Virus record (IMG/VR): IMGVR_UViG_3300037140_000081
Span: 477-64,476 of that record
Source of the DNA: a virus
Taxonomy: Duplodnaviria > Caudoviricetes
Length of the DNA: 64,000 nt
Direction: 5' to 3' (one strand)
Shown: in pieces, positions 1-64,000 of the stretch
How the letters are laid out: each line of letters opens with the position of its first letter
Numbering within the stretch: the first letter of the stretch is position 1
Translations under genes and position numbers: made by a program
The notes under the pieces: model-generated
Databases searched by the model: none
The model's input: only the letters and a program-made list of their open reading frames with translations
What the model was told of the DNA's origin: nothing

Positions 1-11
1 CCCGAGCAACA

Positions 12-236
12 TTATTCGATCACCTTATCGCGTCGTGGCACCAGAATGATCCGATCATCCTTCGATACCTTGATAATCATCGGCTCCTCCAAAGCCTTCG
101 CTAAGATAACGGGGTCATCCTCGGAGATCGTAATACGCCCGTATACTAGACCGTTCGCCGCCGTGAACACCGCATTAGACGGCGGGACATGGAACGTGTC
201 CGCGTCCGGGTATTTGTACATGTTGTCGTTGCTCAT
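12..236 (-). CDS. Hypothetical protein (tail/fibre module)
   Basis: 74-aa ORF starting 4 nt after the stop of the Gly-rich gene, same strand as the late operon. Confidence 0.6.
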   Translation of the reverse strand: MSNDNMYKYPDADTFHVPPSNAVFTAANGLVYGRITISEDDPVILAKALEEPMIIKVSKDDRIILVPRRDKVIE

Positions 237-239
237 GGC

Positions 240-977
240 TTAGCTCCAGGTAAACGTAATTTGGCCAGCCCCGCCGGCGCCACCGCTGATTGAGTGAAAA
301 CCGTTGCCGAAAGTTGCTGCAACAGTGACATCAAACGCGCCGCCCGGGGTACCGCCCGCGCCCACAACAAACGACAAAACATCCTGATATTTTACTAGGG
401 CAGCCACCGATGTGAAAACCTTTCTGCAATATCCACCGCCACCGCCACCGGAAGCAAAATTGTCTCCAGACGGCGTGCCCGTGGAAGCAAAGGCACAACC
501 ACTGGAGCCGCCGCCGGGGGACGCCGCGCCGCCGTTAACGCTATCACAATGGGAACCACCCACAGATGAGAGGGTAACACTGAAGCCGTTGCCACCATTT
601 ATACCATTACATGTACCGGCGGCGCCCTGTGTAATTGTACTACCAGAAATGCTGCCTGACGCGCCGGCACCGCCGGCGACATTGGTTGTCCCACCACCGG
701 CTCCACCGCCGGCGCCACCGCCTTTGCCCGCACCATCAACGCCGCCACCGCCAGCGGTTAATCCTAAAGATGAGAGGGAAGTCGCACCACCCGCGCCACC
801 TGGTGACGCCGATACCGTAAGAGCAGTAATGCTGCTACCCCCACCACCAGCGCCCCACAGTTCGATGGTTAGCGTATTAAATAGCGGCACGTCGAACGCG
901 TTTGCGCCGGGACCAAAAGTCCGTGACCCGGGAACGACATGGGCACCTTCTTCAAACAATGTGGCCTGCATCGCCAT
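240..977 (-). CDS. Glycine-rich fibre-associated protein
   Basis: 'FNTLTIELWGAGGGG...GGGGGGY...VGAGG...ITFTW'; ATG at 977 overlaps the upstream TAA (TAATG); paralog of 62479-62958. Confidence 0.7.
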   Translation of the reverse strand: MAMQATLFEEGAHVVPGSRTFGPGANAFDVPLFNTLTIELWGAGGGGSSITALTVSASPGGAGGATSLSSLGLTAGGGGVDGAGKGGGAGGGAGGGTTNVAGGAGASGSISGSTITQGAAGTCNGINGGNGFSVTLSSVGGSHCDSVNGGAASPGGGSSGCAFASTGTPSGDNFASGGGGGGYCRKVFTSVAALVKYQDVLSFVVGAGGTPGGAFDVTVAATFGNGFHSISGGAGGAGQITFTWS

Positions 978-1978
978 TAGGTCAAGTTCGTCCCTGTGAT
1001 TATCCACACCGTAGCCGCCACCTTCAGGGCCGTTGCGATACCGATCGCGGTCAGCGTACGGCTACCAGAAGTATTTGGCGATCCAGCAAAGTACATAGTA
1101 TCAGCACAGTTGATGGTCACAACGCCAGCCCCGGTCTGGTTCACAAATGTGATCGCAGTACCGATGACGTACGGCACAGCAGAATTGGCAGCAATAGTCC
1201 AAGTACGCGCGGACGCGTCCGCGCTCGGATGAAAGATGTGCCCCTCTGCATCGGTCAGCACCGTGGTGTAGTTCGCGCTCTGTGAGTTCTGCGGAATAGA
1301 CGCCACACCGGTCGGGCCGGTCGCGCCGGTCGATGTAGCCAGACCAGGTACACCTGTCGGGCCAAGATTGCCGGTTGGCCCCGTCGCCCCAGTATTGGTA
1401 GCTGATCCGGCCGCCCCAGTTGGCCCAATATTTCCCGTTGCCCCAGTATTTGTTGCAGACCCCGCGACGCCGGTGGGGCCGGTTCTTCCCGTAGAGCCGG
1501 TCGCACCAGTCGGTCCAACTGCCCCGGTATTGGTAGCTGATCCAGGTACGCCAGTTGGGCCTGTGGCTCCAGTGGGCCCACTGGTGCCCGTGTTGCCCGT
1601 TGCGCCAGTTCCGGTAGCAGTGCCGGGCAAACCAGTCGCCCCAGTAGACCCGGTTGGGCCCGTTACCGTACTAGGCGCGCCTACGCCCCCCACATTACCG
1701 GGAGGGCCTACAAGACCAGTCGGACCGGTTGACCCTGTCGCAGCGCTGCCGGTCGCGCCCGTAATCGAGGCACCCGTGGGACCGGTTGACCCGGTGCTGC
1801 CAGTCGGCCCGGTGGCACCGGTTGCCCCAGTCGGTCCACCGGCCGGACCAGTGGCCCCGGTCGGCCCATTCACTACTACAACAGGCTGCGCGGATACCGG
1901 CGAAGGTACATTATGTGTAACCACGGCAACGGGGATAACGTCGGCCGGGGCTCCGATGCCAATGCGAGTAACCGTCAT
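977..1978 (-). CDS. Collagen-like (GXT repeat) tail fibre
   Basis: Long GPT/GAT/GST triplet runs followed by a C-terminal beta domain '[10 protein letters not shown]...'. Confidence 0.8.
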
Positions 1979-1981
1979 GGC

Positions 1982-2353
1982 TTAATTCCCCGTTATGCCC
2001 TGGATAACCTTGAGTTTTCCACTCATGAGCTGAACCCGAATAGGTGGAGTGGAAAAGTCATACATGACAAGATCATAGACATAATCCCCTGGCACGAGGG
2101 CCGCGGCTACCGCGGTGTCTGCCACATTGAAGTGGAGAATACGCTGGGTAATATCGTCAACCACGATAGTGGCCAGGTCGGTTGATATCGTGAGCAACGC
2201 AGCTGCTTGATCCTTGTTACCCTTTACGTCCAGGCGAAAGTTCTGCCCGGAAAAATTCCATGAAGTATCACCAACAACACCGAAAATGAACGCATCGTTC
2301 CAGGTGGCATTGTTGGTAATTTCCATATCGACGTGTGCAGAAGTCTGTGCCAT
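1982..2353 (-). CDS. Virion protein, possible BppU-like fibre adaptor
   Basis: Beta-rich 123 aa with 'GDYVYDLVM...LMSGKLKV'; lies just before the fibre gene. Confidence 0.5.
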   Translation of the reverse strand: MAQTSAHVDMEITNNATWNDAFIFGVVGDTSWNFSGQNFRLDVKGNKDQAAALLTISTDLATIVVDDITQRILHFNVADTAVAAALVPGDYVYDLVMYDFSTPPIRVQLMSGKLKVIQGITGN

Positions 2354-2355
2354 GT

Positions 2356-3045
2356 TTAAGCCCCGCCACTACCTATGTTCATAAAACCTCTTTGACTGCG
2401 TGTCCGAAACCCTTGCGGAAATGACCAAGCCTGGGCACCAAATGTGTTACCCCGCATAGCGGCAACGCGGGCACGAGAGATACCTTCTTGGAACCGTTTC
2501 AAATTATATGTACCCAAAGTGTCACTCGAATAACTCTTTTGGGGGTGGTTCATCATATTTCCCAAAACACCGGCCAAAATGTATCTACTATAAACCGGCA
2601 AGACCCAGTCTGGAGCGAGCGGTACAGCATTACGCGTGGTCGGCAGAACAACATTCTTGATAACCGTCACGCGCATCGCCTGCGGGCTACTTGGCGGGTT
2701 AATCAGATGCAGTGTACCAAAGTCCGGCATGAAAGCAGTTTGCGGGTGGAAACCCAAGGGTTGGTTGACAATCTCCGCTGCTTCGAGCGCGGCCGAAGTG
2801 GAATATATTGAGCTGGCAGCGACGCCGCCTAGGCGAATAACCTGCCCTTCGCTAACCGATATGTCATAGTCTTTTTGGTTGACTAAAGCATCAATATCAA
2901 CCTGCTCGGTCCAACAAGATGAAATATCGAAGAACTCGGTAAAGACCTCAAATAGCTCGTTCTTGATGCCCGCATCGGAGGCGCCAATCAATTTAATGCT
3001 CGCCTGGTTCATCAGCCGGGTCATATCTTCGTTGTTGATAGCCAT
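2356..3045 (-). CDS. Head-tail adaptor / tail tubular-like protein
   Basis: 229 aa, downstream of the capsid; 'ILAGVLGNMMNHPQKSYS' resembles podovirus adaptors. Confidence 0.55.
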   Translation of the reverse strand: MAINNEDMTRLMNQASIKLIGASDAGIKNELFEVFTEFFDISSCWTEQVDIDALVNQKDYDISVSEGQVIRLGGVAASSIYSTSAALEAAEIVNQPLGFHPQTAFMPDFGTLHLINPPSSPQAMRVTVIKNVVLPTTRNAVPLAPDWVLPVYSRYILAGVLGNMMNHPQKSYSSDTLGTYNLKRFQEGISRARVAAMRGNTFGAQAWSFPQGFRTRSQRGFMNIGSGGA

Positions 3046-3500
3046 TAGGCAGCCCTCCTAGGAGCGCCGCCGGCCGGTGGCGTGATCATGGTCGAGGCAG
3101 CTTGACCGTTCAAAATTGAGTTAAATGCGCCCAAGAACGCAGAAGCCCGTTGATCCTCAATGTCTTCCTGGTCGCGCTGGAGCGCGTGGCCCACCATCCC
3201 GTACAAAAACGCGAGCCGGAACGCGGGCTCAATGTCAACTTGGGTATCATCAACGGCTGCGAAGTATGGAACCCTCGTACCGTGCTTCACTACAAACAGG
3301 TCGGCACGAATGCGGCGTGCTTCTAGCAACATTAAATTGAGGGCAGATACGAGCGATGTGTCCTCATATCGCGGCGGATTTACAGTATCTTGCAGGAGTA
3401 CTCGGGCCTCGGTGACATAGTCTTGTACCGTATCGAGCGCCTGTGATTGATTTTGATCTCTGTCAGCCACGGAAAACCCCCAAGGTTGTCTCCGCACCAT
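3045..3500 (-). CDS. Head-completion/adaptor protein (start possibly GTG 3470)
   Basis: 'ARVLLQD...RY.D..L...LN....EARRIRADLF' pattern; immediately after the capsid gene. Confidence 0.55.
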   Translation of the reverse strand: MVRRQPWGFSVADRDQNQSQALDTVQDYVTEARVLLQDTVNPPRYEDTSLVSALNLMLLEARRIRADLFVVKHGTRVPYFAAVDDTQVDIEPAFRLAFLYGMVGHALQRDQEDIEDQRASAFLGAFNSILNGQAASTMITPPAGGAPRRAA

Positions 3501-3527
3501 ACTGTTTTTGAGTTAACGATTGAATAA

Positions 3528-3560
3528 CGAAAGGGCCGGGTTTTACCCCAGCCCCTATTT
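3528..3560 (-). terminator. Rho-independent terminator after the major capsid gene
   Basis: Minus strand reads GGGGCTGGGG-TAAAA-CCCGGCCC then TTTCG. Confidence 0.6.
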
Positions 3561-3578
3561 AGTGCTTACTCAGGGCGA

Positions 3579-4589
3579 TTAGTTACCCGGAGTGACCTGA
3601 GCCTGAACCAGCGCTTTGCCGTCCACGACCTGGTAGCCGTAGACCTGCAAGCCGCGCAAGATTTGGCCAAAGGTCAGCTCGGACCGCAAGGTTTCGACCT
3701 TGCTGATCTGTGAGGCAAACGTCAGTCCGTGCGCGTGACCCGCGTAGATCGGCCATTCACCAGAGTTGAAGTTCGCCGGCTGACTGGTGTTGTTCGGCAG
3801 CAAGTTGCTGACGTACAGCGTGAACCGGTCGATCATGCCCAAGCGGCCATTTCGCAGCATCGAGACGCTGTCACCAGACAGATAAGCCTGGCGCAGTTCC
3901 GACTGCTTGATTTGGCGGCCAGCCCAAGCCGGCAACACGACCCAGCGGCCAACTTCCGGGATATTCTGCTCGTCCAGGACCTGTCCCATACGCATCAGAA
4001 CGTCCAAGAGTTCGATCTGGCCACCCGTCGGGTTCTTGGAAACCACGGTGAGCGGAGAGCCTTGGATGCCCAGGTTCAGCGACGCGGTGATGACACCAGC
4101 CGTAGTACCCTGGTTTTGAGCAGCCATGCCCCCGTAGATGCCACCGAGAACGTCCTGGTCCACGGTGATTTTCAGCTGCTGCGCGGCGTCGTCCGACCAC
4201 ATAGACAGGATATTCAGATCGCTCTGAATTTCCATCACGTCGTCCAGGATCAGCGAGAAGTACTTGCCGCTGCCGATATACAACTCGACAGTGCCAGCAG
4301 TCGGGCGGTCGAGGCCCAGCAAGCCGTCAGCATCGTAATTGTGGATCGAGATCGTGGGCTTCGTGCGGATTTTGACGCGGTCGCCCTTGTTCTTGATCTC
4401 GCCCTCGTAATCGGTGTTCGAGATCGCGGCCAGCACGGTGCTGGCGTAGAACTTTTCAATGAGCTTACCTGACCAGATTTCCGGAATAAATCCAGTAGCC
4501 TGGAGGTTGTTGCCCGAAGAACCTACCGGATAAATCGCGGGCGTAGTGCCTGCGGTTGCGCCGGGAAAACCTTGGGTATTGATAGGCAT
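3579..4589 (-). CDS. Major capsid protein
   Basis: 'FIPEIWSGKLIEKFYASTVLAAISNTDYEGEI...GDRVKI' and C-terminal 'FGQILRGLQVYG' typical of P22-coat-like capsids; follows the scaffold. Confidence 0.9.
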   Translation of the reverse strand: MPINTQGFPGATAGTTPAIYPVGSSGNNLQATGFIPEIWSGKLIEKFYASTVLAAISNTDYEGEIKNKGDRVKIRTKPTISIHNYDADGLLGLDRPTAGTVELYIGSGKYFSLILDDVMEIQSDLNILSMWSDDAAQQLKITVDQDVLGGIYGGMAAQNQGTTAGVITASLNLGIQGSPLTVVSKNPTGGQIELLDVLMRMGQVLDEQNIPEVGRWVVLPAWAGRQIKQSELRQAYLSGDSVSMLRNGRLGMIDRFTLYVSNLLPNNTSQPANFNSGEWPIYAGHAHGLTFASQISKVETLRSELTFGQILRGLQVYGYQVVDGKALVQAQVTPGN

Positions 4590-4645
4590 AGAGGCCCCCT
4601 GTTGGTAGGGGCCCGCACGTCCTTAACGTGACTTATGCCCCCGGA

Positions 4646-5794
4646 TTAGCGGACGCGCCCATCATTCTGTGCGGCGAAGATTTGCTTCTCCATCGCGTTC
4701 TTATCGGTTTCGCGTCCGGCATAGATGCCTTTGCGTACGTCCGAATAGAACTTAGAAATTTGAGTGCGAGTGAATGTTGGCTTGTCCGCGGGTCCTGGTG
4801 TATCGCCAGAGGCCGGCTTTGCCCTGCCAGGAGCTGCGAGTGATGCTAGCGGGACCGCTGCTTGTCTCTGAGGGGCGGCCGGTGTTTCCGACTGCCGCTC
4901 GTGCTGCGGGGCTAAATCCTCATTGCCCGTGACTGCTTCATCTCTGATGAAGCCCTCGAAGAACGCTTTGACCTGAGGGGCGTTAGCCGCTTGGTACGCT
5001 ACGTTCAACATCTGCTTTCTAACCTGACCCGAGTAAACGTCCCGTAAACGGAGCCAATTTAAAAAGCGGGGATCGCTATTTATTTCACGCCAGTTAGGAA
5101 TATCCCTGTCTAGCAGCTGTCCAACCCGTGTTTGGGCCTCTTGGCGGGCCTGCTGGGTGAGCTGGGCATTCTGGTGCTTTAGCTCGTCCAGCTCGGGCCC
5201 AACGGTCTCCTGGGCAGCGCGCCGCGCGAGATCAATGAGTTCCGACCCAAAAGCCACCTCGTCCTCTGGGGTGATCAATTTGGCGACCGGAGGCGCCGCC
5301 TGCTGGCGGAGCTGCTGGGGCTGGCGGAGCTGCTGGGGCTGGCGGCCCTGAACTAGCGTCTGGGTCCGCATTAACTCGTCCCCGAGCTGGGACATTTGCT
5401 CCTGCATGGAGCCTATAGTTTGCTGCGCTGCATCATAGCGGCCCTTCATGGACCGATATCGGTGCTCCCAGTTATCACCCTCAGCTAACTGATGGTCAGT
5501 TTGGGCCTGAACGTCCGGTTGTTTGACCGGTTCCGCAACCTCGGAACCCTCTGTTTTTGCTGGCTTTTTAGCCCGAATAGGCTTGGGTTTGGCCGCTTCG
5601 GCGGCCGCTTCGGCCTCCGCGGCGCGCGCGGCTTCGGCGGCAGCCGCCGCGGTTTCCTCCGCAGTAGGGGCCGTCTTGTAATAAGCCTCCGCTTTAGCAG
5701 CGGCGTCCTTGACTGATTTCGGGATTAGAACGCTGGTATCTTCGGGGGCGATAGGGGCAGGCGTCTGGTTCCGCTCGACTTCGGTGACAGGCAT
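4646..5794 (-). CDS. Capsid scaffolding protein
   Basis: Ala/Glu/Gln-rich coiled coil 'WEHRYRSMKGRYD', directly upstream of the capsid gene. Confidence 0.75.
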   Translation of the reverse strand: MPVTEVERNQTPAPIAPEDTSVLIPKSVKDAAAKAEAYYKTAPTAEETAAAAAEAARAAEAEAAAEAAKPKPIRAKKPAKTEGSEVAEPVKQPDVQAQTDHQLAEGDNWEHRYRSMKGRYDAAQQTIGSMQEQMSQLGDELMRTQTLVQGRQPQQLRQPQQLRQQAAPPVAKLITPEDEVAFGSELIDLARRAAQETVGPELDELKHQNAQLTQQARQEAQTRVGQLLDRDIPNWREINSDPRFLNWLRLRDVYSGQVRKQMLNVAYQAANAPQVKAFFEGFIRDEAVTGNEDLAPQHERQSETPAAPQRQAAVPLASLAAPGRAKPASGDTPGPADKPTFTRTQISKFYSDVRKGIYAGRETDKNAMEKQIFAAQNDGRVR

Positions 5795-5803
5795 GACACT
5801 CTC

Positions 5804-6166
5804 CTATTGGGGTGGGTTGTCTAAATATTCAGCAAGTAAACGAAGTATAGTCGGGTCGTCTTGAACAAACCCAAGAGCCGCATTGCAGCGCGGGCATAGT
5901 ATACCGCGAACCTTCCCGGTCGTATGGGAATGGTCTATTTGCCAACCATTTGGGTGTTGTGTATCAGGGCGTCTACAACCGGCACAAGTAAACCCTTGGG
6001 CCGCGAATAACTTATCGCGTTCCCCCAGAGTTATACCATATTTATATTTGATAGATAGGCGCCTTTGCAGGGCTTTCCCCGCCGGCAGTTGAGCCTTGTA
6101 TTTTTTTCTCGCCTTGGCGCCCGGAGTTTGCCGATAGCGTCGTTGAGCCGCTTGTTTCGGTGTCAT
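5804..6166 (-). CDS. Endonuclease VII-family homing endonuclease
   Basis: 'KYGIT...QGFTCAGC...IDHSHTTGKVRGILCPRCNAALG'. Confidence 0.9.
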   Translation of the reverse strand: MTPKQAAQRRYRQTPGAKARKKYKAQLPAGKALQRRLSIKYKYGITLGERDKLFAAQGFTCAGCRRPDTQHPNGWQIDHSHTTGKVRGILCPRCNAALGFVQDDPTILRLLAEYLDNPPQ

Positions 6167-6190
6167 CTTTGACCTTCAATGCGCGCACGG

Positions 6191-6430
6191 CTATTGCGGT
6201 GCGGGCTGTTTGGGCTTCTTGTCACACTCTCTGAACGTACGCAGTAGGGCAAGACACTGACGGGCCTGCCCCTGCAAAACCAAGACGTTGTCCGATCCGG
6301 CCGCGGTTACATCAAGAACGGCATGATCGGTATAGGCAGCGAACGAGGCCACGAATTGGTCCCACCCTTCGGGGTTGGAATTTCGTAGCCGTAGCGCTGT
6401 TTCTGCTAAGTCCTTGGGGGATAAGGACAT
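6191..6430 (-). CDS. Hypothetical head-module protein
   Basis: 79 aa with 'LQGQAR' motif, in the portal-scaffold interval. Confidence 0.6.
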   Translation of the reverse strand: MSLSPKDLAETALRLRNSNPEGWDQFVASFAAYTDHAVLDVTAAGSDNVLVLQGQARQCLALLRTFRECDKKPKQPAPQ

Positions 6431-6432
6431 TT

Positions 6433-6669
6433 TTAGTTGCCGCCTCCATAGCTGCCACCGCCGCCGTAGCTACCGTTTCCGGGGGGCGTAGGGGCGCCAA
6501 TAGTCGGCGTCGCCTTGGAATAGTCCTGCATGGTGCGCGCGGCCGGGTCGCCGGAGGTCAGGGTCTGCATGGCGCTGCGTGATGGCAGCTGCTGCTCGCT
6601 GGCGCCCTTGCCAGCGTTCTTGACCATCTGGCCACCCTTGCTCAGCGGGGACATATGCTTTTTTAGCAT
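6433..6669 (-). CDS. Small virion-associated protein
   Basis: 78 aa, low complexity, tightly packed with neighbours. Confidence 0.55.
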   Translation of the reverse strand: MLKKHMSPLSKGGQMVKNAGKGASEQQLPSRSAMQTLTSGDPAARTMQDYSKATPTIGAPTPPGNGSYGGGGSYGGGN

Positions 6670-6977
6670 TTTTTCACTCCGTTCAAGTATCCAATAGCTC
6701 GCTGTAAAATTCCTGTGTCATCACCAGAATTTCCCAGCATTACGTTGCACCGAAAGCATAGAATGCCGCGTACCTGCTTAGTTTCATGGTCGTGATCAAC
6801 GTGCCACGGGTTACGACCACTTTTGGTTCGCGGATTATTTGTTCCACAAATAGCACAACATTTCCCTTGTTTTTCAAACAGTTGCCCATATTCATCCATC
6901 GAAATACCATACCATTTTCGGATATTATAGGCCCGCGAATACGCCGCGCGCTTATGTGATCCTAAAGGCCAAGGCAT
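6663..6977 (-). CDS. Endonuclease VII-family homing endonuclease
   Basis: 'WYGIS...QGKCCAIC...VDHDHETKQVRGILCFRCNVMLG'. Confidence 0.9.
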   Translation of the reverse strand: MPWPLGSHKRAAYSRAYNIRKWYGISMDEYGQLFEKQGKCCAICGTNNPRTKSGRNPWHVDHDHETKQVRGILCFRCNVMLGNSGDDTGILQRAIGYLNGVKKC

Positions 6978-6980
6978 TCC

Positions 6981-7193
6981 TCAACTCTCTCCTGTGAGAC
7001 CCGTGTTGCCGAAGCCGGCGCCGGCCACCGACGTTTTACCGTACTGGGTCGTGCTACCCGGCTGGGGCTTAATGGTTAACGATCCTGGGGGCTGAGCCCT
7101 CAAACTGGGCGGGCGCGATCCCAGGACAAAAGACGGGCGAGAAAAGGCCGTGGGGCCCTTTACCGCTGTTTTTCCTATGCGAACGGACGCCAT
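6981..7193 (-). CDS. Hypothetical protein
   Basis: 70 aa, TAATG overlap with the upstream gene. Confidence 0.55.
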   Translation of the reverse strand: MASVRIGKTAVKGPTAFSRPSFVLGSRPPSLRAQPPGSLTIKPQPGSTTQYGKTSVAGAGFGNTGLTGES

Positions 7194-7420
7194 TAGCGGG
7201 CGCTCGTAATGCCGGCCTTGGCAGCCTCGGAGCCGGCGAAACCAAACATCTTGCCCTTGCCGCCGCTAGCAAACTTCTCGCCAGAGCCAGCACCGGCGTC
7301 GGTCTCGGTCACGCCCGACTTCTGCGCGCCAACCTTCTGCGCGCCAAACATATGGGTGTTGCCGCCCTTGGCAAACTCGACGTTATGCTGCTTCTCTTTC
7401 TTCTGGGTATCGACGGACAT
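7193..7420 (-). CDS. Small basic virion protein with FAxGG motifs
   Basis: GGAG SD; internal duplication 'FAKGGNTHMFG' / 'FASGGKGKMFG'. Confidence 0.6.
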   Translation of the reverse strand: MSVDTQKKEKQHNVEFAKGGNTHMFGAQKVGAQKSGVTETDAGAGSGEKFASGGKGKMFGFAGSEAAKAGITSAR

Positions 7421-7485
7421 GGCGTATCTCCCGCTGGATGAAACTGTGTGCGCGGGAAGATAACCCTTGAAAAACTAATAAGCCG

Positions 7486-8490
7486 TTAAAATAGCCGGTC
7501 TTTCCAGGTACTGGGGGTCTTGTCCGAGACAATCTCCAGGTCCAGGTGATACTTAAAGGGGCGGGTGCCCCGCTTCCGGATGGCCTCGATCATATGATAG
7601 AGGCCGCCGTCCAATGTGGTTTTTGTTTCATACCCCAGCAGGTGACGCGCTTTATCCGATGAACAGTGTGCATATTTCACTTCCTGCGGACGACCCTGCA
7701 TGTAGATAGGTTCTGGAAACCTCCACAGCTGCTGACAAATCTTCTGATACAATTCTTTGATTGTGACCACGCCTTCGTCTGGACCAATGTTGATAACTTT
7801 GCCTACAACCTTCGAGCTGAAAGCCATCTGGTGCAAACAGAACAAGCAATCATCAATATAGGAAAAGCATCGTTCTTGTGATCCGTCCCCGTAAATCACA
7901 GGGCGCCGATCCTGCATAATGAGGTTAATCATGATCGACGCTACGTTGCGATACGGGTCATCATACTTTTGGCGAGGCCCGATGATATTGTGTGGTACCG
8001 CGATACAGTATTCCACTCCGTGGGTTTCGCACAGGTTTTTTAGAAACTGTTCGACGGCCAGCTTTCCGATCCCGTACGGGTCTTGCGGCACGCAAGTCAT
8101 GTTCTCTTTGAACGGCGTCTGAATTGCCCCGTAGCGCGCCATAGACGAACAGATCACTATACGCTTCACAGAATTCGATATGGCGGCGGAAATTACGGAC
8201 ACACTCGCCCCGACTATATTCTGTGTCACAACATGCGGTGAGAATACGCTCAAGCCTTCGTACGCCGTCGCGGCGCAATGATACACGATGCTGCATCCCC
8301 GCATCCTTTCCTTGACATTAGATAAATCATTACAGTCGATCTGGTGAAACTCTACGCCGGCTGGCACATTGTCCAGCTCACCACCAATCATGTTGTCGAT
8401 CCCGACAACCTCGTGCCCGTCGGCCAGCATTGCGTCTGCGAGGTGGCTGCCTAAAAAGCCAGCCACCCCAGTGATGAATATCCTACTCAC
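7486..8490 (-). CDS. NAD-dependent nucleotide-sugar epimerase/dehydratase
   Basis: 'ITGVAGFLGSHL' Rossmann motif, 'SSMARYG', catalytic 'YGIGK', 'YGDGSQERCF'. Confidence 0.92.
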   Translation of the reverse strand: MSRIFITGVAGFLGSHLADAMLADGHEVVGIDNMIGGELDNVPAGVEFHQIDCNDLSNVKERMRGCSIVYHCAATAYEGLSVFSPHVVTQNIVGASVSVISAAISNSVKRIVICSSMARYGAIQTPFKENMTCVPQDPYGIGKLAVEQFLKNLCETHGVEYCIAVPHNIIGPRQKYDDPYRNVASIMINLIMQDRRPVIYGDGSQERCFSYIDDCLFCLHQMAFSSKVVGKVINIGPDEGVVTIKELYQKICQQLWRFPEPIYMQGRPQEVKYAHCSSDKARHLLGYETKTTLDGGLYHMIEAIRKRGTRPFKYHLDLEIVSDKTPSTWKDRLF

Positions 8491-9094
8491 GATAGATCGC
8501 GATCAGGTATTCCGCCGCCGTACCGTGGCAATTGCTGCACCCGTCCCAGCAATGAGCCTTTCCCAGTCCATACGGACACGCGATAGCTTCCCACCGGTAT
8601 CCCGGCGGCATGGGGACGTGATCCATTACGCTCTCAGGTTGACAGTCCAACGTCACGTCTTCGATGATGTACACGCCACCCTCTTTGAGATATGGCAGTA
8701 GAGTGTTAGCCGTGAGTATCTGGTGACCCAGTTCATGTGAACCGTCGTCAATGATAACATCGAACAATGGGCCACCGTACTTCTCCATAGCGCCAATCAA
8801 GGACTTGGCATTACCCTGGTCGGCGCCGATACAGGTGATGCGGTCGGTATGGAACAGACACGACCAGTTGCTATCGAGCCCGAGGATTTTTGCCTTCGGG
8901 AAGAACTCCTCCCACATGCGGAGGCTACACCCGTAGTTCACGCCCACCTCCAGCAAGTGGCGCACGCTGTCCCGCTTGTCCTTGAACAGGTCCCAGTACG
9001 CCACCGTGTATGTGTGGCAGGTGTCGCCGGCGAGATAATGATCGCCGCCTTTATCCGTAGCGTGTTTCTTAGCTAGCTCGCACAGTGGGGTCAT
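8483..9094 (-). CDS. SAM-dependent (sugar O-)methyltransferase
   Basis: 'TDK...HTY', 'LLEVGVNYGCSLRMW', 'FDVIIDDGSH', 'GGVYIIED' as in MycE/TylE-like enzymes. Confidence 0.85.
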   Translation of the reverse strand: MTPLCELAKKHATDKGGDHYLAGDTCHTYTVAYWDLFKDKRDSVRHLLEVGVNYGCSLRMWEEFFPKAKILGLDSNWSCLFHTDRITCIGADQGNAKSLIGAMEKYGGPLFDVIIDDGSHELGHQILTANTLLPYLKEGGVYIIEDVTLDCQPESVMDHVPMPPGYRWEAIACPYGLGKAHCWDGCSNCHGTAAEYLIAIYRE

Positions 9095-9795
9095 GGGACA
9101 AATCCTGTGAATTGGGTGGCGTCATGGTTGGCGGGATACTGCACGAAGGGGAGGCCGGAATTCAACTCTGTATTCGCCCAGATCGGCAAGTCAATGGGGA
9201 CCGTCCGGGTGCGTTCAATAAATTTCATGCACTCCAGCCGGTAGGCCTTGTCAATCGCTGGCAGATACTGTGTTGGCCAGATATGGGTCGATCCAACAAA
9301 GCGCCAGTTGGCGCCGGTGTCGGAGGGCACCCCTTTCTCCCAGATACCGGGGAATGGAATATTGTTCATTTCCTTCATGGCCTCGATGCGATCCATGAAA
9401 TCCACAACAATCTTTTCGGTTACCGGCTTACCGGTCCAGTCGCCCTGTTTGAGAACGCCGTAGTCGAGCCACACCCACACGTCCACTTGCGGGTCCGCGG
9501 CGGCGGCCATCACAGCCCAAGCGGTGCGCTGGTGCTGGACGATGTTGGACAGAACCATGTGGTGGGGCGTCGCATATCGGTCAGCCGGCACCTCTGTAGC
9601 CGGCGGCAAGTGGAGCTTGTTATATCGCTCCAACCACATGTGCAGCCAGCAATGATCCAGCGGATAATCGTAGAACACCTTGAAGCGGCTACCCAAAGCA
9701 GCGGCCAAGCGGTCACCCAGGGCCTTATACTGCTCGCGGTTCAGATGCTTCACTTCGAGCGGGACATAACCAGAAAATGCTTTAATGATCATCAC
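9091..9795 (-). CDS. Putative glycosyltransferase, HtrL/WlaTC-like
   Basis: 'VWLDYGVL' and 'WRFVGS' motifs; paralog of 9792-10454. Confidence 0.6.
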   Translation of the reverse strand: MMIIKAFSGYVPLEVKHLNREQYKALGDRLAAALGSRFKVFYDYPLDHCWLHMWLERYNKLHLPPATEVPADRYATPHHMVLSNIVQHQRTAWAVMAAAADPQVDVWVWLDYGVLKQGDWTGKPVTEKIVVDFMDRIEAMKEMNNIPFPGIWEKGVPSDTGANWRFVGSTHIWPTQYLPAIDKAYRLECMKFIERTRTVPIDLPIWANTELNSGLPFVQYPANHDATQFTGFVP

Positions 9796-10454
9796 GCCCT
9801 CGCGTAGTTGGTAAACATTGTTTCGTTGTGGTCTGCCTGATACCAGCGGATCGGCAGGCTGCCATACTTTTCCACGCGCGCCAGGTCATTAACTTCCCAG
9901 GTCACGTTACGCTTGAGGTTGACGTTCCGCATGGTTCGGTCCATGAACTCATTATGAAACCGGCGTAGGTACTTGCGCGGCACGACCATTAGTCCACCGC
10001 AGAAACGCCACGACGGATTGCTGTCGTCAGCCGGGTGCTCTGGCCCCCAGCATCCGGGGGTGGCAAAGTCATCATCTTTCACTTGCCCGAGGAAATTGTT
10101 GATCACGTCCACAGTCACGCCAGGTACGTGCAGGATGCCGTAGTCGATCCACACAAACGTGGTAGCGGCAGGGTCCATTATTGACGCCGCACCCAACCAC
10201 GCCGTCTTCTGGTGCTGCACGATATGGTAGGCCAGCGTATTCTTGGCCGGGTTGTCCCCCATAGAATGGGTCAGATGATACGCGCCGGCCTTCTGTAAAT
10301 CTTTGTACAGCCAGCAATCTTCGACCGTGTTGTAGAACGCCTTAAACGGGGCGCGGATCGCACGCAGCCCCTTACCCAGCTCGCTGTACTCGGCAGCGGT
10401 TCGAGGATGCCCCTCTATGGGTACAAATCCTGTAACAACGCGAATTCTAGTCAT
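9792..10454 (-). CDS. Putative glycosyltransferase, HtrL/WlaTC-like
   Basis: 'VVTGF', 'FVWIDYGILH', 'WRFCGGL', 'WEVN', 'WYQADHN'. Confidence 0.7.
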   Translation of the reverse strand: MTRIRVVTGFVPIEGHPRTAAEYSELGKGLRAIRAPFKAFYNTVEDCWLYKDLQKAGAYHLTHSMGDNPAKNTLAYHIVQHQKTAWLGAASIMDPAATTFVWIDYGILHVPGVTVDVINNFLGQVKDDDFATPGCWGPEHPADDSNPSWRFCGGLMVVPRKYLRRFHNEFMDRTMRNVNLKRNVTWEVNDLARVEKYGSLPIRWYQADHNETMFTNYARA

Positions 10455-12435
10455 GCCAGATAAACTCCGATAACTCGTTGGCGTCTACTGTAGCGATCCA
10501 GGCTTCTTTATCTTCTCGGCCATAAGATATCATGACGCTCTGACCGTTCGGGTGCCACGCGACACCGGCTACGAACTCGATCACCTTGTCATGAAAGTAA
10601 AATGGCTTGGTTATCCGCTGAACCGTCTTTGACTTATCATACCAGACAAACCGATGCTGATAGTAGCGCTTACCTGTATGCGGGTGAACGCGGGCCTCAT
10701 GCACAACCGACAAGAAGCCACACTTGAACGGGATCACTTGGGAACCGCCACTAATTGCATCAGTGGCAAAGTTGATCGGAGTGCGCGTAGCATCCCGTCC
10801 CTGCTCGTCCACAGTTAACCCCAGCCGGTACGCGAATTCTAGCTTGTCACCGTCAACCCATGGCATCCAGTTCTTCTCGTGGCGGCGCTCCACCGGGAGC
10901 ATAGCATGAACATCTTCCAACGATAGTGTATCGCCCTCGCCTGTTATTAGTTTGCCGAACCACTGTTCGCACCATCCCTCTGAGTTTTGATCACGTACAC
11001 AGGCATTTATACACCAGCGACCTTTCCATGAAAATAAACGCATATCTTCGAAGCCGACCACCAGATCAAACTTTGGCGCCGGCATTTTAGGGACAATCTC
11101 TATGGTGGTATCAACTTCGAAGTTGTCCCGCAGCTGCAAGAAAAAATTTCTCGTATGGATGGGATTAGTCGAGTTGGCTTCTCCATTTGTGCTTTTAATC
11201 AGATATCGTCCATGTTCATCCATAGTGTAGTTAACGGACCGCAATAACACATAAATCTGGCCCGCATCGGTGATAATCGACGGGTTCAAGGCGGTGTATC
11301 CGTCCGGAGGATTGAACGCGATCCGGCGGGTGATGAACGACGCCAAGCACTCGCTTAGTGGCCTAATATAGTGGAACAGATTTCCGCGCGCTTGCTCTCG
11401 AGAGAAGTCACTGGCGTCTTTACTTAATGCGACATGGTCGCACATTTTAAACCCGCGGTCGCGACGCTGCTCATCGTAGTACGCGACGATAGCAAACTCC
11501 TCGCGCAGTCCGGTGGTGTAGACATAGTCGTTCACGAACAACAGGTCGCCGGGCCGCTTGATGCGTAGCCCTTCCTCGGCAGCCAGCAAGGCCGCTCGGT
11601 TCATACCCTTGTTACGGTAGTGATTGGCCAGGTCGTACAGGCTTTCCGCGCGGGACGGGCGATAGTTGTACGCGGCAATCAGGCCAGCCACGTACCCGGC
11701 TTCATCACCACAGGCCTTGAGGGAGTGCGCCAGGTTAACGTGAGAATTCCAAATCTCCTCGTCCCAACCACCGAGCGCGATGCGCTTGCGGTATGCCTTC
11801 ACGGCATCGTATGGCTTGCCGGCGTCACGATATGACTGGGCCAAGTAGAACCAGGACCGGCCGTTGTTTGGTTCTTTCTTTAGCGCGGCCTTCAACAACC
11901 GGATATCCCGGATGAACTTGTTCTTGCGGTTTGAGCCGTCGGCGTAGTCCGTGAAGAAAATTCCGTGCACTTCACCGGCGGCTGGAACATTAAGAAATTC
12001 ATGGGTCACCCCGATATAACCCCCGGTAGCGGCACGACTAACAAATCTTGCGTTGTGATACGACAGCGTGCCGGCCTTCTGGACTGCGTTGTACGCGAGG
12101 CCGCCAGCTAGCTGTTTTTTGAAGTCTTTATCCTCAACAACCAGCTGCATGTCGGCATCAACGAGCAGCAAATAGTCCCAATTGACGTCTGATGCACGAG
12201 CCGCAGCCAGCGCGGCATTTCGGGACTGCTCGAAGTTTTCAAAGTGTCCGAATACAATATGGAAGGGAATACCGTGTCCTGTAAAAAAGTTAGACATAAC
12301 CTCAGGTGTGTTATCAGATGATCCGGTGTCATACACCACGGCTCCGTCAATATACGGCGCAATACTCGTGAGCATTCGCTCAATTTTATCTGCTTCGTTC
12401 TTGACAATTATATTTAAGGCTAGGCGGGGGGTCAT
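10447..12435 (-). CDS. GT2 glycosyltransferase-TPR fusion with C-terminal beta-propeller (GH130-like) domain
   Basis: 'LNIIVKNE...DTGSSD...SRNAAL...LLVDAD', 'THE', TPR 'SWFYLAQSYRD', then 'NPSI', 'GFEDMRLF', 'EKNWMP'; ATG 12435 overlaps the endonuclease TGA. Confidence 0.88.
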   Translation of the reverse strand: MTPRLALNIIVKNEADKIERMLTSIAPYIDGAVVYDTGSSDNTPEVMSNFFTGHGIPFHIVFGHFENFEQSRNAALAAARASDVNWDYLLLVDADMQLVVEDKDFKKQLAGGLAYNAVQKAGTLSYHNARFVSRAATGGYIGVTHEFLNVPAAGEVHGIFFTDYADGSNRKNKFIRDIRLLKAALKKEPNNGRSWFYLAQSYRDAGKPYDAVKAYRKRIALGGWDEEIWNSHVNLAHSLKACGDEAGYVAGLIAAYNYRPSRAESLYDLANHYRNKGMNRAALLAAEEGLRIKRPGDLLFVNDYVYTTGLREEFAIVAYYDEQRRDRGFKMCDHVALSKDASDFSREQARGNLFHYIRPLSECLASFITRRIAFNPPDGYTALNPSIITDAGQIYVLLRSVNYTMDEHGRYLIKSTNGEANSTNPIHTRNFFLQLRDNFEVDTTIEIVPKMPAPKFDLVVGFEDMRLFSWKGRWCINACVRDQNSEGWCEQWFGKLITGEGDTLSLEDVHAMLPVERRHEKNWMPWVDGDKLEFAYRLGLTVDEQGRDATRTPINFATDAISGGSQVIPFKCGFLSVVHEARVHPHTGKRYYQHRFVWYDKSKTVQRITKPFYFHDKVIEFVAGVAWHPNGQSVMISYGREDKEAWIATVDANELSEFIWHD

Positions 12436-12806
12436 CCATGCTTCTCCAAATAATTGGCAAGTGCGTGAAGCGTTACAGGGGTTTGGTGCCGATGTAAAGC
12501 AATATTGCACCAGTGGCATAAAATTCCACGTACATATCGGGGGTCCGCTTTTGTCAACGCCGGGTTATGGTCTGTGTGCCAACATCCGTCTTTACCTTGG
12601 CCCGACCGACCCGCTTGCGCTGTCCCGCACGCGGCGCAAGAAAACTTTTGTGTTTTGAAGCGCTCAGCCCACTCGTCGAAAGTAATACCGAAAGTCAGCC
12701 ATAAATGCTGATCCCGCCTATAATTAGGGTGGGTGTAACGATACCTGCGCATCCGCAGGCGGGCTTTTTCCCGGCGAATTAGCGGGTCTTTGAAGGGCAT
12801 AGACAC
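12432..12806 (-). CDS. Endonuclease VII-family homing endonuclease
   Basis: 'FGIT...QKFSCAAC...TDHN...VRGILCHWCNIAL'. Confidence 0.85.
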   Translation of the reverse strand: MSMPFKDPLIRREKARLRMRRYRYTHPNYRRDQHLWLTFGITFDEWAERFKTQKFSCAACGTAQAGRSGQGKDGCWHTDHNPALTKADPRYVRGILCHWCNIALHRHQTPVTLHALANYLEKHG

Positions 12807-12868
12807 TCCGAAGGGGATCGGGGTTTAAGCTATAGGTTTTTAGCCTATAGCTCATTTCGTGTCAACTG

Positions 12869-13561
12869 TTATCCGTTGGAAATTCGGAGTGGCCCGGTCA
12901 TGCCCGCATAGCCGAAACCGGTGGCGCCGGTTGTGCCGGTCGGGCCAGGACCAGGAACGCGATACACGGCACCGAGAATACACGGGTCCGTTGTGGGCAC
13001 GACAAATTTCGTAAACGTAGCCGGATTTTTGTTCGGGCCCGCGGCGCCGGCTGTACCGGTAATGCCTGTAGAACCCGTTGTCGAAGTCGGTCCAGTTTTG
13101 CCGACAAAGCCGAGGCTTGAAAAACCAGTCGGGCCGGTCAAGCCGGTGAAGCCCGTCGGTGATTTACCGATCAGTCCAACAAATGGACCAGTCTGGCCAG
13201 TCGGACCAGTCGGGCCAGTAACCGTGGTACCCGAGGGTCCAGTAGGAGCAACACCGGAAACACCGGTACTTGCATTGACCGTCAATCCAGGACCTTGCGG
13301 GCCTGTGCTACCCGTCGGACCAGTCTGACCTTGTGACGGTCCAGCAGCGCCCGCGCCCGCGGAACCAGTCGGACCCGTAGAGCTGCCCGCCGATGCCGCC
13401 GTCGGACCCTTCAAACCGGTTGCGCCGGCAGGGCCGTAAATGTTGGCGTTGTTGATCAGCTCAACGACTTCTTTCAGCACCGCTGGAATTTCGTTGTCAT
13501 CGTACGACTGCGGCGGCGTAGGGGCCGGGGTCAGCGGATTTACATACTTGGCCATGCTCAA
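12869..13561 (-). CDS. Short collagen-like GXT protein (head fibre/decoration candidate)
   Basis: Interrupted GPT/GST repeats; ends 'VPTTDP...ISNG' like its neighbour. Confidence 0.75.
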
Positions 13562-13564
13562 CCT

Positions 13565-14134
13565 TTACCCGTTCGAGATAGTCAGTACGCCACCGCTATT
13601 CCACACCTGATTGACCACATGCGGGTCCGCGAGCGGCGGGATGAACAATGTCACCGTAGTACCCGTGGCACCCGTGGCGCCGGTCGGGCCCGTGGCGCCA
13701 GTCACACCTTGACCAGTCGCACCGGTCGGGCCAGTCGTAGCACCAGTGGCACCCGTGACGCCGGTGGCGCCAGTCGGGCCAGTAAAGCCTGTCACGCCGG
13801 TCGGGCCAGTCGGGCCACCAGCCTGACCAGTCGGACCAGCGACGCCAGCTGGGCCAGTTGGGCTCGCGCCCGTTGGACCAGTCGGACCTGTGTTACCAGT
13901 CGCACCCTGGGCGCCGGCCGGACCTTGCGGACCACCAAACGAACCAGTAGGACCAGTGACACCGGTAGGCCCTGTCGGGCCCGTTAAACCTGTTGCTGAA
14001 CCAGTAGGGCCCGTCGAACCGGTCAAACCGGTGGGGCCACCAATGCCACCGGCATTTACGACGGCAACGACCTGGGCGAGAATATTGCCAATCTGGTTTC
14101 GATCCGGATTGGTTACTGCGGGAATTGCCGTCAT
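13565..14134 (-). CDS. Short collagen-like GXT protein (head fibre/decoration candidate)
   Basis: GPT/GAT repeats; ends '[24 protein letters not shown]'. Confidence 0.78.
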
Positions 14135-14194
14135 AGTGGACCCCTTCGAGGCTGCCTGCGTGATATCGGTACGCTAGAATTCGTTGATCGTTCC

Positions 14195-15004
14195 TTAATT
14201 TGCCACGATAACTTTTGATCGCCCGTTCGGCTTATGCCAGAAGGGGTGCGCGAACCTGGCAAATAGCTCCGGAGGCAATGAAGTCGCCCGCGAAGTAATA
14301 TGGACCCGCTTGCCAACCGTGTGGAGACCGGGAGCACCAAGCTTAGCGTCAAACTCAGACGCGCCAGGTATCTGCCGCACATTGTCGAAGTCATGCTTAT
14401 AGCGCGGGATAGATAACCATTCGTAAACCGCGTCCACAGTTTCTATGGGACGACTGGTCAAGGCATCATATTCTACCAGCAACAATCGGTCAGCGTGGGG
14501 CCCGAAATAGGCCTCTTTCAGCGCGTTCAGGGGGTACCCAATTATCCCATCACCAGGAGCAACAAAATCTGCTCGATCAAATACATTCATGGCGGGGTCA
14601 AACTTAAATATGCCATTCAACTGTAACGGATATTTCTGCAACAGCTTTTCCAAGCTATCCATAATCCACGCCGGCTCGCGCACACAACAAACCATGCGAA
14701 AATCAGGAAACAACTGGACCAGTAATGGCAATTTTCCGGTCCAGGCGCGATTGCTATCCAGAATAGCACTTTGGCCACAGTCCGCATAATATGCGGAGAA
14801 TAGACCCTCTAATATCCGCATTCGATCCACATCGGTCACAAACACCGATGTTTCTTGGTTAGCCGCGGTTGCGCGCTGCGCAGCATTCACTAGACCGGCC
14901 AATGGCGAAATGATTGATGTTTGTAAAAATGGGTTCTGCTGCAAAATGGCAGCAAGGAGCGTGCTGCCGCTACGCGGGAGCCCGCTTAAAAAGTGAATGT
15001 TCAT
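14195..15004 (-). CDS. Sulfotransferase
   Basis: 5'-PSB loop 'SGLPRSGSTLL', 3'-PB 'CVREP..IMDSLE', 'LLVEYDAL'. Confidence 0.88.
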   Translation of the reverse strand: MNIHFLSGLPRSGSTLLAAILQQNPFLQTSIISPLAGLVNAAQRATAANQETSVFVTDVDRMRILEGLFSAYYADCGQSAILDSNRAWTGKLPLLVQLFPDFRMVCCVREPAWIMDSLEKLLQKYPLQLNGIFKFDPAMNVFDRADFVAPGDGIIGYPLNALKEAYFGPHADRLLLVEYDALTSRPIETVDAVYEWLSIPRYKHDFDNVRQIPGASEFDAKLGAPGLHTVGKRVHITSRATSLPPELFARFAHPFWHKPNGRSKVIVAN

Positions 15005-15010
15005 AAGGAC

Positions 15011-17299
15011 TTACCCTACACCTGGGGAGATAGGTTTGGCTCCGGGCCCGGGCTGGTTGCCAACCAAGGTTGCCGACTGGGGGCCTAGCCCATGTCCAGC
15101 CGGTTGTCCAGGTCTATTTCCTTGGCCCTGCGCGGCCGCACGGTTCAGGTCCATTCTGGGGTCATTCGTTTGCCCATCCTGGCCACCATTGCCCTCAGGC
15201 GTACCAATGTGCACCGGTGGCCCCTCTGGCATTTGCGCGCGGGCAGCCAGAGCGCCGGCGGTCAACTCGGTAGCGATACGCTGAACACCCAGTTCAACTC
15301 CCTTATGGACGCCTTGCTCAACCTGCTGGGTCATATCACCACCCGCGGCCTGCTGCTGCTTCTCGGCAGCGTCCATCTGTTCAATTTCCTGCTCAGTCGG
15401 TACGATCTGTTCGCCATCCAATCCAATAGTGCTTGACACTGATCGCAACACGTTGGCGCGGCCCTTGAGCCCAACGATCTTCTGATCGACTGGGTTGATC
15501 GTGGCGGACAAGAACTCGATCTGGCGCTGGCGCAAAGTCTCGCGCTGGATTGCGACGTTGACACCCTGGACGCTGATCTTCTCTTCACCGGTCAACAGCC
15601 CGGTTGTGTCGGTCAGCATGATCAGATCGGACAGCTGCAACAGCGCTGGCTCTAGCACGTCGCGGTCAATATTAGCGCTCACGCTCTGCAAGATTTTACT
15701 TGCATTGCCCATGAGCATAGCCAGCCCGGACGCGGTGCGCCCTGCGCCGCCGCCGGCGCCCTGGCCGCCCACATATTTCGGGATGGCCGAAACATCATCG
15801 GCCAGGCCAACGCAGAACTCGAACACAGACTGTAGCTGCTGCGCGTTCGAGGTTGGCATAAAGAACGAAACGGGAACCTGTGCATTGTTGCCGACCGGGT
15901 CATTTCGCGCGTGCCAGCGCTTCCACGGGTAGAGGTCATCGGTATTCTCGTCCGGCGACACGCGGTCGTCATTAATCACGACCTGCGGACCAGAGGCAAT
16001 GCTTAAGTTATTGACAAGACTACGTAAAGTGGCGTTTGCCACTTCCTGTAGATCGGTCAGCAAATCGGTCAATCCGTTCCCAATGGGGGTACCCGGCACC
16101 TTCTCGAATGATGTAATAAAGTACGGATGGCGTTGTCGCGGGGATGGCGACAAATGCGCCTTAATGACATGCGTGCCAATGATCCACGCTTGAACATTGT
16201 AATCCCGTAACTCGTCCGGGACAGCCAAACCATACTCTTGCAAAACGCGTCCCTGAACATTGCCATTAAACTCCATCATGGAGAGCATCCCGGACCGGTT
16301 CCAGGCCGGGTTCTCGCGGCTCTCCAAAGTCGCGCGTTCGGCGTCCGTGGTGTCCCAGTTGTCATACAAGCCACCGCGGCCATATTCATCCAACACCGCG
16401 CGAATTTCGTCCTCATTATATCCAGGCAGATCGAGCAGATCGTTAATCTCGGCGCGCGTGATCCGCAGCTTCTCTATAGTGTTGGCATTTTCAATGTCCG
16501 CGACGCCCGGCGTCCACCACAAATCGAACGGCGATACACGGTTCCAAGTCAGTTTTGGCTTCTGCTGGATCGTTGGGGCGCCTCCGTTAGGTGGCCACAC
16601 GACCTCTGGAACGACCTTTACAACCGGGCCTTTTATGCATGCAAACGGGAAAATTGGCAAGTCAACCAGGAACTCCGCGAGCGCATGATAGAAGCCGCCG
16701 TCGCGCAGCAGCCCCTCAATCTTTTCGTCGCTGTCCCGAGCCTGCTGGGTTGCTTTCTTCTTGGCCGCATCCTTGGCAGCTTCAACGAGCGCATCGCGGC
16801 GCTGCTTCACGTCAGCCGGGTTCGGGGGCTGCCCCTTATGTTGCTGCACGAGTTGCTGCTCGGACTGCATCATCTGGTCAATGCTTTGGAGAATTTGTGG
16901 CGGCACCTCGGGGTCGGCCGGCGGCTTAACAGACCAGGGTTGATCCTGGCCCAAATAAATATCCCGGAGCAACGAGCTAGCCGCGCGACACTTTTGCGCA
17001 ATCAGGCGAGCATATACCTGCGATCCGCCAAACTTGGAAATTTCGGCCAGCTTAGAGGCATCATATTGTCCATTAAACGTCCGCAGGGCGACTAACAGGC
17101 GTTCAGACCACCCACTAGCCGTGTTGCGGTGGTTCCGCATTATCTCGAACTGGCCCTTGATATATCCAGCTAATTGGGGTATTTCTGGCTCTGGAGGGGC
17201 ATTGTCCTGCGCGGATGCCGTAGCCCGCTCCTGGAGCTGTTGCTCCAGCGCAGCCGGTGGGATTACTTGGAGTACGCCGTTTTGTCCGAGGTCGCTCAT
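15011..17299 (-). CDS. Portal protein
   Basis: About 760 aa with 'RVSPFDLWW', 'GNGLTDLL', 'RTASGLAMLM' and a Gln/Gly-rich tail; heads the head operon. Confidence 0.88.
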   Translation of the reverse strand: MSDLGQNGVLQVIPPAALEQQLQERATASAQDNAPPEPEIPQLAGYIKGQFEIMRNHRNTASGWSERLLVALRTFNGQYDASKLAEISKFGGSQVYARLIAQKCRAASSLLRDIYLGQDQPWSVKPPADPEVPPQILQSIDQMMQSEQQLVQQHKGQPPNPADVKQRRDALVEAAKDAAKKKATQQARDSDEKIEGLLRDGGFYHALAEFLVDLPIFPFACIKGPVVKVVPEVVWPPNGGAPTIQQKPKLTWNRVSPFDLWWTPGVADIENANTIEKLRITRAEINDLLDLPGYNEDEIRAVLDEYGRGGLYDNWDTTDAERATLESRENPAWNRSGMLSMMEFNGNVQGRVLQEYGLAVPDELRDYNVQAWIIGTHVIKAHLSPSPRQRHPYFITSFEKVPGTPIGNGLTDLLTDLQEVANATLRSLVNNLSIASGPQVVINDDRVSPDENTDDLYPWKRWHARNDPVGNNAQVPVSFFMPTSNAQQLQSVFEFCVGLADDVSAIPKYVGGQGAGGGAGRTASGLAMLMGNASKILQSVSANIDRDVLEPALLQLSDLIMLTDTTGLLTGEEKISVQGVNVAIQRETLRQRQIEFLSATINPVDQKIVGLKGRANVLRSVSSTIGLDGEQIVPTEQEIEQMDAAEKQQQAAGGDMTQQVEQGVHKGVELGVQRIATELTAGALAARAQMPEGPPVHIGTPEGNGGQDGQTNDPRMDLNRAAAQGQGNRPGQPAGHGLGPQSATLVGNQPGPGAKPISPGVG

Positions 17300-17409
17300 G
17301 CCCTGTCCGGCTAAAAAGGATTGCACCGTGAACCTAACCGGAACGCGCTAATAATGCCTTAATAATTATGCTATTGCATTTAATCCTTATCTGATATAGG
17401 AATTTGGCC
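17300..17409. promoter_or_regulatory. Divergent AT-rich promoter region (portal / terminase) with CtrA-like box at 17348-17362
   Basis: Short AT-rich gap between divergent genes; minus strand TTAA-GGCATTA-TTAG. Confidence 0.55.
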
Positions 17410-17958
17410 ATGACCGATCATATTGACGAAAGCGAGCGCCTGGACGAAGTTATACGGGCGTCGCTCCCAGCGACGTTGTCTTCCAATGGGCTAAACCTTT
17501 CCGATTTGGCGGCTCTTGCCCGGGACCTGATCCTCAATCTCAGAGAACTGCCGGCCACGCTTGCCGCGCACAAAATCACCCAAGAGCAATATGACAGGAT
17601 TAAAGAGAACGAATTTTTCAAGCGCGCCCTAGAACAGCTCACCATTGAATGGCATTCAGCCAAGTCAACTACTGACCGATTGAAAATCCAAGCCGCGGCG
17701 TCGTTTGAATACGCCATGCCAACCATAACCGCGAGAATGGTAAAGAACGATGAAGACCTCGGCAAAGTTGTTGAGGCCGGCAAGCTGCTCGCTAAAGTAG
17801 CGGGCGTGGACAGCAGCGAAGCACAAGCTGCATCGAACCCCGGCGAAAAATTTTCTATTGTTATTAACCTAGGCGAGGATACGAAACTCAAGTTTGAGAA
17901 AGATATCACTCCGGCTATACCCCTAATAGAGAAAGCGAAACCCAATGAGCCATCCTAA
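17410..17958 (+). CDS. Terminase small subunit (putative)
   Basis: Helical protein ending 'FSIVINLG', upstream of TerL. Confidence 0.65.
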   Translation: MTDHIDESERLDEVIRASLPATLSSNGLNLSDLAALARDLILNLRELPATLAAHKITQEQYDRIKENEFFKRALEQLTIEWHSAKSTTDRLKIQAAASFEYAMPTITARMVKNDEDLGKVVEAGKLLAKVAGVDSSEAQAASNPGEKFSIVINLGEDTKLKFEKDITPAIPLIEKAKPNEPS

Positions 17959-18715
17959 AGTCGCATTCTTCGACGTTGAGAACGCTCCCTCTCTAGGTTA
18001 CTTCTGGGGGCACTTGTGGGAAACAAATATCATTGGCGTGACCAATCCTTGGTACATGCTTTCATTTTCCTATCGCTGGATGGGCGAAAAGAAAATTCAC
18101 TGTCATGCTCTCCCTGATTATCCGCTGTTCAAAAAGGACAAGGAGAACGACAAACACCTGGTCGAAGACTTGCATGATTTGTTTGATGAAGCAGACGTGC
18201 TGATCGCACACAACGGGGATCGCTTTGATATCCGCAAGAGTAATGCGCGTTTCATTATGCAGGGGCTGCGGCCGCCGTCGCCCTACAAATCAATAGACAC
18301 CCTCAAGGCCGCGCGCCGGTTCTTTCATTTTCAAAGCAACAAGCTAGACGATCTAGGCCAGTACCTAGGTGTTGGCCGCAAGCTGCCGCACACTGGCTTT
18401 GATCTGTGGAAACGTTGCATGGCCGGCGAGAAGAACGCCTGGAAGACCATGCGCGAGTACAACATGCACGACGTAGAACTGTTAGAGGGGGTCTACGAAA
18501 AACTGAAACCATATATGTCAAATCATCCGGACTTGACTATATATGAAGACGCGGTGGGGTGCCCCACTTGTCGGTCTACGCATATCCATCGCCGCGGGTT
18601 CGCGGTTAGCCGGAAACGCAAGTACCGCCGCTACCACTGCGGAAACTGCGGCGCCTGGTTCCAAGGGGCCGTCATTAAACTAGGTGAGAAAGTCCCCGAC
18701 AAGCATGGGCATTGA
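17945..18715 (+). CDS. DEDD/RNase H-like 3'-5' exonuclease with C-terminal Zn ribbon
   Basis: 'FFDVEN', 'AHNGDRFD', 'IDT', 'YNMHDV', then CPTC...CGNC. Confidence 0.85.
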   Translation: MSHPKVAFFDVENAPSLGYFWGHLWETNIIGVTNPWYMLSFSYRWMGEKKIHCHALPDYPLFKKDKENDKHLVEDLHDLFDEADVLIAHNGDRFDIRKSNARFIMQGLRPPSPYKSIDTLKAARRFFHFQSNKLDDLGQYLGVGRKLPHTGFDLWKRCMAGEKNAWKTMREYNMHDVELLEGVYEKLKPYMSNHPDLTIYEDAVGCPTCRSTHIHRRGFAVSRKRKYRRYHCGNCGAWFQGAVIKLGEKVPDKHGH

Positions 18716-20159
18716 ATTTACGGCGCCGCCTACCTGTGCGGCCTTTCAAAAATCTGAGGCCTTCGGCCGGCTGATTGCTGGGCCTGTGGGTTCCGGCAAG
18801 ACTACGTCCTGTGTCATGGAGCTATTCCGCCGTTCCATGCAGCAATCCCATGCGGCCGACGGTCTACGCTACACCCGCCATGCCATCGTACGCCAAACCC
18901 TCAAACAGTTGAAGGACACCGTGCTCAAGGATTGTCGGTCATGGCTGGGCGGCGTGGGTGAGTGGAAAGTTTCCGAGAACACCTTCCACCTGAACTTTGG
19001 CGACGTGCGCTCCGAGTGGATATTTATCCCGCTCGAAGACGCAGCCGACCAAGCGCGCCTGTTGTCAATGCAACTCACGGGGGCCTGGTTATCAGAATGC
19101 ATCGAAATGAACCTGGACGTGGTCGCCCCTATCACCGGTCGCCTGGGCCGATACCCCTCTGGCGCACAAGGTACGCCCACATGGCATGGTCTGATCGCGG
19201 ATACGAACATGCCTACGGAAATGTCACCATGGCATACATTCATGGAGAACCCGAACTCGGATTGGCAGGTCTTCATCCAGCCTTCGGGATTGTCACCCAA
19301 CGCCGAGAATTTAAACTATCTCGTGCAGAATGAGCGCACTATTCTGCTGCCTATTGACCACCCAGACCGCCTGGCGCAGGGACGCAAGTACTATGAGCGC
19401 TTTGTTGAAATGTACGGCGAAGACAGCGACTGGGTTAAGCGATATGTTCACGCCCAGTATGGCGACGACCCGTCTGGCATGGCGGTGTTCAAGGAAAGCT
19501 GGCGCACGGACTTCCACGTTGTAGATGACACGATGTTGATCCCCGGTTACCCGGTTATCGTAGCCCAGGACTTTGGTCGCAACCCGTGGTCGTTGATCTG
19601 CCAGGCCGATCACATGGGACGGCTAATCGTGCATGAGGAAGTTCCCGGCACAAACATAGGTTTAGAAAAACATGTCAACCAAAGCTTGCGCCCTCGACTG
19701 CTATCAAACAAGTATGTCGGCTATAAGGTCGCAATCGTCGGTGACCCGGCCGGGGTGGCCAAAGGAAACATTTCCGAGGAAAGCTGCTTCGATGCCCTCA
19801 AGCGAATGGGGCTACCAGCGTTCCCAGCTGTCACCAACGATGTTGAGCCCCGGCTCCGTGCAGTGGAGGCGCTCCTCGGTCGCCAAACAAATGGCGGACC
19901 GACGCTAATGGTGAACCGCCAGGGCTGCCCGATGCTGATCCGTGCTATGTCAGGTGGCTACCGCTTCACGAAGACGAAGGCGGGGGCGCTCCGGGTCGTG
20001 CCCGAGAAGAACGATAAAGAGGGATATTCCCACGTAGCCGATTGCTTACAATACGCTTCTCTCGTCGTTGGAGGCGGGCTAATGGGTGAAATCGCCAGAA
20101 GGTTGCGGGGCAAAGTTCGACCAAAAGGCCCCACAATTTCAGCCGCAGCTTGGACATAA
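18705..20159 (+). CDS. terL: Terminase large subunit
   Basis: Walker A 'GPVGSGKTT', nuclease motifs 'QDFG', 'GDPAG', 'SHVADCLQY'. Confidence 0.92.
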   Translation: MGIEFTAPPTCAAFQKSEAFGRLIAGPVGSGKTTSCVMELFRRSMQQSHAADGLRYTRHAIVRQTLKQLKDTVLKDCRSWLGGVGEWKVSENTFHLNFGDVRSEWIFIPLEDAADQARLLSMQLTGAWLSECIEMNLDVVAPITGRLGRYPSGAQGTPTWHGLIADTNMPTEMSPWHTFMENPNSDWQVFIQPSGLSPNAENLNYLVQNERTILLPIDHPDRLAQGRKYYERFVEMYGEDSDWVKRYVHAQYGDDPSGMAVFKESWRTDFHVVDDTMLIPGYPVIVAQDFGRNPWSLICQADHMGRLIVHEEVPGTNIGLEKHVNQSLRPRLLSNKYVGYKVAIVGDPAGVAKGNISEESCFDALKRMGLPAFPAVTNDVEPRLRAVEALLGRQTNGGPTLMVNRQGCPMLIRAMSGGYRFTKTKAGALRVVPEKNDKEGYSHVADCLQYASLVVGGGLMGEIARRLRGKVRPKGPTISAAAWT

Positions 20160-20377
20160 CGCTACCCCCAGTTAAACACGTACTTCCACACAAGTACCCA
20201 TGTCGCTATGAGGAGAGCGCAATATGTGAACCAGAACCAGTTGTCAGTACCCATAGAAATCTCTCACGACCTTTTCATGGGCTGGCCACCGAGAAGCAGG
20301 TTCGCCCAGCATCGCGTGTAGTATGCGATGCCGGGCGAGTGCGAACGCACGCATAACGTGCCATACCCCTTGCGGGC

Positions 20378-20518
20378 TCATCGTAAGAGCATCACGATCA
20401 GCACGATCACCAGGATGAAGCCAATCCCGCCGCCCATATAGCCCACGGTGTTGCCGGCGTACCACCCACCCCCTCCGAACAAGAGGATCAGGATCAGGAT
20501 CAACAGAATTAAGCCCAT
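20378..20518 (-). CDS. Small two-TM protein, DUF3309-like
   Basis: Hand translation MGLILLILILLFGGGGWYAGNTVGYMGGGIGFILVIVLIVMLLR (approximate); AAGGA SD; below the ORF-track cutoff. Confidence 0.65.
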   Translation of the reverse strand: MGLILLILILILLFGGGGWYAGNTVGYMGGGIGFILVIVLIVMLLR

Positions 20519-20769
20519 CGTGTTATCCTTTCTTTCCGCGCGATTGCGCCATCAGTTTCCGCTTGAAGTCCAACCGGTCTACCTTGCGACCGTTCAGTAG
20601 TCGCATCTGGCGCCGGCGACGCTTGGCAGTTGCAGTCACGGTCATTTCGGTTCCTTAAAGTGGTGGCCGATGAAGTACGAAAGAGAGTAGCCAGCGACAA
20701 ACGCGGTAAACGCGGCAATGTGCCAACCAATCAGCTCCAAAGCGGTTCCATTACCAAATAGAAAGTGCT

Positions 20770-21156
20770 TCACTCTTTGTCCTCTGGTTTAGCTGCTTCA
20801 AGAACTTGCGCCGCGACTTTAGCCGCACGAACTACCACACTTTCCGCCGTGGCTTGCGCTAGTTGAACTTGCCCCACATTTACCGGGTGTGCCACCAGCT
20901 CCAGCGCTTCGAGCCGTGCCATTTCAATTCTGAGCACCGCCAACTTACGGAGGCGCCGGCCTTGTTTCCAATTCTGATATGTCTTGCTTTCATAAATTTG
21001 AATGCCATACCAGAGCAACGCAACCACCGCAGCAACCCCCGGAAACCATCCAACGATAGAACCGACAAGGGCCGCACCGGATAAAGAATGGCCTATCCAG
21101 CTAATAATCCCTTGGCCATCTTCCACTTCGCTACCCCGTGCTGCTACAAATGGCAT
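20770..21156 (-). CDS. Membrane protein, holin-like
   Basis: Hydrophobic 'AALVGSIVGWFPGVAAVVALLWYGIQIY' followed by a basic stretch. Confidence 0.5.
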   Translation of the reverse strand: MPFVAARGSEVEDGQGIISWIGHSLSGAALVGSIVGWFPGVAAVVALLWYGIQIYESKTYQNWKQGRRLRKLAVLRIEMARLEALELVAHPVNVGQVQLAQATAESVVVRAAKVAAQVLEAAKPEDKE

Positions 21157-21204
21157 AAGTGCCTCGTGTCTGCTTTATATTAATTAAAGAGGAACCATGA
21201 ATAA

Positions 21205-21576
21205 TTAGTGTATTTTGTCATCTTCCCAAGGGCACTGGACCACCAATTCCATGTGCTTTTTCAGCATATTCCGGTGTTTCCCCGCTAGGTCCGTCAGCTC
21301 TTTTATGGCACTTTCTAGCTTCTCTGGCACCTGGGCACCGGTTTTAATGAGGTTTTGGATCGAGATCAGGGTCTGGAGCCGGCCGGCCGCGGAGTGCAGC
21401 GCAAACGCCGAGGACATGCCATCGAGAAACGGCTGCCGCTCCAGATGCCTGTCATAGCTATCAAGAGTGGACAAGACCGCCTGGGCTTGCAGCTGCCCTA
21501 TAGTCGTTATGTTCACCGGCACCTGGAGTGCTTCGATGATCATCATTTCATTTAGCAGAGGCGTGGGCATGGGCAA
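21205..21576 (-). CDS. Hypothetical protein
   Basis: 123-aa helical ORF overlapping the regulator's 3' end. Confidence 0.55.
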   Translation of the reverse strand: MPMPTPLLNEMMIIEALQVPVNITTIGQLQAQAVLSTLDSYDRHLERQPFLDGMSSAFALHSAAGRLQTLISIQNLIKTGAQVPEKLESAIKELTDLAGKHRNMLKKHMELVVQCPWEDDKIH

Positions 21577-22171
21577 TATCCAATGGCATGTTTTTTAATT
21601 CGTCGGGGTGGTTCTTGCCAGAAATATACAGCTCCAGCATGTTCAGCATGTGCTGACGCTGGGCCGGCTCCATGTAGTAACCCCGCGCCCACAGAGTGTG
21701 GATGGTCAGGTGAAATGGCTTGAGGCGCTTACGCAAGTGGCAGATCACCACGTCCACCATCTTGGGGTCGGTCTCTTCCTTGAGCGAAGATCGCCGGCTC
21801 TCGATCACCTGGTGCATCGTGTCCTTGGTGACCTCGGTGCGATTGATCAACACCGCCAGGAGGGCACCTTGCAACTTTGTCACCTTGAACAGGCGCACGC
21901 AGGAGAACACCAGCTCCTGCTCCAGCACGGAACTATCCTTCACCCAGAGCGGTGCGCGCGTGTCGCGGTGCGCGCCGGGCGGCCAGTCATCCTTTGGGTA
22001 ATAGGCGATGGCCCCGGTGAGCACCGCAGTTCGGACCGCATCGCGCACGGCGTCGGCCGTCTGCCTCATAGCTCGGGCAATTGCCCGGTATGGCACACCT
22101 TCGTCCGCGAGCCGCACACAGAACGGCACGAGGGCCTTTGGAATTTCTTCGGATAGCAATAGGTCAGACAT
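21548..22171 (-). CDS. Transcription regulator with CtrA-like OmpR winged-helix domain and no receiver domain
   Basis: 'DPKMVDVVICHLRKRL...IHTLWARGYYM' resembles the CtrA C-terminus (KIIDVFICKLRKKL...IETVWGRGY); N-terminal HTH-like 'VPYRAIARAM'. Confidence 0.8.
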   Translation of the reverse strand: MSDLLLSEEIPKALVPFCVRLADEGVPYRAIARAMRQTADAVRDAVRTAVLTGAIAYYPKDDWPPGAHRDTRAPLWVKDSSVLEQELVFSCVRLFKVTKLQGALLAVLINRTEVTKDTMHQVIESRRSSLKEETDPKMVDVVICHLRKRLKPFHLTIHTLWARGYYMEPAQRQHMLNMLELYISGKNHPDELKNMPLDIAHAHASAK

Positions 22172-22307
22172 GGGGCACCGTTGGTTAAAGAAGCGATGCG
22201 AGTGGACCCGACGGGGCACCCCCTGCGGCGCAACGCGCGAGCGGCTTACATGCACCTATGCCCCGTCGGGCCCGGCCGTACAATAAGGTGCATGTCTTAT
22301 TCATTGG

Positions 22308-22526
22308 TTACTCACGGGGTGTCCCGTCTGCTTTTCGGGTGACAGCGACGTTTGCCCACATGGCGTTAGTCCTGTGGTTCCGCAGCACGAATGACTTGTC
22401 TGGGCCATCCACCAGGACCTCGTCCAGGGCTTCGGCATAGACAGTTGCCGCGGCGCGCAAGGTCGCCATGTCCTTGGTTTGCTCGGAGGTCGGTTTCAAG
22501 TACTCGAATGTCGAAGCGTGCATCAT
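22308..22526 (-). CDS. Acb2/Tad1-like helical hairpin protein (putative anti-defence sponge)
   Basis: 'FEYLKPTSEQ...R...GPDKSFVLR...AMWANVAVTR' pattern. Confidence 0.5.
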   Translation of the reverse strand: MMHASTFEYLKPTSEQTKDMATLRAAATVYAEALDEVLVDGPDKSFVLRNHRTNAMWANVAVTRKADGTPRE

Positions 22527-22807
22527 GCGGCTTTTCGTTCGGTTTCGACCTGGCACCCGTCCCAGGCAGGAGCATCGGGGCTCCCGCTGAGCGGGGCCGG
22601 GTCGCCCTCAGGCGGAATGGTCTTGGCGACGCGCTCGGCTATGGCCCAGGCGCCGTTCAAGGCAATGAGGTTGTTCTCGGTCGGGGCCATAGCGAAGTCC
22701 GTGATCGCGCGCTCCAGATTGGACGCGAACAGATGAAAGGTGTCCCGCCCCTCGGGGGAGGTTGCCTTAATGGCCGCGGTCCGCAGTTTCAGAACGAGTT
22801 CCATCAT
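22523..22807 (-). CDS. Hypothetical protein
   Basis: 94 aa, ATGA overlap with the next gene. Confidence 0.55.
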   Translation of the reverse strand: MMELVLKLRTAAIKATSPEGRDTFHLFASNLERAITDFAMAPTENNLIALNGAWAIAERVAKTIPPEGDPAPLSGSPDAPAWDGCQVETERKAA

Positions 22808-22927
22808 CCACTCCAGGGCCTGCCGTGGCCTATATTTATCGCTATCGCAGGGCCAATGATCACCACCACGAAGACAATAATTACTAAGAATGTCTGATGC
22901 ATAAAGCCTCTAAGACAAGAAGTCAAT

Positions 22928-23257
22928 CTATTCCAGTATACTCGCGGCCTGGAGGGGCCAAACCGGTGGGGTCTGGATAGATGCCGCCAATTGGTGCAGA
23001 ACGTCATACCAATAGGTGGGGTCGTTGAGCACAATCATGGCCGGGGCGCGGGCACTACTGTACTTCGGCCGTCCGTGGACTTCCCACGTACAGCACAGAA
23101 CCTGATGATCCGATATCGGTGCCGGCTCTATCCAGGCGCGTATCAGCTTGATCCCCTTGGGGAATTCCACTGTAGGCGGCGGGGTAATCTCTAGTGGTGA
23201 CACCGTTTCACCTTCACTTGGGCGGGCCTGGGTGGCGCGCTTTGGTGTCACCTTCAT
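22928..23257 (-). CDS. Hypothetical protein
   Basis: 109 aa, GAGG SD. Confidence 0.5.
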   Translation of the reverse strand: MKVTPKRATQARPSEGETVSPLEITPPPTVEFPKGIKLIRAWIEPAPISDHQVLCCTWEVHGRPKYSSARAPAMIVLNDPTYWYDVLHQLAASIQTPPVWPLQAASILE

Positions 23258-23270
23258 ACCTCGCCAAGTG

Positions 23271-23285
23271 TTAACGAGTAGTTAA
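23271..23285. promoter_or_regulatory. Perfect CtrA box (TTAA-N7-TTAA)
   Basis: TTAA-CGAGTAG-TTAA, 13 nt upstream of the leftward cluster that contains the CtrA-like gene. Confidence 0.7.
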
Positions 23286-23398
23286 AGGTTCGGTTTTTGA
23301 CCCCGAGGTATTTCCGAAGGGGGTATAAATCCAGAACAGGCCTCCCGTCTGTCCAGCGTGGGGGGAGGTGCTAATGCGACGCATTCGCAACTGGCGCG

Positions 23399-23434
23399 CA
23401 AAAAAGGTGCCCGATGCCCTAGTGGCATCGGGCA
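23399..23434 (-). terminator. Rho-independent terminator
   Basis: Perfect 11-bp stem TGCCCGATGCC/GGCATCGGGCA followed on the minus strand by a T run. Confidence 0.8.
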
Positions 23435-23443
23435 GGCGCGTGG

Positions 23444-23626
23444 TTACTTGCGGGTTGCGTTTAGAGAGAGGGACACAAGCCCGGCCGGGGTCACGACCCC
23501 AGTAAAGCCGTGGGTGCTGTCCACAATCTTGGTTTTACCCGAAGCGGACGGAATGGCTGCATCGTAAGCGGCCTTTGAAACGTCCAACGTGATAGTAAGG
23601 ATGTCGCCCTTAACGTCGATTTTCAT
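23444..23626 (-). CDS. Small hypothetical phage protein
   Basis: GAGGAG SD; 'PSASGKTKIVDSTHGF'; has its own terminator. Confidence 0.7.
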   Translation of the reverse strand: MKIDVKGDILTITLDVSKAAYDAAIPSASGKTKIVDSTHGFTGVVTPAGLVSLSLNATRK

Positions 23627-23839
23627 AACCGTTCTCCTCAAAAGGCCGGAAACGGCCGGCCGCCGTACCCATGCCGCATCGGGCAATCGCCGCCACTCTT
23701 ATACCGTGCCACCGTGACACCGTTTCCATATGCCGTGGTGCTAGGCTCAAACCGTGAACATCCAACGCGGTGCCAGGTTGTACCGTTAAATCGCACTCAA
23801 CCGCAAGGTGGTGCGATTTAAAACGCGAATTATAACCCA

Positions 23840-24297
23840 TTGATACCATTACACCTTTTGATGGAACTCGCAAACTCGCTAATTAGCTTTCGATTTTCAG
23901 ACCAAAGCCTACCCATTTCCCCACCACTTACACCCACCATTTTCCCCACCATTTGCGACCGCACAGAGAGCGCGCTGCAAGCTAGTAGTAGGAGAACAAA
24001 ACATAAACAATTATACTTATTCAATAATACCAGTCATTACATCATCCCCATAATGGTGGGGAAAATGGTGGGGAAAATGGTGGGGAAAATGGTGGGCTTT
24101 AGCTGGGGTAGTCAAAAAACCGGAAGCGAATTAGCGAATATGCGAATAGACCAACTAAAGGTAGAAAGGTGTGACGGTGGCACAACCTAACGGATATGCC
24201 AGGTTGTGCTTATTCGCAATTCGCACATCACATTGTGTCAAATGTGTGATATTATCCACCATTATCCCCACCATTATCCACCATTTCCCCACCATTA
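23840..24297. repeat. Long imperfect inverted repeat with 12-bp tandem units (ATGGTGGGGAAA)
   Basis: About 3.7 tandem units at 24053-24096; reverse-complement units at 23912-23952 and 24252-24297. Confidence 0.85.
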
Positions 24298-24342
24298 TAG
24301 AAATTGAAATTTGAGCAGAGCATCAAAACTGATCGTTTCTAG

Positions 24343-24377
24343 TGCTATGATACTAGGCAAAGGTGGCAAGGTGGCAC
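24343..24377 (+). promoter_or_regulatory. Putative early promoter (extended -10 TGCTATGAT) with downstream operator-like palindrome
   Basis: TGnTATGAT at 24343-24351; GTGGCA-AGG-TGGCAC at 24363-24377; precedes the first rightward gene. Confidence 0.45.
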
Positions 24378-24462
24378 CAAACCAGGCACGGCGTTGCCCG
24401 ACGCGGCAGGGGCGTCCCCGAAAAATCGGGGCGCGCCGCGTATGGGCCACAGGAGATACCCG

Positions 24463-24636
24463 ATGAAAACGTACCTCAATCAGATCGTGACCTACTGCTT
24501 CGACCGGTTCGACCTTCACATCACATTAGCCGGCATGAGCGAGGTCAGTCACCCCCAGATCGAGAGCCTTCTGGCCACGTTCTGGTGGAAGGCTGCAATG
24601 GCCTTCGCTGCCGTCCGTGGCAACCGCTTCGCCTAG
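24463..24636 (+). CDS. Early hypothetical protein
   Basis: AGGAG SD plus ATG. Confidence 0.6.
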   Translation: MKTYLNQIVTYCFDRFDLHITLAGMSEVSHPQIESLLATFWWKAAMAFAAVRGNRFA

Positions 24637-24664
24637 TCACCCACTCAGTGCTGAGGAGCATCAA

Positions 24665-25006
24665 ATGATCGGTTCACAGCTTCCACGATACAGCCAGCCA
24701 CGTCCATATGTGGGACCAACTGAGATCAATAATTACCCACATCATCCCTATAAACACCTTCCAGTGGTCAATCTGGCCTCTGATGCCGTTGCCCCACACG
24801 ATCCGTCGATGCTGGAGCTTCTGGGCATTGATCCGCGTGATCTGACCAACCAGTACATCAAGGCCATACGGGACTTCATCAAGGATGGCGCCAACAGCGA
24901 GAGCAGCTATAAGACCTTGCTGGCTGCCACAGGCAGCAAGTGGCTGCTCACCCGTTATGCCCCAACGGTTGCCCCCAGCTTCCTCAAGCCGGCGAGGCCG
25001 CTATGA
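24665..25006 (+). CDS. Early hypothetical protein
   Basis: GAGGAG SD plus ATG. Confidence 0.6.
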   Translation: MIGSQLPRYSQPRPYVGPTEINNYPHHPYKHLPVVNLASDAVAPHDPSMLELLGIDPRDLTNQYIKAIRDFIKDGANSESSYKTLLAATGSKWLLTRYAPTVAPSFLKPARPL

Positions 25007-25206
25007 CAGACCACAACGGGTGGCGCAGCCATCGCAGGCCAGTCAAATTCACCACAGGTGGCCTTATCGCCACCTATTCCCGCAATGAGCTGTCCTCGGC
25101 TGGGCTGCTCACTGACCGCCCATACAATGGACGGTATAACGGTGACACGCTGGATGCCGAGAACAACTACGTTCCTCGCCGGCCAATCGAGGTAACGTAC
25201 TCATGA
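25003..25206 (+). CDS. Early hypothetical protein
   Basis: ATGA-coupled at both ends. Confidence 0.55.
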   Translation: MTDHNGWRSHRRPVKFTTGGLIATYSRNELSSAGLLTDRPYNGRYNGDTLDAENNYVPRRPIEVTYS

Positions 25207-25436
25207 CCTTGAACCAGAAAAACGTCGCGCAGCTCATTAAAGCTCTTGGTAGACAAACCAAGAACATGGGCATTCTGCATGGGGCTGATAGTAGCGCTTA
25301 CCTGAATGACATAGCCATCGTCGGCTACATGCAAGGGCTGGAGTGCCGTATCAAAGAGCTGGAACGGCAATGCAATTCACTGGTGCGCTGGAGCACAACG
25401 GCAGCAATAGCTATTAAGGAAATGAGCAAGTCATGA
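25203..25436 (+). CDS. Early hypothetical protein
   Basis: ATGA-coupled, GAGG SD. Confidence 0.55.
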   Translation: MTLNQKNVAQLIKALGRQTKNMGILHGADSSAYLNDIAIVGYMQGLECRIKELERQCNSLVRWSTTAAIAIKEMSKS

Positions 25437-25612
25437 ACGCCATCCAGGAAGGTGACACGGTGGTACTCACGCTCTCCAACAAGACAATAATGGGTGTTGT
25501 CAAGTGGCTGTCAAAGAATGGCACCAGAGCCACTGTCGAGGTCAAGCGCGGTAACGCTCGCATGACCTATCCCGACTGGGACACTCGCAACCTTCGTGCG
25601 GTGGCGTCATGA
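25433..25612 (+). CDS. Small SH3/KOW-like hypothetical protein
   Basis: Hand translation MNAIQEGDTVVLTLSNKTIMGVVKWL...; ATGA-coupled. Confidence 0.5.
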   Translation: MNAIQEGDTVVLTLSNKTIMGVVKWLSKNGTRATVEVKRGNARMTYPDWDTRNLRAVAS

Positions 25613-25700
25613 CCAATGCCTTCTTTATATTCAAATTGATAGGCATATGCCTATTCCTGTCCATCGCAGTTGGCCTGTTCCTTGGCCCAAGGTTGAAGCC

Positions 25701-25949
25701 ATGAAACGGTTAACAATAGCATTTGTGGTTTTGGTTGTGGCAGGGCCGTTTGGCCATGCAGGCGGACTAACGGGCCGCCACGTTGCAACCGACCACAGGC
25801 ACCAGCTTCGACAAAGTAATGGGGCTGGTGCCACCATTTCACAGCCCACAGGCGACCACATTGAGTGGAATGGCCCGGCCTCTGTGCCGTCGTGGGAGCG
25901 TGGCTGCACCAAGTTTGACGAACATGGGAATTGGAGGGACGTATGTTAG
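25701..25949 (+). CDS. Secreted/membrane hypothetical protein
   Basis: Signal-like 'MKRLTIAFVVLVVAG'. Confidence 0.45.
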   Translation: MKRLTIAFVVLVVAGPFGHAGGLTGRHVATDHRHQLRQSNGAGATISQPTGDHIEWNGPASVPSWERGCTKFDEHGNWRDVC

Positions 25950-26350
25950 ACCTTAGCAGGCCAATCACCACTCGCGCTGGTGCCGCTGTCCGCGTGATAT
26001 GCACGGATAGCCGGGCTAGATCAGGCCCATTGGCTGTGCTATTAACTGATGGTGTCCGAGAGCTGCTTCGGTCATATCCGCTTAATGGTGTAGCTCCAGT
26101 TAGCTACACCGGGGCTCGGCAATCAGCAGGTAGTGCGTGGGACTTAATCAATGCTCGCACCAAGGTGAAACGGTGGCGTGTCACCTACGCTGCGGACCCA
26201 GCACTTCAAAGGGTGCCAGCGCTTTACATGACCAGCGTAGATGCTCTTGCCCATAATGTTGACCCCCTTGGATGCTTGCATCCTGTGGTTAAGGCAATCG
26301 AGCTGGTGGACATTTACGAGGATGAACTGCCATGCGATAGAGGAGCTTGA
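25943..26350 (+). CDS. Hypothetical protein
   Basis: GGAGG SD; 'PITTRAGAAVRVICTD' motif seen in small phage proteins. Confidence 0.55.
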   Translation: MLDLSRPITTRAGAAVRVICTDSRARSGPLAVLLTDGVRELLRSYPLNGVAPVSYTGARQSAGSAWDLINARTKVKRWRVTYAADPALQRVPALYMTSVDALAHNVDPLGCLHPVVKAIELVDIYEDELPCDRGA

Positions 26351-26351
26351 A

Positions 26352-27995
26352 ATGGCCTATCAGATAATCGACGTTGAAACCGGTTTGTTTGTTACTATGG
26401 CTCTAACCGGTGCACCTGCGGCCTATGACACCGGTGCCGAAGCATCAGCAGCAGCCAAGGAATTGGCTACCAGCGGACGCAAGTATCGGGTCAAGCGGGT
26501 CACAGACACGCATTGGCGTGACCGTGAGAGCAACAAGTTTATCAGCGGCAGGTATCAGCCACTTCCGTGGACCACCCATGACTGGTGGAGAGGTACAGCT
26601 GCCCGCGCTATCCATGAAAACCACTACCCACATATCTCGAAGAAAGAGCCGGGCATGATTGCCTATACCGAGAGCATAGAAAAGGGTATGGACAACATTC
26701 GTACCTGGATCAAGCCTGGCCGGTATCTGGAGAAATACTTCTCTGAGATATTACAGGCTTACGGTGTAAACGGTACCAAACTGGCAAAGGAATATGCCAG
26801 CCATTATGAACCCAAAAAGGTGTTCTTTGCCACCACCGAGGACGAAATACAGTCGGTCTATGAGCGTGGCCCATCCAGCTGCATGTCGTCCGCTGCTTAC
26901 CGGCGCGACAATGGCTGGGGGTATCCGAGCAAAGGCTTGTGGCCGGATGATTACCATGCTTGCCGCACCTATGCCGCTGGCGACTTGCAAATTGCGTATC
27001 TGCTTACCGATGACGATAAACCTACGTCCAAGGTTATTGCTCGTTCCGTGGTGTGGCCTGCGCATAAAACCCATTCAAGGTGTTACGGTGACGAGATACG
27101 CCTCAAGACCATGCTGATGCAGCAAGGTTATACGTTTAAGTCACCTGTAGGTGCCAAGTTGCTCCGCAAGCCATTCAAGAAACAATTTATCGTGCCCTAT
27201 ATCGACCAGGGTGATCGTAGTGGCCAGGGTGCGTTAGCGATCAAGGATATGAAAGACCACCTTATGATCGTGCGGCAAGAAACTGGCACTTATCCAGCTA
27301 ATGCTACCAGTGGCCTATCGGGTGGCCGTTACCAGGCTGACGGTTCACAGGACGACGGGTCTGATATCTGCTCTTATTGCGAGAATGAACTCAACACTTT
27401 GCGGGTTTATAGCGGCGGTGCGACAGGCGACTATCGCCACTGGTGCAATGATTGCATTGCTGAGCATGCTTTCATGTGTCAACTGGATAATCGCTATTAT
27501 GATATTGAACGCATGGCTCAGGTTATACTGGCCGACGGCACTGTATGGTCTGATCGTGCGTTCCGGCAGAACGGGTTTGTATGCCCTGGCAATGGCCAGC
27601 GGTATAACGCACGAGTGCGGGTACCAGTTCGCATAGATGATAAGGGAAAATCGACGAACTATTCACAAGATTGGGTGCTTGCAAATACTTTCGTCTGCCA
27701 GTACACCGGCGACAGATATATTTCGAGCCAAAAGGTAGTCATGGCTGACGGAGCGTTCTGGAGCAAACAGGCTGTTCGCCATGCTGGCTTTGAGTGCACC
27801 GCGTGTCACAAGACCCATTCGACTTACAACAAAGCCGACGGTAAGACGATTTGCTTGGACTGCGCTAAGGCTTTGGAGCCGGCCAAACAGGCTAAACGGG
27901 CTAGGAAAACACCCGTTACTGTAACGGATACCGCAGCTGACGAAGCGATTGATATGCTAATAGCTTCACTCTCAAACCCTGAGGAGCACCCGTGA
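26352..27995 (+). CDS. Large early protein with Cys-rich Zn-binding repeats
   Basis: 'KPGRYL', 'YERGPSSCM', 'PYID' and several CxxC pairs; GAGGAG SD. Confidence 0.7.
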   Translation: MAYQIIDVETGLFVTMALTGAPAAYDTGAEASAAAKELATSGRKYRVKRVTDTHWRDRESNKFISGRYQPLPWTTHDWWRGTAARAIHENHYPHISKKEPGMIAYTESIEKGMDNIRTWIKPGRYLEKYFSEILQAYGVNGTKLAKEYASHYEPKKVFFATTEDEIQSVYERGPSSCMSSAAYRRDNGWGYPSKGLWPDDYHACRTYAAGDLQIAYLLTDDDKPTSKVIARSVVWPAHKTHSRCYGDEIRLKTMLMQQGYTFKSPVGAKLLRKPFKKQFIVPYIDQGDRSGQGALAIKDMKDHLMIVRQETGTYPANATSGLSGGRYQADGSQDDGSDICSYCENELNTLRVYSGGATGDYRHWCNDCIAEHAFMCQLDNRYYDIERMAQVILADGTVWSDRAFRQNGFVCPGNGQRYNARVRVPVRIDDKGKSTNYSQDWVLANTFVCQYTGDRYISSQKVVMADGAFWSKQAVRHAGFECTACHKTHSTYNKADGKTICLDCAKALEPAKQAKRARKTPVTVTDTAADEAIDMLIASLSNPEEHP

Positions 27996-29416
27996 CCGAA
28001 CAATTCCAAATGAACCAACAGGAGCAGAAAACCGCGGACGACTTGCGGCGAGTAACGCTCGAACGCAGCCTTGAGAGCCGAGCGGCATATGAAACGCTGC
28101 TGGGTATGCACACCTACAAGCGCCCGCATGGTTGCCGAACCGAGAAGCGGTTTATCAATCGCTTTATCATCCCCCTTGGTATGAAGGTGGATGGGTTTGG
28201 CAACTACTGGAAGCAGATTGGTGAAAGCCCGCTCATGTGGTCCTGCCACACCGACACGGTTCATAGCAACAAGGGTATGCTCAGGATCGGGTTCGACAAG
28301 AATGAGATTGGCGTGGCGGAAAAAGACGACGCAAACTGCTTAGGTGCCGACGACGGCGCCGGCGTGTGGCTCATGCAGCAGATGATACTGGCCGAGCGTC
28401 CCGGTCTATATCTGTTCCATCGTGCCGAGGAGATTGGCAGGAAGGGATCATCCCATATCGCCAAGAACTACGCTAAAGACTTAACTGGCATCAAGTTTAC
28501 CATTGCGCTGGATCGCAAGGGCAAGGACAGCATCATCACCCACCAACAGAGTGCCAGGTGCTGTTCCGAAGCGTTCTCCAAGTCATTGGCCGCGCAGCTG
28601 GATATGGGTTACAAATCGGACGACACTGGCTCATATACAGACACGGCGAGCTATGTTGATCTGATTGGTGAATGTACCAACCTGTCAGTTGGGTACACCG
28701 GCGCCCACACGCACATGGAACGGCTGGACGTGGATTTCATTTTCAAGCTGCGTGATGCGCTTATGACCTTGGATGCGTCCAAGCTGGACGAGGTTCGCAA
28801 GCCCGGCGAGAAGCAGTACAAGAGCTACACCTATACGGGTGGCACCTCCACTTACACCTACGACAAAGATCGTGTGCTGCTGTATAAGGAAACGGATGGC
28901 ACTGGTAGAGAGTATTTCTATCGGGGTGGACAAAAGTATTACGCCGTTCTCGATCCTACCGATGCCGACGATGGATGGGGTTTTAACTATGGCGGAGAAG
29001 CTGGCTATACTCCGCCAAAGCATAATGGTACAGGCCGGTCTATGGTCTTGATCGGTGGCACCGCCACTGGCAAGCAAGTGGGTACAGGTGCAACGCCGGG
29101 TGCTGACGATGCTGCTATCATCAACCACGGGTCTGTGGCTGCTGCCAGCCATGACGATGCCGAGGAACGAAAGAAACTTGCTGATGTATTACGCGGCAAG
29201 ATTGCCGGTCGTCCTGGTATTAAGCTAGATGCTCCCCCTGTCGTTGTTGACGACGATGACGAAGAACCGATGACAAGCGATGTGTTTAAGAAGATGGTTG
29301 AGTTGGTGCGTTGTAACCCAGACGTTGTTGCAGACATACTGGAGCAAATGGGCTACGACTACTCTGGACTAAGCGACGAAATAATCGAAGCAGTTGGTGT
29401 GGCTAATATATCTTAA
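27992..29416 (+). CDS. M28/M20-like Zn peptidase with low-complexity C-terminal half
   Basis: 'SCHTDTVH', 'LGADDGAG', 'AEEIG', 'LDRKG', 'YTGAHTHME'. Confidence 0.8.
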   Translation: MTEQFQMNQQEQKTADDLRRVTLERSLESRAAYETLLGMHTYKRPHGCRTEKRFINRFIIPLGMKVDGFGNYWKQIGESPLMWSCHTDTVHSNKGMLRIGFDKNEIGVAEKDDANCLGADDGAGVWLMQQMILAERPGLYLFHRAEEIGRKGSSHIAKNYAKDLTGIKFTIALDRKGKDSIITHQQSARCCSEAFSKSLAAQLDMGYKSDDTGSYTDTASYVDLIGECTNLSVGYTGAHTHMERLDVDFIFKLRDALMTLDASKLDEVRKPGEKQYKSYTYTGGTSTYTYDKDRVLLYKETDGTGREYFYRGGQKYYAVLDPTDADDGWGFNYGGEAGYTPPKHNGTGRSMVLIGGTATGKQVGTGATPGADDAAIINHGSVAAASHDDAEERKKLADVLRGKIAGRPGIKLDAPPVVVDDDDEEPMTSDVFKKMVELVRCNPDVVADILEQMGYDYSGLSDEIIEAVGVANIS

Positions 29417-29517
29417 TGCTTTCCGACCCTGCCCCTGTAGCGGGGGGCAGTACGGAGCGCATTGTGAACCACCCCGGTTCACACGTTCCATGCTTGTACA
29501 AGCAAAGGAGGCTACAA

Positions 29518-29832
29518 ATGGCTAGTGCCAAGGTTATCGCGGCAGCGGAAGCGTTGCTTGCTGCGTTGAAGGCCGATACCCCTGCGGCTATGGCCCAGGC
29601 GCCGACGGGCAATCGGACAACGGCTGTCACCAACTATCGCGCCGGTTCCAATCCGGTGCAGGACGTGGTGGATTGTCTGCGCCGCGCCATTCGCAAGAGC
29701 GAAGAGGGCACGGACCTGACCGCCAAGGAGCGCAATGTGATGCGTAAGAGCATCAAGGCGCTCAAGGCTACGCGCCGCCACGGTATCGTGAATACCAACG
29801 GCGTGGACTATCTGACGCAGAACCACGTTTAA
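29518..29832 (+). CDS. Hypothetical protein
   Basis: AGGAGG SD plus ATG. Confidence 0.65.
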   Translation: MASAKVIAAAEALLAALKADTPAAMAQAPTGNRTTAVTNYRAGSNPVQDVVDCLRRAIRKSEEGTDLTAKERNVMRKSIKALKATRRHGIVNTNGVDYLTQNHV

Positions 29833-29879
29833 GCGGTCAGATACATAATACACCGGGGGTCAATGCCCCCGGTGACCAA

Positions 29880-29956
29880 GCTGCCTTCGTCTAGCGGCCT
29901 AGGACATTCACCCCCTCAGGTGGAAAACGTTGGTTCAAATCCAGCCGGCAGCGCCA
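29880..29956 (+). tRNA. tRNA-Glu-like gene with 8-nt anticodon loop (CCCCTCAG)
   Basis: GCTGCCT-TC-GTCT..GGAC-A-TTCAC[CCCCTCAG]GTGGA-AAAC-GTTGG-TTCAAAT-CCAGC-CGGCAGC-G-CCA; Glu-type D arm, 4-nt variable loop; T7:C66 mismatch. Confidence 0.85.
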
Positions 29957-29978
29957 ATTTAGTAAAGGAATACCCCAT

Positions 29979-30055
29979 GCTCCCTTCGTCTAGCGGCCCA
30001 GGACGCCAGCCCCCTCAGGCAGGAAACGGTGGTTCAAATCCATCAGGGAGCGCCA
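29979..30055 (+). tRNA. tRNA-Glu-like gene with 8-nt anticodon loop (CCCCTCAG)
   Basis: GCTCCCT-TC-GTCT..GGAC-G-CCAGC[CCCCTCAG]GCAGG-AAAC-GGTGG-TTCAAAT-CCATC-AGGGAGC-G-CCA; one A:A mismatch in the anticodon stem. Confidence 0.85.
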
Positions 30056-30169
30056 ATTTAGACCCTCTAGTTGATCGCGATTGCGTATTGCTAGATGGCC
30101 GCTGTAAGTGCGAGAAGCCCATGCGGGACTGTAAGTATCTGTCCAAAACCTATGTGGAGTGTGGACCCA

Positions 30170-30355
30170 ATGAGCACAACTGACATTCCCCTTTATACGC
30201 ATATCAACGCTTGTCCGTGGTCGGGCGTGCCTTGCGAGTGCGACGAGTTCCCGTTCCTAGAGAACGGTGGCGTGCTGCCCAAAGTGTGCAGCAACCTGAT
30301 ACGCGCTAAGATGCCGGCTATGGAGCCGTTCCGCAAGCTAGCCAAGAAGGATTAA
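30170..30355 (+). CDS. Small Cys-rich hypothetical protein
   Basis: GGAG SD; 'CPWSGVPCEC'. Confidence 0.45.
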   Translation: MSTTDIPLYTHINACPWSGVPCECDEFPFLENGGVLPKVCSNLIRAKMPAMEPFRKLAKKD

Positions 30356-30359
30356 AACC

Positions 30360-31271
30360 ATGCCAGACTTTACCCGCGGTGTACCTTACGATCAGGAAGG
30401 CCATAAACTGTGCGTAGCGTGTTTTAGGCCACAACTTGGCGGAACCTCTTTTGCTTGCAGTTCATGTTGGCACGAGTTGAGCCAAATAAATCGTGATGAA
30501 GTTATGCGATCCGAGGTAAGGGTAAATCGCGGGCAACTACCGCGCTGGATTATTAATACTGGCAGCGCGCCCCTATCTGGTAGCGCTATGCCCGGTGGAA
30601 TGGTGGAAACCAAGGCCTATGACCCAATGTGTGATGTTGCCGATGTTATGGCCCGTGCCCAGGGCAAGTGTGATTTTGGTGCCCAAAAAGAGTTATGGAA
30701 TTACATCGTGGGTGAATTGGCAGACCGTTTCATGCGTAATGGTAAGGTCGGCGCTGATTTCATTTATTGGTGTCACGGTGGCAGCGGCGGTGGTGGCGCT
30801 GGCCGGCCCCCCTATCCTAGCTATTCCTTGACCGACGCGGATATGGCCGTTGATGGTCGTGCGACAATGCGGCTGGACGAGCCAATACCAACCTGGGTTG
30901 CCAGGCACGCACAGTTGGCAGCGGGATACGGGATGAGCCAGGCTCACATTCACGACTATATCCCAGGTGACCCAATACAAGACTCAGCTGACATGGCTCA
31001 GGAGTTGGTGCGATCTATGCAACCACCCGTGGCGTCCGTTGCTAGTATGGACTATGCCGAAGCGGAACGAAGATTGATATTGCAAGCAACCGAGGCTCAG
31101 TTGCACCCGCCTCAACTTGTAGAAGGTCCGCAGATGACCGCGGCAGAGGTAGCTGCCAGGATTGTCGCGACACATGCACCAACTGTACAGGACATTGCAG
31201 AGCAAGCCGGACAGTCAATGATAGATCGTTATTTGGCACAACAGAGACGGAGGTTGCGCCGTGAACCATAA
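30360..31271 (+). CDS. Hypothetical protein with N-terminal Zn finger
   Basis: AAGGA SD; CVAC...CSSC. Confidence 0.6.
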   Translation: MPDFTRGVPYDQEGHKLCVACFRPQLGGTSFACSSCWHELSQINRDEVMRSEVRVNRGQLPRWIINTGSAPLSGSAMPGGMVETKAYDPMCDVADVMARAQGKCDFGAQKELWNYIVGELADRFMRNGKVGADFIYWCHGGSGGGGAGRPPYPSYSLTDADMAVDGRATMRLDEPIPTWVARHAQLAAGYGMSQAHIHDYIPGDPIQDSADMAQELVRSMQPPVASVASMDYAEAERRLILQATEAQLHPPQLVEGPQMTAAEVAARIVATHAPTVQDIAEQAGQSMIDRYLAQQRRRLRREP

Positions 31272-31410
31272 CAAAACGAAGCCCCACAAGGATTACTCAT
31301 TCTCGTTCATTCCCTGGGTTGTGTGCGTGGTCTTAATGGCGATCTGCACAGCATGGATCATCGTAGGTGTTTATGCTTTCTGGGTGGCCCACGTTACCTT
31401 GTACTAAGTT

Positions 31411-31518
31411 ACAGGCGTTCCGGGCAACCAGTATGGACCCGGTCTACTCAACGACCTGTGAAGGTGGCACGGTGACTGCTCCTCAGCACCGTGCCACCAC
31501 CTTCTTATCTGAGGAGCA
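31411..31518 (+). ncRNA. Structured RNA leader with predicted H-type pseudoknot
   Basis: 12-bp stem 31463-31474/31487-31498; loop 31477-31486 perfectly complementary to 31509-31518. Confidence 0.5.
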
Positions 31519-31530
31519 AAGAGAGGCTAT

Positions 31531-31782
31531 ATGCGCTACTGGGAAAAGTCTCGATTATGGCAAGATGGCTTGAAAACACACCCTTATCTGGCGTCTAGCG
31601 ATAGCTATAAACGCCCGAGCAAGAAGATCAAGGGCGATTATATTCAAGTCGTCCTTAACAGGGGCAAACGCCAGTGGGCGTTCGCAACAATGGCTGACCG
31701 CGATGCTTTTGTTGACAAGCATGGCGGAAAGCGTGTATTCACTAGTGCGGAACGCGCTGCGTTTGACGGTGCAGGGAAATGA
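31531..31782 (+). CDS. Hypothetical protein
   Basis: GAGG SD; first gene of the run leading into the polymerase. Confidence 0.6.
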   Translation: MRYWEKSRLWQDGLKTHPYLASSDSYKRPSKKIKGDYIQVVLNRGKRQWAFATMADRDAFVDKHGGKRVFTSAERAAFDGAGK

Positions 31783-32051
31783 AACCAGACCACGTTTCAA
31801 CAACTGAAGAAATGATTTTAAATCCTATGGCGCTCCCTGCATATATGCGGGGTTCACGATACTTTAGAATTGAATACATTGATCCTTTAACCGGTCATAG
31901 CAACACCGAAGGCAGCATATATCTTCCAGATGTTCCCGACATTTATGAGGTGCTTGATAAAATTGAGGGGCTCATTCAGGACGCATACAAGCAAGTATCT
32001 GAGAAATCTGCTGAGGAGCAGAAAACAAAAGAAACGTGCCCTCTGACATAA
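31779..32051 (+). CDS. Hypothetical protein
   Basis: ATGA-coupled, 90 aa. Confidence 0.55.
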   Translation: MKPDHVSTTEEMILNPMALPAYMRGSRYFRIEYIDPLTGHSNTEGSIYLPDVPDIYEVLDKIEGLIQDAYKQVSEKSAEEQKTKETCPLT

Positions 32052-32995
32052 AACTACTATTCCTAGATTTCGAGACATATTACGACAACGAGTACTCGTT
32101 GCGTAAAATGCCGACACCCAACTACATTCTGGACCCCAGGTTCGAGTGTCAGATGGTTGCTGTCGAGGAATTTGGCGCGGGTGCCCAGATTATTGATGGG
32201 CCGGATTTCCCGCATTACCTGAAACAATTTGACCCCCGCAAAACAATCACGGTATCTTTCAACGCGCTTTTCGATGCGTCGATATTGGCGTGGCGCTATG
32301 GCTTTGTGCCAGTCCGCACTCTGGATACGATGGGCATGGCGCGGGCGTTGATGGGCCACAAGCTGGTGCGGTTCTCATTGGGAGCCGTTGCGGAAGCCTT
32401 GGGGCTAGGCGCAAAGGGCAACGCGCTGGTCAAGGTGCTGGGTATGCACGCCCCCGAAATCAAATCGCGGGGCTTGTGGCGAGAGTTCAGCGCCTATGCG
32501 TTGCAGGACAACGTGCTGAACCGCGATATATTCCTGCGGCTGATCCCGCACTTTCCTGTATCCGAACGCCGGCTGATGGACTTGACGCTCCGATGCGCCA
32601 TTGAGCCACGCTTCCGCATGGACATAGGGATGCTCACGCAGCACCTGGCGGACGTTCGTGTGGCTAAGGCTGAACTACTTGCGGGGGCTGGTGTCGAACT
32701 GACCCAGTTAATGTCGGCCCAGAAATTTAAGGAAGCCCTGGAAGCGTTGGGCGTCGAGGTTGAAACCAAAGTAACGGTAGCCGCCCAAACTAAAGCAGAC
32801 GCAACAGGTGAACCGCCTGTGCGGACGCCGGCGTTCGCTAAGACCGACGAGTTCATGGCGGGGCTACTGGACCATGAGAACCCTGCGGTGCAGGCGCTAG
32901 CCGCTGCAAGGCTGGGGTTCAAGTCTACCCTGGAGGAAACGCGATGCGAGAAGCTGTTATCCATCGCTAACTTGGATTGGAGTTTCTTGAAATGA
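32036..32995 (+). CDS. DNA polymerase family A, N-terminal part (3'-5' exonuclease and thumb)
   Basis: ExoI 'FLDFETYY', ExoII 'FNALFD', ExoIII 'YALQD', 'ARLGFKST'. Confidence 0.88.
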   Translation: MPSDIKLLFLDFETYYDNEYSLRKMPTPNYILDPRFECQMVAVEEFGAGAQIIDGPDFPHYLKQFDPRKTITVSFNALFDASILAWRYGFVPVRTLDTMGMARALMGHKLVRFSLGAVAEALGLGAKGNALVKVLGMHAPEIKSRGLWREFSAYALQDNVLNRDIFLRLIPHFPVSERRLMDLTLRCAIEPRFRMDIGMLTQHLADVRVAKAELLAGAGVELTQLMSAQKFKEALEALGVEVETKVTVAAQTKADATGEPPVRTPAFAKTDEFMAGLLDHENPAVQALAAARLGFKSTLEETRCEKLLSIANLDWSFLK

Positions 32996-33420
32996 GCAGC
33001 TGGCGCAATTTGATCGGTAGTGACCGGCGCTTGTATTACGCATGGAAGGCTATGCGTAATAGGTGCAACAATAAAAATACCCCGTGTTATCACTCCTACG
33101 GTGGCCGCGGCATTGGCATCTGCAAACGGTGGGACAGCTTCGCCGTATTTGCGAATGACATGCGGTTTCATCCGGGTAAAGGTTGGACGCTGGAACGTAA
33201 AAATAACAACAAAGGATATTCTCCCCGCAACTGTGTGTGGGCAACACGCCAACAACAAGCGATAAATAGACGGACTTGCGTGCTCACCGCGCGGCTCGTC
33301 ATACGTATACGGGCGTTGTATCGTCGAGGAGTATCGCAGGCCCACCTGATAAAAATGTTTGGGGTGGGTAGTTCTCAAGTGTCACGTATCGTACGGGGGC
33401 AAATATGGCAAAGCATATGA
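32992..33420 (+). CDS. HNH homing endonuclease splitting the polymerase
   Basis: 'WKAMRNRC...YGGRGI.IC.RW..F..F..DM...TLERKNNNKGYSPRNCVWAT' plus C-terminal HTH. Confidence 0.9.
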   Translation: MSSWRNLIGSDRRLYYAWKAMRNRCNNKNTPCYHSYGGRGIGICKRWDSFAVFANDMRFHPGKGWTLERKNNNKGYSPRNCVWATRQQQAINRRTCVLTARLVIRIRALYRRGVSQAHLIKMFGVGSSQVSRIVRGQIWQSI

Positions 33421-34364
33421 TGCCAGTGCCGCTGCGCTACGGCGGTGCCCATACGCACCGCCTAAGCGGGGAGTGGGGGATCAATCTCCAAAACCTGCCG
33501 ACTGTGCGCGGAAGCAAAGGCAAGTCAAAGCTGAGGCTGGGCCTCACGGTGCCCGAAGGCCACTCCGTAGTGGCTGCTGACCTAGGCCAGATCGAGGCTA
33601 GGCTGGTGGCATGGATATGCGGTGCCCTGCCACTATTGCAGCAATTTCGGGACAGGCTCGATCCTTATGCAATCATGGGAAGTCTGATCTTTGGATACCC
33701 GGTAGACCCCAAGGTGCATCTGCTGGAGCGGTTCATTGGAAAAACCGCGATCTTGGGGCTAGGCTACGGCTGCGGGGCAACCAAGTTTTACAACATGGTT
33801 ATCATGTTGGCACGGACGCTGGGCATAGACCTAGGGACCATGTGGACTATGGAGCTGGCGCAGCAGTCGGTGGACACATACCGCACGGTGAACGCTCCTA
33901 TCCAGTACAGCTGGCGTAAGCTGGACCAGGCTATCAGGACTGCCTGGCTGGGCAAAGGTGGTCCGGTCCAGTTCTTGCCATGCACAATCGAGTATGGCGA
34001 GGTGAAGTTGCCGAGTGGCTTGTCCCTCAAGTATGACCGACCGGCGTTTGATTTTGAGACCAATGAGCATACGTTCTACTATGGCAAGTTCAAGCACAAG
34101 ATATATGGTGCTAAGCTATTGGAGAACATCGTGCAGGCGCTCGCCCGGATAGTGGTGATGAACGCCGCCCTGCGTATAGCTGACCGGGGCTACAAATTCG
34201 CGCTGCAAGCGCATGACGAGCTGGTTTTCGTGGTGCCAAATTCAGAGGTTGACAAGGCCCTGAAAATCATCCATGAAGAAATGGTGAGACCCCCCTCATG
34301 GGCACCCGACCTACCCCTAACCGCCTCCATCGGTGTTGGTGTCAACTACGGAGAAGCCAAATGA
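33405..34364 (+). CDS. DNA polymerase family A, C-terminal catalytic part
   Basis: 'THRLSG..NLQNLP', motif A 'ADLGQIEAR', motif B 'RFIGKTAILGLGYG', motif C 'AHDELV'. Confidence 0.92.
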   Translation: MAKHMMPVPLRYGGAHTHRLSGEWGINLQNLPTVRGSKGKSKLRLGLTVPEGHSVVAADLGQIEARLVAWICGALPLLQQFRDRLDPYAIMGSLIFGYPVDPKVHLLERFIGKTAILGLGYGCGATKFYNMVIMLARTLGIDLGTMWTMELAQQSVDTYRTVNAPIQYSWRKLDQAIRTAWLGKGGPVQFLPCTIEYGEVKLPSGLSLKYDRPAFDFETNEHTFYYGKFKHKIYGAKLLENIVQALARIVVMNAALRIADRGYKFALQAHDELVFVVPNSEVDKALKIIHEEMVRPPSWAPDLPLTASIGVGVNYGEAK

Positions 34365-34455
34365 CTATACCCCCAGAGGTTATCTACGCACTTGTCTGGT
34401 CCCACGCGATTATTGTGCTGTGTGGTATTGGCGCCCTGCTACTGCTGGCGTTCAA

Positions 34456-34641
34456 ATGACGCCCGCAGAAATCCATGAAGCCGGCATGGACGAGCTTGTG
34501 ACCCGGCATCAACAACTTGAGAAATTTGCGGCCGAGGTTCAGGGCACGTATCTTCGTGCTGCTGAAATAGAGTTAAAAGAGGTTCGGATCGAATTGCGTC
34601 GCGTCGCTTTGCGAATACAAATAAAGGGTCATAACCGATGA
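34456..34641 (+). CDS. 61-aa coiled-coil protein (paralog of 39301-39486)
   Basis: Gap-free alignment with 39301-39486. Confidence 0.65.
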   Translation: MTPAEIHEAGMDELVTRHQQLEKFAAEVQGTYLRAAEIELKEVRIELRRVALRIQIKGHNR

Positions 34642-34922
34642 CGCTACCTGACCTATTTAATGGCATATTCGAGCTTGGCCTTGCGCCGTTCCTATGGAAG
34701 GGCGTGCTCAAGCTACGCATTGATAAGAAGGTGGAAGGGTTTTACTGGCCCACGGTTGCTTGGACTACCGCGTGGGGACTGTGGAACCTGTACTACTATC
34801 CACACCTGGATCAGTGGCTGTCATTCACGGGGGGCTTGGTTGTCGTGGCTGTCAACCTGACATGGCTGGGCCATGTTTGGTACTACGCACGGCACCCGTC
34901 GCTAATGAAAGACCTCACATGA
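34638..34922 (+). CDS. Three-TM membrane protein, PQ-loop/SemiSWEET-like
   Basis: Three hydrophobic segments and a 'KKVEGFYW' loop. Confidence 0.5.
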   Translation: MTLPDLFNGIFELGLAPFLWKGVLKLRIDKKVEGFYWPTVAWTTAWGLWNLYYYPHLDQWLSFTGGLVVVAVNLTWLGHVWYYARHPSLMKDLT

Positions 34923-35488
34923 CCCCAGATAAACGCACAGGTAACGATGGCAAAGGCTTCTACATTCGCACGTTCACAGGGAAGAAATTCTACTGGGATA
35001 ACGTAGATGCCAATGACATTGACATTCATGACATAGCCCACGCCCTTGCTAATAACTGCCGGTGGACAGGGCACGTACGAAAGTTCTACTCCGTGGCCCA
35101 GCATTGTTTGTATGCTTCATTTGAAGCGCCGCCGGGGTTGGAGCTGTCGGCCCTGCTGCACGATGCATCTGAGGCATATGTGCATGATACGCCATCCCCG
35201 TTAAAGTGGTATCTGGCGGACCATGACTTCACCGCATTCTCTGACCTGGAGCACACGGTGGACCGAGCAATCTATGACAGGTTCAAGCTGCCGTACCCGC
35301 GGGACCCACGAATTAAAGATATTGATCTAAGGTTGTTGTCCACGGAGAGCCGCGACCTGATGCCGCCTGGTGAGGAACGCATTCACATGATTGAGCCTTA
35401 CCCGTGGCATATTCATCCAGCCTGTCCAGAGATAGCTGAAAGACAATTTCTTGACCAGTTTCGCCACCTAACAGGACAACAAACATGA
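34919..35488 (+). CDS. HD-domain 5'-deoxynucleotidase-like phosphohydrolase
   Basis: 'DIAHALANNCRWTGH...YSVAQH', 'LLHDASEAY'. Confidence 0.9.
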   Translation: MTPDKRTGNDGKGFYIRTFTGKKFYWDNVDANDIDIHDIAHALANNCRWTGHVRKFYSVAQHCLYASFEAPPGLELSALLHDASEAYVHDTPSPLKWYLADHDFTAFSDLEHTVDRAIYDRFKLPYPRDPRIKDIDLRLLSTESRDLMPPGEERIHMIEPYPWHIHPACPEIAERQFLDQFRHLTGQQT

Positions 35489-35910
35489 AGCGCGCCATCA
35501 AGATAGCTGCTCCCCAACGCCCGACCACCGAGGCTGAGTTGAAGAAAAAGACCTTGCGCGTGCCGCTCGATCTTGTGTGTCCTGCCGGGGTGGCCCATGA
35601 AGCTCAGGCCATGCGGGATGGGTTCATCAAGTACGGGTATGCTACGTACCTGAACGATGGGGTGGAAATGACCGCCCGGCATTGTCTTGCCGCTGCCAAG
35701 CGCCATATCGAACGGTTGCTAGCCGGCGAGGACAAAGCGCCAGAAGCAAATGGCGCCCACCACGCTGGGCACGCTCGGGCCATGCTGGGTATATATCTGG
35801 AGTGCATGGAGGCCGGTGTTCTGGTTGATGACCGACACCCGCGCCACAAGGCTAACCCGTACATCGGTAAGATGTTCGACCGCATGGCAAAGGAAAACGC
35901 AAGTGGCTAA
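35485..35910 (+). CDS. dATP/dGTP diphosphohydrolase-like protein (DUF5664-like)
   Basis: 'PLDLV...AMRDGFIKYG...AAKRHI...GED...HHAGHA...DDR'. Confidence 0.75.
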   Translation: MKRAIKIAAPQRPTTEAELKKKTLRVPLDLVCPAGVAHEAQAMRDGFIKYGYATYLNDGVEMTARHCLAAAKRHIERLLAGEDKAPEANGAHHAGHARAMLGIYLECMEAGVLVDDRHPRHKANPYIGKMFDRMAKENASG

Positions 35911-36574
35911 ACAATTCGCATGGTCATTTAGCAAGCTCAAAGCGTTCGAGACTTGCCCCAGGAAATTCCATGAGCAGGACGTGCTCAAGAACTTCCATGA
36001 GGGGCAAAGCGAACAGCTGATCTGGGGCAACCAGGTACATCAAACCCTGGCCAAGGTGCTCTTGGGCACGCTGCCCGCTCTGCCGCCGGAAATGGAGGCT
36101 TATCAGAAATACGTGAATATGGTGGCCAAGTTGCCCGGTAAGCTGTATGTCGAGCAGAAATATGCCATCACCAAGGACTTTGGGCCCACGACCTATTTCG
36201 CGCCGAACTGCTGGTATCGTGGCATTGGCGACGCGGTGAAGATTGAGCGTACACGCGGCGCAATCCTGGACTGGAAGACCGGCGCCGTTAAGGTGGACAG
36301 CGTGCAGCTGATGCTGATGGCCCTATGTATATTCGCACACTTCCCTGTTGTACAGAAAGTCCATACAGGCTTCATATGGCTCGCGGAAGATGCGGTCACG
36401 ATGGAAGAATATGACCGCGAGGACATAGGGGATTGCTGGGCTGGGCTGCTGGGTCGTGTGACCGAGTTGGAAGACGCGCTAAAGACCGGGTCATTCCCGC
36501 CAAAGCCCAGTGGACTGTGCCGCAAGTGGTGTCCGGTCACGTCGTGCCAGTACCACGGCAAGGGGGGCTTCTGA
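35903..36574 (+). CDS. Cas4/RecB-like PD-(D/E)XK exonuclease
   Basis: 'WSFSKL..FETCP', 'GNQVH', 'D..LDWKTG', 'LCRKWCPVTSC'. Confidence 0.85.
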   Translation: MAKQFAWSFSKLKAFETCPRKFHEQDVLKNFHEGQSEQLIWGNQVHQTLAKVLLGTLPALPPEMEAYQKYVNMVAKLPGKLYVEQKYAITKDFGPTTYFAPNCWYRGIGDAVKIERTRGAILDWKTGAVKVDSVQLMLMALCIFAHFPVVQKVHTGFIWLAEDAVTMEEYDREDIGDCWAGLLGRVTELEDALKTGSFPPKPSGLCRKWCPVTSCQYHGKGGF

Positions 36575-36801
36575 TGGAGAGTAAGGCCAAACTTATCAAA
36601 GAACAACTTGCCTTCCTTGGGGTAGAGTTTGACAAAGCTGGTGTGACCTACGAGGCTCGCAAGGTGAACACCGGTCATGTGATCCTTAGCTTCACAGTGA
36701 ATGGTAAACCTAAGTCCCTGACGATAGGGGGCTCCCTGGATCGCAACGCCCGGCTACGCAACCGCACGTATCTCCGCAACATGCTGAGGGATAACCTATG
36801 A
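36574..36801 (+). CDS. Hypothetical protein (possible HicA-like fold)
   Basis: Alpha-beta-beta-beta-alpha pattern with 'TGHV'. Confidence 0.4.
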   Translation: MESKAKLIKEQLAFLGVEFDKAGVTYEARKVNTGHVILSFTVNGKPKSLTIGGSLDRNARLRNRTYLRNMLRDNL

Positions 36802-37004
36802 TGATGAAAGCAATCTGCGTTGTGGTCTTCACTGTTGTTATCCTGCTGGCGGTTATGGCCCGATGGCAGTTGCACACTGGCGGCTGTATTTGGTCAGGGC
36901 AAAATGCCACTTGTCCAGTTCGGCCAGCGCAACAGGAAGGGCAATGCCTACCGCAACCAGGATACTGTGACATTGATACGGATTGGCGACCACCGCACAA
37001 ATAA
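36798..37004 (+). CDS. Small membrane-anchored Cys-containing protein
   Basis: N-terminal TM segment; ATGA-coupled. Confidence 0.45.
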   Translation: MMMKAICVVVFTVVILLAVMARWQLHTGGCIWSGQNATCPVRPAQQEGQCLPQPGYCDIDTDWRPPHK

Positions 37005-37048
37005 GTAGCAGGAGTTTGCCCGACGCGGCAAGGACACTAGGAGAAAAA

Positions 37049-37339
37049 ATGAAAGACGACCTTCTTGAAATTCCCGCGTTCCTTAAAATTAGCGCCGAGG
37101 AACGTAAGAAAGCCTGGAAAGATCGACCGTATACAGACCCCTTTGCCGGGGGCCTGACCGACGACCGGAGAGCGCTTGAAAAAGAGCGTGTAGCCGCAAT
37201 CGAAGATGCACGCAAAACAAAGAACGCGCGCGGGCTGGCCAAGATAAAGCAGGCTCACCCAGGACAACGGTGGGATCGCAAGCACAAGATATGGGTGCTT
37301 ATTGATCCAAAGTTTCGTGTAGGAGAAGTCCCAGTATGA
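37049..37339 (+). CDS. Protein with N-terminal FtsZ C-terminal-peptide-like motif
   Basis: AGGAG SD; begins MKDDLLEIPAFLK. Confidence 0.65.
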   Translation: MKDDLLEIPAFLKISAEERKKAWKDRPYTDPFAGGLTDDRRALEKERVAAIEDARKTKNARGLAKIKQAHPGQRWDRKHKIWVLIDPKFRVGEVPV

Positions 37340-37463
37340 CCCCGATCACGTACAAAGGACATGACTATTGCCGTTGTTGCGGGTGGTCTGTTCTTCCTTG
37401 GTATCAAGGGCACTATGTCAAACTCGATCTTGAGTTGTTCGTTCAGTTGGCGAGGGTTAAGCC

Positions 37464-37763
37464 ATGACGCCCGAAGGGAAAGTCAAAGCCAAGGTTAAGA
37501 AATTATTTGCTACCTATGGCGACGATATTTATCAATTTTGGCCCGTGCAGACTGGCATGGGGGCGGCAACACTGGATTGTCTAGCTTGCGCGGCGAGTGA
37601 TTTTTTCTCCGTGGAAACTAAAGTTCCTGGGAAGAAACTGACACCGCGGCAGGAAGCGACCAAAGAACGAATGGAACGCGCAGGTATACGGGTATTTGTT
37701 GTGTATGACGATAATACCCTAGCTGAGTTGAAACGATACCTAGACGAGGTATTTGATCTATAA
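37464..37763 (+). CDS. VRR-NUC nuclease
   Basis: 'TPEGKVK', 'LDCL', 'VETKVPGKKLTPRQ'. Confidence 0.85.
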   Translation: MTPEGKVKAKVKKLFATYGDDIYQFWPVQTGMGAATLDCLACAASDFFSVETKVPGKKLTPRQEATKERMERAGIRVFVVYDDNTLAELKRYLDEVFDL

Positions 37764-39304
37764 TGGGTATCCAGGTATCCCGATCTAATCAAATGCTAGT
37801 GGTTCCTCCGCACCCCGCGGTGGTGAACCTGTACGGTGGTGCGCCCCGTCTGGACGACAACCTGATTATCCCGCACGGCCTGCGCGAGTACCTGCTGTTA
37901 AAGCACCTGGGCTACGCGGTGCCGCACCCCATGCTGTGTTACTACAACTGGGGCAGCAAGACGCCGTTTAAGGTGCAGCTGCATACATGTACGATGCTCA
38001 CGTCGAACCCACGCGCCTACGTGCTTAATGACATGGGCACCGGTAAGACCAAGGGGGCGCTGTGGTCCTGGGACTTCCTGCGTACCGGGGGGTATGCCGG
38101 CAAGCTGCTGGTTGTGGCCCCGTTGTCCACTCTCAACTTTGTGTGGGGGCGGGAGTGCTTTGCCACACTACCCAAGCGCAAGGTGGCGGTGTTGCACGGT
38201 AGCAAGGCGCGACGGTTGGAGCGGCTGGCCGATCCGAGCATCGAGATTTTCATCATCAACCATGACGGTGTCAAGGTGATCTTGAAAGAGCTGATGGAGC
38301 GTACTGATATTGACACGCTGATCCTGGACGAGCTGGCGGTGTACCGCAACAACTCTGATCGCTCCAAGATTATGCGGAAGCTGGCCGAGCGGTTCAACTG
38401 GGTGTGGGGTATGACCGGTGCGCCCATGCCGAACCAGCCTACGGACGTGTGGGCCCAGGCCAAGATTGTCACGCCGAACACGGTGCCTAAGTTCTTCAAG
38501 CAGGCCCGGGAAATGCTGATGATCAAGGTGGACCAGTTCACCTATCGCCCAAAGGCAGACGCAGTGGAAAATGCGTTCCGCATGATGCAGCCGTCCGTGC
38601 GCTACGCGCTGGACGACGTGGTGGAACTGCCCGAGACAATCTCGCGTGTGATCGACGTTGACCTGAGCGAGGAGCAGAAAAAGACCTACGAGAAAATGTC
38701 CAAGCTGTTCCAGGTCATGGTCCAGGAAAAGCAGATTACCGCGGTCAACGCTGCCGCCGCAATGAACAAGCTGCTGCAAGTGGCCCTGGGGTGGGTGTAC
38801 ACCAAATCCCCGGAGTTTGTGGTCCTGGACAGCAAGCCGCGCACCGACGCGATGCTGGATATTATCAACTCGGCCGCGCGCAAGGTGCTGGTCTTTGTGC
38901 CATACCGGCATGCGTTGGCCGGGATCAGCAAGCTGCTGACGGCGGAAGGTATTGAGCATGCTGTCGTGCATGGGGATGTGACGAACCGCGACGAGATATT
39001 CAACCTGTTTCAGAACACCAACAAGTACAAGGGGCTGCTGGCCCACCCGCAATGCCTGGCGCACGGCCTGACGCTGACCGCTGCCGACACGATCATCTGG
39101 ACCTGTCCCACGGCGTCGCTGGAAATCTACGAGCAGGCAAACGCCCGTATCCGGCGCGTGGGACAGATGCACAAGCAGCAGATACTGCACCTGCAAGCTA
39201 CGCCGGTAGAGAAACGGATTTACTCGCTGCTCCGCAATAAGCAGCATGTGCAAGACAAGTTGCTAGAGCTATTCGAGGAAGCCACAGAAAGGAAGCTGTC
39301 ATGA
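37763..39304 (+). CDS. SNF2-family helicase
   Basis: 'MGTGKT', 'ILDELA', 'MTGAP', 'HGLTL', 'QANARIRRVGQ'. Confidence 0.9.
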   Translation: MGIQVSRSNQMLVVPPHPAVVNLYGGAPRLDDNLIIPHGLREYLLLKHLGYAVPHPMLCYYNWGSKTPFKVQLHTCTMLTSNPRAYVLNDMGTGKTKGALWSWDFLRTGGYAGKLLVVAPLSTLNFVWGRECFATLPKRKVAVLHGSKARRLERLADPSIEIFIINHDGVKVILKELMERTDIDTLILDELAVYRNNSDRSKIMRKLAERFNWVWGMTGAPMPNQPTDVWAQAKIVTPNTVPKFFKQAREMLMIKVDQFTYRPKADAVENAFRMMQPSVRYALDDVVELPETISRVIDVDLSEEQKKTYEKMSKLFQVMVQEKQITAVNAAAAMNKLLQVALGWVYTKSPEFVVLDSKPRTDAMLDIINSAARKVLVFVPYRHALAGISKLLTAEGIEHAVVHGDVTNRDEIFNLFQNTNKYKGLLAHPQCLAHGLTLTAADTIIWTCPTASLEIYEQANARIRRVGQMHKQQILHLQATPVEKRIYSLLRNKQHVQDKLLELFEEATERKLS

Positions 39305-39486
39305 GATACAGCGAAATGAAAGCGGCGACAATGGAACAGCTTGTTGATCATCATCGCCAGCTTGAACTGGAAATGGATCGCGTGCAGCAGGTATATCTAA
39401 AAGCCGCTTCAATAGAGCTACGCCAGCAGCACGACGAAATGCGACTTTTACGTTCTATGATAGAAATGAAAGGACACCAAGCATGA
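39301..39486 (+). CDS. 61-aa coiled-coil protein (paralog of 34456-34641)
   Basis: ATGA-coupled; aligns with 34456-34641. Confidence 0.65.
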   Translation: MRYSEMKAATMEQLVDHHRQLELEMDRVQQVYLKAASIELRQQHDEMRLLRSMIEMKGHQA

Positions 39487-39878
39487 CTGAAACCCCCAAC
39501 GTAGATGCTATCGTTGAAGTGTTTCTCGCCGTACGCGAGAAACTTAAAGCGATGGACGACGCCCACGAACTCCTACGGAAAGAGTGGGTGGAGAAAAAAG
39601 AAGCGCTTTCCGGGTGGTTGCTTAACTTCTTGGATACGAATGGGCTGGAGAATGCCAAGACCCCCTCGGGTACAGTCCACACTACCACCCGTAGTAGTGC
39701 CACACTCGCTGACGCCGATGCGTTCATGCGATTTGTGATCGACAACAACGAATATGACTTGCTTGATCGTCGCGCTAATGCTACCGCGGTCAAGGAATTC
39801 GTAAAGAGCCACGACGGCTCCCTGCCACCCGGGGTTAACTTGAGTTCTATGAAAACTATTGGGGTTCGAAGGGCATAA
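39483..39878 (+). CDS. Replication-module hypothetical protein
   Basis: Coiled coil, then 'KTPSGTV...D.DAF..FV...LPPGV'. Confidence 0.7.
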   Translation: MTETPNVDAIVEVFLAVREKLKAMDDAHELLRKEWVEKKEALSGWLLNFLDTNGLENAKTPSGTVHTTTRSSATLADADAFMRFVIDNNEYDLLDRRANATAVKEFVKSHDGSLPPGVNLSSMKTIGVRRA

Positions 39879-40316
39879 ATGGCGCGCAATCGTACCGGTG
39901 AAGCACGAGCTAAACGATTGCGTTATGCGGCCAACCCAGACCACTATAGGGCTATAGACCGGGCATGGTATGCCAAAAACCGAGAAAGGCGTTTAACGCA
40001 GCAGCGTGCGAACTACAAAGCAAACCCCAAAAAACACATAGCCGCGACAAAAAAATCTATATATAAACGGCGATATGGGATGACCTTTGAAGACCGAGAC
40101 AAGATGCTAGCTGCACAAGGTAACTGTTGCGCTATTTGTTTAACAGAGAAACCCCATTCTAAGCATGGGTGGAGTGTTGACCATAACCACGATACCGGTG
40201 TAGTGCGCGGTATTTTGTGCGTGCGATGTAATACTGGTCTAGGCCAGTTTAAAGATAATCCGGCTTTGTTACAAAAAGCGAGTGTGTATCTACTAACCCC
40301 AGGAGAACAAATATGA
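39879..40316 (+). CDS. Endonuclease VII-family homing endonuclease
   Basis: 'RYGMT...QGNCCAIC...VDHNHDTGVVRGILCVRCNTGLG'. Confidence 0.9.
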   Translation: MARNRTGEARAKRLRYAANPDHYRAIDRAWYAKNRERRLTQQRANYKANPKKHIAATKKSIYKRRYGMTFEDRDKMLAAQGNCCAICLTEKPHSKHGWSVDHNHDTGVVRGILCVRCNTGLGQFKDNPALLQKASVYLLTPGEQI

Positions 40317-41389
40317 CCCAGAATAATCTTGTACCATTTGCCGCCGGCACCAAGCCGTCAGCGGCGTTCGCGGCGGCGCTCAACACCGCGGACCATGAGA
40401 GCCTGGCCGATGGTATCGGCTCCTCTTATGGAATTATTGGCTACAAAGGTAAGGTGTGGTCGCTCCGATATCACGGAGAGAAGCACGTTTTTACCCGCCC
40501 GGACGACAACTCGCCAACCGCGCATATCGATGTCATCATCTTGCGGGCGGCGAGTGTCAAGTCCAAGAGCTACTACGGCAAATATGATCCGAACGCCAGC
40601 GAAGGCGTGCGGCCGATCTGTGCGTCTCTGGACGGTATCAAGCCCGACGCTGACGTGCAGCAGAAGCAGTCTGACGTGTGTGCGATCTGCCCCCGCAACG
40701 TGTGGAAGGCAGGCACGGATGGTAAGAAAAGCCGTGAATGCACTGACTATAAACGCCTGGCCGTTTTGCTCTTGCCAAACCAGACCCAGCGGTTGCTGGG
40801 CGCCGCTTTAATGGAACCTGTGTTCCTGCGTATCCCGCCGGCATCGTTGCAGCCTCTGGCTACCTACGGTGAGCAGTTGAATATGCAGGGCTTCCATTAT
40901 TCTTCGGTGGCTACGCGCATCACCTTCGACCCGAATGAGCCGCATCCCAAGATGGTCTTTGCGGGCTTGCAAGCCTTGACCGATGCCGAAGCGCCGGTGG
41001 TTCTCCCCATGCGGGAAGACCCCCAGTCTCTGCGGATCACCGGGGAAGACCAAATGGCGGCCCATACAGGCCCTTTGCAAGTGACTGGGCAGGCCCAGCC
41101 GGCCCAGCAGCTAGCTGCGCCTTCTGTGGACTTGCCGAAAGCCGCCACGGCCCCCTCGGTACCGCAGGCCACAGATTTAGGGTTGACAGCTATAGTACCC
41201 GCCGCGGCCGTCCCACAGACTGCGACGACGATATCCCCTTCTAAGCCCGGGGGATTATTGGAATTGACAGCAACGGCTGTAGCCCCTGGCGCCCCCGGTG
41301 GTGGTCCAGCTGCTGTGGCTGATACAGGTGAAGTGACAGCCAGTGATGCTGCACTGGACGCTAGGATCAAAGGCCTCTTAAACCCGTAA
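40313..41389 (+). CDS. Putative ssDNA-binding/annealing protein with Zn motif
   Basis: 'PICASLDG..PD...CAICPRN...EC...RLAV', flexible C-terminal tail; lies before the primase. Confidence 0.6.
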   Translation: MTQNNLVPFAAGTKPSAAFAAALNTADHESLADGIGSSYGIIGYKGKVWSLRYHGEKHVFTRPDDNSPTAHIDVIILRAASVKSKSYYGKYDPNASEGVRPICASLDGIKPDADVQQKQSDVCAICPRNVWKAGTDGKKSRECTDYKRLAVLLLPNQTQRLLGAALMEPVFLRIPPASLQPLATYGEQLNMQGFHYSSVATRITFDPNEPHPKMVFAGLQALTDAEAPVVLPMREDPQSLRITGEDQMAAHTGPLQVTGQAQPAQQLAAPSVDLPKAATAPSVPQATDLGLTAIVPAAAVPQTATTISPSKPGGLLELTATAVAPGAPGGGPAAVADTGEVTASDAALDARIKGLLNP

Positions 41390-41396
41390 GTGCCTC

Positions 41397-44381
41397 ATGC
41401 TATCTGATAAAACTCGCGAGTTTATGAGCAGAGTAGTTCCGTGGCCGGGTGCCCAAACAGCACCCGGCTACGTTGATCTTGTATGGGCGCCAGGGTTCAA
41501 CGGTAAGCCGTTTAAGTCGCTGGACGAGTTCATGAAGCTGGCCGACTGGGCCAACCGCAAGGAAACAATCAAGGATTTATACTACTGCCTCAGCCTACAG
41601 GCAGAAGCCGCCAAAAATCACCGTGGAGGTCTGGTCGCCAAACGCCACGCATCGCTGGCGCTGTCGCTCAAGTCCATCTGGCTGGACATTGACGTTAAAG
41701 ACCCCCCAAAGGGGTACACCAATTTGGCCGAAGCGCTGGACGCTCTGCAAGCGTTCCGCATCGCCGCCGACCTGCCGCCACCGTCCGCTCTGGTCCATTC
41801 GGGTGGTGGCCTGCACGTCTACTGGATTTCAGATCGGGCACTATCCAAGGCCGAGTGGGAGCCTTATGCTCAAGGGCTCAAGGCACTGGCGGTCAAGCAT
41901 GAATTGCGTTGCGACGCCGGATTGACCACGGATGCTGCTCGCATCCTGCGTGTCCCGGATACGTTCAACTACAAGACTACACCGCCTCGGCCCGTGAGGC
42001 TGCTGGGGCTGCGGGAACAGTCACTCGACTATGACTTTGCTCGCAGCCTCGGTTTCTTGGCGCTGATATCGCCAATGGCAACGACCGTCGATAATAAGAC
42101 ATTTTTTATTAATGCGGATCAGCCATCGGCGCCATCGCCGCTGTTGGCTGCGCTACCGAAAGAGAGCCTGGCGGCGGGTATAACAGCATACAATGATCAA
42201 CCGCTGGACTTTGATAATATTGTCAACGGCTGCGCGTTCATTCGGGACGCGTTGAAGACCGAGGGCAAGGACTACGACCAGCCTATGTGGAACCTGACCA
42301 CGCTGGCGGCAACCTTCATGGAGCACGGACATGCGTTGGCCCACAGAATGGGTAAAGGACACAGCGGATATACTCCTGAGAGCACTGACAAGCTCTGGGA
42401 TCGAAAAAGTAAAGAACGTAAAGATCGTAATATTGGGTACCCCTCTTGTGCTGCAATTCAAGCTGCCGGCTGCAAGGCGTGCGCGATTTGTCCGAATTTT
42501 GCAAAAGGTAAGTCGCCGCTCAATCTCGGCGCTCCAGTTGTTGCCACGGCGGTAGGGGGCACCGTTACATTAATTGCGCCGCCGGACGATATGTTTTTGC
42601 CCGGGGGCTACATTGTCAACTCTGACGGGTTTATCTGCAAGCTGGGTAAAGACGATATTACCCTACAGCTATTCTACAACAAGTTCTCAAATCCGTGGGT
42701 CAGTGACGAGCCAAAGGCCCTGAACTTTACGATCACTACGGATAAAGGGCACACAAAAGATATCGCTATCCCGCTGGCCGATATGTCGAACAGCGGTAAA
42801 ATGTGGGACCGTATGTATCTCCAAGGGGTGACACCGGTTGTCCATTTGGAAGCACAAGGGAGAGGGTTCATGGTGGCATGGTTGGCACTAATACAGAACG
42901 CACACGAGGCTGCTATATCTGTTCCCTTTGGCTGGTGGCACGATGAAAATGGTAAACGCGCCGGATTTGCTTATGGCGGAAAAATTTTCAAGAACGACAA
43001 TACTATAGACCCATCTGGCTGTGCCGAGAACAACATGCGTAAGTGGTATAAACCAGTCGGTACTCGCGCTGCATGGGATACAGCCATGAAGATGATCTTG
43101 GCAGAAAAGCGCCCCGAGCTAGAGTGTCTTGTGGCAGCCACCTTTGCCGGTCCGCTGGCGTTTGTTCCTGCCGAATACAGCAGCATGTTAAGCGTGTGGG
43201 GCGATAGCGGTGCCCACAAATCCACTGCGGTCAAGGTGGGCATGGCTGTCTGGAGCCATCCGCTAATGTCCAAGGAGGTCGCTCGATCAACTGCCAACCA
43301 TATGATGAAGAAGATGGGTGATCTGCGAAACCTGACTATCTACCAAGATGACATAAAAGACACCGTGGACAAGAAAGACCAGAAGGGCGTCTACACTACG
43401 CTGTTCGGCGGTACCGACGGCATAGACGCCGGCAGGTTGACTTCTGGCGTGGACTATCGTGACCGCGTCGCTTGGCAAACTATGGTCGTGATCTGTTCAA
43501 ACACGAGTTTTGTCGATTATGTCAATGAGGTAAATAAGACCTCCGATGCTGGTATATACCGCTTGTTTGAGTTCCAGCACATGAAGGGGGACGACAATGC
43601 GGCCGGCCGCGTGGCCGTTACAATGAATGCCACCCGCATCACGCAGGAACTGGAACATAATTACGGAGCAGTAGGTATGGAATATGCCAAGATGTTGGGG
43701 AGCAACCCGCAAGAGATTGATACGTTCACCAGAAAAATAGTCGAGGATTTTGCGTTGGAGGTTAAGCAAACGGACCCGGAGCGATATTGGGTCGCCGTGT
43801 GTGGCACGTTGCTGGCCGGTGCGGAATTGGCTAACAGACTGGGCGCGGGTTTAAATGTGCCAGAAATGCGAAAGTTTCTGATCTCCCGCTATATGATGAA
43901 CCGCGAACGGTGCGTTGAGGCCAATACCAAGGGCGGCTCACAGATGAACACGGAAGAAACCTTGACCGGGTTCCTCAAGGCTAAGCTGGGTGAGACACTA
44001 TGGACTGACATAATGCACCAAGGCCCAGGCAAGCCGCACGGAATTCAGTTATTGCATGAACCTGACATTCGGTTTCCTAAACCGATAAACGTCCATTTTG
44101 CTGTCGGAGATCGTACGGTAACAATGTCCACCGTTGCATTCCGCGACTATCTCAAATTGACAAATACGGCGCCTGCCGCAATCGTACGTGGGTTAAAGGT
44201 GCATTATAAAATGTACCGGGAACGCCTCAGCATGGCGGCTGGTACTCGGCATGTGCAGGGGCCGGAAGCGGTTATGATTATCCCAATTCCTGAGGGTTCA
44301 CCATTAGAACCGCTAATGAATGCCTACAAGCAAATGGTTAAGCCAGATGCTATTAGCGGAGCCACGGGAGCGGCAGTTTGA
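41397..44381 (+). CDS. Primase-helicase (RepB-like primase plus DUF927-type helicase)
   Basis: 'WLDID', 'HSGGGLHVYW', 'DAARILRVP', Cys cluster, Walker A-like 'GDSGAHKST', 'HNYG'. Confidence 0.85.
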   Translation: MLSDKTREFMSRVVPWPGAQTAPGYVDLVWAPGFNGKPFKSLDEFMKLADWANRKETIKDLYYCLSLQAEAAKNHRGGLVAKRHASLALSLKSIWLDIDVKDPPKGYTNLAEALDALQAFRIAADLPPPSALVHSGGGLHVYWISDRALSKAEWEPYAQGLKALAVKHELRCDAGLTTDAARILRVPDTFNYKTTPPRPVRLLGLREQSLDYDFARSLGFLALISPMATTVDNKTFFINADQPSAPSPLLAALPKESLAAGITAYNDQPLDFDNIVNGCAFIRDALKTEGKDYDQPMWNLTTLAATFMEHGHALAHRMGKGHSGYTPESTDKLWDRKSKERKDRNIGYPSCAAIQAAGCKACAICPNFAKGKSPLNLGAPVVATAVGGTVTLIAPPDDMFLPGGYIVNSDGFICKLGKDDITLQLFYNKFSNPWVSDEPKALNFTITTDKGHTKDIAIPLADMSNSGKMWDRMYLQGVTPVVHLEAQGRGFMVAWLALIQNAHEAAISVPFGWWHDENGKRAGFAYGGKIFKNDNTIDPSGCAENNMRKWYKPVGTRAAWDTAMKMILAEKRPELECLVAATFAGPLAFVPAEYSSMLSVWGDSGAHKSTAVKVGMAVWSHPLMSKEVARSTANHMMKKMGDLRNLTIYQDDIKDTVDKKDQKGVYTTLFGGTDGIDAGRLTSGVDYRDRVAWQTMVVICSNTSFVDYVNEVNKTSDAGIYRLFEFQHMKGDDNAAGRVAVTMNATRITQELEHNYGAVGMEYAKMLGSNPQEIDTFTRKIVEDFALEVKQTDPERYWVAVCGTLLAGAELANRLGAGLNVPEMRKFLISRYMMNRERCVEANTKGGSQMNTEETLTGFLKAKLGETLWTDIMHQGPGKPHGIQLLHEPDIRFPKPINVHFAVGDRTVTMSTVAFRDYLKLTNTAPAAIVRGLKVHYKMYRERLSMAAGTRHVQGPEAVMIIPIPEGSPLEPLMNAYKQMVKPDAISGATGAAV

Positions 44382-44601
44382 TCGCCGCGTAGGTGCCAAC
44401 GAACGCGCCTACTGCCGTGGGTATGATCATCCAGTGGTCGTCCACATACCCAATGGTCACCACGGCATTGCAAAGCATTATGGCCGTGGCCGCTAGACCA
44501 GCACCTGCGGCTTTCTTTTTCAACAAAAACAGTGTGTAGTGAGCCCAAATGAAATCAAGCACTACCATTGACCCAAATACATAGAGGACCTGGGGGATCA
44601 T
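44353..44601 (-). CDS. Small three-TM membrane protein
   Basis: Hydrophobic, 'GAFVGTY'; last gene of the late operon. Confidence 0.55.
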   Translation of the reverse strand: MIPQVLYVFGSMVVLDFIWAHYTLFLLKKKAAGAGLAATAIMLCNAVVTIGYVDDHWMIIPTAVGAFVGTYAAIKLPLPWLR

Positions 44602-45032
44602 TTTCGCAACCTCACCACTACCATCTTCCCCCCGGAGTACGGGTCGCGCTTCATCCCGATCTTGCAAGCTTGGATAGCGCTGGCATTGGCGTCCATCGCT
44701 GGTAAAGCAAAGCGCGCCCCGGAGCCAATCGCATAGTAGGGCACTTTAATTGGCTGCCAGATAATTCCTTCAAAGAAAAACACGCGCCCGCGGGTGTCTA
44801 CCAGCAGCGCGTTTATGTCTTCCAGTTTCGGAGGACCAAACCCTTTAACGAGACTTTCGTATAGCCGTATGCAGCTCTCGGTGGTTTTAGACGCGCCAAA
44901 TAACCGGCCGTCTTCCAACCGGAACACCTTCACGTCGTCGTCCCTATTGACGTACGAACTCTCATGGTCTTCGATAACAGTTTCTCGACCGTCGCCGGCC
45001 ATAATACCGTTTCGATAGGTTATGCAGGTCAT
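44598..45032 (-). CDS. Ntn-hydrolase (HslV/proteasome-beta-like) peptidase
   Basis: N-terminal 'MTCI', 'AGDGR', 'AIGSG', 'DPYSGG'. Confidence 0.75.
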   Translation of the reverse strand: MTCITYRNGIMAGDGRETVIEDHESSYVNRDDDVKVFRLEDGRLFGASKTTESCIRLYESLVKGFGPPKLEDINALLVDTRGRVFFFEGIIWQPIKVPYYAIGSGARFALPAMDANASAIQACKIGMKRDPYSGGKMVVVRLRK

Positions 45033-45478
45033 GGAACACCTGTGACTTTCATGTAGTGTAAAACACGTTCAAGTTCTTCAACTGTTGCGTCCCGTTTCAA
45101 CTGATTTGCTCGATGGCTAATGACCCTGATGTTGTCTGGGGTATAGCCAGCGTCGTTATAAAAGCGGTCAACGCTCGGTGAATTAGGTAATGGTTTTCCA
45201 GTGACACTGACCACTAATTTAATACCTAAAACAGGACAAAATTCTGGGACAAGAATATCTGCGGCTACAATAGAACACCGCCTACCATTCTTTTTGGCGC
45301 GATGACGTATATTTTTAATGATTGATGCGGGCCATGTTGCCAGGTCGCAGCGTCGTGCGCGTGTAGTTGCGTACTCTTTGTCCCGCCGCCCTGGCTGTTT
45401 TCTTTGCATCGCTTGTCGTTCTAGCACACCAGGTTTAGCCCGGTAGCGCCGCATGGCTATAGCAGCGGGGGTAGTCAC
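45029..45478 (-). CDS. HNH homing endonuclease
   Basis: 'PEFCPVLGI...SPSVDRF....GYTPDNIRVISHRANQLK'; likely GTG start after GGAG. Confidence 0.85.
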   Translation of the reverse strand: MTTPAAIAMRRYRAKPGVLERQAMQRKQPGRRDKEYATTRARRCDLATWPASIIKNIRHRAKKNGRRCSIVAADILVPEFCPVLGIKLVVSVTGKPLPNSPSVDRFYNDAGYTPDNIRVISHRANQLKRDATVEELERVLHYMKVTGVP

Positions 45479-45494
45479 AGGAAATCTCCAGGGG

Positions 45495-45842
45495 TTACTT
45501 GATGACTTTTTTTGTGTTCTTCGGAGGCTTCGTGAAGCCCTTGCCAGAGCCTTCACCGGTCTTACCGTAGTTCTGGTCTTCATCCTCCGAGGATGATTTC
45601 TCGTTGAGTTCACTAAACTCATTGGGCGTCTTCAAGAAAGAGCTTTCCTTGCCGAGGACGGGTCCGCCGGCGGCGTAGGACGCGGTTTGAGGTTTCATCC
45701 CTTTGCTTAGCATGGCTGTGCCTTTATCTGCTTTGTTAAACTCTTTTGCCACCGCAACGGAGGGTCCCCCGCCGCCTGGCTTCTTCCACCCGTGAGCCAC
45801 CGCGGCCATCAGTCGGGCTACCTTTGGTGTCGGGCTAGGCAT
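45495..45842 (-). CDS. Small basic virion-associated protein
   Basis: GGAGG SD; 'MAAVAHG...VAKEFNKAD', 'YAAGG'. Confidence 0.65.
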   Translation of the reverse strand: MPSPTPKVARLMAAVAHGWKKPGGGGPSVAVAKEFNKADKGTAMLSKGMKPQTASYAAGGPVLGKESSFLKTPNEFSELNEKSSSEDEDQNYGKTGEGSGKGFTKPPKNTKKVIK

Positions 45843-45873
45843 AGCAGACCTCCGTTAAGCCTTGGTTACTACC

Positions 45874-48800
45874 CTAGAAAACGCCATTTATCGCACGTTC
45901 TATGGGGCCGCGACCCCCTGTTTTCTGGCGGGTCATGGATTGCTTGTTATTGTGCTGCTCGGAATGCGCGAGATATCGAGAGGCTTTATCGCTCGGATTT
46001 TTGATATCCAGCGCTTGGTCGCGGATAGCCCCGGCAGCGCCAATACCCTTTGCCTGGGCGTTGGCATATGTATTGTATGGGCTGACTAAGCTCCGTGCCG
46101 TGTAATCGGTTACCTGCGCCGCCGCCCGGGCAGCCGCGGGTAGATCGCCCTTGGCACCAGCAGATATATCTCCTGGTTCCGCGATGGCTTTACCGGTCCA
46201 GTCTCGGAAGCCTAGACCGCCTTGAATGCCGGCCAATAATGGCGACACGGTGAGAGTGTCTCGCAGTGCCTGCATTGGATCAGTTCGACCTTCTCGCGCT
46301 TCGTTCAAAGTATACGGGATCGTGAGCGGGCCGCGGGCGTGGATTTCAGCATCCGGATTACCGGTGATCATACGAGCCGCTTTGTCGAACAGCGGCTTGA
46401 CCACGAACCCCAACACACCCAAGGCCATGACGTTGCCTAACGTGGCTGTACGTTCCGCACTGGTCCCGCCGTATAGGTCCTTAGCCATGTGCGCGAACGC
46501 GTTGATCATGCCATAGTGGTACGGTCCGAAGGCCACAACCGAGGGCTCGCGTATCACTTGCGAGAACGCACGGCCAAACCCCTTATCAGTACCGATGTTG
46601 GTCGGTGTGCGGTAGTTGGGGATCAGCTTCTCGGCTTGCGTGATCGCTTGTCGCGAAGTCCACTCCGGGTTCTTGAGTTTCAACTCCATGACATGCTGCG
46701 TCAGGATCATATCGTTGACCGCCCACATTACCCGGCTGGAGCCTTTGTAGATCATGTCGGACAACTTCTTCAACGGTACGCCGAGAGTATCCGCGACCGG
46801 GCCCCACTTGGACGGGTTACGCTCAATATGAACAGACAGTTTCTGTGCCAACTGCTCCATCGGCTTCGCCGTCAACAGACCAGGAGTAATGAGGCCAGCG
46901 TTGTTCATGTACAAATCGGTTTGGGTGTGATCCTGCTGTATGACGGATTTTATAGCGTCCATCGAAGTAGACACCAGCCGGGGATATGCAGCCGGATTGA
47001 CCCAGTCCCAGCCACGCGCGACGAACCCGTGGGCGGCCACGTTTGCGATATGGGCAGTTGGCATCCAGAACAGCAGCTTGGTCACACCCTGGCTGAACCC
47101 GCGGAAGCCGTTGTTGAACCAGTCAATGCCAGGGCCGGCGTAATCGTCCATCATGTGGGCGATCTGCGGGTCCATATAGTAGTCGTCCTTGAACGACGCC
47201 ATCTTGGTACGAATATAGCCACGCTCCTGGGCGGTAGCAGCGGCCCCATCAGCCTTGGCAGGTATCGCGTGCGACAGGAAGTCCGGGTTCTGCTTGAAGC
47301 TGTCCACCAGCGACAAGTGATTGCCCAGTTTCATCATCTGCTCCAGGCCGGAGTAGGCGCTCAACAGCGCGTTCTTTGCATACTTGACGCCGGCCGCCTT
47401 TTCGATTTCCTCGGTTAACGCCCCGGTCATTTTCTTGTCGCCGTGCATTTGGCCTTCTTTATACTCATAGTTCGGGTCAATAACCGGGGTCCCCTTGCCG
47501 TTCTTCCACTCGGTATAGCCGCTGCCCTTGTCAGGAGAGATTACCGTGCGCGTGCCGTCAGCGTTCTCGTGTGCAAAATACTTGCGTTCCTTGGCGCTGT
47601 CCGGTTTGGCCCCGCGCAAATCTCGGCCCATAATTGGATCATTGCTGGCCCCACGATTAGTTGTCTTATCCCCGGTCAAGGTGTCTTCGGTGATGCGATA
47701 CATATGGTTCATCACTTCGTCGGCAGTAGCATTAGGCCAGCGTTCTTTGATGTTCTTGAAGATGGTGTCAGCGGCGTGCTTGATCGGCCCAACGTACTGG
47801 TCATAGATACCCTTGTCGCGGGCGTTCAAATCTCCCAGTTTGTTAGCTTCAATGGCCTTGTAGATGCGCCCCTGGGCTTCCGTATCCTGCCGGATGGCCT
47901 CTGGGATTTGGACAACGTCCTTCTGTAACAGCAGCGAGTTGTGTACGTCCTGGTGATGCGCGAGTTCAGCTTGGCTCTGTAACAGCCGGCCCACGTCTTC
48001 ACCCGAAGACGAAGGTGGTCGAGCAAACGAGTTCAACCCCTTAGACAGGTCGCCTACTTTATACCCTTTCTCGCCAGTGAGCGGCTTTTTCACTTCCGCT
48101 ATGGCTTCTTTGACGGTATCGGTAGGCCGCTTCATAGCTAAAGTCTGCCGTTCGCCTGGAACCTTGGCGGCTTCTGCGTTCTCTTTTATCTTCTTGTCAA
48201 TGCCGGCGATCAGCTTCTCTGTCTTACCTTCCAAATCCGATTTCGGCATCTGGTCACGCTTCATGAGGGCGTCCTTTGTCAACGCCTGCATGGTGCCCGG
48301 GTCTTTCTCCGGGTGCATAACCTTTTCGGCAGCGCTCATGGCCTTCCACTCGCGCGCTGCTCTCTGTCTGGCCATATTTGCTTTACGGGCTGCGTCGGCG
48401 TCTGCGACTACCTGCTTGGCTGATTTCTCGCCAGCCGACTTCTCCGCTTCTGGGGCGAGATATTTTGCGGTAGTTTTATCCAGGGCTTTACCGGATAGGT
48501 CCCCTTTGAAGGCATTGGCGACAGCCACTTCACGGTCTTCCCGTTCCTCTCGTATCCGTCGGTCATAGAGGCTTTCTTCATCGTCATGTGGTTCCGCTCG
48601 TGCTTCGGCTTGGGCCTCGGATACCTGAGCCTTGGCTTGCTGGGCCTCGGCACCGGCGACAGCTTCCTCGCCCTTGCGCGGGTTCAACTTGGCGTCGGCC
48701 TCGGCCTTGTTATTGGCCTTAAAGGTTTCATACTGCCCATCGGTACCCCGATGCAACAGTTCATTTGTACGGAACGCGTCTGGTTTGGTGTGGGCCTTGC

Positions 48801-51069
48801 CACCGGCCAGCTTCTGGGCTTCGCGCAACAGCGACCATTCCTTCGGCTTATCCATGCCGTTCATGGAATAGGTCTTGAGTGGGCTCTCCCCGCCATTGAG
48901 GCGGGCAGCCTCAGTCACTATTGCTTTGGCGCGATTGCGGGTTTCTCCGTCGGTTTCGCCGGCCTTGGGATGAAACCGTGCATCGTTGAATACGGTTTGA
49001 GTGGCTTCAATTGCCTTAGTAAACTTTGCAGCCTTCTCTGGTGTTTGCGTCTTAATAGGTTTACCGTCTGCATTTTTCAACCCATCAACATTTAGCTCTG
49101 GCCGATCATTTCGGACACGGGGGTTCTTCAAGTCTACAGCCGGGTTCTTCACTCCGCCACTTTGATTGTGCAGACCTGCATTCATCTTTGCCGCTGCCTG
49201 GTTACGAGCCGGACCCGGGGGCATGGCTTCCAACTTGTTAGCTGTTTCAGCATACTTGCCACCGGCCGCGCGCAGTCGTGCAATAGTGTCAGTGTACACC
49301 TTGGGAGTAGCTAGTGTGTCATAATGCCTCTGGGCAATGTCCGCAACCTCGCGCTGGAGTTGGTTGTTGGGGTCTGCGCGTGACTTCTCGATACCGGCTT
49401 TCAGGTTCTCCATCGTGCCGTGTGACGCCTTGAACGGGCTCGTGTCCGGCAGCGGAGTACCACCCTTCATATCTAGCTTGGGTAATGCATTTACAGCCTG
49501 CTCCGGTGTCGGGCGTGCCCGCGGGCGCGCTACGGGGGTAGGCTGTGCAGCGGGTTGTTCCTGAACGGGAGCAGCGTTGCGTTTTCCCACCTCAAACGAG
49601 GTACCCTGATCCTGTACGGGAGCAGCACGTGGGACCTTTAACTTTGCTGGTTCACCAACAGCAGCGGCTGCGAAGTCAGTTTCACCCCCGGCTTGCTTTC
49701 GCTCATATGCTGCTTGATCAGCGTCAAAGCTGGTAGGCTTAGCACCAGGCGGTATGCTAGCTTCATCTTGCGTGGCTAGCTTGGCCGGCTCGAACGCATC
49801 GGCTGGCAACTCACCGCGGCTGCCTTGCCCCACATTCTGCATACCCTCATGGGTGGCATCCAGAACAGATTTAGCGTGTTCACCTTGGAGGTCGGGCAGC
49901 GTGTCGGAAATGGGCGCTTGACGAGGCTGGTCCACGTTAGGCTGTTCGGGCGGCGCGACGTAGTCAGGGTTGAGCACCGAAGCAGTGGCCGGGTCAATCA
50001 TTCCAGTGGTGAAACCGGTTTTACCTGACTTGGGTGGTGCCGGATTTTCATTCTCAGTGGAACTGATTACGTTCTCGTCGGGCTTGAACGAGCGACGCGC
50101 TCCCGCTAGTTTTGCAGCAACGTCCCACTCATTAACCGGTTGACCCACAGTGCCAGCCTTAGGTATCGGCACAGGACCGTTATCCGCGGCGCCGCCGGCT
50201 GCAACAGTTGTAACATCATTGGCATCTGCCGCGGCCCTATCATCGGCGGCGCCAGGTGCGGCATCGCCTGGGTGCCCCGGTCGGAATACCTTGCCTAGAT
50301 CGGCTCCAGCTTTTTCACTGGCAGCGAGATACGGTTTGGCAAAACCACGCGCTTGGGTGAATGCCATACCAGCGCCGACGTTTAAACCCGCTTCTAATGG
50401 GTCTACATTTTCAGGACCCTTTTCATAAGCTTGCTGTCCTACGTTGATGCCGCCCATGATGCCGCCTTGCAACAGGCGGGCGGCCAACTTTTCGGTCAGG
50501 TTTACACCAAAGGCGACTGGTAATGGGGCAAGCCCGGCGACCATATCTGTGGTTGGGTTGGCTTCGGCGTTTACCTGCAACTGGGCGGTATCATCTATAC
50601 CTAAGGCTTTCATCGCGCGTTGCTGGAAGCTGTCTAGGACATACCCGGCACCCATCGCGCCTGCGATACCACCGGCGACGGTACCTATTGGGCCACCTAT
50701 AGCCGAGCCCAATGCAGCGCCTGCCAGTACACCACCAACTGTCGGGATAACACTATGGGCCGCTCTACGCGCAAAGGTCCCGGCTACACCCTCAGCTTCG
50801 GGCGCTTCTGTGCCTGGTTCCCCGACTGGCTTTACTTCATGTCCCTGCGCCTGGAGTTGCTCCAGCGTCTGTCCTACTGGATTGAAATTATCGGCCGACT
50901 GTACGTCATGCCCCTGCGCCTGGAGTTGCTCCAGCGTCTGTCCTACTGGATTAAAGTTGTCTGCTGGCGGAGTTTGCGGTGCTGGCTGGACGTCATGACC
51001 CTGCTGCTGGAGTTGATCCAGCGTCATACCAGTAGGGTCGAAGTCTTGCCCCTGCGTCGTGTCCGTCAC
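45874..51069 (-). CDS. Large internal virion / DNA-ejection protein
   Basis: 1731 aa, Ala/Lys-rich helical; last of three large genes after the nozzle. Confidence 0.75.
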   Translation of the reverse strand: MTDTTQGQDFDPTGMTLDQLQQQGHDVQPAPQTPPADNFNPVGQTLEQLQAQGHDVQSADNFNPVGQTLEQLQAQGHEVKPVGEPGTEAPEAEGVAGTFARRAAHSVIPTVGGVLAGAALGSAIGGPIGTVAGGIAGAMGAGYVLDSFQQRAMKALGIDDTAQLQVNAEANPTTDMVAGLAPLPVAFGVNLTEKLAARLLQGGIMGGINVGQQAYEKGPENVDPLEAGLNVGAGMAFTQARGFAKPYLAASEKAGADLGKVFRPGHPGDAAPGAADDRAAADANDVTTVAAGGAADNGPVPIPKAGTVGQPVNEWDVAAKLAGARRSFKPDENVISSTENENPAPPKSGKTGFTTGMIDPATASVLNPDYVAPPEQPNVDQPRQAPISDTLPDLQGEHAKSVLDATHEGMQNVGQGSRGELPADAFEPAKLATQDEASIPPGAKPTSFDADQAAYERKQAGGETDFAAAAVGEPAKLKVPRAAPVQDQGTSFEVGKRNAAPVQEQPAAQPTPVARPRARPTPEQAVNALPKLDMKGGTPLPDTSPFKASHGTMENLKAGIEKSRADPNNQLQREVADIAQRHYDTLATPKVYTDTIARLRAAGGKYAETANKLEAMPPGPARNQAAAKMNAGLHNQSGGVKNPAVDLKNPRVRNDRPELNVDGLKNADGKPIKTQTPEKAAKFTKAIEATQTVFNDARFHPKAGETDGETRNRAKAIVTEAARLNGGESPLKTYSMNGMDKPKEWSLLREAQKLAGGKAHTKPDAFRTNELLHRGTDGQYETFKANNKAEADAKLNPRKGEEAVAGAEAQQAKAQVSEAQAEARAEPHDDEESLYDRRIREEREDREVAVANAFKGDLSGKALDKTTAKYLAPEAEKSAGEKSAKQVVADADAARKANMARQRAAREWKAMSAAEKVMHPEKDPGTMQALTKDALMKRDQMPKSDLEGKTEKLIAGIDKKIKENAEAAKVPGERQTLAMKRPTDTVKEAIAEVKKPLTGEKGYKVGDLSKGLNSFARPPSSSGEDVGRLLQSQAELAHHQDVHNSLLLQKDVVQIPEAIRQDTEAQGRIYKAIEANKLGDLNARDKGIYDQYVGPIKHAADTIFKNIKERWPNATADEVMNHMYRITEDTLTGDKTTNRGASNDPIMGRDLRGAKPDSAKERKYFAHENADGTRTVISPDKGSGYTEWKNGKGTPVIDPNYEYKEGQMHGDKKMTGALTEEIEKAAGVKYAKNALLSAYSGLEQMMKLGNHLSLVDSFKQNPDFLSHAIPAKADGAAATAQERGYIRTKMASFKDDYYMDPQIAHMMDDYAGPGIDWFNNGFRGFSQGVTKLLFWMPTAHIANVAAHGFVARGWDWVNPAAYPRLVSTSMDAIKSVIQQDHTQTDLYMNNAGLITPGLLTAKPMEQLAQKLSVHIERNPSKWGPVADTLGVPLKKLSDMIYKGSSRVMWAVNDMILTQHVMELKLKNPEWTSRQAITQAEKLIPNYRTPTNIGTDKGFGRAFSQVIREPSVVAFGPYHYGMINAFAHMAKDLYGGTSAERTATLGNVMALGVLGFVVKPLFDKAARMITGNPDAEIHARGPLTIPYTLNEAREGRTDPMQALRDTLTVSPLLAGIQGGLGFRDWTGKAIAEPGDISAGAKGDLPAAARAAAQVTDYTARSLVSPYNTYANAQAKGIGAAGAIRDQALDIKNPSDKASRYLAHSEQHNNKQSMTRQKTGGRGPIERAINGVF
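50843..50952. repeat. 41-bp direct repeat, period 69 nt
   Basis: CCCTGCGCCTGGAGTTGCTCCAGCGTCTGTCCTACTGGATT twice, encoding part of DNFNPVGQTLEQLQAQGH. Confidence 0.85.
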
Positions 51070-51081
51070 GGTGCCACCTTG

Positions 51082-53463
51082 TTACTGAGCGGGACCAACC
51101 ACTTTATTATCCGGGCCCACCAAGAACGGTTTATTGTTGATGATCACGGTACGGTTCTGCTGCGGCGCGGCTACCTGCGGCCCCGGCGCTGCTACACCAC
51201 GGTTAACCTGCCCGGTATTAACCGGCTGCTGGGCGCCAGGAACCGGCAATCCGAGCCTCTTAGCTAATGCCGCTGACTTAACGTCGTCTCTGGCGATAGA
51301 CGGATCGGCATTAACGAAAGCATTGAATTGCTTGTACTGACCGGCCAGCTGGGTGTCTGTCCCCGCTTGAGCGGCACGTATACCCGCTTCTTGTATCCTG
51401 CCGGCTACGCGCAGTTGTGTATTTGTTCCAACCGCAGCATCATGGCGGTCTCCGTACCCACCAACTCCGTAATGTCTGTCTGCAACCTCTAATTTACCTT
51501 TTTGGACCGAAGCCGCTTGGTTTTCCTTGCTCTCCTGTTCAGTACTGACTGCCTTTTGGGCATTCAGGAATGCAGCACGCCCGCGTACATCGGCGTTAGC
51601 CCCGGCTGGAAACTGCTCATAAGCCATTGCAACATTCTCTGGCCCATATAGTTTTTCCATTTCAGAGTAGCGTCTATCAGCCGCCGCATTACGCGGGTTA
51701 AACCCTTCCAATTGAGACCCTTCAACGGACCCGGGGAACTTTGCTTGCGTCTGCCCCGGCCGCCCTTGACCAGGCTGCGGTGCAGCAACTGGGCTGGTTC
51801 CGCGCGGCGGCATCATAACCTGGCCATCCGTTGCATCGGGCGTGCTTGTTTCGGTACCAGCATTAGGTCCGGGTTCTCCACCCGCTGCTGGTTGATCACC
51901 GCCCAATGATTTATTGATCGCAGCGCCCGCGGCGCCGAAGCCACCCGGAACACGCAGAGGCGGAGTAGGCCCTTCATTGCCTGTACGCACGGCGCCCGGT
52001 CCGCCCGCTGCTGTTGGATCAAATCCGCTCATATCAGGAACGGGGGTTTGGTCTCTGCCGCCTTGTGCTGGTTGACCAGCCGGCAGTTGCCCGTCTCCGA
52101 TACCTGGCAGACCGCCGGCACCGGCGGGAGACTTCGCTATTTTCTGGAGTGTGACCGCCGTGCTCTCGTCCATTTTCTGGTCATAAATGGTCTTCAAGAA
52201 ATTACCAAATTGCTGGAGGCCCATTTTAACGTGCTGAAACGGCTGGTCGTTACCGAGTTTCGTGGTGGTAGCGGTGACACCTTTACCCCCGACAGTCGGG
52301 GAAAAGTGGGTCTGCGTTCCATCGAGCACATTAGCATCGGCTTCTGTGGCGGCTTGCGCGGCGGCGCCCACGTTACCTTGCTGGAGTTTTACCTTGGCCA
52401 GTGTGGTCTGTAGCTCGTGCTGCTGGCGATAAGACTGCATGATCGGCCACGCGGCTTCGGGGCCACCGTGCTTGTACGCATCATTGATAACGGCCAATGC
52501 CCTCATTGCGGGCTGTTCTTCCCCCGTGGCATCTTCCGCTGCTTTCACTGCTTTAGCGGATGCAGCGCCTGCCCCCTGTAAATAGCCAACAATTTTTTGT
52601 GGCGCCATACCGGCACCGGTATCACCTTGTGCGCTTTGCATAGCGCCGCCCGGCGCCTGCTGCTGCCCTTGCTGCGGCATGCCATGCGGATCATAGCTGT
52701 CCGGGGCATCTGTCGGGATTGCCTGTTGCTCGGGTACCAGGCTGCTATCGGCCGGGTCTTCTACGTCACCACCATCGGCATAGCTAGGCTGTGTCTGTAG
52801 TCCCATAGGCGAATACTGGGGAGACGTTTGCGGCGAACCAGGAGCGGCACCTGGCTGTGGTACATCTTCTGCATCAGCACCCTGCTCGCCAAAGTGAAAA
52901 TCGGAATTTAAATCCGGTCCACCTTCGCCAGCGCTACCGTCTTCCTGGCCTTTGAACTTGTTACCTTTATGTCCAGGTCCGCGCCCATGTATCGTGCCGC
53001 CCCTTGCATATCCAGTTTGGTCAGGTCCGCTGTTTGGGATTGCAGACGGAGGTGCGCCCAACCCGCTCTGACTACGTCCAAATTGTAGTACGTGGTCAAC
53101 GGTGGCCATTGCTTCATTGATATCAGTACCCTGCCTAGGGCTGTTTGGGATCGCGCTGTCTCCGGTATCATTTTGATTTGAATGCGGCACAAAACGATAT
53201 GGTTTGTCGTTTCCGTGGTCGTCCTTTTCACTTGACCCCGCGGGCAACGTATTATTGACTTGATCGTTGTCACCGCTCGTATCCCGAGTATCCGGAATAG
53301 CTCCGCCTTGGGAAAAATGCATGCCGGCGCCAACACCGGTAGGGCTCATAAAATTAAATGCTTGGCTGTTTGCACGCAGCGGCGCTGCTTGCGGCCGGCC
53401 GAAAGACGACGCTGGATTAGCAAAACTTCCAATCATTGTACCGGCTAAATTATTGAGTGCCAT
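51082..53463 (-). CDS. Internal virion / ejection protein
   Basis: 793 aa, Gly/Pro/Gln-rich, with (Y/F)xxGG motifs. Confidence 0.7.
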   Translation of the reverse strand: MALNNLAGTMIGSFANPASSFGRPQAAPLRANSQAFNFMSPTGVGAGMHFSQGGAIPDTRDTSGDNDQVNNTLPAGSSEKDDHGNDKPYRFVPHSNQNDTGDSAIPNSPRQGTDINEAMATVDHVLQFGRSQSGLGAPPSAIPNSGPDQTGYARGGTIHGRGPGHKGNKFKGQEDGSAGEGGPDLNSDFHFGEQGADAEDVPQPGAAPGSPQTSPQYSPMGLQTQPSYADGGDVEDPADSSLVPEQQAIPTDAPDSYDPHGMPQQGQQQAPGGAMQSAQGDTGAGMAPQKIVGYLQGAGAASAKAVKAAEDATGEEQPAMRALAVINDAYKHGGPEAAWPIMQSYRQQHELQTTLAKVKLQQGNVGAAAQAATEADANVLDGTQTHFSPTVGGKGVTATTTKLGNDQPFQHVKMGLQQFGNFLKTIYDQKMDESTAVTLQKIAKSPAGAGGLPGIGDGQLPAGQPAQGGRDQTPVPDMSGFDPTAAGGPGAVRTGNEGPTPPLRVPGGFGAAGAAINKSLGGDQPAAGGEPGPNAGTETSTPDATDGQVMMPPRGTSPVAAPQPGQGRPGQTQAKFPGSVEGSQLEGFNPRNAAADRRYSEMEKLYGPENVAMAYEQFPAGANADVRGRAAFLNAQKAVSTEQESKENQAASVQKGKLEVADRHYGVGGYGDRHDAAVGTNTQLRVAGRIQEAGIRAAQAGTDTQLAGQYKQFNAFVNADPSIARDDVKSAALAKRLGLPVPGAQQPVNTGQVNRGVAAPGPQVAAPQQNRTVIINNKPFLVGPDNKVVGPAQ

Positions 53464-53466
53464 TTT

Positions 53467-55476
53467 TTACCCCATAGCCTGCGGCTGTGGCTGTTGTCCG
53501 CCTTGAGCCGGTGCAGTCACTCGCATTTTGCGAGATTGTGCAATCAGCTTCTGGAAGAACTCTTGACCCTTCCACGCTGCAACGTCTTTCGGAATTACGA
53601 ATTCACCAACGTTTACGTTGACGCCCGGCCTACGTCCATTCAAAGAGGCTTGTACATCATCGGTACGAGCACCGCCGCTTGGGCTGGCACTAGCTGGCAC
53701 CCTGCCACCACCAGCCATTTGAAAACCGCCGCGCCCCATTGGCCGCTGCATTTGCTGGCGTTGCGACGGATCGGGAATTGCTCCACCGCGGGCATATCCG
53801 CCACCACCATATCCGCCACCGCCATAACCACTGCTAGTTTGTGAACCGGGCGAATAACCGGGCGAATAACCGGGCGAATGACCGGGCGTGTAGCCACCGC
53901 CACCACTATAAACGCCGCCTTCTTGTCCACCAGCGCCAGGGCTATATTGTCCACCAGCGCCAGGGCTATAGCCGCCAGCCGCCGGCGCACCATAGCCGCC
54001 GCTAGCGCCGTAACCACCTATGCCCGGGCTGCCGGCCGGTGAGCCATAGCCTCCACTTGGTTGCCCGCCGTAACCACCTGTGCCCGGGCTGCCGGCCGGT
54101 GGTCCATATCCGCCGTTAAAATTTTGGTTGTTACCAAAACCACTTGTATCCGGTAGAGCCGGCATCGGACCATTAGAGGCATCCGGCGGGGTGAACCCTG
54201 CCGTTGGGTCACTGCCAGGAGCCTGTTGAACTGGCGCGTTCTGCTGATCAAATCCACCGGGGATGTACCCAGTGTTGTTGATGCCAGGGTCCATAGCCGG
54301 CACGTTGGGCGTCCCCGCAAATGGATTGGTCTGCGACCCAGGCGTGCCTTGACCCCCGCTTACGTCACCGCTCGGTTGCAGCAAGTTTTGGTCAACACCG
54401 CCGTTCAGAACATCGGTGCCGCCACTTGGCGTGTTTGGATTATACCCTAGGGGTGGTTGCAGGTTTGGATCAACAGGGCCCATGATTGGGGAGATTGGGT
54501 TCCCGTTGTCATCATACTGCTGCGTGCCGTTATTAGGAACGCTGCTAGTTGTAGATTTGGAAGGATCAAAAGTGCTCGGCATACCAGGAGCGCCGGCCAC
54601 AGGGCGCGCAACCGGATCATAAGCCGCGCTGTTGGCACCTTGGTTGGCAGACCCTCTGCCAAAATTATCAATACCACCCGGATCATTGCTACCTTTGCTG
54701 CCACCGCCGCCACCGCCACCGCCAGATAATGTGCTTGACACAGATTGCTGACCCGTCGGCGCAAATTTACCGGCAGAGACCGCTGTATTGAGCGCCGCAA
54801 CGCCTGGAGTAGTCAGATTGACACCCGTGTTAGCCGCGCCCAGAGCTGAGTTCTCAGCGCCGGTCAGGGCCTGGACTTCCGAGTTCAGGGCGTTGACCGC
54901 CTGCCCCGGCAGCTGCTGGCCGACCGCTATGGCCTGTGAGCGCAACGAGCGTCCCGTGGCCTCGGTCGCGAGCCTAGCTTGCTGCCCAGCACCAGCCGTT
55001 GCCGCTGCCTTTTGGGCTTCTTGTGCCTGTTCGAGTTCTGCATACTGGCCGGAAGATGGATCAATGCCATAGCTGTTCAACTGCTGCTCGGCGTTAACGC
55101 GGCCCTGGTCCATGGACTGGGCGACGCCGCTCTCGGCTGTTCCCATTTCCGACTGAACACGCGCCTGGCTGGTATAGCTGTTGGCGTCCTGGATCAGCTG
55201 GTCTTGCAGGGGGACATATTTGGACAGATAATCGCTGACGCTGGAATTGGCGAGAATGCCCGACGTGGCCGCATTTTGCAGGTACTGTGTGATGTTGCTG
55301 TCAGTAACCGAGTTCACGTTGGCAAGAGTAGCGGCACCCCACTGGAGCAGTTGGTTGGATAGAGCCGTCGCGATACCGGAAATCTGGTCTAAAATGCTTT
55401 GGGTATCGAGATTATTCGGTGAAGTAACCGGGTTGGAAACTGTAAATGAACTCGACATAGATGCCCCCAGAGACAA
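53467..55476 (-). CDS. Internal virion / ejection protein
   Basis: Helical N-terminus 'YGIDPSSG', Gly-Tyr repeats, C-terminal 'DDVQA...GEFVIP' domain. Confidence 0.7.
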   Translation of the reverse strand: MSLGASMSSSFTVSNPVTSPNNLDTQSILDQISGIATALSNQLLQWGAATLANVNSVTDSNITQYLQNAATSGILANSSVSDYLSKYVPLQDQLIQDANSYTSQARVQSEMGTAESGVAQSMDQGRVNAEQQLNSYGIDPSSGQYAELEQAQEAQKAAATAGAGQQARLATEATGRSLRSQAIAVGQQLPGQAVNALNSEVQALTGAENSALGAANTGVNLTTPGVAALNTAVSAGKFAPTGQQSVSSTLSGGGGGGGGSKGSNDPGGIDNFGRGSANQGANSAAYDPVARPVAGAPGMPSTFDPSKSTTSSVPNNGTQQYDDNGNPISPIMGPVDPNLQPPLGYNPNTPSGGTDVLNGGVDQNLLQPSGDVSGGQGTPGSQTNPFAGTPNVPAMDPGINNTGYIPGGFDQQNAPVQQAPGSDPTAGFTPPDASNGPMPALPDTSGFGNNQNFNGGYGPPAGSPGTGGYGGQPSGGYGSPAGSPGIGGYGASGGYGAPAAGGYSPGAGGQYSPGAGGQEGGVYSGGGGYTPGHSPGYSPGYSPGSQTSSGYGGGGYGGGGYARGGAIPDPSQRQQMQRPMGRGGFQMAGGGRVPASASPSGGARTDDVQASLNGRRPGVNVNVGEFVIPKDVAAWKGQEFFQKLIAQSRKMRVTAPAQGGQQPQPQAMG

Positions 55477-55516
55477 AATGGCCCCCTACAAGTACCTGGA
55501 ACGCCTTTATAATTCA

Positions 55517-55660
55517 TTAATTGGAGCGACCGGGCCCTGTTTTTGTTAGAATTCGGAAAGCCTGGGCCAGGGCATTAATTGCGGCAATACAAGACGCTAG
55601 GTCCGTAGCCGTCGGAATAGCCGGGTATACCGGTGTTGGAGTGAACTGCGGTGTAGCCAT
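55517..55660 (-). CDS. Small hypothetical protein
   Basis: Hand translation MATPQFTPTPVYPAIPTATDLASCIAAINALAQAF...; GGAGG SD; TAATG overlap. Confidence 0.6.
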   Translation of the reverse strand: MATPQFTPTPVYPAIPTATDLASCIAAINALAQAFRILTKTGPGRSN

Positions 55661-58416
55661 TAGACCTCCCTCAATTCTTTAACTGTGGGCGCCATTTGGA
55701 TATTAGAAATATCCACCCTGGCAGTTACCCGGACCTGCCAGAACTCGCATTTCTGGCCTGAGTTGATCCGCAACAGCTCGCCGGACGACCGCAGCTCTCG
55801 GGTCGTCACCACGTTGCCGTCCCCGTATACCTGGATAATACCATACTGCCCGGGGTCTAGGGTACTCCAACTTCCATCGTCCGCGGCTGCCTCGTTACGC
55901 TTGGCATTCTGTGCGGGCGTCCCAGGTGGGATGCTAAAGAAGACCCGCATGGCTGCCAGGTTGTCCTTGAATTTCTGCTGATATAGCTTGCTGGTCCAGA
56001 TATATGACTGTATAGTAGGCGCGAAATCGGTAAAGTCATAGTAGTTAATGTTACCCTGTTGGATTAGCATAGTAATACCGGTCCAAGGATCGTTTATTAC
56101 ATTGGCTATATCTTGACTATTCGGCGCCGTCAGCTGACTAAACCCGATGCGATGGCCGCCGGGCTGGGGCCAAATAGTGAATGACGAGCTATCTGCCGCG
56201 TTCAATTCAATCGTGAACCCGTTCTGGGCCTGTGATGCATCACCGTCGGCGCCGATAGTCCCGAAGGCAAAATAGCACGACGACTGCATGACGGCATGCA
56301 AGTTTTTCTGCGGGGTCAACTGGGCCCATTTATCCCGCGTGATCCACATTTCAGTGGTGTTCACCATTGGGCCAGTAGTCACAATTTTGATCAGGCCCTT
56401 CGTGCTGGAATAATACATGCCTTCACTGGTGGCTAGGATGGACCCACGCGACGTACACGGGGCGCTCTCCGGGAACTTGAGTAAGGTCATGCTACCTGGG
56501 TTGACACCGGAGGCAGTGTAAGGGGTGCCGTTCGTCGCGGCTACTACGGACGTACCAATTATCCCGAGACCTACAATAGGGAATTCCGTGGTGATGACAT
56601 ACCCCGGCGGCCATGCATGCGGCCGATACGGTTCAGAGAACCATATCTCGTTGTCACGAAACCCGACGGACATGCCATTTGGCATAGCGACAATACCGTT
56701 GACACCTTGCTCCGGTGGGAACCAGGTTGTGCTGGGCAGTTGAAAATTTTGTGCGATGATCGCACCGGACCAGGTGTCGGCAACCTGTAATGTTCCTGTA
56801 GACACCAGAGTGCCATCCGTCGCTTGGGTGTCTATAACCGTCGTGACTGTATTTGACACAATATCAATGTCACCCACCCAGAAAAATACTGTTGATCCAG
56901 TGAGAGCGGACACCGTTCGGTAAATCCTGAGGGCCGTTATATTTCGTACTACCCCCATGTCATCCGGCACGGGGGGCGTCATCTTAACCGTCCAAGTACC
57001 GTTGGACCAGCCGGTAGTGAGCGTCGGCGGGCTAGGCGGGCTCTCCTCCCCATACGCAGACAACCAGGTGTACACATAGGCTCGCACGTCTAAGATTGAA
57101 GACGTAGTACAGTTCGCCCACATTTGGAAATCGGGAGTAGTGGTTGAACCCGAAAAAATCCCTGGAGGACCATTGGTCCAGGTATTAGATTGCTGCAACC
57201 CGCCCGCATTATTCGCGTCATCGGCTAACTTAAAGCCTACCGAGGTATCGGCCATAAAACCGATCCAGTATTTCGTGGCATTCAACAGCCCTGGCGGCTG
57301 GGAGAACTGACTTATGATCGGCACGCCGGTCACGCAGCCAGTAATAATGTCACCAAATGAGATCAAAGTGCCCGGAGCCCCTAGATTATCTGAGTAGAGC
57401 ACGGCAGCACATTTGCCAGTCGTGGTGGGTGAGGCGGGCATAATCTCTATACTATCCAAAGACATAGCCCCGGTAGTGGTAATTGGTGCAACCCATATTG
57501 TATTGGCGCCGGGCACATTATTATTGATCGACGTGGACGTAGGCAAACCTAGCAATGTCTGGTTGCCGCCCCCCGCAACGGAGACAGCCGGAGCAACACC
57601 AGGGGGGTATAGCCCCAGAGCCCAAGCGGGCAAGCCCGCGGCAATGCGGTCATAGGTGTTGTACTGCGGTGCCAATGAAGGGCTAGAGAAATAATAGCGG
57701 TTGAATTTGTCATCGACCACCGGTGACCGCATTACCTCGGTTTCCTGGTCCAGGAACTCCAACCAGGTAGCTGGTCCGGTGATCGTGTTGTCAAATGACT
57801 TATTCACGCCTCCAACATACGAAGGGTGTACCCAACTCATACGAGCACCGCCAGTGCTCTCGGTTGTCGTAGTACCATTGTATGCGGCACCAGGATCATC
57901 GGCTACCACGTTAATACCGCCAGGGAAACCTCCGCCGCCGCTCCTAATCGCGAAAGAGTTCTTCGTGATGGGTGTGGTCCGGTCAACCGCCATGTTGGCA
58001 TATGTACCAGTGCCATAAAGAGTACCAGCGCCGGCGGACAAAGTGATTGCAGCAAATAAATTTATCGCGCAAGCGTTTCCATCAACACCAATTAATACAT
58101 CAAATGGGTTCACCAAGGCGGCAACGAACTTGTAGGTCACCTCCCCGATTTTTACCGTGTCACCAGCCAGTGGGAGAACATTTATATATAGTGAGTTGCC
58201 CGCGGTGCCGCTGGTTATAGTTGGTACGCGATAAGCAAATTTCGCCGCGGAATTTACCAGAGCCCGCAGCAGTTTAGGCACGCGCCAGCCAGTACAGCTA
58301 CCTGAGAACAGGTAGCCGTTGGTAGACTGGGCAGCTTGGCCTTCGGGTAATAGCGTAGTGTCCCAAGCGGGCAACTACAACATGCCGCCGAATTGTTGAA
58401 TTTTGATCGGGGCCAT
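55660..58416 (-). CDS. Tail nozzle / stabilisation protein with in-frame TAG at codon 14
   Basis: AAGGAAGG SD plus ATG 58416, MAPIKIQQFGGML*LPAW..., then 904 open codons with 'YVYTW...GEESPPS', 'IYRT', 'FSEPYRPHAWP'. Confidence 0.8.
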
Positions 58417-58419
58417 GTG

Positions 58420-58791
58420 CTACACCTTCCTTTCTAGGTAGTCTGCCAACGCTCGGAGGCGCTGTGGATCATCTGCTACTTGACCGAGTGCCATATTGCA
58501 CCCATTACAGAGTATCCCGCGAACTATCCCTGTTTTATGATCATGGTCAGTTGACCAATGACCGGTTTTCCGACCGGGAAAAATTGACTTACATATAGCA
58601 CAAGCCCGGCCCTGTGCGTCAAACATGGCATCCCACTCGTCAGGAGTGAGATTATAGTGGCGCCTAAGATCATAAGTACGATACTGGTGTCTCATCTTCC
58701 CTGGGTTTGCAGCTCGCCACTTCAACGTGTACGCCTGGTGCTTGGCCTTCCCTTTGGGCGTATTTAGGTATTTCCTTTGTGCAGGGCGCAT
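58420..58791 (-). CDS. Endonuclease VII-family homing endonuclease
   Basis: 'HYNLT...QGRACAIC...TDHDHKTGIVRGILCNGCNMALG'. Confidence 0.9.
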   Translation of the reverse strand: MRPAQRKYLNTPKGKAKHQAYTLKWRAANPGKMRHQYRTYDLRRHYNLTPDEWDAMFDAQGRACAICKSIFPGRKTGHWSTDHDHKTGIVRGILCNGCNMALGQVADDPQRLRALADYLERKV

Positions 58792-58794
58792 CGG

Positions 58795-59169
58795 TTACAA
58801 CGTTCTAGGTTTCAGGACAGCATCGGTACCTTGTTTCATGTTGGGGACATAATCTTTCGGGCGATAGACCGGTGTGCTCGTACCCTGTGAGGGGTCGCGC
58901 TTGGGCACAGGGCGGTTCTTTTGGGCCTCGGTGGCGAGTGCAACGCGCTTGGCGCCTTCGGCCATTTCGAGTTGCGTTTGGGTTGCAATGGCCTGGGGTA
59001 CGGGAGGGGGGACATACACCGGCTCTACCTTGTTTCGGTTGGCCAGCACCTCGGCAACGAAATCATCGCGCCGGATCGTGGCCGCGTCGCGGGTAGCGAT
59101 CTCGGGCTCAGGACTTGCCTGCGTTGGCTGATCCGCTGGCAGATGCAGTGTCGGTCGGTCCGTTGGCAT
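58795..59169 (-). CDS. Hypothetical protein
   Basis: AGGAG SD, 124 aa. Confidence 0.65.
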   Translation of the reverse strand: MPTDRPTLHLPADQPTQASPEPEIATRDAATIRRDDFVAEVLANRNKVEPVYVPPPVPQAIATQTQLEMAEGAKRVALATEAQKNRPVPKRDPSQGTSTPVYRPKDYVPNMKQGTDAVLKPRTL

Positions 59170-59356
59170 TGGTATCTCCTACGTTGGTGGGTTTTATCGC
59201 GGAAGCATTGAATGCGCCTCCAATAGCGGCCTCGCGGGCTCCGTGGTCCTTGTGTTCAGCCCGACCTTGGGAATAGAGAATACGCGGCCGGGCGGACGAT
59301 GCTGCCATCGCCGCGGCCAAGGTAGCGTGCGGCTTCTTAATCTTTCGTTTAGGCAT
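59108..59356 (-). CDS. Hypothetical basic protein
   Basis: Starts directly after the upstream stop. Confidence 0.45.
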   Translation of the reverse strand: MPKRKIKKPHATLAAAMAASSARPRILYSQGRAEHKDHGAREAAIGGAFNASAIKPTNVGDTNANGPTDTASASGSANAGKS

Positions 59357-59357
59357 T

Positions 59358-59585
59358 TTAAGCCCTGTTTATCAGCTCACAAGCGGGCTTTAGCCGCGCT
59401 TTAAATGGTTGAAAGTCAGGGTTAGCCTTGCTCAACTGTACTAACAAAGAAACAACATCGAGCTTTCCGTCACCTGCAACATAGACTTCGCAGACCTCTT
59501 TAGTAGGGAAAGAGAGGCCTTTTCGCACATATCGGTGCGTTACAGCGGTAGCGGATACCGCCAAATACACGATCATTTCAAACAT
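59358..59585 (-). CDS. Hypothetical protein
   Basis: 75 aa, 'FPTKEVCE'. Confidence 0.5.
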   Translation of the reverse strand: MFEMIVYLAVSATAVTHRYVRKGLSFPTKEVCEVYVAGDGKLDVVSLLVQLSKANPDFQPFKARLKPACELINRA

Positions 59586-59690
59586 GTCAGTGTGCCCCCA
59601 GCGCTACAAACGCAAGAAAGCCCCAAAATAGGATCACCACTAGAAACGCGACGCCGGCGCCGGAGGGCCCTGTTTTATGATATCCGCCCA

Positions 59691-59951
59691 TTAGAACCCC
59701 GGACAGTGCAGGCTGATCCCTAGCCTGTTGCGCGCCGCCAGATCGGGGGCTAGTGCCCTGCCAGCCAACCGGCCGTGCTTGTTGCTGGCAGTATTGTAAC
59801 GGATCGCGCCAGGCTTGGTTGGCTTCGCGTTAGCGGCCAAAGCCTCACACACATTGGATATATCGCCCTGGCTACTGGTAGTAACGCATCCAGCGGGGCC
59901 GGCGGCGCCCATGAGCAGCACCGAGGCAGCTAATAGGAAATACCGTTTCAT
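59691..59951 (-). CDS. o-spanin (Rz1-like lipoprotein)
   Basis: Signal peptide and lipobox 'MKRYFLLAASVLLMGAAGPAGC'; end of the lysis cluster. Confidence 0.7.
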   Translation of the reverse strand: MKRYFLLAASVLLMGAAGPAGCVTTSSQGDISNVCEALAANAKPTKPGAIRYNTASNKHGRLAGRALAPDLAARNRLGISLHCPGF

Positions 59952-59952
59952 G

Positions 59953-60330
59953 TCAGTTCTCCGAGTTACGGTCCAGATACTCAATAGCCAACCTAAGAAT
60001 GGTCTGGTTGTCTTTAAAGCGGCCTAAACCGTTGTTACAGCCATTACACAAAACACCCCGTACCTTCCCTGTTTGGTGATCATGATCTATCACCCAGCCA
60101 TGCTTAAAGTCAGGATCAGGACGTTTACAAACCCCGCAGCAGAACCCTTGCCTAGCAAATATAGCATCTCGTGCTTCCGGGGTTAGCCTATACTTCCGTA
60201 AGAGAACAGACGCAGCCCAGCGCACGTGATTTTTCTTATACCAAGCACGAGCATACGCTTTTCGTTCGGGCAGGTGTAGCGCCCGGTCCTGTTTTCCCCA
60301 CTTTCGTTTTTGAGCTAACGTTTGTGCCAT
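59953..60330 (-). CDS. Endonuclease VII-family homing endonuclease
   Basis: 'KYRLT...QGFCCGVC...IDHDHQTGKVRGVLCNGCNNGLG'. Confidence 0.9.
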   Translation of the reverse strand: MAQTLAQKRKWGKQDRALHLPERKAYARAWYKKNHVRWAASVLLRKYRLTPEARDAIFARQGFCCGVCKRPDPDFKHGWVIDHDHQTGKVRGVLCNGCNNGLGRFKDNQTILRLAIEYLDRNSEN

Positions 60331-60331
60331 T

Positions 60332-60712
60332 TTAATTCCGGGGGTCGTCGTAGGGGTCATGTGTCTTAGACGGCGATGTTGCCTTATCGACCTTTTTGTG
60401 GACAGTGGTAGTGACAACCACCTGTCTAGCTTCGCACTCTATCTTGGCATCACGGGCGCCAATATACTCTCCGCCCAGAACCAACGCAACTGCAAACGCG
60501 GCCCACAGCAAGTCCTTACGCAGCGGCTTGAAGAAGTCAGCCAAGATGGGGCCCACCAGAGGAATTCCGGCGAGCAACTGACTGCCAAAGGCAAGACCGA
60601 GCAAGATCGCGATGGCAACCCAGCCGAGGCCCTTATGCACAAGACTGTCCCATGCACCCGCAAACGCGAGTTCAACGCCCATAACAAGCTTGTCAAACAA
60701 CCATCCGAACAT
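60332..60712 (-). CDS. i-spanin (Rz-like) membrane protein
   Basis: TM segments then a short soluble tail with Cys; directly after the endolysin. Confidence 0.55.
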   Translation of the reverse strand: MFGWLFDKLVMGVELAFAGAWDSLVHKGLGWVAIAILLGLAFGSQLLAGIPLVGPILADFFKPLRKDLLWAAFAVALVLGGEYIGARDAKIECEARQVVVTTTVHKKVDKATSPSKTHDPYDDPRN

Positions 60713-60714
60713 GA

Positions 60715-61422
60715 CTATTTCTCCATAAACCAGTGGATTATACCACTGTACCAGTGGGTTGGCGCCGGAGCAGGTGTCACTACTATACCCTTTATCGGTG
60801 CATTTGCAATCACTTTCGGCGGCAGAACGATGGCAGCAGCTTCCTTATCCGCGGTCTTTTGATCCACATTATACGCCGGCTCGGCCATAACGCCTGAGTT
60901 TGGCAGCGGCGGCTCATTGTTATTCAGGCACAGCTTACGCTCGGCTGTGCGCCGATTTTTCAAACCCTGCCGGAACTGGCCATTAGACTTGACATACAGC
61001 ATCAGCGCATCGCAACCATGTGTAGGGTTACCAGCGTTGATATATCGGGCGACGCTCGATTTACATAGCGCGCCGCCTCCCACATTGTAGGTGAACGAAA
61101 TAATTGCCGCGTGCCGATATCCCGGCATCGGGACATGAATACAGCGTTCAACCTGCTTCTCGTAGCGTGGCAAGTCATTAGCGAGGATCACACCAGCCTG
61201 AACCTTCGTGACCTTGTCACCAATCCGCACGTTCTCAATGTGACCATATCCAATAGTATTTACGCCCCGCGGATCAATCGGATCATGATGGCCAGTCGGC
61301 GCAAAGCCTTCCCACACGACGATACACGCAACCGCGGCTGCTACCCAGCCACCGCGCCCCTTTGGGTTGATTGGCGTCACGGCATTGTCAAGCGCCGGAT
61401 TGTTGAGGCTCATTTGGCTCAT
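60715..61422 (-). CDS. Endolysin, GH24 lysozyme (possibly SAR type)
   Basis: 'WEG...DP...TIGYGH', 'SFTYNVG', 'GLKNRR..ER.LC'; weakly hydrophobic N-terminal segment. Confidence 0.92.
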   Translation of the reverse strand: MSQMSLNNPALDNAVTPINPKGRGGWVAAAVACIVVWEGFAPTGHHDPIDPRGVNTIGYGHIENVRIGDKVTKVQAGVILANDLPRYEKQVERCIHVPMPGYRHAAIISFTYNVGGGALCKSSVARYINAGNPTHGCDALMLYVKSNGQFRQGLKNRRTAERKLCLNNNEPPLPNSGVMAEPAYNVDQKTADKEAAAIVLPPKVIANAPIKGIVVTPAPAPTHWYSGIIHWFMEK

Positions 61423-61736
61423 AGATCAACGCCTTTTTGGTTCATCAAGCGGAAGAGGCCACCGCCGAAAACGAGAACGATGACGAGCGCAGCGAACGCG
61501 CGCGGAGGGACCCACGATATGAAAGCGGGAACGATCATGTACGCAGCGGTGATCCCCATGAGGACAAATTGCACACGCATCGACCACAGCTTGTGGAAGT
61601 CCCGCCAGTTCGGGTCGAACCACAACGCCGCTTGCTGGCGCGGCGTCTCTTTCCCGATTTGCGTCGGGTCAGTCTGCACCACGCGAGCGGGTGCGACTTC
61701 GAGAACTACCGGGGGGGTGGGTTCCGCCACTGTCAC
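61419..61736 (-). CDS. Holin
   Basis: 'NWRDFHKLWSMR' plus two TM segments, immediately upstream of the endolysin. Confidence 0.7.
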   Translation of the reverse strand: MTVAEPTPPVVLEVAPARVVQTDPTQIGKETPRQQAALWFDPNWRDFHKLWSMRVQFVLMGITAAYMIVPAFISWVPPRAFAALVIVLVFGGGLFRLMNQKGVDL

Positions 61737-62176
61737 ACCGCGTCTTCGATCTCAGTGGCGATCTTCTTGACCTCGTCCTCGACCACCTGGAGTTCGGCCT
61801 TCACCCGGCTACCGAAAGACGGCTTTGTGTCCCGCACCGGCACGGGACCCTGCACCGCCGACGTGGCGACAATCACAGTGTCGGGAGGAACCGCTGCGGG
61901 CTGATTTGAGACAGCCACCTGAGCGTCGGCAACGCGCTGATCTTCCACGGCCTTCGCCGCATTGGTAGTCTCAGCCAGTTCATTAACAGTCTGTATCTTG
62001 AACGCGTTTGGCGTTGCAGACGTTGGGTCCAACACAGCAACCTGTAAAACTTCCGGGGGCTGAGTTGAAGTGTCCGTCAATCCCTTTAGGACGGCCTCGG
62101 CCTTGGCTTCCACTTCCTTCGCAGCGCTAGCCACTTCGGCCATTTCGCGGGCGGTCAATTCCTCAATCGGGGTCAT
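61733..62176 (-). CDS. Hypothetical protein
   Basis: GGAG SD, Ala/Val/Glu-rich. Confidence 0.6.
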   Translation of the reverse strand: MTPIEELTAREMAEVASAAKEVEAKAEAVLKGLTDTSTQPPEVLQVAVLDPTSATPNAFKIQTVNELAETTNAAKAVEDQRVADAQVAVSNQPAAVPPDTVIVATSAVQGPVPVRDTKPSFGSRVKAELQVVEDEVKKIATEIEDAV

Positions 62177-62189
62177 GTCAGTTCTCCGG

Positions 62190-62474
62190 TTATGGCGCAA
62201 TTACGTGGAAGTTGATGGTGTCATTGCTGACTTCCGTTGTATTGCTAGTGGCTACAACGGCAACGGTAAAGTCTTCATTAATAACCCCGCCGGACACGAA
62301 AAACGTGATTTTATGGCCCTCTATAATGGCCACCCCGGAGATCGTTGCACTGGGCATACTGGACGTTACCGCGGCGGCGGTGAGCCAATCACCATCGCGC
62401 AGCGCGTCGCAGTACTCAACATAGTACTGACGCACATTTCCTACGGTAAAATTCTTCTTTGTTAAGAGCGCCAT
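62190..62474 (-). CDS. Small beta-rich virion adaptor protein
   Basis: 'Y.VEY...L..GD.L...FFVSGG' pattern. Confidence 0.55.
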   Translation of the reverse strand: MALLTKKNFTVGNVRQYYVEYCDALRDGDWLTAAAVTSSMPSATISGVAIIEGHKITFFVSGGVINEDFTVAVVATSNTTEVSNDTINFHVIAP

Positions 62475-62478
62475 GATG

Positions 62479-62958
62479 CTATGTCCAAGTTATTACCATT
62501 TTACCATTTGTACCTGCATAGGCACCAATGTTGCCAGCGATGCCGCCGCTGCCAGTGTTCCAAGACACTAATTGCCCTACTCCGAATGCTCCAGGAGAAT
62601 ATGTTTTTAGACAGAACCCACCAAACCCACCTGGACCACCGCCGCTAATGCCCGCACCCCCTGCGGAGCCGCCGTAACTGTGGTTTATATCGCCACCAAC
62701 AGCGGTACCGTTGGCGCCTATACTGCCATAACTGCCGCCGTGACCACCGTAAGCGTGCAAAGTTGCAAAACCAGAAGCCGACCCAGTGCCGCCTACATAT
62801 CCGGACGTACCACCGCCGCCGCCGGCGCCGTATAGTTTAACTACCAATGAATTAAACGCTGGTATAGGAAAATTTCCGGAACCAGCATACGGTTTTGAAT
62901 ACGACCCAGCAATAGCCGTTGGGTCCATTAGCATTGCGCCTGAGGTTGCTCGTGCCAT
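62479..62958 (-). CDS. Glycine-rich fibre-associated protein
   Basis: 'FNSLVVKLYGAGGGG...MVITW'; paralog of 240-977; TAATG overlap. Confidence 0.7.
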   Translation of the reverse strand: MARATSGAMLMDPTAIAGSYSKPYAGSGNFPIPAFNSLVVKLYGAGGGGGTSGYVGGTGSASGFATLHAYGGHGGSYGSIGANGTAVGGDINHSYGGSAGGAGISGGGPGGFGGFCLKTYSPGAFGVGQLVSWNTGSGGIAGNIGAYAGTNGKMVITWT

Positions 62959-64000
62959 TATGTTAACTTCGTTCCAGAGATTATCCATTCAGTTGAAGTC
63001 ACTTTGAGCGCAGTTGCAACACCGTCAGCACCGAGCGACCGGTTGCCGGTAGTGCCCGCGCCGGCCAAGCGCATCGTATCCGTGGTGATGGCTATCGTGA
63101 TCACACCCGCAGAGTGTTGATTGACGAACGTGAGAACGGTACCAATCGGATAGGCGACGTTAGCATTGCTGTTAATTGTCCAGGTGCGCGCGGTCGTATC
63201 CGCGCTCGGATGGAAGACATGACCCCCCGCGTCTGCAAGAACTAGGGTATATGCTGCGCTCTGCGAGTTCTGTGGTAACGAAGCAGCACCGGTGGCCCCG
63301 GTGATGCCGGTTGGGCCAGTCCCGCCCACCGTCCCGTTAAATCCGGTCATACCGGTTGGACCTGTACTACCCGCGGAACCCGCAGCACCCGTGGCTCCTG
63401 TATTCGTCGCAGTTCCAGGAGAACCGGTGTTGCCGGTTGGCCCAGTGACAGTGCTCGCCGCACCAGTGGCTCCTGTAAAACCAGTTGGACCAGTAACAGT
63501 GCTAGCAGCACCTACCGCACCGCCTGCACCGGTGTTGCCAGTTGGCCCAGTGACAGTGCTTGCCGCACCGGTGTTGCCGGTTGGCCCAGTGACAGTGCTC
63601 GCCGCACCAACGTTGCCAGTCGGACCAGTGACAGTGCTCGCCGCACCCCCCGCACCAACGTTGCCAGTCGGGCCCGTGGCTCCTGTATTCGTCGCAGAAC
63701 CAGGTGAACCAGTGATACCGGTTGGTCCAGTAATGCCTGTCGCGCCGGTTGGCCCGGTGTTACCAGTAGCACCGCCGCCGGGGCCCGTTGCGCCTAGCGT
63801 TCCACTTGGACCAGTTGCACCTGTTACGCTGGGACCAGTGTTACCGGTAGGCCCAGTCACGGTGCTCGCTGCACCTGTGATGCCAGTCGGTCCTGTGATG
63901 CCAGTCGGTCCTGTGATGCCAGTCGGTCCTGTAGCGCCGGTGTTTGTTGCTCCACCAGCAGCACCAGTTATGCCCGTCGGCCCCTGTGGGCCCATACTAC
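62958..64000 (-). CDS. Collagen-like (GXT) tail fibre, probably 5'-truncated by the window edge
   Basis: GPT/GAT/GNT repeats, tandem '[12 protein letters not shown]' units, C-terminal domain paralogous to 977-1978. Confidence 0.8.

What the first reader, a model, noticed from the sequence alone, without database searches (positions are those of the whole stretch)
37049..37339. Early protein starting with an FtsZ C-terminal peptide mimic (DDLLEIPAFLK)
Seen: after a clear AGGAG SD the ORF starts MKDDLLEIPAFLKIS. Established: the conserved FtsZ tail is D/E-x-L-D/E-I-P-A-F-L-R/K (LEIPAFLRR in alphaproteobacteria) and is the docking site for FtsA and other division regulators. Inference: the protein titrates FtsZ partners and blocks host division.
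Basis: partly seen in the sequence, partly recalled or inferred. Interest (0 to 1): 0.7.

Follow-up and report, generated by a model that had tools for sequence, protein, structure and literature searches.

The report
Phage protein copying the FtsZ tail
A small phage protein begins with a near-exact copy of the short tail peptide that the bacterial division protein FtsZ uses to dock its partners, and the same peptide recurs on many unrelated phage proteins, so phages may use it to plug into the host's division machinery.

Summary
ORF 37049-37339 (+, 96 aa) follows AGGAG and starts MKDDLLEIPAFLKIS. Real rhizobial FtsZ proteins end ...EDDQLEIPAFLRRQS[SN], which is 9 of 12 identical to the phage protein. 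A profile of five FtsZ tails hits the 64-kb phage genome once, at this spot (E 3.5e-5).

The gene belongs to an unnamed, metagenome-only family. It has 45 representative clusters and no Pfam or PHROG family. The family keeps D-x-L-[DE]-I-P-x-[FW]-L-[KR] near the N-terminus.

The strict decapeptide D-x-L-[DE]-I-P-A-F-L-[KR] occurs at 38 loci in IMG/VR, against 1 for a reversed-order control. It sits at N-termini of small proteins and at C-terminal tails of DNA methyltransferases.

Best reading (0.4): a docking peptide that mimics the FtsZ tail and competes for FtsZ-tail receptors such as FtsA. Binding and a division block were not shown.

Rivals: the same peptide with another receptor or purpose, or a structural element that resembles the tail by coincidence.

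Points against: the family keeps features FtsZ lacks, namely a hydrophobic residue at +5 and a following E-x-R..AW helix. A is replaced by E or D in 27 of 49 members.

The parts
37039..37043 (+). Shine-Dalgarno AGGAG, 5 nt before the ATG
   Evidence: Read directly.
37049..37339 (+). ORF of 96 aa (P0001), a member of an unnamed metagenomic phage protein family
   Evidence: Four close relatives. 45 representative clusters at E<=1e-3. No Pfam or PHROG family.
37055..37087 (+). Residues 3-13, DDLLEIPAFLK: the FtsZ-tail-like peptide
   Evidence: Only hit of the FtsZ-tail profile A6 in the phage genome, covering residues 3-12 (37055-37084), E 3.5e-5. 9/12 identical to the R. leguminosarum FtsZ tail. 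Family conservation.
37094..37120 (+). Residues 16-24, a short helix (AEERKKAWK) holding the family-conserved R19 and W23. It is part of the conserved N-terminal module and is absent from FtsZ.
   Evidence: AF2 model, helix 16-24. R in 44 of 49 and W in 45 of 49 members.
37124..37159 (+). Residues 26-37, a P/G-rich variable linker
   Evidence: No secondary structure in the model, and pLDDT about 70 for block 31-40. Length and sequence vary across the family and the wider module-bearing set.
37160..37255 (+). Residues 38-69, a long charged helix with the conserved block K-x-K-N-A-x-x-L-A-x-[IL]-K
   Evidence: AF2 helix 38-69, pLDDT 93-98. Conservation. Structure searches found only generic long-helix matches.
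37265..37300 (+). Residues 73-84, a basic beta-hairpin (QRWDRKHKIWVL) with invariant W82
   Evidence: AF2 strands 73-76 and 81-84. W82 invariant in 49 of 49.

Best explanation
The ORF is a real phage gene in the replication/recombination gene block. Its first 13 residues copy the conserved C-terminal peptide of alphaproteobacterial FtsZ, the tail through which FtsZ docks FtsA, MinC and other partners.

My reading is that this peptide is a short docking motif. It occupies the FtsZ-tail pocket of host division proteins, with FtsA as first candidate and MinC or another membrane anchor next. It thereby competes with FtsZ and delays or blocks division of the infected cell.

The rest of the protein is a short helix, a linker, a long basic helix and a hairpin. 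It would add affinity, oligomerisation or binding to DNA or membrane, because a lone tail peptide binds weakly.

Shown here: the sequence match, its conservation, its uniqueness in host and phage genomes, and its enrichment in viral contigs. Inferred: binding, the receptor, and the effect on division.
For: 1. Sequence. DDLLEIPAFLK against rhizobial FtsZ EDDQLEIPAFLR is 9/12 identical and 11/12 positive. Tistrella FtsZ carries DLLEIPAFL exactly.

2. Reciprocal specificity.
- The FtsZ-tail profile A6 hits the phage genome once, at this peptide (E 3.5e-5).
- The family's N-terminal module profile A4 has the FtsZ tail as best hit in a 3.72-Mb S. meliloti record (E 0.0146, 17.6 bits).
- The FtsZ tail is one of only two hits in the E. 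coli K-12 chromosome.
- FtsZ tails are 3 of the 5 hits among 177,635 PDB sequences (E 0.35-1.8).

3. Conservation in 49 family members. Counts are P 49, I/L/V at -1 49, L at +3 46, F/W/Y at +2 41, K/R at +4 32, L at -3 29, D/E at -5 32 and D/E at -2 26. These are the positions shared by FtsZ tails. I374 and L378 of E. coli FtsZ are reported as critical for ZipA, FtsA, MinC and SlmA (PMC4117426, passages). The position that varies most (+1: A 13, E/D 27) also varies among natural tails. A cyanobacterial tail reads LDIPDFLRKR (PMC7714070, passage), and IPDFL is the core in cyanobacteria and plant FtsZ2 (PMC11285052, passages).

4. The peptide is portable. The strict decapeptide pattern gives 38 loci in IMG/VR against 1 for the same codons in reversed order. 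Its position is within the first 13 residues in 10 of 38 loci, within 22 residues of the C-terminus in 15 of 38, and elsewhere in 13 of 38. A second, unrelated small-protein family (L036/L037) keeps MEYD[LT]LEIPAFL[KR]R at about 50% overall identity.

5. Host. The only clear cultured relatives are Rhizobium phages, with 54% identity for the SNF2 helicase and 32% for the DUF927 protein.

6. Precedent. Fragments of the extreme FtsZ C-terminus (354-383) inhibit E. coli growth in vivo (PMC10769210, passages). A free tail peptide competes with FtsZ for SlmA in vitro (PMC4117426).
Against: - No binding and no phenotype were measured.
- The family conserves features that FtsZ tails lack: a hydrophobic residue at +5 (I/L/V/M in 46 of 49) and the following [ST]-x-E-x-R-x-x-A-W helix (R 44, W 45 of 49). 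The conserved unit is therefore about 25 residues, not just the tail peptide.
- K/R at +4 is replaced by I/L/V in 14 of 49 members. The aromatic at +2 is replaced by C/S/A/I in 8 of 49.
- Only 21 of 76 family and module proteins score 9 bits or more against a proteobacterial tail profile.
- A family member with IPDFLR (L013) sits in a phage whose polymerase is again closest to the Rhizobium phages. So +1 does not follow the A of alphaproteobacterial tails.
- AF2 gives pLDDT 90 and 82 to residue blocks 11-20 and 21-30. That fits an ordered element that could pack in cis.
- Free tail peptides bind weakly, at 20-81 uM (PMC4117426).
- IPAFL-like strings also occur inside folded proteins: KdsA and an MFS transporter.
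- The motif on DNA methyltransferases is not obviously explained by a division block.
- Look-elsewhere effect: see the observation check.
Confidence: 0.4

Rival explanations
1. The peptide is a true FtsZ-tail-like docking motif, but its receptor or purpose is not a division block. Possible uses are recognition by ClpX (timed degradation, or competition for the protease), or recruitment of a host factor to DNA-bound phage proteins. Under this reading the 96-aa protein is one of many carriers of a general phage adaptor peptide.
For: - Of 20 motif-bearing ORFs scanned, 10 are DNA methyltransferases: 7 MT-A70 (one also with ParB_N) and 3 N6_N4_Mtase. The motif mostly lies near the C-terminus, and in several cases follows a P/A-rich stretch.
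- The L036/L037 family joins the motif to an RGRPRK stretch, which I recall as AT-hook-like.
- One module-bearing protein (P0089) carries PF11994.
- The C-terminal half of P0001 is strongly basic.
- The last 18 residues of E. coli FtsZ are listed as a ClpXP degron (PMC8138137, Table 1 passage). ClpX is named among the tail's partners (PMC4117426).
Against: - The conserved residues are the hydrophobic I, F and L face used by FtsA, ZipA, MinC and SlmA. No receptor other than division proteins and ClpX is documented for this peptide in what I read.
- A degron would not need to copy ten residues of FtsZ.
- Nothing here shows that P0001 binds DNA.
Confidence: 0.25
2. The likeness to FtsZ is coincidental. 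On this reading IPxFL-x-I plus the E-x-R..AW helix is a structural or oligomerisation element of a small helical phage protein, packing on its own long amphipathic helix. Alternatively it binds an unrelated partner of the replication/recombination module.
For: - The conserved block is longer than, and different from, the FtsZ tail after +4.
- pLDDT is high for residues 11-30.
- Substitutions at +2 (C/S/A/I) and +4 (I/L/V) look like those of a buried position.
- All module-bearing proteins also keep a basic amphipathic helix downstream.
- Similar strings occur in folded proteins.
- The gene sits among nuclease, helicase and polymerase genes here and in L013.
- About nine chance matches of this strength are expected over the whole scan (my arithmetic).
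Against: - The upstream D-x-L-[DE] positions are conserved as well, although they lie before the predicted helices.
- The linker between the module and the long helix varies widely in length and composition, which fits poorly with a fixed intramolecular packing.
- The decapeptide is enriched 38 to 1 over the control and occurs on unrelated proteins at either terminus.
- An independent family keeps it invariant.
Confidence: 0.3
3. The ORF is not expressed; it is a chance open frame.
For: No expression data were examined. Long ORFs also lie on the opposite strand across the region.
Against: - A good SD at the right spacing.
- Tight packing with the flanking + strand genes.
- Homologs at 76-84% identity in the same syntenic spot.
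- 45 more distant clusters with conserved residues across the whole length.
Confidence: 0.03

Closest known systems
The conserved C-terminal peptide (tail, CTC) of FtsZ itself
   Same: The consensus D-x-L-[DE]-I-P-A-F-L-[RK] is shared. The phage peptide is 9/12 identical to rhizobial tails. It lies at a protein end and is preceded by acidic residues.
   Different: It is N-terminal rather than C-terminal. It is followed by I-S-A-E-E-R-K-K-A-W rather than RQ[AS][NS]-stop. It sits on a 96-aa protein with no FtsZ domain; PF12327 is absent from the phage. DNA identity to S. meliloti ftsZ over the 33 nt is 23/33, with most differences at third positions. There is therefore no sign of a recent capture.
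Small phage inhibitors of FtsZ: lambda Kil, T7 Gp0.4, T5 Hdi, P1 Icd
   Same: They are small early phage proteins that interfere with host division (PMC11897509, passages).
   Different: According to that paper they act on FtsZ itself, on its globular part or its polymerisation. The protein here would act on FtsZ's partners by imitating FtsZ. No sequence relation was detected: no Pfam or PHROG hit and no match in 50,697 phage records.
Inhibitory fragments of the FtsZ C-terminus made in the laboratory (fragment scans of E. coli FtsZ)
   Same: A free copy of the tail inhibits growth in vivo and is predicted to bind FtsA subdomain 2B (PMC10769210, passages).
   Different: Those are artificial fragments of the host's own gene. 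This is a natural phage gene with extra conserved parts.
Short-linear-motif mimicry by eukaryotic viruses (recalled, not from a call)
   Same: A virus copies a short host docking peptide to enter a host interaction hub. The peptide is portable between unrelated viral proteins.
   Different: The host here is a bacterium and the hub is the divisome. My searches found no phage case in print.

Membership tests
FtsZ-tail-type docking peptide (works like an FtsZ CTC) | Sequence consensus [DE]-x-L-[DE]-[IV]-P-x-[FY]-[LM]-[RK] | tested here: met
   P0001 residues 3-13 meet it. The family meets it in part: P 49/49, I/L/V 49/49, F/W/Y 41/49, L 46/49, K/R 32/49.
FtsZ-tail-type docking peptide (works like an FtsZ CTC) | Lies at a protein end, separated from the folded part by a flexible stretch | tested here: inconclusive
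   It is N-terminal in P0001 and within the first 13 residues in 10 of 38 strict-motif loci. In P0001, however, it runs straight into a conserved helix (residues 16-24) predicted with pLDDT 82-90. The variable linker comes only after that helix.
FtsZ-tail-type docking peptide (works like an FtsZ CTC) | Binds FtsA, ZipA, MinC, SlmA, ZapD or ClpX through the I, F and L side chains | not testable with these tools
   This needs binding assays with wild-type and I8/F11/L12 mutant peptides.
FtsZ protein family | Tubulin/FtsZ GTPase domain and FtsZ_C domain | tested here: not met
   PF12327 has no match in the phage genome, while 13 of 14 control genomes match. P0001 has no Pfam hit.
Known phage FtsZ inhibitors (Kil, Gp0.4, Hdi, Icd) | Sequence relation to one of these proteins | tested here: not met
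   No Pfam or PHROG family at E<=0.01 for any of the 49 members. tblastn of P0001 against 50,697 phage records gave no match at E<=1.
Known phage FtsZ inhibitors (Kil, Gp0.4, Hdi, Icd) | Direct action on FtsZ polymerisation | not tested
The proposed mode is different: competition for FtsZ's partners.
Beta-clamp-binding motif (QL[SD]LF / QLxLxL; consensus recalled) | Q at position 1 and a hydrophobic pair ending the penta- or hexapeptide | tested here: not met
   No Q is present. L-E-I-P-A-F has an extra residue before the final aromatic. The consensus is from memory.
SSB C-terminal tip mimic (D-D-D-I-P-F-COOH; recalled) | The motif ends the protein, so that the Phe carboxylate is free | tested here: not met
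   The motif is N-terminal, carries an inserted A and is followed by 83 more residues.

The most novel reading that the evidence does not exclude
Phages of alphaproteobacteria and other hosts carry a portable copy of the FtsZ tail peptide. They graft it onto unrelated proteins, namely small early proteins and DNA methyltransferases, to plug into the host's FtsZ-tail receptors. This would be the first described case of short-linear-motif mimicry of a bacterial cytoskeletal hub by viruses. Because several carriers appear to be DNA-binding proteins, the peptide may tether or sequester FtsA-type partners on DNA, giving a phage-made form of nucleoid occlusion.
Probability: 0.3. Interest if true: 0.85.

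Novelty: new variant of a known kind. Interest (0 to 1): 0.68.

Why it matters
Phage proteins that stop host division are known, but those I read about act on FtsZ itself. A natural protein that imitates FtsZ's docking tail would be a different mode of host takeover. It would also give a simple, mutation-testable handle on the divisome of rhizobia and relatives, where the partners of the FtsZ tail are less well mapped than in E. coli.

The wider result may matter more than this one gene. The decapeptide is enriched 38 to 1 in viral contigs. It sits on two unrelated small-protein families and on two families of DNA methyltransferases. This points to a reusable viral docking peptide in bacteria, and it makes the question of what else binds the FtsZ tail directly testable.

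Tried and rejected
- Complex prediction. Complex prediction with Swiss-Prot FTSA_RHIME and alignment A2 returned 'no answer' (score 0.00, controls not run). It is evidence neither for nor against binding.
- Fold searches with the AF2 model. Foldseek against PDB found nothing at E<=0.001. VIA-align wide gave a best Z of 4.1, all generic long helices.
- ESM Atlas gave no usable feature hit. Its own model was poor, with pTM 0.23.
- Family libraries. Pfam and PHROGs found no family for P0001 or for any of the 49 members at the thresholds used. The best was phrog_24163 at E 0.11.
- Cultured phages. There was no DNA or protein match for the gene. The syntenic spot in Rhizobium phage RHph_TM3_14A holds unrelated small ORFs, and that genome has no module match.
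- Prophage or host copies, which would have allowed comparing each member with its host's FtsZ tail:
  - Two scans of 185,579 species genomes found no relative. One search matched 64 stretches, none related. One search gave 1 hit, a 21-residue frame in a Lachnospiraceae MAG, taken as chance.
  - Relatives of a virus record cannot be drawn.
  - A locus from another collection cannot serve as a centre.
  - So the covariation test could not be run.
- P0006 and P0016 found no relatives in IMG/VR.
- Cluster look-up gave no names or hosts.
- Recent capture from host ftsZ: 23 of 33 nt identical to S. meliloti, with differences mostly at third positions. This does not indicate recent transfer.
- Beta-clamp motif and SSB-tip mimic were considered because the carriers are DNA enzymes. 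Both were rejected on motif shape (see Membership tests; the consensus sequences are recalled).
- Coiled coil. By eye the long helix has no regular heptad pattern. This was not computed.
- The ZipA-FtsZ structure paper (PMC313961) is not held. My recollection that A376 does not contact ZipA is therefore unverified and is not used as evidence.
- Supplements of the papers were not opened.

Full report
**What is there**

The window is an IMG/VR virus record of 64,476 bases that CheckV rates complete. At 37049-37339 on the + strand lies a 96-codon ORF. It is preceded by AGGAG (37039-37043) and a 5-nt spacer. It translates to MKDDLLEIPAFLKISAEERKKAWKDRPYTDPFAGGLTDDRRALEKERVAAIEDARKTKNARGLAKIKQAHPGQRWDRKHKIWVLIDPKFRVGEVPV.

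It sits in a tightly packed + strand block:
- a family A DNA polymerase split in two;
- a dATP/dGTP diphosphohydrolase-like protein;
- a PD-(D/E)XK nuclease;
- two small ORFs, then the ORF in question;
- a 43-codon ORF;
- a 99-aa ORF that aligns in position with the gene annotated VRR-NUC in the related Rhizobium phage;
- an SNF2 helicase (name from the annotation of the Rhizobium phage hit);
- endonuclease VII;
- a DUF927 protein.

No promoter-like or terminator-like site of its own lies next to the gene. 'Early' is therefore plausible but not shown.

**Host**

There is no DNA match in 50,697 cultured phage records. The SNF2 helicase (54% identity, at the same map position) and the DUF927 protein (32%) have four Rhizobium phages as their only close cultured relatives: RHph_TM3_14A, TM27A, TM27B and TM29. 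G+C is 53-57%. A rhizobial or other alphaproteobacterial host is likely but not proven.

**Is the peptide really FtsZ-like?**

I fetched real ftsZ genes from PLSDB records that hold chromosomal dcw clusters. The proteins end as follows:
- S. meliloti: HEDDQLEIPAFLRRQSS;
- R. leguminosarum: QEDDQLEIPAFLRRQSN;
- Tistrella: ENDLLEIPAFLRRQAN;
- Paracoccus: GDNVEIPAFLRRQAN;
- E. coli: DYLDIPAFLRKQAD.

BLASTP of the phage protein against the R. leguminosarum tail gives 9/12 identities and 11/12 positives.

A profile of the five tails finds one match in six frames of the phage genome. It covers residues 3-12 of this ORF (E 3.5e-5, 20.9 bits).

In the other direction I used a profile of the family's N-terminal module (A4, 12 sequences):
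- The FtsZ tail is its best match in a 3.72-Mb S. meliloti record (E 0.0146). The runner-up is a stretch inside an MFS transporter.
- It finds the FtsZ tail as one of only two matches in the E. coli K-12 chromosome.
- It puts FtsZ tails at 3 of its 5 hits among 177,635 PDB sequences, none significant alone (E 0.35-1.8).

The tail profile's only other hits in host records are an internal IPAFL stretch of KdsA.

At the DNA level the phage and S. meliloti share 23 of 33 bases, and most differences are at third positions. The likeness is therefore kept at the protein level and is not a recent capture.

**The family**

The word-index search found four close relatives. The exhaustive search found 45 representative clusters at E<=1e-3. 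All are metagenomic, with no names or hosts. No member matches Pfam or PHROGs at the thresholds used.

In the 49-sequence alignment the N-terminal motif is the best-kept part. With P as position 0, the counts out of 49 are:

| Position | Residues |
|---|---|
| 0 | P 49 |
| -1 | I 39, L 7, V 3 |
| +2 | F 35, W 5, Y 1, C 5, S/A/I 3 |
| +3 | L 46 |
| +4 | K 21, R 11, I/L/V 14 |
| -5 | D 25, E 7 |
| -3 | L 29 |
| -2 | D 14, E 12 |
| +1 | E 14, A 13, D 13 |

These are the positions shared by FtsZ tails. The family also keeps what FtsZ lacks: I/L/V/M at +5 (46 of 49), then [ST]-x-E-x-R-x-x-A-W (R 44, W 45). A second conserved block lies near the C-terminus: K-x-K-N-A-x-x-L-A-x-L-K-x-x-H-x-G-E-R-Y-D-R-K-x-K-x-W-V, with W82 invariant.

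Some members carry 20-45 extra residues before the motif, so it is not always terminal. Against a proteobacterial tail profile, 21 of 76 family and module proteins score 9 bits or more, and 3 of 76 give no hit.

**Structure**

AF2 with the 49-row alignment gives mean pLDDT 84 and pTM 0.48. The model has a helix at 16-24, a long helix at 38-69 and a hairpin at 73-84. Residues 1-10 have pLDDT 68, and blocks 11-20 and 21-30 have 90 and 82. No known fold matches.

The model cannot tell whether I8, F11 and L12 are free or packed on the long helix. I could not inspect contacts.

**A wider module**

A degenerate DNA pattern for the family module found 11 loci in IMG/VR. In the species genomes it found only one, taken as chance.

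A profile search then listed 33 proteins at E<=10 among 8,000 candidates scored. Of these, 32 are 78-167 aa with no Pfam domain. One is 319 aa with PF11994. They share the N-terminal module and a basic amphipathic helix. Their linkers and C-termini differ widely.

Each phage record examined holds one copy: the window's own genome (1 hit) and 4 of the 5 other records searched. The Rhizobium phage has none.

In four loci the gene follows an AlpA-like ORF in integrase-bearing elements. In L013 it follows a PD-(D/E)XK-like nuclease ORF, as it does here (these names are by eye, not scanned).

**The decapeptide is a recurrent phage motif**

The strict pattern D-x-L-[DE]-I-P-A-F-L-[KRQHNS] matched 38 loci in IMG/VR. 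The same codons in reversed order matched 1. The window's own record is left out of such scans.

The 38 fall into 18 groups by a crude shared-6-mer clustering. The motif's position is as follows:
- within the first 13 residues in 10 loci;
- within 22 residues of the C-terminus in 15 loci;
- elsewhere in 13 loci, two of which (L044, L059) look like noise.

I scanned 20 of these ORFs against Pfam:
- 7 are MT-A70 methyltransferases, one also with ParB_N;
- 3 are N6_N4_Mtase;
- 10 have no family above the cut-off.

In several methyltransferases the peptide follows a P/A-rich stretch, much as in FtsZ.

An independent low-G+C family (L036/L037, 122-150 aa) starts MEYD[LT]LEIPAFL[KR]R and continues with RGRPRK. 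L, I, P, A, F, L and R are invariant across five sequences at about 50% identity.

G+C of the 38 loci runs from 0.35 to 0.69. The motif is therefore not confined to one phage or host group.

**Mechanism**

What I read supports the logic:
- The tail DYLDIPAFLRKQAD binds ZipA, FtsA, MinC, ZapD, ClpX and SlmA.
- A free 14-mer binds weakly (20-81 uM), yet competes with FtsZ for SlmA (PMC4117426, passages).
- Fragments 354-383 of FtsZ inhibit E. coli in vivo and are predicted to sit on FtsA subdomain 2B (PMC10769210, passages).
- Natural tails tolerate D at +1 (PMC7714070 and PMC11285052, passages).

I therefore take the N-terminal peptide to be a docking motif for FtsZ-tail receptors, which competes with FtsZ. 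The basic helix-hairpin would supply avidity or a second contact. This is inference; no binding was shown.

The methyltransferase carriers and the ClpXP degron listing of the tail (PMC8138137, Table 1 passage) keep open a second reading: the same peptide serving another receptor or purpose. The extra conserved helix, the substitutions at +2 and +4, and the high pLDDT of residues 11-30 keep open a third: a structural element with a coincidental likeness.

**Comparison with what is known**

The phage division inhibitors named in what I read (Kil, Gp0.4, Hdi, Icd) act on FtsZ itself (PMC11897509, passages). None is related in sequence.

Seven literature searches found no paper describing a phage protein or methyltransferase with this peptide. 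They covered the peptide strings and phage/FtsZ/mimic/MT-A70 terms. The library lacks most subscription journals, and supplements were not opened.

**Verdict**

The mimicry is real at the sequence level and statistically supported as a recurrent phage motif. The receptor and the effect on division remain to be tested.

Noticed in passing
IMG/VR loci L026-L030, L033, L038, L041, L042, L046 (and relatives L039, L040, L043, L045, L052, L055, L056, L058, L060): Phage or prophage DNA methyltransferases of two Pfam families (MT-A70, N6_N4_Mtase; one with ParB_N) carry D-G-L-D-I-P-A-F-L-R-R. The motif is mostly a few residues from the C-terminus, in several cases after a P/A-rich stretch, like the FtsZ linker plus tail. 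I found no description of this in the papers searched.
   Followed up: partly
L036:623-988, L037:1153-1602 and P0094-P0096: A second, unrelated small phage protein family (122-150 aa, loci of about 40% G+C) starts MEYD[LT]LEIPAFL[KR]R. This is followed by an invariant RGRPRK (recalled as AT-hook-like) and a conserved domain with no Pfam family.
   Followed up: partly
window 32036-34364: The family A DNA polymerase gene is split. ORF 32036-32995 matches residues 3-307, and ORF 33405-34364 matches residues 311-639, of the single 639-aa polymerase of L013 (56% and 61% identity). A 147-codon ORF (32977-33420) with a weak HTH match lies between them and overlaps both ends. It looks like an inserted mobile gene.
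   Followed up: partly
window 29880-29956 and 29979-30055: Two tandem tRNA genes pass the Rfam tRNA threshold (33.7 and 40.7 bits), but ARAGORN cannot name them and reports a two-base anticodon 'ct'. By eye the D-arm looks like tRNA-Glu and the anticodon loop seems one base short (six bases). They lie inside ORF 29863-30183.
   Followed up: partly
window 36798-37004 and 37336-37467: The ORF is flanked by a 68-codon ORF with a hydrophobic N-terminal stretch and several Cys, also present in the related contig L001. On the other side is a 43-codon Cys-rich ORF (CRCCGW) whose start overlaps the stop of the ORF. Neither was studied.
   Followed up: no
L001:6243-6743: In the closest related contig a 166-codon ORF is inserted between the homolog of this gene and the 101-codon ORF that corresponds to window ORF 37464-37763. 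Its N-terminus resembles the ORF that splits the polymerase in the window. This suggests a mobile gene family moving within these phages.
   Followed up: no
window 41397-44381: The 994-aa protein with a DUF927 domain is annotated 'putative integrase protein' in the related Rhizobium phages. The Pfam hit and its place in the replication block suggest a primase/helicase-type protein instead.
   Followed up: no
CP090106.1 (PLSDB): A 3.72-Mb record labelled 'plasmid pSymB' of S. meliloti carries the ddl-ftsQ-ftsA-ftsZ-lpxC cluster, as well as kdsA, eno and CTP synthase. It looks like the chromosome under a wrong label.
   Followed up: no

What the first reader, a model, noticed from the sequence alone, without database searches (positions are those of the whole stretch)
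58372..58791. Candidate minimal ribosomal stop-hop cassette: UUG-UAG-UUG in the tail nozzle gene next to a homing endonuclease
Seen: the gene has a strong SD and ATG at 58416 and reads ATG GCC CCG ATC AAA ATT CAA CAA TTC GGC GGC ATG TTG TAG TTG CCC GCT TGG. A stop (58377-58375) sits between two identical Leu codons and is followed by 904 open codons. The second TTG has no SD. GGCGGC can pair with GTTGCC around the UUG-UAG. The site is about 40 nt downstream of an Endo VII-type gene (58420-58791). Established: matched codons flanking a stop allow peptidyl-tRNA hopping, at low efficiency in reporter constructs. In T4, the gene 60 bypass insertion and the adjacent MobA endonuclease form a mobile cassette in which the insertion blocks cleavage. 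Inference: a 6-nt insertion destroys the endonuclease target and is skipped in translation to give ...FGGMLPAW..., which would also limit output of a low-copy tail protein.
Basis: partly seen in the sequence, partly recalled or inferred. Interest (0 to 1): 0.85.

Follow-up and report, generated by a model that had tools for sequence, protein, structure and literature searches.

The report
Stop-hop site beside homing endonuclease
A soil phage carries a stop codon flanked by two identical leucine codons inside the most conserved motif of an essential virion gene, right after a homing-endonuclease gene, and a dozen relatives carry other tiny frame-breaking insertions at the same spot, which suggests that ribosomes skip these insertions.

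Summary
On the minus strand an SD and ATG (58416) open 13 codons (MAPIKIQQFGGML). TAG follows at 58377-58375, then TTG and 903 further open codons. Logan contigs of four peat runs cover the site without indels.

The prediction about relatives holds. The closest relative, L001 (94% aa), reads FGGMLPAW without the 6 nt. None of 120 homologues has extra residues in this motif.

Among 148 related loci, 13 distinct sequences carry exactly one lesion each, all within codons 8-20:
- Codon-TAG-codon insertions: TTG/TTG, CTT/CTT, CTT/CTA and CCG/CCA, plus one unmatched case.
- One 8-nt insertion.
- Four 1-nt insertions at a TTT Phe codon.
- Two hairpin inserts of 44 and 51 nt.

Their gene bodies (751-1146 codons) are otherwise intact.

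An Endo VII ORF lies upstream in 11 of the 12 broken clusters whose upstream sequence is known. Of the 101 intact clusters, 11 have one (Fisher p = 1.3e-8).

Best reading (about 0.6): this is a natural +6 stop-hop by peptidyl-tRNA-Leu. It is one of several recoding "scars" that disrupt a homing-endonuclease target, a minimal analogue of T4 gene 60/mobA.

Nothing has been shown at protein level. Rivals are reinitiation at the TTG, readthrough, and a complemented defective allele.

The parts
58420..58791 (-). Free-standing Endonuclease VII-family (HNH-type) gene, 123 aa; candidate homing endonuclease.
   Evidence: PF02945 E 3.3e-24. PHROG endonuclease VII. It is inserted between two syntenic genes: the upstream-gene homologue ends 9-110 nt before the virion gene in 33 of 35 Endo- clusters, against 381-568 nt in 8 of 10 Endo+ clusters.
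58423..58430 (-). Shine-Dalgarno-like GGAAGGTG, 7-14 nt before the ATG of the leader.
   Evidence: Read from the sequence.
58378..58416 (-). Leader of 13 codons, MAPIKIQQFGGML. This is the conserved N-terminus of the virion protein family. Its last codon, TTG (58380-58378), is the proposed take-off codon.
   Evidence: The same peptide is encoded with synonymous changes in L001. The xK[LI]xQFGGM motif is present in 112 of 120 homologues.
58375..58377 (-). In-frame TAG stop. It would occupy the A site at the proposed take-off.
   Evidence: Present in contigs of 4 runs and in relative L097.
58372..58374 (-). Second TTG: proposed landing codon, or alternatively a reinitiation codon. Together with the TAG it forms the 6 nt that relatives lack.
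   Evidence: Alignment with L001 shows a 6-column gap here.
55660..58371 (-). Body of the virion structural protein gene: 903 codons plus TAA, uninterrupted. It is the only copy in the genome.
   Evidence: PHROG 511. PDB 8jov_A, E 1.5e-39.
58350..58383 (-). Predicted hairpin that holds the take-off codon and the TAG in its 5' arm (UGUAGU paired with ACUACG). It is not statistically supported.
   Evidence: strand folding MFE -28 kcal/mol, z -1.47, 18 of 200 shuffles fold as well.
58307..58447 (-). Patch of about 140 nt that is 98-99% identical to relative L097, while the flanks are 56-88% identical. It covers the 3' end of the Endo VII gene, the SD, the leader, the TAG-TTG and the first ~70 nt after it.
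   Evidence: Sliding identity and alignment A3.

Best explanation
The window is a circularly assembled ~64.5-kb podovirus-like phage genome from peat. Its single-copy, conserved virion structural gene carries a 6-nt insertion (TAG plus TTG) inside the near-invariant N-terminal motif FGGMLPAW. The insertion lies directly downstream of a free-standing Endo VII-family homing-endonuclease-like gene.

Proposed mechanism (inferred, not shown):
1. Ribosomes start at the ATG at 58416 and translate 13 codons.
2. They stall with peptidyl-tRNA-Leu on UUG in the P site and UAG in the A site.
3. The tRNA unpairs and re-pairs 6 nt downstream on the identical UUG.
4. Decoding resumes at CCC. Nine nucleotides therefore specify one Leu, and the product reads ...FGGMLPAW... 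as in all relatives.

At DNA level the insertion interrupts a ~36-nt stretch (codons 8-20) that is probably the recognition or cleavage site of the neighbouring endonuclease, so the carrier is protected from its own or related enzymes. In relatives the same stretch carries other small insertions. These would be rescued by the same kind of P-site re-pairing: a +6 hop over UAG with matched codons, a +1 shift on UUU, and possibly longer bypasses over hairpin inserts.

The system works like the T4 gene 60 coding gap with mobA, in minimal form.
For: 1. Real DNA. Contigs of 4 of 4 laid runs cover the site without indels. A relative 85% identical in protein (L097) has the same TTG TAG TTG.

2. The leader is coding. 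L001 encodes APIKIQQFGGMLPAW with 5 synonymous changes in the leader codons and lacks the 6 nt. Of 120 homologues, 113 have the motif contiguous, 7 are truncated gene calls and none has inserted residues.

3. Matched codons recur with different sequences: TTG TAG TTG (window, L097), CTT TAG CTT (L054), CTT TAG CTA (L121) and CCG TAG CCA five codons downstream (L060). L054, L121 and L060 have no ATG, GTG or TTG after the stop, so reinitiation cannot serve them.

4. Non-triplet lesions occur at the same spot, and readthrough cannot rescue them. There are four distinct 1-nt insertions at a TTT Phe codon (L021, L028=L113, L106, L104), an 8-nt insertion (L127) and a 44-nt hairpin insert (L065). L108 carries a 51-nt hairpin insert that is a multiple of three but contains an in-frame TAG. 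In the +1 cases the leader keeps its start codon and the conserved xxKLxQF peptide.

5. Each broken locus has exactly one lesion. All 12 complete ones keep a body of 751-1146 uninterrupted codons. No other interruption was seen in 90,375 downstream codons of 118 clusters.

6. Link to the endonuclease. Of 22 Endo+ clusters 11 are broken, against 1 of 91 Endo- clusters, with 5 left out for lack of upstream sequence (Fisher p 1.3e-8). The Endo VII ORF is a sporadic insertion between two syntenic genes.

7. TAG is an ordinary stop in this genome: 14 of 81 crude ORFs end in it, including the Endo VII gene. The window has no CUA-anticodon suppressor tRNA. No tRNA at all was found in 5 other broken-leader contigs, 3 of them rated 100% complete.

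8. The gene has only one copy.

9. Published background. Synthetic stop-hops with matched codons flanking a stop exist (review PMC5009743, passages read). The gene 60 insert protects against MobA (preprint 10.1101/2022.08.31.505936, section 12 read).
Against: There is no protein, RNA or ribosome data, and no RNA run holding the stretch was listed.

As I recall, synthetic stop-hops are inefficient. I did not see figures in the passages read.

Some gene 60 stimulators are missing. The nascent peptide is only 13 residues, no SD-like element lies in the gap, and the local RNA folds at the short hop sites are not significant (z -0.4 to -2.1).

Not all lesions fit a clean re-pairing rule:
- L031 reads CAT TAG CTC, which is unmatched, and it has no Endo VII gene upstream.
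- L127 would need a +8 landing on UCG after take-off from CCG.
- L065 has lost its ATG (now ACG).

Half of the Endo+ clusters are intact, so the insertion is not needed to carry the gene.

Matched codons could partly reflect a duplicating mutational mechanism rather than selection for hopping.

The window and L097 share a near-identical ~140-nt patch. Their common insertion may therefore be one recently transferred event, not long-term conservation.

In the window itself the landing codon is also a legal start codon.

The association test is not corrected for phylogeny.
Confidence: 0.6

Rival explanations
1. Termination-reinitiation. Ribosomes terminate at UAG after the 13-codon leader and restart at the adjacent UUG (58374). 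This gives a protein that lacks the first 13 residues. The leader then acts only as a coupling ORF.
For: UUG is a legal bacterial start codon and lies directly after the stop. Gene callers make this call for relatives (P0035, P0105 and P0117 start MPAW). Reinitiation by sliding 70S ribosomes is a known process (abstract of PMC11194080 in the listing).
Against: There is no SD before the UUG. The missing residues include the near-invariant K[LI]xQFGGM, present in 112 of 120 homologues. L054, L121 and L060 have the same stop arrangement without any ATG, GTG or TTG after the stop. The +1 loci have no start codon in the body frame for more than 40 codons (L106, read).
Confidence: 0.15
2. Stop-codon readthrough or suppression. 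UAG is decoded by a near-cognate or suppressor tRNA of the host, giving FGGML-X-LPAW with two extra residues.
For: All five distinct 6-nt insertions and the 8-nt insertion use TAG. Five of these six have C after the TAG, which I recall is a weak termination context in E. coli. The host is unknown.
Against: No family member tolerates extra residues in the motif (0 of 120). The 1-nt, 8-nt and 44-nt insertions at the same spot cannot be rescued by readthrough. TAG ends 14 of 81 crude ORFs here. The window has no suppressor tRNA, and no tRNA at all was found in 5 other broken-leader contigs. Readthrough does not explain why the flanking codons match.
Confidence: 0.08
3. Defective allele. The gene is dead in this genotype, which persists as a parasite of co-infecting relatives that supply the protein. 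It may be driven by the linked endonuclease.
For: In run X5 contig ends match the L001-type allele of the Endo VII region, so two variants co-occur (loose ends compared). Homing endonucleases can carry linked markers along. The preprint raises parasitism for mobA.
Against: The insertion-bearing form is the only one seen in the contigs of X1, X4 and X7. It holds 0.99-1.00 of the sampled words in 4 runs from 4 studies. Thirteen distinct sequences each have exactly one lesion and no further decay in 751-1146 codons. The lesions are of kinds that re-pairing can rescue, with matched codons or a slippery UUU.
Confidence: 0.12
4. Sequencing or assembly artefact.
For: The source is a metagenome assembly.
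Against: Independent Logan contigs from 4 runs agree, with no indel at the site. L097 comes from another record and has the same 9 nt. The L028/L113 lesion is likewise seen in two different records.
Confidence: 0.01

Closest known systems
Phage T4 gene 60 coding gap with the mobA homing endonuclease
   Same: An otherwise inactivating insert sits in a highly conserved part of an essential gene, next to a free-standing HNH-type endonuclease gene. The take-off and landing codons match, and a UAG directly follows the take-off codon. The insert is thought to protect the carrier from cleavage (section 12 of preprint 10.1101/2022.08.31.505936; passages of review PMC5009743).
   Different: The gap here is 6 nt, not 50. 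No long nascent-peptide signal is possible, because only 13 residues have been made. No SD lies in the gap and no significant take-off stem-loop is predicted. The endonuclease is of the Endo VII (PF02945) family, and the target gene encodes a virion protein, not a topoisomerase. No sequence homology to the gene 60 cassette was looked for. Relatives show several different lesions rather than one conserved cassette.
Synthetic 'stop-hops' in E. coli (matched codons flanking a stop; 9 nt specify one amino acid)
   Same: The arrangement is exactly this: identical Leu codons on either side of UAG.
   Different: Stop-hops are known only from constructs. The 2016 review states that no natural in-frame stop-hop occurrence is known. 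Here the arrangement is natural, recurs with covarying codon pairs, and sits in an essential gene.
'byp' bypass elements of Magnusiomyces capitatus mitochondria
   Same: [quoted passage not shown] The 44- and 51-nt hairpin inserts of L065 and L108 resemble them in size.
   Different: This is a bacterial virus, not a mitochondrion. The lesions cluster at a single site per gene, next to an endonuclease gene, and are mostly far shorter.
Programmed +1 frameshifting (P-site slippage with a slow A-site codon)
   Same: Relatives L021, L028, L106 and L104 need a +1 shift of tRNA-Phe from UUU to UUC or UUU.
   Different: The window itself needs +6, not +1. The shift sites lie 9 codons into the gene and look like repair scars rather than regulatory devices.

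Membership tests
Translational bypassing / stop-hop | Take-off and landing codons can pair with the same peptidyl-tRNA. | tested here: met
   TTG and TTG flank the TAG. Relatives have CTT/CTT, CTT/CTA and CCG/CCA. L031 is an exception (CAT/CTC).
Translational bypassing / stop-hop | A stop or slow codon occupies the A site at take-off. | tested here: met
   TAG directly follows the first TTG. All 6 short TAG-type insertions in the family have this.
Translational bypassing / stop-hop | One polypeptide is made from both sides of the gap, with a single residue for the 9 nt. | not testable with these tools
   No proteomic or expression data. The only support is the inference that no homologue has extra residues.
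T4 gene 60-type cassette | A 50-nt gap with a take-off stem-loop, an internal SD and a nascent-peptide signal. | tested here: not met
   The gap is 6 nt, the leader is 13 codons, no SD lies in the gap, and the fold has z -1.47.
T4 gene 60-type cassette | The insert is linked to a free-standing homing endonuclease and blocks its cleavage. | tested here: inconclusive
   Linkage is shown (11 of 22 against 1 of 91). Protection from cleavage cannot be tested here.
Free-standing homing endonuclease (Endo VII / HNH type) | A nuclease domain of the family is present. | tested here: met
   PF02945 at 85 bits against a cut-off of 23.6. The conserved C..C, DH.H and C..CN motifs appear in 16 aligned sequences.
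Free-standing homing endonuclease (Endo VII / HNH type) | Sporadic presence between conserved syntenic genes. | tested here: met
   22 of 113 informative clusters carry it. The intergenic distance is 9-110 nt without it and 381-568 nt with it.
Free-standing homing endonuclease (Endo VII / HNH type) | It cleaves the endonuclease-less allele and converts it, with co-conversion of flanks. | not testable with these tools
   Only suggestive evidence: a ~140-nt near-identical patch is shared with L097 across otherwise diverged DNA, and Endo+ intact loci differ slightly more from the Endo- consensus (14.5 against 12.0 of 45 nt, one-sided p 0.018, uncorrected for phylogeny).
Stop-codon reassignment or suppressor-tRNA decoding of TAG | TAG is used in frame in many genes, or a CUA-anticodon tRNA is present. 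| tested here: not met
   TAG ends 14 of 81 crude ORFs. The two tRNAs in the window have no CUA anticodon. No tRNA was found in 5 other broken-leader contigs.
Termination-reinitiation (translational coupling) | A start codon lies at or near the stop, usually with an SD. | tested here: inconclusive
   The window has a TTG directly after the TAG but no SD. L054, L121 and L060 have no start codon there.

The most novel reading that the evidence does not exclude
A family of soil podophages uses the ribosome's ability to re-pair peptidyl-tRNA as a general, easily evolved repair for endonuclease-target 'scars'. The events are natural +6 stop-hops with covarying matched codons, a +8 hop, +1 shifts on UUU, and 44- and 51-nt hairpin bypasses. 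All lie within 13 codons at the start of one essential virion gene and are maintained because they immunise the phage against a neighbouring Endo VII homing endonuclease. If so, these would be the first natural stop-hops. Bypassing would then not need the elaborate gene 60 signals when it happens a few codons after initiation.
Probability: 0.5. Interest if true: 0.9.

Novelty: new variant of a known kind. Interest (0 to 1): 0.82.

Why it matters
The 2016 recoding review states that in-frame stop-hopping has been shown only with synthetic constructs and that no natural occurrence is known (passage read). The 2022 preprint on gene 60 calls its bypass cassette still unique (section 12). My three literature searches found no later report of a natural stop-hop.

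This locus offers a set of natural variants of one site, which amounts to a ready-made mutational series for testing what a ribosome needs in order to hop. The variants are matched Leu pairs of two kinds, a Pro pair, +1 sites, and 44- and 51-nt hairpin gaps.

It also offers a second, independent case of the gene 60/mobA logic, in which an endonuclease target is protected by an insert that translation ignores. That would make this logic a general strategy in the arms race between phages and their selfish endonucleases.

There is also a practical consequence. Gene callers truncate these genes, so such cases are hidden in databases. Seven of 120 homologue entries start inside the motif. One of them, P0111, has the same N-terminal sequence, source and contig length as the +1 locus L104.

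Tried and rejected
- **Global TAG recoding:** rejected. TAG ends 14 of 81 crude ORFs.
- **Phage suppressor tRNA:** rejected. The window has two tRNAs with a non-standard anticodon loop and no CUA anticodon. The same two tRNAs occur in the L001 phage, whose leader is intact. No tRNA was found in 5 other broken-leader contigs. They are therefore unrelated to the TAG.
- **Second intact gene copy:** none found.
- **Fixed-pattern scans of IMG/VR for 6-nt insertions:** the pattern gave 8 hits, all chance matches outside the family. The Leu-stop-Leu pattern found only the L054 contig.
- **Genome-contig scan with the protein:** no relative found, so no prophage copy and no host clue.
- **Scan with an Endo VII alignment:** of the 80 nearest loci, only 6 lie next to this virion gene, and all 6 were already known.
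- **RNA structure at the short hop sites:** not significant. No Rfam family matched the long inserts.
- **RNA evidence:** no RNA holder listed.
- **Literature for PDB 8jov:** nothing relevant found, so the name 'nozzle' is unverified.
- **The look-up of encoding contigs:** closed, so the DNA behind the truncated gene calls P0035, P0102, P0105, P0108 and P0117 could not be examined.
- **Supplements:** supplementary tables of the gene 60 preprint were not seen. They could list related cassettes.
- **Endo+ intact loci:** the excess of differences from the Endo- consensus is weak (p 0.018, no phylogenetic control) and is not relied on.
Full report
**What is there.** The window is almost the whole of a 64,476-bp single-contig virus record with a 127-bp terminal direct repeat, so it was assembled as a circle. 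On the minus strand a GGAAGGTG Shine-Dalgarno sequence precedes an ATG at 58416. Thirteen codons follow (MAPIKIQQFGGML), then TAG at 58377-58375, then TTG at 58374-58372 and 903 further open codons ending in TAA at 55660. Immediately upstream, with its stop 3 nt before the ATG, lies a 123-aa Endonuclease_7 protein gene (PF02945; PHROG 'endonuclease VII'). The long ORF matches PHROG 511 'internal virion protein'. It also matches PDB 8jov_A, a 'virion-associated phage protein' present as six chains. I could not verify the name 'nozzle'. The genome has only one copy of the gene.

**Is the stop real?** One search found peat-metagenome runs that hold the stretch. Four runs from four studies hold 0.99-1.00 of the sampled words, and three more hold 0.57-0.80. 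I laid four of them. Logan's independent contigs of X1, X4, X5 and X7 all cross 58342-58409, and no inserted or deleted letters were reported in any of them. X1 and X4 may be the source sample, but X5 and X7 are not. In X5, loose contig ends match the alternative Endo VII allele of relative L001, so two variants co-occur.

TAG is not reassigned here. It ends 14 of 81 crude ORFs, including the Endo VII gene.

**What relatives show at this codon.** The nearest IMG/VR relative (L001, 94% aa) encodes APIKIQQFGGMLPAW from a TTG start. It has five synonymous changes in the leader and no 6-nt insertion. A protein search with its first 220 residues gave 156 hits, of which 120 were listed. Of those 120:
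- 112 contain the contiguous motif, and 94 have GGMLPAW exactly.
- One has a close variant.
- Seven are gene calls that start inside the motif.
- None has extra residues in the motif.

The leader is therefore part of the protein, and the window's 6 nt sit in the most conserved piece of it.

**A hot spot of lesions.** I fetched 78 related loci from IMG/VR (the best 80 of 211 relatives kept) and 80 from metagenomes (the best 80 of 279). I screened their 5' ends with an HMM of the first 75 residues. Of the 148 loci with an N-terminus, 15 were flagged, which reduce to 13 distinct sequences:

| Type | Loci | Lesion |
|---|---|---|
| A, codon-TAG-codon, 6 nt | window, L097 | TTG TAG TTG |
| A | L054 | CTT TAG CTT at the same codon |
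| A | L121 | CTT TAG CTA |
| A | L060 | CCG TAG CCA, five codons downstream |
| A, unmatched | L031 (=L107) | CAT TAG CTC |
| B, 8 nt | L127 | insertion after CCG, beginning with TAG |
| C, 1 nt after the Phe codon | L021, L028 (=L113), L106 | TTT C GGC |
| C | L104 | TTT T GGC |
| D, hairpin insert | L065 | 44 nt, fold z -5.8 |
| D | L108 | 51 nt, fold z -5.4, contains an in-frame TAG |

In type C the leader ORF keeps its start codon and the xxKLxQF peptide, and the body lies in the +1 frame. For both hairpin inserts, 0 of 200 shuffles fold as well.

All lesions fall within codons 8-20. Every one of the 12 complete broken loci keeps an otherwise uninterrupted body of 751-1146 codons. I found no other interruption in 90,375 downstream codons of 118 dereplicated clusters. 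The L028/L113 lesion appears in two different records.

**Link with the endonuclease.** The loci were dereplicated at 97% identity over 300 nt. Five clusters without upstream sequence were set aside, L121 among them. The result is below (Fisher p 1.3e-8; no phylogenetic correction).

| | Broken leader | Intact leader |
|---|---|---|
| Endo VII ORF upstream | 11 | 11 |
| No Endo VII ORF upstream | 1 | 90 |

The Endo VII ORF is an insertion between two syntenic genes. The homologue of window 58795-59169 ends 9-110 nt before the virion gene in 33 of 35 Endo- clusters, but 381-568 nt before it in 8 of 10 Endo+ clusters. Endo VII relatives are common in other contexts too: only 6 of the 80 nearest IMG/VR hits sit at this gene.

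The window and L097 are 98-99% identical from about -57 to +120 of the ATG, while their flanks are 56-88% identical. This fits either co-conversion with the endonuclease region or constraint on the RNA.

**Mechanism.** The simplest common denominator is re-pairing of the P-site peptidyl-tRNA:
- +6 over UAG onto an identical or synonymous codon (types A).
- +1 from UUU to UUC or UUU (type C).
- Possibly longer slides (types B and D).

For the window, this gives FGGMLPAW with nine nucleotides read as one Leu.

Four observations favour hopping over readthrough:
- The matched codon pairs covary (TTG/TTG against CTT/CTT).
- No member of the family tolerates extra residues in the motif.
- The 1-, 8- and 44-nt lesions at the same spot cannot be rescued by readthrough.
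- No suppressor tRNA was found.

Reinitiation at the TTG remains possible for the window alone. It cannot explain L054, L121, L060 or the +1 loci, and it would remove the conserved FGGM.

A defective allele complemented by co-infecting relatives cannot be excluded. It fits poorly with one rescuable lesion per gene and no further decay.

The steps not shown are the hop itself, its efficiency, the endonuclease's target, and protection by the insertion.

**Exceptions.** Several results do not fit cleanly:
- L031 has unmatched codons and no Endo VII gene.
- L127 needs an imperfect landing.
- L065 has ACG in place of its ATG.
- Folds at the short sites are not significant (z -0.4 to -2.1).
- Half of the Endo+ clusters are intact.

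**Comparison with what is known.** The logic is that of T4 gene 60 and mobA. There the insert, not the nearby polymorphisms, blocks MobA, and the cassette is described as still unique (section 12 of the Manning and Atkins preprint).

The arrangement itself is that of the synthetic 'stop-hop'. The Atkins et al. 2016 review says of in-frame stop hopping that no natural occurrences are known (passage read). Searches for later reports found none.

The window's site fails the gene 60-specific features: the 50-nt gap, the nascent-peptide signal and the internal SD. It is therefore not a member of that cassette family but a minimal functional analogue.

**Verdict.** It is a new variant of a known kind. 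Interest is high, because the family supplies a natural allelic series for bypassing and a second endonuclease-linked case.

Noticed in passing
window 29880-29956 and 29979-30055 (+): There are two tandem tRNA genes (Rfam tRNA, 33.7 and 40.7 bits) whose anticodon region is non-standard. Infernal aligns an 8-nt loop, while ARAGORN reports a 2-base anticodon. The loop sequence is the same in both copies. It is also conserved in both tRNAs of the L001 phage, where one anticodon stem differs. From recall, the body looks tRNA-Glu-like. The function is unknown: possibly quadruplet or odd decoding, or escape from an anticodon nuclease. The tRNAs are not correlated with the broken leader.
   Followed up: partly
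window 59953-60417 (-): A second Endo VII-family ORF (154 aa; PHROG endonuclease VII, E 1e-28) lies about 1.2 kb upstream of the first, so the genome carries at least two such genes.
   Followed up: no
L065 about 2471-2514; L108 about 1527-1577: Two hairpin inserts of 44 and 51 nt sit between codons 8/9 and 12/13 of the same gene (fold z -5.8 and -5.4). In L065 the flanking coding sequences also pair with each other. In L108 one hairpin arm repeats the neighbouring FGG-coding sequence as found in the window, which suggests an inverted duplication made during break repair. No Rfam match was found.
   Followed up: partly
L021, L028/L113, L106, L104 (5' end of the virion gene): Four distinct 1-nt insertions lie directly after a TTT Phe codon, nine codons into the gene. 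They require a +1 shift. The next zero-frame codon is CGG in three of them and TGG in one.
   Followed up: partly
proteins P0035, P0102, P0105, P0108, P0111, P0117: These database gene calls start inside the conserved motif (MLPxW or MPxW). P0111 has the same N-terminal sequence, source and contig length as the +1 locus L104. The others may hide further lesions, but their DNA could not be fetched.
   Followed up: partly
window 58637 and 58829 (run X5): Loose contig ends in one peat run switch to the L001-type sequence at the borders of the Endo VII gene. Two Endo VII alleles therefore co-occur in one sample.
   Followed up: no
genome ends (G000 1-127 and 64350-64476); window 62958-63995: The 127-bp terminal repeat of the contig lies in a gene with collagen-like or tail-fibre PHROG matches and contains an 18-nt unit repeated three times. 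The assembly's circular junction therefore falls in a repetitive gene.
   Followed up: no
window 45874-51069 and 51082-53463 (-): Two very large ORFs (1731 and 793 aa) downstream of the virion gene have no PHROG match.
   Followed up: no
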